A stretch of 29,137 bases of DNA, from NCBI GenBank assembly GCA_012841465.1, contig DUUS01000114.1, forward strand, positions 1-29,137. The letters are read 5' to 3'. The notes under the pieces were generated by a model. That model had not been told where the DNA came from and did no database searches. It saw only the letters and a list, made by a program, of their open reading frames with translations. The DNA comes from Mollicutes bacterium. Its GTDB lineage: Bacteria; Bacillota_I; Bacilli_A; RF39; UBA660. The number at the start of each line of letters is the position of its first letter. Position 1 is the first letter of the stretch. Shown here piece by piece: positions 1 through 29,137 of this stretch. Made by a program: the position numbers and the translations under genes.

Positions 1-73
1 CTCTTTGATATAATATGTAAAGCCGAAGAACGTTTATTTTATTAAATTTGTTTTATAGAAAGAGTGATAATTT

Positions 74-1708
74 ATGAGTAAAATTAAAATATTTGGTATG
101 GGTGGACTTAATGAAAATGGAAAGAATACTTATATTGTTGAAGTAGATAATGATATTTTTGTTTTGGATGCTGGTTTAAAGTATGCTAATGATTCTATGT
201 TTGGAGTAGATTATATTATTCCTGATTATGATTATTTAGAAAAGAATCAAAAAAGAATAAAGGGTGTTTTTATAACTCATGCTCATCCTGAAAGTTGTGG
301 GGGAGTAGGAGATTTAATCAAAACTATTCCTAGTATTAAGGTATATGCTACTAAGTATACTAAAAATCAAATGGTATTAAATGGAGTAGATGAATCTAAG
401 ATTGTTGAGATAAAACCTCACCGAAAGATTAATTTTGGAAGTGTTAGTGTATTTCCAATCCAGGTTAATCATTCAGTTCCTGAGAGTGTGATGTATGTTA
501 TTAATACTCCAGATGGGGCTATTTGTTATACGGGTGATTTTATAGTGGACCCTTCAATGAAAGATCACTACCATATGGATTTAGGTAGAATTGCCTATGT
601 TGGTAAACAAGGAGTTTTAGCTCTTTTAATCGAATCTTCTTTTTCAGAGAGAATCGGACATACTAGTCCTTCTCATCATTTGTCTTCATTTTTTAAAAAA
701 GTTATTAATAAAAATGATGGTAGATTAATATTTTCAGTATTATATACCCATTTATATACGATTGAAGGAATTTTTAACATTGCTAAGACAACAAACAGAA
801 AAGTAATTATTATGGGTAAAAAACTTCAAAATGTTATTAGTATGGCAAGAAAAGATGGTTACTTAGATGTACCTGATCATGTAATTGGAGATTTAAGTAA
901 TGTTAATGATAAAAATGCTATATTATTAATATGTGATGATCGTGAAAATCCTTATTTTGTAATTGAAAAAATAATTAAAGGAACCGATAAATATATTAAG
1001 TTAACTGAGGAAGATACTATTTGTTTTGCTGAACCTAAATATGATGAATATGAAAAGTTATTTGTAAGAATTCAAAATGAACTTGCTATGCTAGGGGTTA
1101 AAACAATTGAAATCCCTAAAGATAAAGGAATATCTCTTCATGCATCAAGTGAAGATTTAATGATTATGATGAGTTTATTAAAACCAAAATATATTATTCC
1201 AGTAAAAGCGGATTATCGATATATGGTTGGTAATGCTAATCTTGCTGATAATTTAGGTTATAAAAAAGAAGATATTATTTTAAAACTTAATGGTGAAGTA
1301 ATTAATATTGTTGATAAAAAACTAAAGCCTGAATCAGAGAAAATATTCATAGATGATATATTAATCGATGGAACAAGTGCTGAAGATGTTGGTGATTTAG
1401 TTATTAAAGACCGTGAAGTATTATCTGAAAATGGTATTGTACTGGTAAGTGCTACTTTATGTAAAAAGACTAAAGAATTATTAGTAGGTCCTGAAGTAAC
1501 TACTAGAGGCTTTATTTATGTTAAAGACTCTAAAGAGATGATTGATGAAATAAAAAGAATCTCAGTAGAAGTTATTAATAATAATGTTACTAAAAATTAT
1601 ATTGACTTTAATAATATTAAAGTAGAAATAAGAGAAAAATTAGGAAAATACTTTTATCATGAAACAGAATGTAAACCAATGATAATAGCAGTAATTCAAG
1701 AAGTTTAG
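74..1708 (+). CDS. rnj: Ribonuclease J family protein, RNase J2-like (degenerate metal-binding motif)
   Basis: N-terminal GGLNENGKN, VLDAG, GVDYIIPD, NHS, TGDF and C-terminal KPMII motifs of the MBL/beta-CASP RNase J family. Motif II reads HAHPES instead of HxHxDH. Confidence 0.93.
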   Translation: MSKIKIFGMGGLNENGKNTYIVEVDNDIFVLDAGLKYANDSMFGVDYIIPDYDYLEKNQKRIKGVFITHAHPESCGGVGDLIKTIPSIKVYATKYTKNQMVLNGVDESKIVEIKPHRKINFGSVSVFPIQVNHSVPESVMYVINTPDGAICYTGDFIVDPSMKDHYHMDLGRIAYVGKQGVLALLIESSFSERIGHTSPSHHLSSFFKKVINKNDGRLIFSVLYTHLYTIEGIFNIAKTTNRKVIIMGKKLQNVISMARKDGYLDVPDHVIGDLSNVNDKNAILLICDDRENPYFVIEKIIKGTDKYIKLTEEDTICFAEPKYDEYEKLFVRIQNELAMLGVKTIEIPKDKGISLHASSEDLMIMMSLLKPKYIIPVKADYRYMVGNANLADNLGYKKEDIILKLNGEVINIVDKKLKPESEKIFIDDILIDGTSAEDVGDLVIKDREVLSENGIVLVSATLCKKTKELLVGPEVTTRGFIYVKDSKEMIDEIKRISVEVINNNVTKNYIDFNNIKVEIREKLGKYFYHETECKPMIIAVIQEV

Positions 1709-1725
1709 TTAATTCTAAACTTTTT
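1701..1725 (+). terminator. Intrinsic terminator after rnj
   Basis: aagtttag-ttaatt-ctaaactt stem followed by a T-run. Confidence 0.7.
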
Positions 1726-1743
1726 ATTTATTACTTTTTCCAT

Positions 1744-1772
1744 TTGCTTAATAGGTTATGTTTTGATAAACT
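1744..1772 (+). promoter_or_regulatory. Sigma-A-like promoter for dnaB-dnaI
   Basis: TTGCTT (1744-1749), 17-bp spacer ending in TGa, then TAAACT (1767-1772). Confidence 0.5.
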
Positions 1773-1797
1773 ATTTATATAAAGATTGAGGTGGATA

Positions 1798-3078
1798 ATG
1801 AAAAAAATAACTTTGCTTCCAGCAGATATATATATTGTTATTAATAAAACTATTCTCACCGAAATCGATAAAAAAAACTTAATTAGTTTATATGAACCAA
1901 TAATAGGAGTAACTCCTGTTAGTTTATATTTAACTCTATGGAGTGATTTAGATAAAAGAGAATTAATGAGTAAAGATTATAATCATCATCATTTAATGAC
2001 TGTTTTAAAAAGCCCTTTAGAAGATATAAAAGAAGCAAGAAAAGCCCTTGAAGCAGTCGGTCTTTTAAGAACTTTTTATAAAGATGAAGAAAATCTTAAA
2101 ACATATGTCTATGAATTATATTCACCACTTTCTGCTTATGAATTTTTTAATCATCCAGTTTTAAATATTGTTTTATATAATAATATTGGTTCTAGTGAAT
2201 ATAAAGATTTAGTAAACTTTTATAAAAAACCTATCTTTAACTATAATGGTTATGAAGAAATAACTAATGGAATGGATGATACTTTTAAAAGTGCATCAGG
2301 AATTTATTTTAATAATGAAGATGTTCAAAAGGTAAATCAAAATAAAATAAAAATATCATCTTTAATAGATTTTGATTTATTACTTGAAAGTATTCCTAAT
2401 AAGGTATTAAGTAAAAGAGCACTTAATGTTAAAAACAAAGAACTTATTAACAATCTAGCCTTTATTTATAATTTAGATACATTAAAAATGAGTGAACTAA
2501 TCAGACTTACTATTAATGAAAACGGTCTGATAAGTAAAGATTTATTATTAAAAGAAACGAGAAAGTACTATGAATACAATAATAGTGGAAGTCTTCCAAC
2601 TCTTATTTATCGTAGTCAGCCAGACCATTTAAAAAGTCCAGATGGAGATTTATCTAATAAAGGTAAAATGATTTATATTTTTGAAAATACTACTCCCTAT
2701 GACTTTTTAAGAAGTAAATATAAAAATGTAAATCCAACAGGAAGAGATTTAAAACTACTAGAATACTTAGCTATTGAGCTAAATATGACTCCAGCAGTAA
2801 TCAATGTACTAGTCGATTATGTCCTTAGAATAAATAACAATAAGTTAACTAAAGGCTTTGTTGAGGCTATTGCTGGTCAGTGGGTAAGAGCAGGTATTAA
2901 AACTGCAGGTGAAGCTATGGCAATTGCTGAAAAAGAACATAAGAAATCAAGTAAAATAAAAAAGAATATAAAAAATGATGAACCACTTCCTGTGTGGTTT
3001 GATAAAAATAATGAAGCAAGTAGTATGTCTGAAGAAGAAAAAGCTGAACTTGAACAATTATTAAGTGATTTTAGGTAG
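1798..3078 (+). CDS. dnaB: Replication initiation/helicase-loader protein DnaB (DnaB/DnaD domains)
   Basis: LYEPIIG, YELYSPLS, FFNHPVL and VLVDYVL...AGQW motifs; directly upstream of dnaI. Start moved to ATG 1798 behind a GAGGTG RBS. Confidence 0.9.
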   Translation: MKKITLLPADIYIVINKTILTEIDKKNLISLYEPIIGVTPVSLYLTLWSDLDKRELMSKDYNHHHLMTVLKSPLEDIKEARKALEAVGLLRTFYKDEENLKTYVYELYSPLSAYEFFNHPVLNIVLYNNIGSSEYKDLVNFYKKPIFNYNGYEEITNGMDDTFKSASGIYFNNEDVQKVNQNKIKISSLIDFDLLLESIPNKVLSKRALNVKNKELINNLAFIYNLDTLKMSELIRLTINENGLISKDLLLKETRKYYEYNNSGSLPTLIYRSQPDHLKSPDGDLSNKGKMIYIFENTTPYDFLRSKYKNVNPTGRDLKLLEYLAIELNMTPAVINVLVDYVLRINNNKLTKGFVEAIAGQWVRAGIKTAGEAMAIAEKEHKKSSKIKKNIKNDEPLPVWFDKNNEASSMSEEEKAELEQLLSDFR

Positions 3079-3084
3079 GTGTAT

Positions 3085-3993
3085 ATGGAAAATATTACTA
3101 AAAAATATAATAGAAAAGATATAAATGATCAGTTAAAAAGAGCATATGTGTCCGCGCTTAAAGATCCTGAATTTAAAAGACTGATAAATACTTTAAAAGT
3201 AAAAGAAGAAATTGCTATGAAGTATACTTCTAAGTTAGAGATAACTCTTGAAGAATTATCTAACTGCTCTAAATGTAAAAGTCTTCATGAATGTAAAAAT
3301 AAAGTAACGGGATATGTAAATTATCCTACTTTAGAAAATGATATAATAATTTTTAATTATACTCCATGTAAGTATAAAAAAGCTGATTTAAAAGAAACTG
3401 AAAATATCAAATCAGATATATTTAATATGCCTCTCGAAATAAGAAGAGCTAAAATGAGTGATATTCATAAAGATGATTCTAAAAGACTTCCAATTATAAA
3501 ATGGTTGACAACCTTCTATAAAGAATATCAAAAGAATCAAAATATAAAAGGACTTTATTTACATGGTTCTTTTGGAAGTGGAAAGACCTATTTAATAAGT
3601 GCTTTATTAAATGAACTATCATCACTTAATTATGATGTAGTTATAATGTATTATCCAGAACTACTTAGAAGTTTAAAAGATTCCTTTGAAACAAATGATT
3701 TTGGCTCTAAAATGAACTCAATTAAAACAAGTGATTTACTTCTTCTTGATGATATTGGAGCTGAATCAGTAACTCCATGGGGAAGAGATGAAATCCTGGG
3801 AACTATTCTTCAATATCGAATGGATAATAAACTACCAACATTCTTTACCTCAAATTTAGATTTAAAAGAACTTGAAAGTCATTTCTGTGTAAATAAAACA
3901 CCTGGAGAACAAATTAAAGCAAGAAGGATTATTGAAAGAATCAAACAATTAAGTGATTATGAAAAATTAATTAGTAAAAATAGAAGAACTTAA
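3085..3993 (+). CDS. dnaI: Primosomal helicase loader DnaI (AAA+ ATPase)
   Basis: N-terminal Zn site CxxC...C...C, Walker A GSFGSGKT, Walker B LLLLDDIG, WGRDEILGTILQYRM, TFFTSN, RIIERI. Confidence 0.95.
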   Translation: MENITKKYNRKDINDQLKRAYVSALKDPEFKRLINTLKVKEEIAMKYTSKLEITLEELSNCSKCKSLHECKNKVTGYVNYPTLENDIIIFNYTPCKYKKADLKETENIKSDIFNMPLEIRRAKMSDIHKDDSKRLPIIKWLTTFYKEYQKNQNIKGLYLHGSFGSGKTYLISALLNELSSLNYDVVIMYYPELLRSLKDSFETNDFGSKMNSIKTSDLLLLDDIGAESVTPWGRDEILGTILQYRMDNKLPTFFTSNLDLKELESHFCVNKTPGEQIKARRIIERIKQLSDYEKLISKNRRT

Positions 3994-4005
3994 TAAAATA
4001 TGTGT

Positions 4006-4037
4006 AAAGTACTATCTTTTTAAGTAGTACTTTTTTT
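4006..4037 (+). terminator. Intrinsic terminator after dnaI
   Basis: aaagtacta / tagtacttt 9-bp stem followed by a T-run. Confidence 0.75.
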
Positions 4038-4074
4038 ATTTTTGATATACTATATATGTAGGCAGGTGCTATTA

Positions 4075-5070
4075 ATGGAAGAAAAATCTAGTGAAGAACA
4101 TCGGTTTTTTAATAAAAAAACAATAATAATATTATTTATTTTCCTTATACTAGTTATATTAGTTTTTATAATATATAAATTATTCTTTGCTCCATCACCA
4201 ACTGAAATAACTTATGATCCCAATAAAAATTATAGTTATGATATCAAAGAAAACACTTTATATTTATTAAGTGAAGATGGTGTTGAGCAGTCTTATAAGT
4301 GTGATGGAAAATGTAGTTTTTATTTAGACAATGATTTAGAATATAAAAAAGAAGGAAAAGTACTTCTAAAAGATGAAGATAATGTTTATTTATATGATCT
4401 TATTAAAGATAAAAAGATAAGCTCAAATTATAAAGATATTAAGTATATTTTAGATGAAGAAGAAAAAATAAAATTATTTAAAGTAACTAATCATAGTGAT
4501 AAAGATGGAATAATTGATTTAAATGGTACAGTTTTAGTAAATTTAAATTATGAAAAGTTAGGTAAAGTCCATAATGATGAGTTTATTAATTATTCTTATG
4601 AAAATAATCAAATAGCTGCTAAAAATAGTAAAGCATGGGGAGTAGTAGCTTTAGACAGTGGAGCTGGTTTAATTGATTTTCAATATGAAGATATTAAATT
4701 AAGTCCATATGAAAGAATAGCTGTAAAAGAATTAGATAAATGGTATTTAGTAGATAATGTTAATAAAAGATTATTATTTGATTCATTTGATTCAATATTT
4801 ATTTATGAAAAATATACAATAGTTATATTAAATAAAGAATTATATATTCTTGATCAAGATGAAAAAGTTATAAGTAATAAAATACCAACCTTTTATGAAA
4901 TAGATCCATGGGGATTATCTCTTATAAATGGAGTATATACCTATATTGAAGAAGATATTTTATATATATTAATTGATACGCCTAGTGAAGAAGATGAAGA
5001 AGAAATAGACTTAATAAAATATTATTATAATGAAGATAATAAAGAGATAATTATCTATGAAGAAGGTTGA
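4075..5070 (+). CDS. Membrane-anchored WG-repeat-like beta-rich exported protein
   Basis: N-terminal TM helix, then repeats resembling WG/KWG repeats (KDGIIDLNG.VLV..NYE, AWGVVALDSG..LIDFQYE, KWYLVD). ATG 4075 follows AGGTG. Confidence 0.65.
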   Translation: MEEKSSEEHRFFNKKTIIILFIFLILVILVFIIYKLFFAPSPTEITYDPNKNYSYDIKENTLYLLSEDGVEQSYKCDGKCSFYLDNDLEYKKEGKVLLKDEDNVYLYDLIKDKKISSNYKDIKYILDEEEKIKLFKVTNHSDKDGIIDLNGTVLVNLNYEKLGKVHNDEFINYSYENNQIAAKNSKAWGVVALDSGAGLIDFQYEDIKLSPYERIAVKELDKWYLVDNVNKRLLFDSFDSIFIYEKYTIVILNKELYILDQDEKVISNKIPTFYEIDPWGLSLINGVYTYIEEDILYILIDTPSEEDEEEIDLIKYYYNEDNKEIIIYEEG

Positions 5071-5095
5071 CATTTTATAAAGCATAGATTATTAT
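5067..5095 (+). promoter_or_regulatory. Near-consensus sigma-A promoter
   Basis: TTGACA (5067-5072, overlapping the upstream stop), 17 bp, TATTAT (5090-5095). Confidence 0.7.
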
Positions 5096-5111
5096 TGTTT
5101 TAGGAGTTATT

Positions 5112-5666
5112 ATGGCTAAAAGAGAAGAAATAACTAATATTGTTATATCAATTGTTTTAATATTTATCGGGATATTTTTACTAATTTATTCTCATATCGG
5201 TAATTTAAAAGCAATAACATTATTATATTTGGTATTTTTAATTTATGGATTAATGAAAATAATAGAATATAGTTTTTCATCAGATAAAAAAGATAAAGAA
5301 GATTTATTTACAGGTATCATATCCTTATTTGGAGTACTTAGTTCTTTATTTTTTAAAGATTATAATGGGCAACTCTTAATAAGTATTACCTTAGTAACTT
5401 GGGTAGGTTTTATGTCAATAATAAAATTAATAAAAGTAGATTATTATCATGACCGAAATAATAAAATGTTTTATATAAATATGACTTCCTTAATATTATT
5501 TTTAATAATTGGAGTACTAACCGGAATTAATTTATTTTTCGATAATACGGTTCAAGTATTAATACTAGGATATTTCTTTATCGCAAATGGTCTTCTTAAC
5601 TTAGCAGAAGACGCTATAAGAATAATTGCAACAAGTGAAAACTTTAATATAAAAAGAAAGGATTAA
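5112..5666 (+). CDS. DUF308/HdeD-like polytopic membrane protein
   Basis: About 6 hydrophobic helices in two similar repeats; AGGAG RBS. Confidence 0.6.
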   Translation: MAKREEITNIVISIVLIFIGIFLLIYSHIGNLKAITLLYLVFLIYGLMKIIEYSFSSDKKDKEDLFTGIISLFGVLSSLFFKDYNGQLLISITLVTWVGFMSIIKLIKVDYYHDRNNKMFYINMTSLILFLIIGVLTGINLFFDNTVQVLILGYFFIANGLLNLAEDAIRIIATSENFNIKRKD

Positions 5667-5670
5667 AAAA

Positions 5671-6027
5671 ATGGATTTAAGAATTGCTTTAATTGAAGTA
5701 GGACAGTTTTCTCAAATACTGAAAGATAATGCTTATATGAAATTAGTTATTGATCATGAAAACATTAAAAAATGCTTTTGTCTTTTAATTGATGATGGTA
5801 ATGTAGCAGTAAATGTTGAAACAGGAGAAGAATACGAAGTAATAAAAAGAGACGATAAAGGTAGAATAACTAAAGAGGCTGCCTTAGAAGCTAAAACAAA
5901 TGTAAATTATGCTCTATATGTTAAAGAACTTGATTTAAATAAATTAAGCTCTGAATTATCCGATCATTTAGAAACAAAGGCTTATGAAAGAATGCTTGAT
6001 GATAAACCAGTAACAAGATCTAGATAA
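5671..6027 (+). CDS. Hypothetical cytoplasmic protein (118 aa)
   Basis: Open frame with AAGGA RBS, 4 nt after the previous stop, followed by a terminator; no recognised motif. Confidence 0.75.
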   Translation: MDLRIALIEVGQFSQILKDNAYMKLVIDHENIKKCFCLLIDDGNVAVNVETGEEYEVIKRDDKGRITKEAALEAKTNVNYALYVKELDLNKLSSELSDHLETKAYERMLDDKPVTRSR

Positions 6028-6049
6028 AACTGATTAAAATCAGTTTTTT
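6026..6049 (+). terminator. Intrinsic terminator
   Basis: aaaactgat-taaa-atcagtttt followed by more Ts. Confidence 0.7.
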
Positions 6050-6140
6050 AAATTAAAAAAACATATTAACAAAAACATTCGATTTTAAATGATACATTTG
6101 GTATAATAAACATATAAATAATTTGAAGGGAGAAATTTAT

Positions 6141-6719
6141 ATGGAAATGATACCACTAGATTATAACTACAATGATTTTGATTTTTTAAGTGAAGAAAAC
6201 TTAAGAAATCACTACGAGGTACTTTATAAGGGATATGTAAATAACTATAATAAAGTACTAGAGGATTTAAAATTTGCAAGGGAGACAAATAACTTTACGA
6301 ATATTAAATGCCTTGAAAAAAATTTAGCTTTTCAAGGAGCAGGAGCAGTACTTCATGAATTGTTTTTTGAAAATATTACTCCAAATAAGGTAGAGGCTAA
6401 GGGTGAAGTTCTTGAAAAAATTGAAAAAGATTTTGAATCTTTTGATTCATTTAAAAATCAATTTATTAGTAACATAACTAATATTGAAGGAAGTGGATGG
6501 GGAATACTAGGGTTTTCTAAATCAATTGATAAACTAATTATTCTTCAGGCTGAAAAACATCAAGATCAAACAATCTGGGACTTTGTGCCACTACTTGTTA
6601 TTGATATTTGGGAGCATGCTTATTATCTGGATTTTATTACTGATAAAAAAGCATATGCTGAAAAAATGTTTGATTCAATTAACTGGAACGTAGTCGAAAA
6701 AAGATATAAAAATTTATAA
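6141..6719 (+). CDS. sod: Fe/Mn superoxide dismutase
   Basis: Metal ligands seen in NHY, AVLHELFF and DIWEHAYYLD; GSGWG motif. Start ATG 6141 follows a GGGAG RBS. Confidence 0.93.
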   Translation: MEMIPLDYNYNDFDFLSEENLRNHYEVLYKGYVNNYNKVLEDLKFARETNNFTNIKCLEKNLAFQGAGAVLHELFFENITPNKVEAKGEVLEKIEKDFESFDSFKNQFISNITNIEGSGWGILGFSKSIDKLIILQAEKHQDQTIWDFVPLLVIDIWEHAYYLDFITDKKAYAEKMFDSINWNVVEKRYKNL

Positions 6720-6730
6720 AGGAGAATATT

Positions 6731-8023
6731 ATGTACCATTTTATTGGCATTGCTGGAGCAGGGATGAGTAGTCTTGCTCAAATAATGTATAAACTTGGAC
6801 ATAAAGTAAAAGGAAGTGACGTAAGCACTGACTTTTTTACTTTAGATGGTCTAAGTAAAGAAATTGAAGTTTCTATTTTTAGTGAAGAAAACATTACTGA
6901 AGATTTAATAATAGTAAGAGGAAATTCTTTTGATGATTCCAATGTAGAAGTTGCTAAAGCTAAAGAATTAAATTTAAAAATTTATACCTATCAAGAAATG
7001 GTTGCTAAACTAACCAGAACTTTTGAAACAATAAGTGTATCGGGTTGTCATGGTAAAACCACAACTTCATCAATGCTTGCTCATGTACTAAATAACATTA
7101 CCGGGACTAATTATTTAATTGGTGATGGATCTGGGCACGCAAGTAAAGATAATAAATATTTTGTCCTTGAGGCTTGTGAGTATAAAAGACATTTTCTTGA
7201 GTATGATCAAAAATATGCAATTATTACTAATATTGATTTAGATCATGTTGATTATTTTAAAGATATTGATGATGTAATTGATGCTTATCAAAGTTTTTAT
7301 AATAATACTAAAGAAAAAGTAATAATGTATGGAGATGATCCATATACAAGAAGGTTAAATCTTGATGATAAAGCTATTTATTATGGTCTTAAAGATAATA
7401 ATGATGTAGTTGCTAAAAACATTAAATATGAAGAAAAAGGAACAACCTTTGATGTTTATATTAAAGGTGAGTTTTATGATACTTTCTTTACATCATTTAG
7501 TGGTGAGCATATGGTTTTAAATAGCCTAGCTATTATTACTGTTTGTTATTTAGAGAACTTAGATAAAAAGTTAATTAAAAAATATCATTCATCATTTGAA
7601 GGTGCTAAAAGAAGATTTGATGTAAAGTTATTTAATGATAATATAATTATTGATGATTATGCTCATCATCCTACTGAGATTAATTATACTATTGATGCAG
7701 TAAGACAAAAATATCAAAATAAAACTTTAGTAAGTATATTTCAACCCCATACTTTTTCAAGAACAGAAAAGTTTAAAGAAGAGTTTATTTCAGTTTTAAA
7801 TAAAAGTGATTATGTTTATATTTTAGATATTCATCCAGCTAGAGAAAAAAGTGAAGATTTTCCTAATGTAAATTCAAAAGAATTAATTTCTAAAATAAAT
7901 AATGCATCTTCAATTAAGATAGATGATGCAAGTCCTTTACTAAAGCATGATAATAGTGTACTTTTATTTTTAAGTCCGAACAGTTTAAAAAATTTAATAA
8001 GTGATTATAAGGAAAAATCATGA
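6731..8023 (+). CDS. murC: UDP-N-acetylmuramate--L-alanine ligase
   Basis: HFIGIAGAGMS, GCHGKTTTSSML, EACEY, TNIDLDHVDY, DDYAHHPTEI, FQPHTFSRT. Confidence 0.96.
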   Translation: MYHFIGIAGAGMSSLAQIMYKLGHKVKGSDVSTDFFTLDGLSKEIEVSIFSEENITEDLIIVRGNSFDDSNVEVAKAKELNLKIYTYQEMVAKLTRTFETISVSGCHGKTTTSSMLAHVLNNITGTNYLIGDGSGHASKDNKYFVLEACEYKRHFLEYDQKYAIITNIDLDHVDYFKDIDDVIDAYQSFYNNTKEKVIMYGDDPYTRRLNLDDKAIYYGLKDNNDVVAKNIKYEEKGTTFDVYIKGEFYDTFFTSFSGEHMVLNSLAIITVCYLENLDKKLIKKYHSSFEGAKRRFDVKLFNDNIIIDDYAHHPTEINYTIDAVRQKYQNKTLVSIFQPHTFSRTEKFKEEFISVLNKSDYVYILDIHPAREKSEDFPNVNSKELISKINNASSIKIDDASPLLKHDNSVLLFLSPNSLKNLISDYKEKS

Positions 8024-8622
8024 AAAAATATCATGGACAATTACTGGCTGTTTTAGTTACTTTATTAGTAATATTAATCGGTTATATTGGAGGAAGATAT
8101 TATGCTGATTATTATAATAAAAAGCATAATACTAATAAAACTTTTCTTCAAATATTGAAAATCGAAAAGTTAGATGAAAAAGTTAATTACTTTTTAGAAA
8201 GTGGATCAAAAACACTTAATGATTTATGTAAAAAAGAAACTGGTATTTGTGATAAAACCATAGGTAAAGTAAAGTTAAATAATAAAGATTATGACTTTCA
8301 TATTTATGCTGATTTAGATAATAATGAATCATATTTTAAACTTGATAATACAAAAGTAGGAGACTTTTATAATTTAGAGAAAATAGATTTATTTAATAAT
8401 TATTTATTAGTAACTGAAAACAATAATAATTATCAAATTCATATTATTGATGAAAATGGTAAAAGACTTGAAAGCCTTGATGCTCTTAATAATTATGAAA
8501 TAAAAGATCAGTCACTATATTTTTATAATTGTGAGAATAACAGAGAATCATATTATAAAGTTAAAAGTTCTGATTTAAATACTAAAGAAGAGGTATCTTA
8601 TAAGCAAAAAGCATGTAGTTAA
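8020..8622 (+). CDS. Hypothetical membrane-anchored exported protein (4 Cys)
   Basis: N-terminal TM helix; ATGA overlap with the murC stop. Confidence 0.8.
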   Translation: MKKYHGQLLAVLVTLLVILIGYIGGRYYADYYNKKHNTNKTFLQILKIEKLDEKVNYFLESGSKTLNDLCKKETGICDKTIGKVKLNNKDYDFHIYADLDNNESYFKLDNTKVGDFYNLEKIDLFNNYLLVTENNNNYQIHIIDENGKRLESLDALNNYEIKDQSLYFYNCENNRESYYKVKSSDLNTKEEVSYKQKACS

Positions 8623-8633
8623 TGCTTTTTTTC
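8606..8633 (+). terminator. Intrinsic terminator
   Basis: aaaaagcat-gtagtta-atgcttttt followed by Ts. Confidence 0.65.
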
Positions 8634-8637
8634 ATTA

Positions 8638-8666
8638 TAGACATCAACTAAGCAATTTGATACAAT
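8638..8666 (+). promoter_or_regulatory. Sigma-A-like promoter of the MNT-HEPN islet
   Basis: TAGACA (8638-8643), 17 bp ending in TGa, TACAAT (8661-8666). Confidence 0.6.
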
Positions 8667-8690
8667 ATAATTAAGAAAGAGGTGTTTGAA

Positions 8691-9008
8691 TTGAGTATAG
8701 ATGATAATTTAAAATTAATTGTAAATGAAGTAAAAAAAATAGTTCCCCTTAAAGAAGCATTTCTGTTTGGGTCATTTGCTTATGGGACTCCAAATGAGGA
8801 TAGTGATTATGATTTTTATTTTGTTTTAGATAAAATAGATAATACAACCCATGAAACACTAGTTTCAATAACAAGAGTACTATATAAAGTTTCATCTAGA
8901 CCTTTTGATATTTTAATAGATACAAAAGAGTCATTTGATTATAGAGCATCTAACCAAGCTACACTTGAATATAAAATATTAAAGGATGGTGTCAAGATAT
9001 ATGGCTAA
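8691..9008 (+). CDS. Minimal nucleotidyltransferase (MNT), antitoxin-like
   Basis: LFGSFAYGTPNEDSDYDF matches GSx10DxD; about 105 aa. TTG start 8691 follows AGAGGTG (GTG 8682 is the alternative). Confidence 0.9.
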   Translation: MSIDDNLKLIVNEVKKIVPLKEAFLFGSFAYGTPNEDSDYDFYFVLDKIDNTTHETLVSITRVLYKVSSRPFDILIDTKESFDYRASNQATLEYKILKDGVKIYG

Positions 9009-9391
9009 TAGTGATTTGTTTAGAGAATGGAAAGAATATGGAGATATTGATTATGAAGTAGCTAGAAGAATTTTTGAAGAAAGATGGCCAAAGCAACATA
9101 TAACAATTTAATCATTCTCATCAAGCAGCTGAAAAATACCTGAAAGGCTACCTTGCATATAAAAATAACAAAGTTAAAAAAACGCATGATTTATTAGAAC
9201 TTATAAAGTTGTGTGAAACTTACGATTCTTCTTTTGGTGAATTAATTGATGTGGGTGTATTTTTAAATCCTTTTGCTACCCAAATAAGATATCCTAAGAA
9301 TTTCTATGATATTACTGATGTTGAAACAAAAAAAGCACTTGAATTCTCAAAATTAATAATTGACTTTGTAAACGAGAGAATAGATATATGA
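9001..9391 (+). pseudogene. HEPN-domain protein, frameshifted near 9104-9111
   Basis: ATG 9001 overlaps the MNT stop and reads MANSDLFREW...RWPKQHITI to TAA 9109-9111. The +1 frame continues HSHQAAEKYLKGYL...KTHDLLELIKLC...QIRYP to TGA 9391, which are typical motifs of MNT-paired HEPN proteins. Confidence 0.85.
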
Positions 9392-9789
9392 TTGATTATG
9401 ATTTAAAAACGGATAAAAATATTAAAAGAAATGAAAATTTTATAAAGTTATTTGAAAAGTCTTTAAAAGAAGAAAAACTATCAGAGAGAACAATTAATAA
9501 ACATTTAGATAATATAGATTTATTTATTAATGATTATTTAAATCATTATGATACTTACAAAATGGAAGAAGGACCGTATCATTTTTATGATTTTTTTTCT
9601 TACTGGTTTCCTATTAAGATAGCATATTCATCAGAGACATTACTAAAATCTCTCTTAACGACAGTAAAAAAGTTTTACAAATGCATGGTTGAAAATAATC
9701 TTGTTGATAAAGAAATGTATGATTATGCTATTTCTAGTGTAAACCAAAACTTTGATGAGTTTATTGATATTCTTCATCAGTATAAATAG
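9388..9789 (+). CDS. Stand-alone protein resembling the tyrosine-recombinase core-binding (SAM-like) domain
   Basis: F...L..E.LSERTI.KH..NI..F and ..VKKFYK.M pattern; only 133 aa with no catalytic domain; ATGA overlap with the HEPN stop. Confidence 0.6.
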   Translation: MIDYDLKTDKNIKRNENFIKLFEKSLKEEKLSERTINKHLDNIDLFINDYLNHYDTYKMEEGPYHFYDFFSYWFPIKIAYSSETLLKSLLTTVKKFYKCMVENNLVDKEMYDYAISSVNQNFDEFIDILHQYK

Positions 9790-9847
9790 CATGCGAGGAT
9801 GAAGATTATTTTTAAATAAACATAAAATTAACAAAGGAGATTAAAAA

Positions 9848-10927
9848 ATGAAAGTAATAATAACTGCTGGTGGAACTGGTGGACATATTTATCCAGCTCT
9901 AGCGATTTTAAATAAAATTAAAGAAAAAGAAAAAAACTGTGAAATTCTTTATATTGGTACTCATAATCGAATGGAAAAAGATATCGTGCCTAAAGAAGGA
10001 TATAATTATGAAGCTTTAGAGATATATGGTTTTAGTAAAACTGAAATAAAAAGAAATTTTAAAAACATAAAATTAATCTTTAAAGCCAAAAAAAGATGTC
10101 TTGAAATAATGAAAGAATTTAAACCAGATATTGTTATTGGAGTAGGTGGTTATGTAACCTATCCAGTAATAAAGGCAGCCAGTAAATTAAAGATAAAAAC
10201 CTTTATTCATGAGCAAAATAGTATCCCTGGTAAAACTAATAAAAATCTTGGTAAAATTGCATCATTAATTGGAGTGTCTTTTAAAGATAGTTTAAAATAC
10301 TTTGATAAAGATAAAGTTATTTTTACGGGTAATCCCTCATCTGAGAATGCTCTTGATATAAAAGCTACACCTAAGACTAAATATGGACTTGATCGTAATA
10401 AAAAAAGTATTGTTATTGTCCAGGGAAGCTTAGGATCAAGCGCGATTAATAAAAAGATGAAAGACTTTTTAGAAAACATTAGTAAAGAAACTTATGATGT
10501 TTTATATATAACTGGTAATGCTACATATGAAGAATTTTCTAAAAACAAATTTAGTGAAAATGTTAAAGTAGTACCATATGTACCTAATTTAGCAGGTTTA
10601 ATGAAAGATGTAGATTTAGTTATATCAAGAGCAGGAGCAGGTACCATCAGTGAACTTTCTGCTCTTGAAAAACCAAGTATTTTAATACCGAGTCCCTATG
10701 TTGCTAATAATCACCAGTACTTTAATGCTCTTAGTGTATCAGACGCCGGTGGAGCTATTATGATTGAAGAAAAAGATCTTAATACTGATATTTTAAAAGA
10801 TTCAATTAATAAAATATTAAATGATGAAAAGAAATATAAAGAAATGCAAAATTCTTTAAAAGATTTACTTGTAAATAACAGTAGTACGATTATATATGAA
10901 GAGATAAAAAAATTAGTAAAGGATTAA
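9848..10927 (+). CDS. murG: Undecaprenyl-PP-MurNAc-pentapeptide GlcNAc transferase
   Basis: AGGTGGHIYPA, GVGGYV, HEQNSIPG, TGNP, QGSLGS, SRAGAGT, NHQYFNA. Confidence 0.97.
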   Translation: MKVIITAGGTGGHIYPALAILNKIKEKEKNCEILYIGTHNRMEKDIVPKEGYNYEALEIYGFSKTEIKRNFKNIKLIFKAKKRCLEIMKEFKPDIVIGVGGYVTYPVIKAASKLKIKTFIHEQNSIPGKTNKNLGKIASLIGVSFKDSLKYFDKDKVIFTGNPSSENALDIKATPKTKYGLDRNKKSIVIVQGSLGSSAINKKMKDFLENISKETYDVLYITGNATYEEFSKNKFSENVKVVPYVPNLAGLMKDVDLVISRAGAGTISELSALEKPSILIPSPYVANNHQYFNALSVSDAGGAIMIEEKDLNTDILKDSINKILNDEKKYKEMQNSLKDLLVNNSSTIIYEEIKKLVKD

Positions 10928-10932
10928 TATTG

Positions 10933-11628
10933 ATGAAAAAGGTTAAAAGAAAACTTAATTTTAAAAAATTGTTTATATTTATCCTATTTATATATTTAAT
11001 TTACTGTTTTGGTATGCATTTATATAATAAACCAATTAAAAATATTATTATAAATGGAAATGTTGTAGTTAAAGATTTTGAAATAATTGAAAAAGCTAAA
11101 ATTAAAGATTATCCTTCTATGTTTAGCATAACAAGAAAAGAAATGGAAAAAAGAATTAAAGAAATTCCTTTTATTGAAGAGGCAATAGTTTCTAAAAACT
11201 TAAAATATCAAATTAATATAGAGGTTAAAGAATCAAAAGCAATCCTTCTTAACAACCATACTAATAAAGTGGTCTTAAGCAGCGGAGAAATGATCGATGA
11301 TTATATTATCGGAATACCCACACTAATAAATATGGTACCAGAAGATATTTTACTAGAGTTTGCATCTAAAATGGGAAAACTAGACTCTGGTATAATAAGT
11401 TTAATTGGAGAGATAGAATATACTCCAAGAAAAAATGATGAAGGAAAAACTATTGAAGATGATGTCTTTACTCTTTATATGAATGATGGTAATACTGTAG
11501 TAACTAACTCTAGTAAATGTGATAATTTGTCTAAATATAGAGAAATATATGCAAGTTTAGATGATCGAAAGGGGATACTGAATTTAGATAGTGGTAATTA
11601 TGAAAACTTTGTTTTTATACCATTTTAA
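10933..11628 (+). CDS. divIB: Cell division protein FtsQ/DivIB
   Basis: Basic N-terminus, one TM helix, POTRA-like domain (IIINGN...PFIEEAIVSK), C-terminal GILNLDSG; follows murG. Confidence 0.8.
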   Translation: MKKVKRKLNFKKLFIFILFIYLIYCFGMHLYNKPIKNIIINGNVVVKDFEIIEKAKIKDYPSMFSITRKEMEKRIKEIPFIEEAIVSKNLKYQINIEVKESKAILLNNHTNKVVLSSGEMIDDYIIGIPTLINMVPEDILLEFASKMGKLDSGIISLIGEIEYTPRKNDEGKTIEDDVFTLYMNDGNTVVTNSSKCDNLSKYREIYASLDDRKGILNLDSGNYENFVFIPF

Positions 11629-11634
11629 AAGATT

Positions 11635-12222
11635 ATGAATTACAATGAAGAAATGAAAGAGATTATAAAAAACAAAAAAGGTGATAGACTACTTATGCAT
11701 AGTTGTTGCGCACCTTGCTCAAGTAGTGTAATTGAAAGATTAAAAAATGATTTTGAAATCACCGTACTTTTTTATAATCCTAATATAGAACCAAAAGAAG
11801 AATATATAAAAAGAAAAAATGAGCAAATTAAATTACTTGATAAACTAAATATAAAGTATTTAGACACTGATTATTTAAATGAAGAATTTAGAGAAAAAAT
11901 AAAAGGATTTGAAAAAGAAAAAGAGGGCGGAAAAAGATGTACTCTATGTTACGGGCTAAGACTTTCAAAAACAGGTAAAGTTGCTAAAGAAAAAAACTTT
12001 GATTACTTTACAACTACTCTTACAGTAAGTCCTTATAAAAATAGTAAAACAATTAATTTAATCGGATTAAATATTGAAAAAAAAGAAAATATAAAATATT
12101 TAGTATCAGATTTTAAAAAAGAAGATGGCTATAAAAAGAGTATTGAGCTATCTTCTATATATAATCTATATCGCCAAGATTACTGTGGTTGCCACTTTAG
12201 TAAAGGAGAAAGAAATGAATAA
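11635..12222 (+). CDS. queH: Epoxyqueuosine reductase QueH (DUF208)
   Basis: LLMHSCCAPCS, FYNPNI, RCxxCYxLRL, TTLTVSPYK, YRQDYCGC. Confidence 0.93.
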   Translation: MNYNEEMKEIIKNKKGDRLLMHSCCAPCSSSVIERLKNDFEITVLFYNPNIEPKEEYIKRKNEQIKLLDKLNIKYLDTDYLNEEFREKIKGFEKEKEGGKRCTLCYGLRLSKTGKVAKEKNFDYFTTTLTVSPYKNSKTINLIGLNIEKKENIKYLVSDFKKEDGYKKSIELSSIYNLYRQDYCGCHFSKGERNE

Positions 12223-12634
12223 AAAAGGAATAACTTTAACTGAACTACTAATCGTACTGGTAATATTATCAATTATAATAGTTATAGTAACCCCTGGATT
12301 TAATGACTTTTTATTTAAAACCAAAGATAAAATAAGTACTTTAAATGAAAATAATTTAAAAGAAGCAGGAAATATGTTTGGTCAAGAAGTATATATGTGC
12401 CAAAGTAATGCTGATATTAAAGCATTATTTTCCAAATTAAATATTACCGTAAATAACTGCGCGGAAGCCAAAGCAAAACTTGAAGCTGGAGTTAATGTTT
12501 CGATTGGATTTTTAAAACAGCACGATTATTTTAGAGATGATTCAAATAACTGTAATGAATCTGGTACTTTAAATATAAAAATCGATGGTCATAAAGTAAT
12601 AACCAAACTTAATTCAAATGTAAAATGCAAATAA
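12215..12634 (+). CDS. Type IV pilin-like protein with a prepilin cleavage/methylation signal
   Basis: MNKKG|ITLTELLIVLVILSIIIVIV with Glu at +5. True start is ATG 12215 behind AAGGAG; the ORF-track start at 12125 is an overextension. Confidence 0.85.
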   Translation: MNKKGITLTELLIVLVILSIIIVIVTPGFNDFLFKTKDKISTLNENNLKEAGNMFGQEVYMCQSNADIKALFSKLNITVNNCAEAKAKLEAGVNVSIGFLKQHDYFRDDSNNCNESGTLNIKIDGHKVITKLNSNVKCK

Positions 12635-12644
12635 AGGAGCTAAT

Positions 12645-13607
12645 ATGAGTTTATTTAAAAAATTTAAGAAAGTATTTAAACCAAAAGAAAAAGAAAGCTA
12701 TGATAAAGGTCTTGAAAAAACTAGAAAAGGCTTTATAAGTGAGCTTAATATACTAGGTTTAAAATTTAAAAAAGTAACTGATGAGTACTTTGAAGAACTT
12801 GAAATGATATTAATAAAAGCGGATATCGGAATTAAAACTGTCGATAAATTTCTAGAAAGATTAAAGAAAAGAGTAAAAGAAGAAAATATTGAAAGTACAT
12901 CTTTTTTAAGTGAAGTTATTGTTGATGAACTTTTTATGATTTATGTTGAAGGAGAATCTTTAACCGATAAAATAAATATGGCAGAGTCTGGTCCAACTAT
13001 TATCCTAACAGTGGGAGTAAATGGAGTAGGTAAGACTACTACTATTGGTAAACTGGCTCATAAATATAAAAATGAAGGTAAAAGTGTTCTTTTAGTAGCT
13101 GGAGATACCTTTAGAGCAGGAGCAGTACCTCAGTTAAAAGAATGGGCTGATAAAACAGGTTCTCTATTTGTCGGAAGAGAAAATGCCGATCCAGCTAGTG
13201 TAATTTATGATGGTATTAAAGAGGCAATCGATAAAGATATTGATATAGTTTTAGTAGATACTGCAGGTAGACTTCAAAATAAAGTAAATTTAATGAAAGA
13301 ACTTGAAAAGATTAATAAAGTTATCGGAAAACATATTGAAGATGCACCTCATGAAACATTATTAATCATTGATGCTACTACTGGTCAAAATGGTATTAGT
13401 CAAGCCGAAAGTTTTAAAGAAATAACTAATATTACTGGTATTGTTTTAACTAAGCTTGATGGAACTGCTAAGGGTGGAATAGTTCTAGCTATTAAAGAAG
13501 AAGTAAACCTACCTGTAAAATTTGTTGGTCTTGGAGAAGGCGTGCTTGATCTTAAACCATTTGATATTGAAGAATATATCTATGGATTATTTAAGGATAT
13601 GATGTAA
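12645..13607 (+). CDS. ftsY: SRP receptor FtsY (short, NG domain only)
   Basis: GVNGVGKTTT, GDTFRAGA, DTAGRLQ, DATTGQNG, TKLDGTAKGG. Confidence 0.97.
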   Translation: MSLFKKFKKVFKPKEKESYDKGLEKTRKGFISELNILGLKFKKVTDEYFEELEMILIKADIGIKTVDKFLERLKKRVKEENIESTSFLSEVIVDELFMIYVEGESLTDKINMAESGPTIILTVGVNGVGKTTTIGKLAHKYKNEGKSVLLVAGDTFRAGAVPQLKEWADKTGSLFVGRENADPASVIYDGIKEAIDKDIDIVLVDTAGRLQNKVNLMKELEKINKVIGKHIEDAPHETLLIIDATTGQNGISQAESFKEITNITGIVLTKLDGTAKGGIVLAIKEEVNLPVKFVGLGEGVLDLKPFDIEEYIYGLFKDMM

Positions 13608-13888
13608 TGGAAGATATTATTTATTATACAAACCTTTATGATTATTATAAAAATCTTTTAACAGACACACAAAGAAAATACTTTGAAAACTATTATTTTA
13701 ATAACTTATCTATTCAAGAAATAGCGGATAATAATAAAGTATCAAAAAATGCTGTTAGTAAATCTTTAATAGAAGTTACTAAAAGATTAGATAATTATGA
13801 AGATACTTTAAATTTATATAATAATTATCAGAAAATAAAAAAAATATTAGAACCTAATATTTTTAAAAACATAGAAGATTATATATAA
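13607..13888 (+). CDS. ylxM: YlxM/UPF0122 sigma-70-region-4-like HTH protein
   Basis: LYDYYKNLLTxxQ..YF..YY..NLS..EIA....VS..AV pattern; overlaps the ftsY stop. Confidence 0.85.
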   Translation: MEDIIYYTNLYDYYKNLLTDTQRKYFENYYFNNLSIQEIADNNKVSKNAVSKSLIEVTKRLDNYEDTLNLYNNYQKIKKILEPNIFKNIEDYI

Positions 13889-14289
13889 GTAATCTTTTTT
13901 TGATTCCTATAACTAAATATATTTAAAGTAATAAATGGAATTATAATAGATAAGGTGCTTAAATTATTCAAAAAAGAATCTTTAAAGTTAAGAGCAATTA
14001 TAAGAAGGACAAACCATAAACAAATAGACATAAACTGAAACTTTAAATCTTTATAAACAAAACAAACTAAACTAAAGATAGTAATCAGTGCAAAGGTAAG
14101 AATAATTAAAGCCCACCAAGTACTAGTAAACATATTCTGAATTACTAAAGCAATGCCTGCAGCATCATTAAATAAACTTTCACTATAATTTAATCTATCA
14201 ATATAACTAAAATAAAATAATACCCAAATACTAAAAAGACAATTAAATATAACACTTAAAAATAATAATTTACTTCTTTCTTTAAACAT
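13879..14289 (-). CDS. Hypothetical 4-TM membrane protein (136 aa)
   Basis: ATG 14289 (MFKERSK...) follows AAGGAG; four hydrophobic helices. The ORF-track start at 14430 runs through hairpins and is unlikely. Confidence 0.75.
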   Translation of the reverse strand: MFKERSKLLFLSVIFNCLFSIWVLFYFSYIDRLNYSESLFNDAAGIALVIQNMFTSTWWALIILTFALITIFSLVCFVYKDLKFQFMSICLWFVLLIIALNFKDSFLNNLSTLSIIIPFITLNIFSYRNQKKITYI

Positions 14290-14341
14290 ATAAGACTCCT
14301 TACTTAAAATAATAACAAATAAATAATAAAAAGTCATTATA

Positions 14342-14394
14342 ATAGAGCACATTAGTATGTGCTCTATGAGGAAAGGTAATTCTATCACCTTTCC
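14342..14394. repeat. Tandem inverted repeats (11-bp and 8-bp perfect stems)
   Basis: atagagcacat-tagt-atgtgctctat (14342-14367) and ggaaaggt-aattctatc-acctttcc (14370-14394). Confidence 0.8.
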
Positions 14395-14464
14395 ATTAGT
14401 ATTATATCCATTATATTTATAAATATGCATTAAAATTTAAATTTAATTAAAATATATATTAATG

Positions 14465-14821
14465 CTACCTTCTTCGTCTTTTTATTAAAGATTTAGGTTT
14501 TTCAAGCAACATAAGTTTTTCAGATAATTCTTCGTACGAATCACTATTTTCTTTATAGAACTCATCAAAAACATCTTGGTTAGATTCACATAATTTTTTT
14601 GTACTTTCAATCGTGGTTTGGTCTTCATCCAAAGATGTAGATGGTAAAAGCACTTTAGATTCAATTGATTTTATATCTTTGAATTTTTCAAAAAGAGTAA
14701 TCTCGCCGTAACAAATTTTTATTTTATCATCTTTATTATCAGTTAGTAAATTAGGATCAGAACTTAATTTATATATTCTTGCTTGCGTTGGGTCTAAAAA
14801 ATAACTTTGGCAATTGAGCAA
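14465..14821 (-). CDS. Hypothetical acidic protein with a basic C-terminal tail; start uncertain
   Basis: 118 open codons with protein-like composition. The only plausible start is a TTG inside a T8 run, and there is an in-frame TAG six codons upstream. Confidence 0.5.
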   Translation of the reverse strand: MLNCQSYFLDPTQARIYKLSSDPNLLTDNKDDKIKICYGEITLFEKFKDIKSIESKVLLPSTSLDEDQTTIESTKKLCESNQDVFDEFYKENSDSYEELSEKLMLLEKPKSLIKRRRR

Positions 14822-14950
14822 AAAAAAGACGGATACCTAAAATACAATATTTTTAGAAAGACAATAAACCGCTCGTTCTAGAACTCGTTTGGTGATGCTA
14901 ACCAAACAAAAAAGAGATATACTTAATTGTTGTTAGGTGTCTTTTCGTTT
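14820..14950 (-). ncRNA. Candidate structured small RNA or cis-regulatory leader (~125-130 nt)
   Basis: Long closing stem aaaagac-acctaa-acaat / attgt-ttaggt-gtctttt, internal 7-bp hairpin 14887-14907, 3' U8 tract, and an upstream extended -10 promoter. Confidence 0.55.
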
Positions 14951-14955
14951 GTTTA

Positions 14956-14983
14956 AATATATCAATAAATTATAATTTATCAA
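14956..14983 (-). promoter_or_regulatory. Promoter for the candidate RNA/ORF, with a 16-bp palindrome in the spacer
   Basis: TTGATA (14983-14978), 16 bp, TGa-TATATT (14961-14956); palindrome ataaattataatttat at 14965-14980. Confidence 0.5.
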
Positions 14984-14985
14984 TG

Positions 14986-15010
14986 AAAAAAGCCTAGTAA
15001 ATAAGGCTTT
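14986..15010 (-). terminator. Terminator after tRNA-Ala
   Basis: aaagcct-tatttact-aggcttt followed by a U-run on the minus strand. Confidence 0.75.
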
Positions 15011-15020
15011 GATTGTCTAT

Positions 15021-15097
15021 TGGTGGAGAATATCGGACTTGAACCGATGACCCCCTGCTTGCAAGGCAGGTGCTCTAGCCAACTGAGCCAATTCCCC
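15021..15097 (-). tRNA. tRNA-Ala (anticodon TGC), CCA encoded
   Basis: GGGGAAT/ATTCTCC acceptor stem with G3:U70, anticodon arm CCTGC-CTTGCAA-GCAGG, GGTTCAAGTCC T-arm, 3' ACCA. Confidence 0.97.
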
Positions 15098-15111
15098 GTA
15101 AGAACATAATT

Positions 15112-15140
15112 ATAGTACCATAACCTAGTATTAAAATCAA
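15112..15140 (-). promoter_or_regulatory. Promoter of tRNA-Ala
   Basis: TTGATT (15140-15135), 17 bp ending in TGg, TACTAT (15117-15112). Confidence 0.65.
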
Positions 15141-15195
15141 TACCTTTGAAAACATATAGACATTTAATCTTGTTGTTGTTATGATATATATGTAA

Positions 15196-15225
15196 TTTAT
15201 ACTTAATCATGATTAAGAATATAAT
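15196..15225 (+). promoter_or_regulatory. Promoter with a candidate operator (perfect 16-bp palindrome) upstream of the LiaF-like operon
   Basis: CTTAATCATGATTAAG at 15202-15217 lies between a weak -35 and TATAAT at 15220-15225. Confidence 0.55.
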
Positions 15226-15246
15226 TATAAGAAAGAAGGTTTTAAA

Positions 15247-15930
15247 GTGAAACAAACAGGGAGAGCTTTATGGGGAATTGCGTTTATTATAGTAGGAACT
15301 ATAATTGGATTTAATTCTCTTGGTATCACAGATATTGATATCTTTTTTAAGGGGTGGTGGACTTTATTTATAATAGTTCCATCATTTATTGGTTTATTTG
15401 AAGGAAATGGAGAAATAATTGGTAATTTAGTTGGACTAATTATAGGTTTCGTCTTATTATTTGCAATTAGAGGAATAGTTGACTTTGAAGTTATTTCAGT
15501 CTTATTTGTTCCATTTATATTTATTGTTATTGGTTTTGGTATTTTATTTAACAGTACTATTAAAGGGACAATAACTGACAAAATTGAAAGTCTTAACAAA
15601 ACAGAAGATGGAATAGACAAGATTTTTGCTACCTTTGCTGGGCAAAATGTTGTTAAAGACAATGAAAAGTTTAAAGGAGCACATATAGATGTTGTTTTTG
15701 GAAGTGCGGTTCTTGATTTAACTAAAGCTAAACTTGATAAAGAAACAGTTATTAAATCAAGTGCAATCTTTGGATCAAGTAAAGTAATACTTCCCAAAAA
15801 TGTAAATGTTAAAATTAAATCAACTCCTATATTTGGAGGTTCTAAAAATAATATTACTAACAAAGATGATAATAAAACAACTGTTTATGTTGAATCTTTC
15901 TGTATGTTTGGAGGATTTGAAATAAAGTGA
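15247..15930 (+). CDS. LiaF-like/DUF2154 cell-envelope stress membrane protein
   Basis: Four N-terminal TM helices (WWTLFIIVP) plus a C-terminal beta domain with FGS..LDL..A, IFGS.KV.LP.NV.V and FGG motifs. Confidence 0.75.
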   Translation: MKQTGRALWGIAFIIVGTIIGFNSLGITDIDIFFKGWWTLFIIVPSFIGLFEGNGEIIGNLVGLIIGFVLLFAIRGIVDFEVISVLFVPFIFIVIGFGILFNSTIKGTITDKIESLNKTEDGIDKIFATFAGQNVVKDNEKFKGAHIDVVFGSAVLDLTKAKLDKETVIKSSAIFGSSKVILPKNVNVKIKSTPIFGGSKNNITNKDDNKTTVYVESFCMFGGFEIK

Positions 15931-16760
15931 ATGGATTTCAAAAGGGAGTAAAGTTCTTAGCAATATTTTTATCAATATTTATTATTATTAATATATTTAC
16001 TGGGATAATGTTTGCCCTTTCTATTATTAGTAAAATAGGTATAAATAAAAACGGATTATCTTTTAATGTTAATTATGAAGAAACAACATTTAATGAAAAA
16101 TATTATGATGTTGATAGACTTGATATAGATGTATCAGCAGCAGTGCTTACTATTAAAGAAGGTAGTGAATTTGAAGTTAATGCTAAGGTTGATTTAAATC
16201 ACTTTTCTTCTAATTTAAACAATGGAACATTAAAAATAAAAGAAAAAAGTAACTGGTTTTTAAATAAAAAAATAGTTCCAGAAATAACTGTTTATATTCC
16301 ATATTCTAATAAACTTAAAAATCTTAATATTAATAGTGGAGCAGGTACTGTTGATATAATGAATATTTCTGCTGAAAGATTTGATTTTAATCAAGGAGCA
16401 GGTCGCTTAATAATTGATTCATCTTCTTTTAAAGAAATTAATATAGATGGTGGAGTTGGTGAAATAGTAATTGAAAACTCATATCTTAATGATCTTGATT
16501 TAGAATCTGGAGTTGGTAAAACCACTATAAGTTCATTTATATCTGGATTAAGTGAAATTGAAAGTGGAGTAGGAGAAGTTAATCTTAATTTACTAGGAAA
16601 CCTTTCTGATTATAGAATAGAAACAGAAAAAGGAATCGGAGCAATTAAAATTAATGGAGAAAACCAGCCTAATAATACTATATTGGGTACTGGTGAAAAT
16701 AGACTTGATGTTAAATCAGGTATCGGAAGCATAAATATAAATGTAAAAAAGGACACATAA
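15927..16760 (+). CDS. DUF4097 (adhesin-like beta-strand repeat) membrane-anchored protein
   Basis: N-terminal TM helix and repeated L.I.SGAG / GGVG / SGVG / KGIG units; GTGA overlap with the upstream stop. Confidence 0.8.
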   Translation: MNGFQKGVKFLAIFLSIFIIINIFTGIMFALSIISKIGINKNGLSFNVNYEETTFNEKYYDVDRLDIDVSAAVLTIKEGSEFEVNAKVDLNHFSSNLNNGTLKIKEKSNWFLNKKIVPEITVYIPYSNKLKNLNINSGAGTVDIMNISAERFDFNQGAGRLIIDSSSFKEINIDGGVGEIVIENSYLNDLDLESGVGKTTISSFISGLSEIESGVGEVNLNLLGNLSDYRIETEKGIGAIKINGENQPNNTILGTGENRLDVKSGIGSININVKKDT

Positions 16761-16780
16761 TTTCCTTATGTGCCCATTTG
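16745..16780 (-). terminator. Terminator of the Y-family polymerase gene
   Basis: On the minus strand, gggcacataa-ggaaa-ttatgtgtcc (one G:U pair) followed by U6. Confidence 0.65.
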
Positions 16781-16804
16781 AGATAGCATATCTTTGCTAT
16801 CTCA
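16779..16804. repeat. Perfect 10-bp inverted repeat between convergent genes
   Basis: tgagatagca-tatctt-tgctatctca; no clear U-tail on either strand. Confidence 0.75.
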
Positions 16805-16847
16805 CTAATATTATATCCTTTATATTTATAAATATACATAAAAATGG

Positions 16848-18080
16848 TTAAATTCCATTTTTTTTATTTCTTTCTATTATAGTAGAGTCATCAAGTAAGC
16901 TAGATGCTCTAAGTAAACTATTTGTTCCATATTTTTCTTTAATAAAATCGATTGCTTCATTTTTTTGATTAATGGTAGTTATCTCTTCAAAGGTATCAAA
17001 TAAACTTAGCTGCTCACCAATATCAGCACATAGATTACTTAACTGAATACTTATTTGTCTAATTGGTTTATTATCATAAAATTGATCAAAGATATTCATG
17101 CATAAATTAAACATTTCATTTTCATCTTTAACTGGGTTATCAAGCCTTAGAGATTTTTTAAAACCACCAGAGACACTTTTTGAGTATTTTACTTTAAAAG
17201 TAATAATTCCAGCTCTTTTTTTAGAATCTCTCAGTCTCTTTGCTAAAAGATCAATAGTCTCTCTGATTATAATTGATATATTACTTCCGTTATAATCTTT
17301 ATATAAAACTTGACTATGACTAATTGAAGCATTCTTTGGCTCTTTGTTATAATCTTTAATAGTAGAATTATCAATACCATTAGAATGATTCCAAAGTTCT
17401 AAGCCTAAAACTCCATATTTATCTTTTAAGATATTTTTGTTAAAGTGAGCTAAATCTTTAACGGTAAATATGCCTAAATTATTTAAATTAGCTTCCATTC
17501 TAGGTCCTATTCCCCATATTTTAGAAAGAGGAGTAACTCCCCATAGTTTATCTTTGATGTCTGTATAAAACCACTCGGCAACACTGTCCTTATTTTTTTT
17601 AGCTTCTAAGTCCATCGCAACCTTTGCCATAAAAATATTTGGACCTATTCCAGCAGCTGCCATAAGACCTGTTTTTCTAGTTACTTCACTTAAAAGAAAT
17701 AAGGCAAGTTCTCTTGGAGTTTTTTTGTATAATTTTAAATAACTAGTAACATCTATAAATACTTCATCAATTGAATATTTATGAATATCATTTTCTGAAA
17801 AATACTCTTTATAAACATTAAATACTTCACTGCTTTTCTTAGCATATAATCCCATCCTTGGCGGTACCTTTATAAATTTAACATTCTTAGGCAGATCATA
17901 TACTCTAGTTCTACTTTTTACACCAAGTGATTTTACATATGGAGAGACTGCTAGTGTCATTGCTCCTCTATGAGTCGGATGACAAACTATAAGTGGAGTA
18001 GTAAAAGGATCATAATTCTTATCTAAACACTCACAAAATGCAAAGAAACTTTTTAAATCAATCGCAATAAAAGTTTTCAA
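16848..18080 (-). CDS. Y-family translesion DNA polymerase (DinB/UmuC-like, YqjW/UvrX type)
   Basis: FIAIDLKSFF, YSIDEVFID, GIGPNIFMAKVAMD, WGIGPRM. TTG start 18080 follows AGGTGG. Confidence 0.92.
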   Translation of the reverse strand: MKTFIAIDLKSFFAFCECLDKNYDPFTTPLIVCHPTHRGAMTLAVSPYVKSLGVKSRTRVYDLPKNVKFIKVPPRMGLYAKKSSEVFNVYKEYFSENDIHKYSIDEVFIDVTSYLKLYKKTPRELALFLLSEVTRKTGLMAAAGIGPNIFMAKVAMDLEAKKNKDSVAEWFYTDIKDKLWGVTPLSKIWGIGPRMEANLNNLGIFTVKDLAHFNKNILKDKYGVLGLELWNHSNGIDNSTIKDYNKEPKNASISHSQVLYKDYNGSNISIIIRETIDLLAKRLRDSKKRAGIITFKVKYSKSVSGGFKKSLRLDNPVKDENEMFNLCMNIFDQFYDNKPIRQISIQLSNLCADIGEQLSLFDTFEEITTINQKNEAIDFIKEKYGTNSLLRASSLLDDSTIIERNKKNGI

Positions 18081-18102
18081 TTTAACCACCTAAACTTATA
18101 TT

Positions 18103-18116
18103 AAAACAATTGTTCG
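18103..18116 (-). promoter_or_regulatory. LexA (Cheo/SOS) box
   Basis: CGAACAATTGTTTT on the minus strand versus the Firmicute consensus CGAACRNRYGTTYC; lies in the spacer of a TTGATT-17-TAATAT promoter upstream of the polymerase. Confidence 0.8.
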
Positions 18117-18175
18117 AAAAAATCAATGGAAACTTTTACCTTACTTGTGATATAATTTTTATTACGGAGGCAAAT

Positions 18176-20347
18176 ATGTACGGAGAAGTATTAGTTGAAT
18201 ATGGAGTTAAAACATTAGATAAAACATTTACTTATATAATACCTAATCATTTAAAAGATAAAATTCAAATAGGTATGAAAGTAATTGTTCCTTTTGGCAC
18301 TTTAAATATAAATGGTTTTTTAATTAATATAAAAGACAGTACTGAAATAGAAGAATTAAAAGAAATTATTTCAATTAGTAATGAAGAATTTATCTTAAAT
18401 GAAGAATTACTAAAGCTCGGAAAATATATTAAAGAAAAAACTCTTTGTACTTTAATAACAGCATATAATACTATGTTTCCTAGTAGTTTAAAAATAAAAA
18501 CCATTTCGAGTAATTATAATATATATGATACTTTTTTAAAAATTAAAGATAAAGAAAAAGTTAAAATGTATATAAATGAACATAAAAGAGCTTTTAAAAA
18601 GATTGAACTTTTAAATAAATTAATTAATAATGAAAAAGTAAATAAAAAAGAATATAACTCATCTTTAGTAAAAGAACTTCTTGATTTAAATTTAATCTAT
18701 GAAGAAAAAATATCTAAATATAGAATAAATAAAGAAAAAGAATTTGAAGAAAAAGTAACCTTAACTAAAGAGCAAGAAGAAGTAATAAAAAAATTCGAAT
18801 TTAATAAAAGTAAAACTCATTTATTATATGGAGTAACTGGATCAGGCAAGACTGAAGTATACATGCACTTAATTGAAAAAGTAATAAAAACAAATAAAAC
18901 AGCGATTATTCTGGTACCTGAGATTAGTTTAACAACTCAGATAGTAAATAGGTTTTATAAACGATTTGGAAATAATGTTGCCGTATTTCACAGTGGTCTT
19001 TCTAAAGGAGAGAGGCATGATGAATATAAAAAGATCTATAGTGGTGATGTAAAAATAGTTGTCGGAACAAGAAGTGCAATATTTACTCCGATGAAAAACA
19101 TTGGCATAATCATTATTGATGAAGAACACAGTACTAGTTATAAACAAGATAATAATCCTAGATATAATGCAATCGATATAGCAATTAAAAGAAGTGAGTA
19201 TCATAACTGTCCACTACTTCTTGGAAGTGCAACCCCAACACTTGAAGCATTTGCTAGAGGGCTCAAAGGTGTTTATAAATTACTAGTAATGACCAAAAGA
19301 GCGACAAATGCACCTCTTCCTAAAATTCATATTATTGATATGAAAGCTGAAGCTAAAAAAAGCAATATGATTATAAGTGATGCTTTAAACAAATTAATAA
19401 TTGAAAAATTAAATAAAAAAGAGCAAATAATGTTATTTTTAAATAAAAGAGGATTTGACCGTATAATAAACTGTAGGTCTTGTGGTTTTACTTTTAAATG
19501 TAAAAACTGTGAAATAAGTATGATATATCATAAAACAAGTAATAACTTAAGATGTCACTACTGTGGATATACTCTACTTAAACCAGAGGTATGTCCAGAA
19601 TGCAGAGAAGATGCTCTATCATTTTATGGTCTTGGCACTGAAAAGCTTGAAGAGCATATAAAAGAGACTTATAAAGATGCTAGAGTAATAAGAATGGATA
19701 CAGATACTACAACTAGAAAAGATTCATATGAAAAGATTATTACTAAAGTTGAAAATGAAGAGGTTGACATTATTATCGGAACTCAAATGATATCTAAAGG
19801 CTTAGACTTTCCTAAAGTAACTTTAGTCGGAGTTATAAATGCTGATGAATCGCTAAATATACCTGATTTTAGAAGTGGTGAAAACACCTTTAGTTTACTT
19901 GCTCAAGTATCAGGAAGATCAGGAAGAAGTGATATACCAGGAGAGGTAGTAATTCAAACCTTTAATCCAGATAATGACACTATTAACTTTGTTAAAGAAA
20001 ATAATTATCAAAAACTATTTAATTATGAAATGCATATTAGAAGAATATTAAAATATCCTCCATACTTTTATTTAACAAGTATACTTGTAACAAGTAGAGA
20101 TTATGAAAAAGCATCAACTGAAGTTAATAAAGTTTCTAATTATTTAAATAAAAATATAAAAGATACTATAGTACTTGGACCTACTACTGCAAGTATGTTT
20201 AAAATAAATAATGTTTATAGATTTCAAATTATTTTAAAATATAAAGATTTTAATAATATAAAAGAGCCTTTAAAATATATAGATAATATATATAGCTTAA
20301 ATAAAGATGTATCTCTAGAAATAGATGTAGACCCTAAAAGAATTTAG
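18176..20347 (+). CDS. priA: Primosomal protein N' (replication restart helicase)
   Basis: GVTGSGKTEVY, LVPEISLT, IIDEEH, two CxxC pairs (CRSC/CKNC, CHYC/CPEC), GTQMISKGLDFP, QVSGRSGR. ATG 18176 follows GGAGG. Confidence 0.96.
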   Translation: MYGEVLVEYGVKTLDKTFTYIIPNHLKDKIQIGMKVIVPFGTLNINGFLINIKDSTEIEELKEIISISNEEFILNEELLKLGKYIKEKTLCTLITAYNTMFPSSLKIKTISSNYNIYDTFLKIKDKEKVKMYINEHKRAFKKIELLNKLINNEKVNKKEYNSSLVKELLDLNLIYEEKISKYRINKEKEFEEKVTLTKEQEEVIKKFEFNKSKTHLLYGVTGSGKTEVYMHLIEKVIKTNKTAIILVPEISLTTQIVNRFYKRFGNNVAVFHSGLSKGERHDEYKKIYSGDVKIVVGTRSAIFTPMKNIGIIIIDEEHSTSYKQDNNPRYNAIDIAIKRSEYHNCPLLLGSATPTLEAFARGLKGVYKLLVMTKRATNAPLPKIHIIDMKAEAKKSNMIISDALNKLIIEKLNKKEQIMLFLNKRGFDRIINCRSCGFTFKCKNCEISMIYHKTSNNLRCHYCGYTLLKPEVCPECREDALSFYGLGTEKLEEHIKETYKDARVIRMDTDTTTRKDSYEKIITKVENEEVDIIIGTQMISKGLDFPKVTLVGVINADESLNIPDFRSGENTFSLLAQVSGRSGRSDIPGEVVIQTFNPDNDTINFVKENNYQKLFNYEMHIRRILKYPPYFYLTSILVTSRDYEKASTEVNKVSNYLNKNIKDTIVLGPTTASMFKINNVYRFQIILKYKDFNNIKEPLKYIDNIYSLNKDVSLEIDVDPKRI

Positions 20348-20359
20348 TTTTGAAAAAAG

Positions 20360-20478
20360 CACAGAAAGGGTATTATTATTACCCTTCTGTGACAAAATTA
20401 AAACTGAGGAAAAGTAATTTTTTTGTAACCAAAAAAGTAAAATAAAAAGTGGTTGTTTCCAAAATTGAAATAACCACT
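20360..20478. repeat. Two strong hairpins downstream of priA (probable terminator region)
   Basis: cacagaaagggta/tacccttctgtg (20360-20391, one bulge) and agtggttgtttc/gaaataaccact (20449-20478, one G:U on plus). Confidence 0.65.
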
Positions 20479-20513
20479 AATTTATCTTATCTGAAAACTT
20501 AATTATAATTTTC

Positions 20514-20541
20514 TTTACATTAGAATATAATTTGATATAAT
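20514..20541 (+). promoter_or_regulatory. Promoter of the glycyl-tRNA synthetase leader
   Basis: TTTACA (20514-20519), 16 bp ending in TGa, TATAAT (20536-20541). Confidence 0.7.
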
Positions 20542-20555
20542 AAATACATAAGAAA

Positions 20556-20657
20556 AGCGATGACTTCTCTGGCAAAGAAAGAGCTATATAAATAATGAAG
20601 ACACTTAAATAGGGTGGAACCGCGGATGTTAGCCGCCCCTATATTAGGGGTCTTTTT
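20556..20657 (+). promoter_or_regulatory. Glycine T-box riboswitch (transcriptional) with an ultrashort Stem I
   Basis: Antiterminator AGGG-UGGAACC-GCGG-AUGUUAG-CCGC-CCCU (20611-20640); overlapping terminator CCCCU-auauu-AGGGG-ucUUUUU; specifier GGC at 20571-20573; located upstream of GlyRS. Confidence 0.9.
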
Positions 20658-20681
20658 AATTAAAAGAAAGAGGAAATATAA

Positions 20682-22049
20682 ATGGAAAAAATTACAATGG
20701 AAGAGTTAGTATCATACTGTAAGCAGTATGGATTTATTTATCAAGGAAGTGAGGTATATGGTGGACTTGCTAATACTTGGGATTATGGACCACTAGGTTC
20801 TAGACTTAAAAATAATTTAAAAGATGCTTGGAGAAAGAGATTTGTTCAAGAAAAGAAAAATAGTTATGAACTTGATTCATCTATTTTAATGCATCCTAAA
20901 GTATGGGAGGCATCTGGTCATGTGGATTCATTTTCTGATCCTTTAATTGATTGCAGAGAATGTAAAGCAAGACATCGTGTTGATAAATTAATAGAAGACT
21001 ATAGTAGTGAAGTAATTGCTGATAAATTAAATAAGGAAGAAATGAAAGAATTTATTTCTAGCAATAAAGTACCTTGTCCTAAATGTAAGAAGCATAACTT
21101 TACTGATATTAGAGAATTTAATTTAATGTTTGAAACCTATAGAGGAGTAACTGATGAAAATAAAAGTATTATTTATCTAAGACCTGAAAACGCTCAAGGA
21201 CAGTATGTTAATTATTTAAATGTACTGAGAACTATGAGAGCTAAACTACCTTTTGGAGTTGCTCAAATAGGTAAAGCTTTTAGAAATGAAATAACTCCTG
21301 GAAACTTTATTTTTAGAACAATTGAATTTGAACAAATGGAATATCAAACCTTTTGCAAACAAGGAGAAGATGAAGATTTATATAATTACTATAAAGAATT
21401 TGCTAAAAAGTTTTATCTTGATTTAGGTCTTCCTGAAAATAAACTTAAATTCCATGATCATGATAAACTTGCTCATTATGCCAAAGCTGCTTGTGATATA
21501 TTTTATGAGTTTCCTTGGGGATATGATGAAATAAATGGAACTCATAACCGAACTGATTATGATCTTAAAAGACACGAGGAGTATAGTGGTGAGTCATTTA
21601 TGTATTTAGACCCTGAAACAAATGAAAAATATATTCCCTATATAGTTGAAAGTACCTATGGAGTAGATCGAAGTATTCTTGCTCTTATTCATAATGCTTA
21701 TACTAAGGAAGAGCTTGAAAATGATACTAGAGAAGTACTTAAAATTCATCCTTTCTTAGCACCATATAAAGTAGGAGTACTTCCACTTGTTAAAAAATAT
21801 CATAGTGATAAAGCAAATGAAATATTTAATATGCTAAATAAACACTTTATGTGTTCATTCGATGAAACCGGCTCAATTGGTAAAAGATACCGTAGATGCG
21901 ATGCAGCTGGAACTCCATTTTGTATAACTATTGATGATGAGACAATAAATAATAATACTGTTACGATTAGAGATAGAGACACCATGGAGCAAATTACCTT
22001 AAGTCTTGAACAGGTTATTTCATATATTGAAGAAAAGATTAAGTTTTAA
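20682..22049 (+). CDS. glyQS: Glycine--tRNA ligase, alpha2 homodimeric type
   Basis: YGGLANTWDYGPLG, YLRPENAQG, GKAFRNEITPGNFIFRTIEFEQME, LAHYAKA, C-terminal anticodon-binding domain (SIGKRYRR..GTPFCITID). Confidence 0.96.
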   Translation: MEKITMEELVSYCKQYGFIYQGSEVYGGLANTWDYGPLGSRLKNNLKDAWRKRFVQEKKNSYELDSSILMHPKVWEASGHVDSFSDPLIDCRECKARHRVDKLIEDYSSEVIADKLNKEEMKEFISSNKVPCPKCKKHNFTDIREFNLMFETYRGVTDENKSIIYLRPENAQGQYVNYLNVLRTMRAKLPFGVAQIGKAFRNEITPGNFIFRTIEFEQMEYQTFCKQGEDEDLYNYYKEFAKKFYLDLGLPENKLKFHDHDKLAHYAKAACDIFYEFPWGYDEINGTHNRTDYDLKRHEEYSGESFMYLDPETNEKYIPYIVESTYGVDRSILALIHNAYTKEELENDTREVLKIHPFLAPYKVGVLPLVKKYHSDKANEIFNMLNKHFMCSFDETGSIGKRYRRCDAAGTPFCITIDDETINNNTVTIRDRDTMEQITLSLEQVISYIEEKIKF

Positions 22050-22098
22050 CTATTAATTTTAAAATGAAAGTGTTATTGTCTTTATAGGAGTGATTGTT

Positions 22099-23133
22099 AT
22101 GATTAATCAAATGAATGAAATGTTATTAGGATATCTTGTGCAAGATGAAAGTGTAGTTATAAAAAAGGAAAATAATTATAAATACTATTTATCAAAGCAG
22201 GACAAATAGTATTTAAAATATGCAGGAATGAAATTAGATATAGTTAATAATTTACATTATTTTTCAGGAAAAAAAGATAAAAATAAAAATTATGATGTTG
22301 ATTATTTTTTAAATAATATAGAAAGAAATATTACTAATTTATATCCTTATTTAGATGATATGATAATTAAAGGAATGGATATTTTAATTGAAAATAATGG
22401 CTATTTAGAAAGCGATGGTTTTCCGATTAAGGCGGCAATGTTTTTTCATGAGTTTCATCTGGCTTATATATCTAACACAGATGAGAAAATTGTTATCCAT
22501 TGTCCAGATGAAGTTTTAAAAGTATTTACTAAACTTAGAAAAACTAGTAAACCAAATGAAACCTTTAATCATGTTAATGATTTTGTAGCTGGAATGATGT
22601 CAGTTTATCAATTGGTACCAACTTCTATACTACATGAAATGTATATTACAAACTATAAAAAAATTAATTATAAAAAATTTGAACAAATAATGTTGACATA
22701 TTCTTTAATAGAAAACTATTATGTTGTTACTGCTGATGAAGAAGGAACTTTATATTGTACAACAAAAATCAGTGAAAAAGATATTTTTGAAAACTTAAAT
22801 ACCGATTATGAATATCGAATCTTTACTAAAGAAGAAATTGATATGCTGATAGATAATACTTATATTTATAGTTTAGATTCAACTAAGAAATTCATTGAAT
22901 TTTTAGAAGAAGAATTTGAAGTGGATGATGGCTTCATTGAAAGATTTCTAAATTATGAAGTTTCTAACTATATTGGTCTTCTTGAGGATGGGGAAAATGC
23001 GGATAATTTTCTTAAAAATGTAATAGATGAACTATTCGAAGAAGATGAAGATTTATATAAACAAATTAAATTTTATTTAGATAAAATTTATAAAGAATAC
23101 CCTAAAAGAGAATTTAATGGTCATGTTAAATAA
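22099..23133 (+). pseudogene. Hypothetical protein (~344 codons) interrupted by one in-frame TAG at 22207-22209
   Basis: ATG 22099 has a strong AGGAG RBS, runs 36 codons to TAG, then continues in frame (YLKYAG) into the 301-aa ORF at 22228, whose ATG lacks a properly spaced RBS. The body weakly resembles proteins that usually end in a SEC-C motif, which is absent here. Confidence 0.65.
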
Positions 23134-23158
23134 ACAAGTGTAAAGATCTTGTTTTTTT
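23132..23158 (+). terminator. Intrinsic terminator
   Basis: aaacaag-tgtaaagat-cttgttt followed by Ts. Confidence 0.65.
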
Positions 23159-23217
23159 AAATTTCTATTTATCTATTTAGATAAAAAGTGTTATAATTAT
23201 AACAAGGACGTGAAAAA

Positions 23218-23970
23218 GTGGTTGTCAAAAGTGATAAAAAAGCAATCTTAATTATAATAATATTTCTTTTAAATGTTTTTTTAATTGGTTTAACCCTATA
23301 TTTTCTTGGACCAAATGAACCTAAAGAGCCGAAAGATATAGTTGCTGAACTTGTTGATTTTTCTGAATGTCAAAGTAAGAGTTATCAGCAAACTTGTTAT
23401 GATACTAAATATATTAATAATAAAACTTATAATATTATATATGATAAATTAAAAGTAGATAATAAAAGTAAAAGTCTAGTTGGGGCTTCACTTCAAGTAA
23501 ATGATGCGGTTTTAATTAATGAAGATGATTTAGTTTATCATATTGAAAATCATATTTATTTTACTGAAAGTACTATAGTACTTGCGGTATATGAACCTAA
23601 AGTTAAAAATGTTAAAGTAATGATCTTTGATTATAAAGGTAATAAATTAAAAGAAATATATATTTTAGATGATGAGAGCGATATTGTTGTTAAGAGTTTT
23701 AAAGTTAAAGGTGATAAAATTATCTTTAAAGGTCAGAAGAACTTAATAGATAATGCTGTAATACTTTCGACAGAAGGTGATACAAAATTTATTTTTGAAA
23801 ATGCTGATCTTTGTAAGCAAATAGATGTATTAAAATTGAAGGATAGTGATTTATATTCAGCTGAATATGAACTTAAATATGTAACCGATAAAAGATTTTC
23901 GAGAATTAAAAAAAGACCGAATACAGAAGTTTATATTAAAGAATATAAGGATGAAATAAATTGTGACTAA
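23218..23970 (+). CDS. Hypothetical membrane-anchored exported protein (4 Cys)
   Basis: N-terminal TM helix and beta-rich body; GTG start after AAGGA. Confidence 0.8.
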   Translation: MVVKSDKKAILIIIIFLLNVFLIGLTLYFLGPNEPKEPKDIVAELVDFSECQSKSYQQTCYDTKYINNKTYNIIYDKLKVDNKSKSLVGASLQVNDAVLINEDDLVYHIENHIYFTESTIVLAVYEPKVKNVKVMIFDYKGNKLKEIYILDDESDIVVKSFKVKGDKIIFKGQKNLIDNAVILSTEGDTKFIFENADLCKQIDVLKLKDSDLYSAEYELKYVTDKRFSRIKKRPNTEVYIKEYKDEINCD

Positions 23971-23995
23971 AGAAATGGATTTTTCATTTCTTTTT
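23970..23995 (+). terminator. Intrinsic terminator
   Basis: aagaaatgga-ttt-ttcatttctt followed by Ts. Confidence 0.6.
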
Positions 23996-24020
23996 AATTT
24001 TTAAAAAATTAGATTTGTTA

Positions 24021-24049
24021 TTGCAATAAAAAGAAAAGTATTGTAGAAT
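24021..24049 (+). promoter_or_regulatory. Sigma-A promoter of the surface-protein cluster
   Basis: TTGCAA (24021-24026), 17 bp, TAGAAT (24044-24049). Confidence 0.7.
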
Positions 24050-24080
24050 TAATTATAGAAGATAGGAGAGATTTTTTAAT

Positions 24081-27000
24081 ATGAAAAATAAACCAAAGAA
24101 AATAATTAAGGTAAGTTTAGGAGTATTTATTTTAATTATAATGTCGGTATTTTTAATAAATTTACCTGGAAAGGAATTTAAAGATAGAAATCTTTCAAAT
24201 TACTCGGATGATTTTACTATTAGATTAAATCAAGATGGTAAAGAAGAAAACCCTTATCAATTTTTACCATCGATTGATGAAGAGAATCATACTCCAGGAA
24301 TGTTAGTTCCAGGAAAAGATGATGTAAGGGCCGTTCAAGTTAATATTTTTAAAAACATAGGAAAAGCCATAGGTGATGGCTTTAGGAATGCAATAGATAA
24401 TCTTGGTAAATCTCTTAGAGAAATATGGGGGAATGTACAAGATGAGTTTGTGAATTGGTTAGCTGGAACTGTAGAAGAGTTATTACAAGGTTTTGTAGTA
24501 GATTTCTTTGAAGGGGCTTTTAATGTTAAAGAAGTACCAGTAATTGGAGATGATCAATATACTCTTACCGAGCAAGAACAAAGAATAAAAGAAGAAATTG
24601 CTTTAAGAGAAAAAGAACTATCAAATATCCCTGCTTTAGAAAGAGAGCTTGAAAAAAGTTTTGCAGAAATAGAAAAAGAAATAGCAAATCTTCCTAACCG
24701 TAGAGATCGTGATGAAGGATATCGATTACTAGAACGAGAAAAAGCTAAATATTATAAAGAAATTCAAGATTTAAAAAATCAATTAAATTATCAATTAAAT
24801 CAACTTAGAAAACAATTACGAGATGTTGAGTGGAGAATAGAGCGAGATCCAGATGGATATTATAATCCTAATCCTCCAGCAGATGGTTATCCAGGAAGTT
24901 CTATATATGTTGAAACAGTTAACAGCTATAAATATGTCAGTAGTTTAGTTGATGACTTTACATATAATGAGCTTAGAGTGAATTTAAGTTGTGGAGATGA
25001 GGTATATGTTACAACATGTAGCACTACTAACCGAAATGAAGCGATGTGTCAAATAGATTCTATAAACGGAACTCGAATAGGAGTTGCCTCAATACCTAAA
25101 CTTATTTTAAGAGATACTAAACCAAGTGCTAGTGATTGTGGCTACAAGAAATTGTATGCTGGAATGGCTGGGGCTAAATATTATGAGAGAAAAGGCGGAG
25201 AGCCTAAAGTGATACCTTGTGGTAGTGAAATAGATTTAGTCGGCTCAATTAATCAAGCTTGTACTTTTCAAGAAAGAGATATTTCTCGTGGTGCTTATGA
25301 TAGTACTAAACCATTTTGTGAAGCAACCTATGAAGGTAGAACAGTTTATGTACAGTGGTATGATATAACTGAGAGAAGACCTGATTCTTCTGCATGTTCT
25401 AAAAATGAGTGTGTTTCTGAAAGACCGCTTAAAAATCAAACTCATACTGAGACTGTTACAATGAAAGTTTGTTATAAAAATGACAATGGGAGATTAATTC
25501 CTGATGTAGCAGATGAACATTCAATGTATACATGTGCTCCAGGTTATACCAAAGTCATGAAAGAAAATTACTGGAATAGTACTTGTAAGACTGATAGTTA
25601 TTATGTAAAAAATACCTGTTCTAAAGAATTTGAATACCGTTGTGTGGTTTCAGATCGTCCTATTATTGCTGGTGGTGGTGGGTATGTTGGTCCAAACCAC
25701 TATGGAACTATTAGAATTAAAGGTTATGATAATAATGCTAAAAGAGGTTTAAGAGGTTATCAAATTTATACTGATTTAACTCCTACAGTTAACTCTGATT
25801 GGATTCCTTTTGCAAATAGAAATTATGAGGCAGAAGAATCTGCCACAGTAGGAATATATTTTGCTACAATTATGACTGTAGATAATATTATGGCTTATCC
25901 TACAACAATATCGATTCATGATGATGATTTATCAACAACAGCAAATATTGAAATAAGAAATGCTGCTGGAACTCATAGTTTTGGTCTTAGAGGAATTAAA
26001 TCTGATGTTACCTTAGGTAGTAATTATGATATGAAATCAAGTGAGTATGTTTTATTAAATAATAAAAATGCTCTTAAAAAAGATTCGGTTTTTGCTAACG
26101 GATTTGATCTTTTAACTAACGGTTATGAAGTTGATGTAGAAGCGGATCAAGTTGCGGTTTATGCAACGCTTACAAGTGAAGATGCTTCTTATGTTGATGG
26201 ATATGGACCTAGAACAGTTACTTTAAATTATGGTAGAAATGTTATTTTAGTTAAAATTCAAAATAAAGAAGGTAAAGAAAGAGCTTATACCTTTGTTGTA
26301 AATAGAAGAGATGTTAGAAATAATAATAATACAATTTCTAATATAACAACAAGTGTTGGTGAATTAACATTTGATCCGTATGTATCAGATTATACAATTG
26401 AAGTACCAAAAAATACTCAAACAGTAGATGTAAATGCAAGTTTAATTAATTTCACAACAGCTTTTGTTAAAGGATATGAACCTAAAACAGTAACTTTAAG
26501 TAGTGATATAACTACTAGTGAAATTAAAACGATTAGTGACGCTGGTATTGTTAGAAGTTATCTACTTACTTTTGTTAAAACGGGAACAGAAATAGAAGAA
26601 ACCATAGAAAATAGCGTTAATTTAAGTTCACTTACAATAACAGGAGCAAATATAAGATTTGATAAAAATACAACTAGTTATAATATCGGAGTTGGATATG
26701 AAGTAACTAATCTAGAAGTAAATGCTTATCCTGAAAGTGCAAATGCTACGGTTACTATACCAAAACATATACCACTTCAACCAGGTCCTAACAATTTAGA
26801 AATAATTGTAACTAATGGACCGAGAAAAAAAGTTTATAATGTCTTTATAAATCGAAAAGAAGAAAATTTAGAAGTATCTAGTGATGCAAAATTAGCCACT
26901 CTAACAGTTCAAGATTACAATATTAATTTTAAACCTGATGTACATGATTATAAAGTAAGAATTAAAAACGAAAAAACATTATTGTTTACTGCTACTCCTG

Positions 27001-27248
27001 CTCATGACCGAGCCGAAGTATATATGTATGGTAATAATGATTTAACTGCCTACAGTACAGTTAGAATCAAGGTTATTGCCGAGGATGGAACTGAAAGTCT
27101 TTATTCGGTAGATATAGTTAAAGACTTATTTGATAAAGATTTTGAAAAGACTGCAGCTATATTTGGTGGTATTATAATAGTTGTAGGTGCTATACTAATA
27201 GTAGTAATTAGAAAGCGCAAAGTTCAAAAAAGTTATGCGGAAAATTAA
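24081..27248 (+). CDS. Large surface protein: N-terminal signal/anchor, coiled coil, 14-Cys region, about four cadherin-like beta-sandwich domains, C-terminal TM anchor
   Basis: Repeated units such as ISNITTS..LTFDP.V.DY.I.V, LSSLTIT...FDKNTTSYNI.V and LATLTV....F.P.V.DY.V.I ending in V.AEDGT..YS.V; terminal IFGGIIIVVGAILIVVIRKRK. Confidence 0.85.
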   Translation: MKNKPKKIIKVSLGVFILIIMSVFLINLPGKEFKDRNLSNYSDDFTIRLNQDGKEENPYQFLPSIDEENHTPGMLVPGKDDVRAVQVNIFKNIGKAIGDGFRNAIDNLGKSLREIWGNVQDEFVNWLAGTVEELLQGFVVDFFEGAFNVKEVPVIGDDQYTLTEQEQRIKEEIALREKELSNIPALERELEKSFAEIEKEIANLPNRRDRDEGYRLLEREKAKYYKEIQDLKNQLNYQLNQLRKQLRDVEWRIERDPDGYYNPNPPADGYPGSSIYVETVNSYKYVSSLVDDFTYNELRVNLSCGDEVYVTTCSTTNRNEAMCQIDSINGTRIGVASIPKLILRDTKPSASDCGYKKLYAGMAGAKYYERKGGEPKVIPCGSEIDLVGSINQACTFQERDISRGAYDSTKPFCEATYEGRTVYVQWYDITERRPDSSACSKNECVSERPLKNQTHTETVTMKVCYKNDNGRLIPDVADEHSMYTCAPGYTKVMKENYWNSTCKTDSYYVKNTCSKEFEYRCVVSDRPIIAGGGGYVGPNHYGTIRIKGYDNNAKRGLRGYQIYTDLTPTVNSDWIPFANRNYEAEESATVGIYFATIMTVDNIMAYPTTISIHDDDLSTTANIEIRNAAGTHSFGLRGIKSDVTLGSNYDMKSSEYVLLNNKNALKKDSVFANGFDLLTNGYEVDVEADQVAVYATLTSEDASYVDGYGPRTVTLNYGRNVILVKIQNKEGKERAYTFVVNRRDVRNNNNTISNITTSVGELTFDPYVSDYTIEVPKNTQTVDVNASLINFTTAFVKGYEPKTVTLSSDITTSEIKTISDAGIVRSYLLTFVKTGTEIEETIENSVNLSSLTITGANIRFDKNTTSYNIGVGYEVTNLEVNAYPESANATVTIPKHIPLQPGPNNLEIIVTNGPRKKVYNVFINRKEENLEVSSDAKLATLTVQDYNINFKPDVHDYKVRIKNEKTLLFTATPAHDRAEVYMYGNNDLTAYSTVRIKVIAEDGTESLYSVDIVKDLFDKDFEKTAAIFGGIIIVVGAILIVVIRKRKVQKSYAEN

Positions 27249-27259
27249 GGAGTGAAAGA

Positions 27260-27859
27260 ATGAAAAAAGTGTTGAGTGTTCTAATATGTTTATTATTTAT
27301 ACCTATGGTGGTAAACGCTGAGGTAATTGATGAAAATTACAAAACCCGCATATTTTATTCAGAACAAGAGTGTTTAGATGAGTATGCTAAAAATGACCAC
27401 GAAGGAAATCAACAAGCGGTTTCAGGATTCTGGGCAGGTTGTGTGAAAATTTATTGTGATAATTCAAGAATAAAATATGATCAAATGCACCATATTTTAG
27501 AAGATATAACATGTGCTAACGGTAATCAAAATCCTAGTTATACATTAACTCAACCAGGTATAAAAGAAGGAGAGGCACCATTTGCAGGAAGCACTTGTAC
27601 TTATGAGCCTGGAGAAGAAGGGTATTTTGAAAGAGATATATGGTCTATAGACTTATATGGTTATAATTGTGAAGGTCAGGTAAACTCTAGTACAACCACA
27701 ACTACTTCAACTACAACACAAGCTAATCAAGGTGGTCATGGAGAGAAAAACCCTCAAACTGGTATTGAAACTTATTATTTAGTATTAAGTGCCTTAGTTA
27801 TAACTCTTGGTGGTAGCTTATACTTTATTAACAAAAAAGATTTATTTAAAAAGATTTAA
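27260..27859 (+). CDS. Secreted Cys-rich protein with a Thr-rich linker and sortase-type anchor (NPQTG)
   Basis: Signal peptide ending VNA, 6 Cys in the mature part, STTTTTSTTT linker, NPQTG (27749-27763) followed by a hydrophobic helix and basic tail. Confidence 0.85.
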   Translation: MKKVLSVLICLLFIPMVVNAEVIDENYKTRIFYSEQECLDEYAKNDHEGNQQAVSGFWAGCVKIYCDNSRIKYDQMHHILEDITCANGNQNPSYTLTQPGIKEGEAPFAGSTCTYEPGEEGYFERDIWSIDLYGYNCEGQVNSSTTTTTSTTTQANQGGHGEKNPQTGIETYYLVLSALVITLGGSLYFINKKDLFKKI

Positions 27860-27861
27860 AA

Positions 27862-27887
27862 ATTAATAATAATATGTTATTATTAAT
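27862..27887. repeat. AT-only 11-bp inverted repeat
   Basis: attaataataa-tatg-ttattattaat. Confidence 0.55.
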
Positions 27888-27905
27888 GTAGGTCTTGATT
27901 AAATT

Positions 27906-27935
27906 AAAAAGATATCATAACCGATATCTTTTTTT
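27906..27935 (+). terminator. Intrinsic terminator immediately before the next RBS
   Basis: aaaaagatatc-ataacc-gatatcttttt followed by Ts. Confidence 0.7.
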
Positions 27936-27954
27936 CAAAAGAGGAGTTATATAA

Positions 27955-29103
27955 ATGAAAAAGCCAATAAAAATAATTTTAATATTAACAATGTTATTAA
28001 TAGTTCAAAGAAGCGTTAATGCTTATTCTAATATACCTAAAGATATGGATTTTGGAAAATGCGTTGAATTTCAACAATCATCTCCTGAAAATGTTACGGG
28101 CGATGGGTATTTTAACCATTGTATAAAAGCAAATTGTAAAAATGGTCAATGGAGATTAAGTTATTTTAAAAATAGTAGTTTGCCATTTTGTTTAAATGGA
28201 AATAGAATGAAATATTCTCAAATAGTTGCATCAGGATGTGGGTTTTATAGTGGTTACTGTGATGGTGGTATTAGAGAAAGTTATTGTGGAATAGTAACAT
28301 ATTATGACTGTTCAAGAACAATTACTGGTATGTCATACCCTCCAGTAACACCTACTACAACAACTACAACAACTACAACAACTACAACAACTACCACAAC
28401 CACAACTACTCGAAGAACCACGAGAAAATCAAATATAACTACTAAACCAACTACAACAACTACTGCTATTAGTTCTAATAACTATATTGGAAGTTTAATA
28501 ATCGAAGGACATAATATTAATTTTAATCGAGATATTACTGAATATACTATTAATGTCTCTGATGATGTTAAGTCACTGAATATAATGGTTGTATTAGAAG
28601 ATGATAAAGCTTTTTATGAAATAACTGATAATGAAAATATAGATGTTAATATACCAGTAAAAATTACTGTTACTGCAGAAAATGAACAAATAAGAGTATA
28701 TTCTATTAATGTTAAAAAAGACAATGAGATACTTGATTCTAATTCAAAACTAGCAATATTTAAAATAACTGGTAAGAATATTGAATTTGATCCAAATGTT
28801 TTAAATTATAATATTACTATTGAAGATGAAACCGAACTTGATATATTTGTTTTACCTGAATCAGATAAAGCTACTTATCATATTAGTGGTAATGAAAATT
28901 TAAAAAACAAAAGTAAGATTACTATTACTGTAAAAGCAGAAGATGGTACTGAATCTAAATATACTATAAATGTTAAAACACCAAGTAACGTAGATGCTAT
29001 CTTAATTATTTCTTTAATAAGTATTGTAGCGATTTATGTAGGATATAAAGTTTTTAGAAAGATTTTCTTTAAAGAAAAAGAAACAACATATGAATATGAG
29101 TAG
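27955..29103 (+). CDS. Surface protein: signal peptide, 8-Cys head, poly-Thr linker, two cadherin-like beta-sandwich domains, C-terminal TM anchor
   Basis: Signal peptide ending VNA; cadherin-like units IGSLIIEG..INFNRDITEYTI.V and LAIFKITG..IEFDPNVLNYNI; TVKAEDGTESKYTINV; terminal hydrophobic helix. Confidence 0.85.
   Translation: MKKPIKIILILTMLLIVQRSVNAYSNIPKDMDFGKCVEFQQSSPENVTGDGYFNHCIKANCKNGQWRLSYFKNSSLPFCLNGNRMKYSQIVASGCGFYSGYCDGGIRESYCGIVTYYDCSRTITGMSYPPVTPTTTTTTTTTTTTTTTTTTTRRTTRKSNITTKPTTTTTAISSNNYIGSLIIEGHNINFNRDITEYTINVSDDVKSLNIMVVLEDDKAFYEITDNENIDVNIPVKITVTAENEQIRVYSINVKKDNEILDSNSKLAIFKITGKNIEFDPNVLNYNITIEDETELDIFVLPESDKATYHISGNENLKNKSKITITVKAEDGTESKYTINVKTPSNVDAILIISLISIVAIYVGYKVFRKIFFKEKETTYEYE
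28354..28410 (+). repeat. In-frame tandem repeat encoding 19 Thr
   Basis: (ACTACAACA)x4 perfect at 28354-28389, then degenerate copies. Confidence 0.9.
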
Positions 29104-29110
29104 GAAAATT

Positions 29111-29137
29111 ATGAAAAAGATTATAATAACTTTATTA
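29111..29137 (+). CDS. Start of another probable exported protein (truncated by the window end)
   Basis: ATG 7 nt after the previous stop; MKKIIITLL looks like a signal peptide. Confidence 0.55.

Follow-up and report, generated by a model that had tools for sequence, protein, structure and literature searches.

Can a T-box riboswitch that lacks most of the parts with which such leaders bind their tRNA still sense uncharged tRNA and control transcription? The question is raised by the leader of glyQS, a glycyl-tRNA synthetase gene in the window (the whole stretch of 29,137 nucleotides of DNA that was analysed). According to the published picture, transcriptional T-boxes need the elbow platform of Stem I to capture tRNA quickly enough, an ultrashort Stem I belongs to translational T-boxes, in which truncated Stem I barely binds tRNA without the essential Stem II, and an antiterminator by itself hardly binds tRNA if Stem III is absent (PMC7583486). 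As a counterpoint, the version in the window lacks all three parts treated there as needed, namely the elbow platform, Stem II and Stem III. The comparative evidence presented below suggests, with a probability of roughly 0.78, that this leader is a glycine-specific transcriptional T-box riboswitch of reduced architecture, for which a mechanism is proposed.

The glyQS leader and its miniature Stem I

The window belongs to a genome (G000) of 0.95 Mb that is 91% complete. The glyQS product is a class II synthetase with a tRNA-synt_2b core and an HGTP anticodon-binding domain. The promoter, Stem I, antiterminator and gene are arranged as follows.

20514-20541, forward strand: sigma-70-type promoter with the -35 TTTACA at 20514-19, a 16-nt spacer and the extended -10 TGaTATAAT at 20533-41 (consensus scan)
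20556-20585, forward strand: miniature Stem I (letters, K-turn aligned to the Rfam consensus, covariation)
20556-58 with 20583-85, forward strand: C-stem of the miniature Stem I, AGC/GCU (sequence; covariation)
20559-61, forward strand: GAU bulge of the K-turn, followed by G.A/A.G of 20562-63 with 20581-82 (sequence; Rfam consensus letters)
C20564 with A20580, forward strand: C.A mismatch above the K-turn (sequence)
20565-68 with 20576-79, forward strand: NC-stem UUCU/AGAA, 4 bp (sequence; covariation)
20569-75, forward strand: terminal loop CUGGCAA, 7 nt (sequence)
20571-20574, forward strand: specifier GGC (Gly) with the 3' purine A20574, preceded by U20570 (sequence; homologues)
20609-20642, forward strand: T-box antiterminator AUAGGG-UGGAACC-GCGG...CCGC-CCCUAU (AAAUAGGGUGGAACCGCGG...CCGCCCCUAU; RF00230 alignment, covariation)
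20609-14 with 20637-42, forward strand: helix A1 (covariation)
20615-21, forward strand: bulge UGGAACC (RF00230 alignment, high posterior probability)
20622-25 with 20633-36, forward strand: helix A2 (covariation)
20670-73, forward strand: Shine-Dalgarno GAGG of glyQS, unpaired in every fold computed
20682-22049, forward strand: glyQS-type (alpha2) glycyl-tRNA synthetase, 455 aa (domains tRNA-synt_2b and HGTP_anticodon)

The promoter matches the consensus at 11 of 12 positions, with the extended -10 TG present, and transcription is predicted to start near 20547-20549; 15 nt lie between the -10 and the K-turn element. Further upstream, priA ends at 20347, and two hairpins (20365-20387 and 20448-20478) are found between it and the promoter, the second being terminator-like, with 12 bp in its stem and a weak T-rich run after it. 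Since the conserved promoter stands just before the element and this hairpin precedes it, no long Stem I is expected to form from the upstream DNA. The contig of one public run starts exactly at the hairpin 20448-20478. In three metatranscriptome contig sets, coverage is limited to 20744-21147, inside the coding part of glyQS, and the public run with coverage over the leader itself is probably DNA. The organism is present in anaerobic-digester samples. Downstream of glyQS, the open reading frames 22228-23133 (301 aa) and 23218-23970 (250 aa) gave no Pfam match.

The K-turn letters GCGAUGA...GAGC agree with the RF00230 consensus, so that a kink is predicted. Folded as a single sequence, the miniature Stem I reached -2.8 kcal/mol with z = +1.2, which is weaker than the shuffles, and it was not supported by single-sequence folding of either the 5' part or the whole leader. 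Because the energy model is unable to score a K-turn or a 4-bp stem, the miniature Stem I was judged by comparison.

At the gathering score of RF00230 (93 bits), no T-box was detected in the window. A permissive threshold gave an alignment over 20505-20643 with 27.4 bits, in which the aligned parts are the K-turn letters and the antiterminator only; the low score results from the deletion of 88 Stem I positions and of the Stem II region. The distal Stem I (AG bulge, distal loop, elbow platform) falls into those 88 positions and is absent. Stem II with its S-turn and the IIA/B pseudoknot are absent as well: 23 nt separate Stem I from the T-box, and the alignment deletes both parts. Five other members of the class described below scored 35.6-50.9 bits against the cut-off of 93, so that such leaders are missed by genome annotation.

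ARAGORN predicted one tRNA-Gly in this genome, with the anticodon GCC (G000:C14:3991-4065), the 3' end GCUUGC-U-CCA (U73) and the anticodon loop UUGCCAA. GGC of the leader is therefore complementary to GCC, and UGGA to U73-CCA. Moreover, CUGGCAA of the Stem I loop has the same layout as the anticodon loop of this tRNA, both having seven letters with a U before the triplet and an A after it. Altogether 26 tRNA genes were found in the 91%-complete genome, and tRNA-Gly(UCC) was not among them.

An earlier note on this DNA had proposed a glycine T-box with a K-turn, a specifier in the terminal loop and neither distal Stem I nor Stem II. The Stem I parts, specifier and antiterminator which it described are present letter by letter, and the glycine assignment agrees with the GlyRS gene downstream, the tRNA-Gly(GCC) of the genome and the homologues. 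Both absences were borne out by the deletions in the RF00230 alignment and by a promoter that leaves no room, and the match of UGGA to U73-CCA, likewise claimed there, by the tRNA 3' end.

Homologues in a small-genome family of Bacilli

GlyRS genes were taken from 40 relatives and their leaders compared. Relatives from the same family have the same leader in many genomes, with stems that differ yet are complementary and with loops carrying GGC or GGA. A pattern scan over one genome per species (GATGA, 4-8 nt, TGGMR, 30-56 nt, TRRGGTGGAACC) returned at least 120 stretches; after GC-rich chance matches had been discarded, about 100 AT-rich elements remained among the matches listed. Nearly all of their sources are MAGs that carry the label uncultured Bacilli and derive from the gut of rabbit, human and mouse or from the rumen, the other labels being Mycoplasma sp. 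CAG:472, Clostridium sp. CAG:524, Firmicutes bacterium CAG:884 and uncultured Tenericutes. The set resembles the reduced Bacilli of the RF39 type.

Among the matches listed, 94 hairpins were parsed, comprising 57 different stem sequences of 3-5 bp with loops of 6-10 nt. U-GGN-R was present in all 94 (GGA in 81 and GGC in 13; next base A in 89 and G in 5), this first homologue set having been selected with a pattern in which UGG and GGUGGAACC are fixed. Within GAUGA, the A, the G and the final A never vary among the 108 sequences from which a covariance model (R1) was built; 105 matches were then realigned. Twenty lower-scoring R1 matches from other genomes, which were not chosen by the pattern, still have a Gly codon in the loop, with slightly varied bulges. 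Two side cases among the mini Stem I elements are L207 (G117), with a GGU specifier in the loop GAUGGUAAA, and L209 (G072), with the 5-nt loop AGGCA.

All four pairs of the mini-stem changed on both sides in the 105 homologues, one of them occurring as GC in 46, AU in 24, GU in 16 and UA in 15; likewise, the C-stem pair under the K-turn is UA in 51 and AU in 41. Paired cells reached 95.6%, against 79% in shuffles and 43-55% (about 46%) with the partners slid by 1-3 columns, in an alignment that is itself fitted to the model. Covariation was seen in the C-stem, the mini-stem, Stem III, A1 and A2. RNAalifold missed the mini-stem on a MAFFT alignment, which was attributed to mis-registration by MAFFT; hence the R1 model and the realignment were used.

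Within 60 nt upstream, 102 of the 109 homologues have a promoter that agrees with the consensus at 9 or more of 12 positions, its -10 mostly ending 12-13 nt before the C-stem. Since 36 mononucleotide shuffles also reach 9/12, the fixed spacing of the promoter is the stronger signal.

Of the 119 genomes sampled from the window's family, 105 gave R1 matches at E <= 1e-6, about 88 of them scoring at least 67 bits and some of the weaker ones being 3' halves of ordinary T-boxes; 67 of the 73 genera in the whole search gave matches. In a class-wide sample, 13 of 15 genomes of this family matched R1, and the 27 other families, represented by 135 genomes, gave no match. The genomes of the family are of about 1 Mb. 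Judged from these alignments, the mini architecture is conserved in over 100 species of one small-genome Bacilli family. R1 matches of 50-63 bits in relatives were considered as mini T-boxes for other amino acids and rejected, almost all of them being 3' halves of long-Stem-I T-boxes.

More distant relatives (L021, L036, L037 and L041) carry an ordinary long-Stem-I glycine T-box, and inside the family G070 retained a long Stem I whose internal loop contains GGA, which fits an origin of the mini class by loss of everything above the specifier. In one relative, the element before glyQS (L175, G088:C2:46595-47200, reverse strand) is degenerate: its Stem III and helices can still be made out, but the sequence of the bulge is CAGAAUC and there is no Stem I. 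It looks like a T-box in decay. Several relatives (L013:1550-2077, reverse strand; also L014, L015, L017 and L020) have a gene for a LOG-family protein (Lysine_decarbox, PF03641) of 175 aa between the glycine T-box and glyQS, a position that appears to place it under glycine-tRNA control. This gene is absent from the window.

A second T-box of this build is encoded elsewhere in the genome of the window.

G000:C44:8515-8633 (L007:1501-1619), reverse strand: tyrosine mini-Stem-I T-box, 55 bits with RF00230

It has a K-turn, an AGGA/UCCU stem and the loop CCUUACAAC; Stem II is deleted, but the element does have an IIA/B-like part, Stem III, a bulge reading UGGU and a terminator of the enclosing type. 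Downstream lie a dUTPase and a class I W/Y synthetase (dut-tyrS), and the tRNA-Tyr(GUA) of the genome has A73. Threonine (ACA) was considered as the specifier, UUACA fitting both codons, and was rejected since the operon is dut-tyrS. The relatives of this T-box in the genus keep UUACA in 7- to 9-nt loops on covarying stems, with their own promoter just upstream. The earlier note had suggested searching related genomes for the same architecture and had expected the loop codon to switch with the amino acid; the architecture was found in most of the sampled family genomes, and the UAC-loop T-box before dut-tyrS, in the same genome and genus, is such a switch. Of the seven full-length long-Stem-I T-boxes of the genome, six have the IIA/B element and no Stem II according to the Rfam alignments.

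Terminator layout and the place of Stem III

The terminator of a classical T-box takes its 5' strand from the 3' strands of A1 and A2 (PMC7583486). Five further features bear on how the leader in the window is laid out.

20586-20608, forward strand: linker without a Stem III hairpin (folding; comparison with homologues)
20594-20600, forward strand: purine run AAUGAAG in the linker (sequence)
20597-20608, forward strand: 5' strand of the lower terminator stem (folding; comparative layout)
20635-20651, forward strand: small overlapping hairpin GCCCCUA/UAGGGGU, then CUUUUU (-10.0 kcal/mol)
20644-20655, forward strand: 3' strand of the enclosing terminator, pairing with 20597-20608 and running into the U-run 20653-20657 (-21.3 kcal/mol fold)

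The earlier note had assigned the terminator to a hairpin that overlaps the 3' strand of the antiterminator, and this assignment did not hold. The small hairpin at 20635-20651 (-10.0 kcal/mol) is weaker than the antiterminator (-11.4 kcal/mol), specific to the window and not conserved in relatives, whereas the conserved terminator encloses the antiterminator in a fold of -21.3 kcal/mol. Genus relatives keep the lower stem with compensatory changes (GACAC/GUGUC, GACUC/GAGUC, GAGAC/GUCUC), and the small hairpin is missing in them.

Across the mini class, 87 of 109 minimum-energy folds join the tail before the U-tract to the segment 5' of the T-box, the remaining 22 being mixed and in some cases shortened by the U-tract rule used for cutting. 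The longest uninterrupted helix of this 5' segment with the tail averages 10.3 bp, compared with 5.9 bp for shuffled tails and 5.1 bp for the tail with the 3' strand of the antiterminator, and these helices comprise 92 different sequences. As far as the compared leaders tell, the conserved terminator of the mini class is one that encloses the antiterminator and does not compete for its 3' strand. Since the tail pairs with the segment 5' of the T-box, the antiterminator would be retained in the terminator hairpin and form its upper part.

For most members, the strand with which the tail pairs consists of the Stem III loop and the 3' half of that stem, typically CUUCUAGAAU with AUUCUAGGAG, so that the competition is between Stem III and the lower terminator stem. 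These members have GAUUCUUCUAGAAU (Stem III) where the window has the hairpin-less linker, and their Stem III is flanked by RRRxG...AA. The RRRxG-Stem III-AA motif is part of the discriminator (Zhang 2020, PMC7583486). Stem III is present and covarying in ~90% of the class members, and about a tenth are without the hairpin (L012, L013, L016-18, L024, L027, L028, L043, L059, L161 and L172). In the window, AAUGAAG was retained and contributes to the 5' strand of the lower stem, and 20586-20608 forms no hairpin. The reduced architecture described in the earlier note thus stands with respect to the missing elbow platform and Stem II; the loss of Stem III in the window had been overlooked there, and most members keep that stem.

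The enclosing wiring is also found in T-boxes of the same genome (L001, L002, L005, L007 and L008), which include the tyrS mini T-box along with several whose Stem I is long. Among relatives (L162-L181), too, ordinary T-boxes with a long Stem I mostly have an enclosing terminator that pairs with Stem III. Being shared by long-Stem-I T-boxes, this wiring is a trait of the lineage and not of the mini class. The classical layout, with the A1/A2 3' strands reused as the terminator 5' strand, is clearest in the long-Stem-I relatives L036 and L037.

The terminator helix ends in the U-run 20653-57, and the GAGG at 20670-73 lies 13 nt past it; homologues likewise have a U-tract and then a free AGGAGG. 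This arrangement points to a transcriptional output of the terminator type, as the earlier note had it.

Proposed mechanism, rival readings and meaning

In the proposed mechanism, transcription would start a few nucleotides before the K-turn, and the 4-bp helix set on the K-turn would show GGC in a 7-nt loop resembling an anticodon loop (U-GGC-A), where it could pair loop-to-loop with GCC of tRNA-Gly. If this tRNA is uncharged, its free U73-CCA end would pair with UGGA of the antiterminator bulge. As there is neither a distal Stem I nor a Stem II, recognition would depend on the two pairings just described. If no uncharged tRNA is present, the stretch immediately 5' of the T-box would pair with the segment before the U-run, turning the antiterminator hairpin into a long terminator, and transcription would stop before glyQS. 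With uncharged tRNA, the 5' segment would be held in the discriminator fold, the lower stem would stay open and RNA polymerase would read through. The segment to be held would be Stem III with its purine flanks in most members, and only AAUGAAG in the window. We infer the dependence on tRNA, the loop-loop contact and the manner in which the lower stem is blocked. The weakest link of the mechanism is this block in the genus without Stem III, where the tRNA-binding helix would persist in the terminator form.

Complexes of tRNAs with complementary anticodons and RNA loop-loop kissing contacts are comparison systems for the first contact. They are alike in having a 7-nt loop with a U before and a purine after three complementary bases, here CUGGCAA against UUGCCAA, and by analogy they indicate how three base pairs might suffice. 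The furthest-reaching version of the proposal would be a natural transcriptional T-box that senses uncharged tRNA by two short contacts only (loop/anticodon and UGGA/UCCA), without elbow platform, Stem II and, in this genus, Stem III, and whose terminator wraps the tRNA-binding helix rather than dismantling it; we would give it about even odds.

The leader could also be a relic of a decaying T-box, left as a constitutive attenuator or an inert remnant after tRNA sensing was lost. The small genome of 0.95 Mb, the loss of Stem III in the genus, the clearly degenerate element before glyQS in G088 (L175) and the need for the missing parts according to the literature (PMC7583486) would suit such decay. 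It is nevertheless unlikely, given that U-GGN-R, the bulge and the helices were kept through compensatory changes in more than 100 species and 67 of the 73 sampled genera, and that a relic would retain neither a Gly codon in the loop nor a UGGA matching U73. A protein or a second RNA contact, for instance a K-turn binder or GlyRS, might instead replace the elbow platform and Stem II in a helper-dependent T-box; the strict conservation of the K-turn is in line with this, as are the T-box K-turn binders YbxF and YlxQ of B. subtilis (table, PMC7583486). However, an L7Ae-family K-turn binder (PF01248) was not found in the 91%-complete genome, even though every T-box there kept its K-turn. No candidate partner gene is linked either, the LOG-family gene of the relatives being absent from the window, and we consider a helper quite improbable.

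Two further readings concern the limits and the output of the element. The start site being a predicted one, transcription could begin further upstream and form a canonical T-box with a long Stem I from about 20400-20585. This has very little to recommend it, because RF00230 aligns no distal Stem I there (88 positions deleted), the terminator-like hairpin 20448-20478 is followed by the 11/12 promoter, and 102 of 109 homologues have a promoter equally close to the element. Equally slight is the chance of a translational switch in which the T-box gates the ribosome-binding site, as in the actinobacterial ileS leaders. Ultrashort Stem I has so far been known from translational T-boxes (PMC7583486), but here the helix ends in the U-run, the GAGG 13 nt beyond is unpaired in every fold, and in homologues too the U-tract is followed by a free AGGAGG. 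The reading as a transcriptional glycine T-box of reduced architecture is thus retained.

Among characterised systems, the closest are the glyQS/glyQ T-boxes of Bacillus subtilis, Geobacillus kaustophilus and Oceanobacillus iheyensis (RF00230), which share with the leader the Gly specifier followed by a purine, the basal K-turn, the lack of Stem II and of the IIA/B pseudoknot, the UGGAACC bulge matching U73 and the transcriptional output; their linker and RRRxG-Stem III-AA are kept by most members of the mini class. In contrast to them, the mini class has no C-loop, AG bulge or distal loop (elbow platform), its specifier stands in the terminal loop and is usually GGA rather than GGC, its terminator encloses the antiterminator, and the genus of the window has no Stem III hairpin. 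The ultrashort-Stem-I T-boxes of actinobacterial ileS (Sherwood et al. 2015, per PMC7583486) are alike in the specifier in the apical loop and the missing elbow platform. However, they are translational, sequester the Shine-Dalgarno sequence and keep Stem II and the IIA/B pseudoknot, whereas the leader in the window has neither of the latter and a terminator output.

A 2024 survey of glycyl T-boxes reported missing K-turns and an extra Stem II and did not report a short Stem I (PMC11404447). In TBDB, sequences under 100 nt were removed, and the short-Stem-I model was built on Actinobacteria (TBDB paper). No description of minimal, short or CPR T-boxes of this kind was found in the literature searched, older T-box catalogues lying outside that search. 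The comparison supports regarding the element as a new architectural variant of the T-box family.

For this small-genome family of Bacilli, the finding means that the sole glycyl-tRNA synthetase gene stands behind a leader without elbow platform and Stem II and, in the genus of the window, also without Stem III. With the enclosing terminator, the switch would operate no longer at helix A1 but at Stem III or its purine string. If the proposal is true, the leader would be the smallest known RNA (about 100 nt) to read a tRNA for its identity as well as its charging state, and parts held essential for transcriptional T-boxes would be dispensable. A working leader would thereby define a minimal sensor of uncharged tRNA, with bearing on the evolution of T-boxes, on the capacity of G/C-rich codon-anticodon pairing and on the design of synthetic tRNA sensors.
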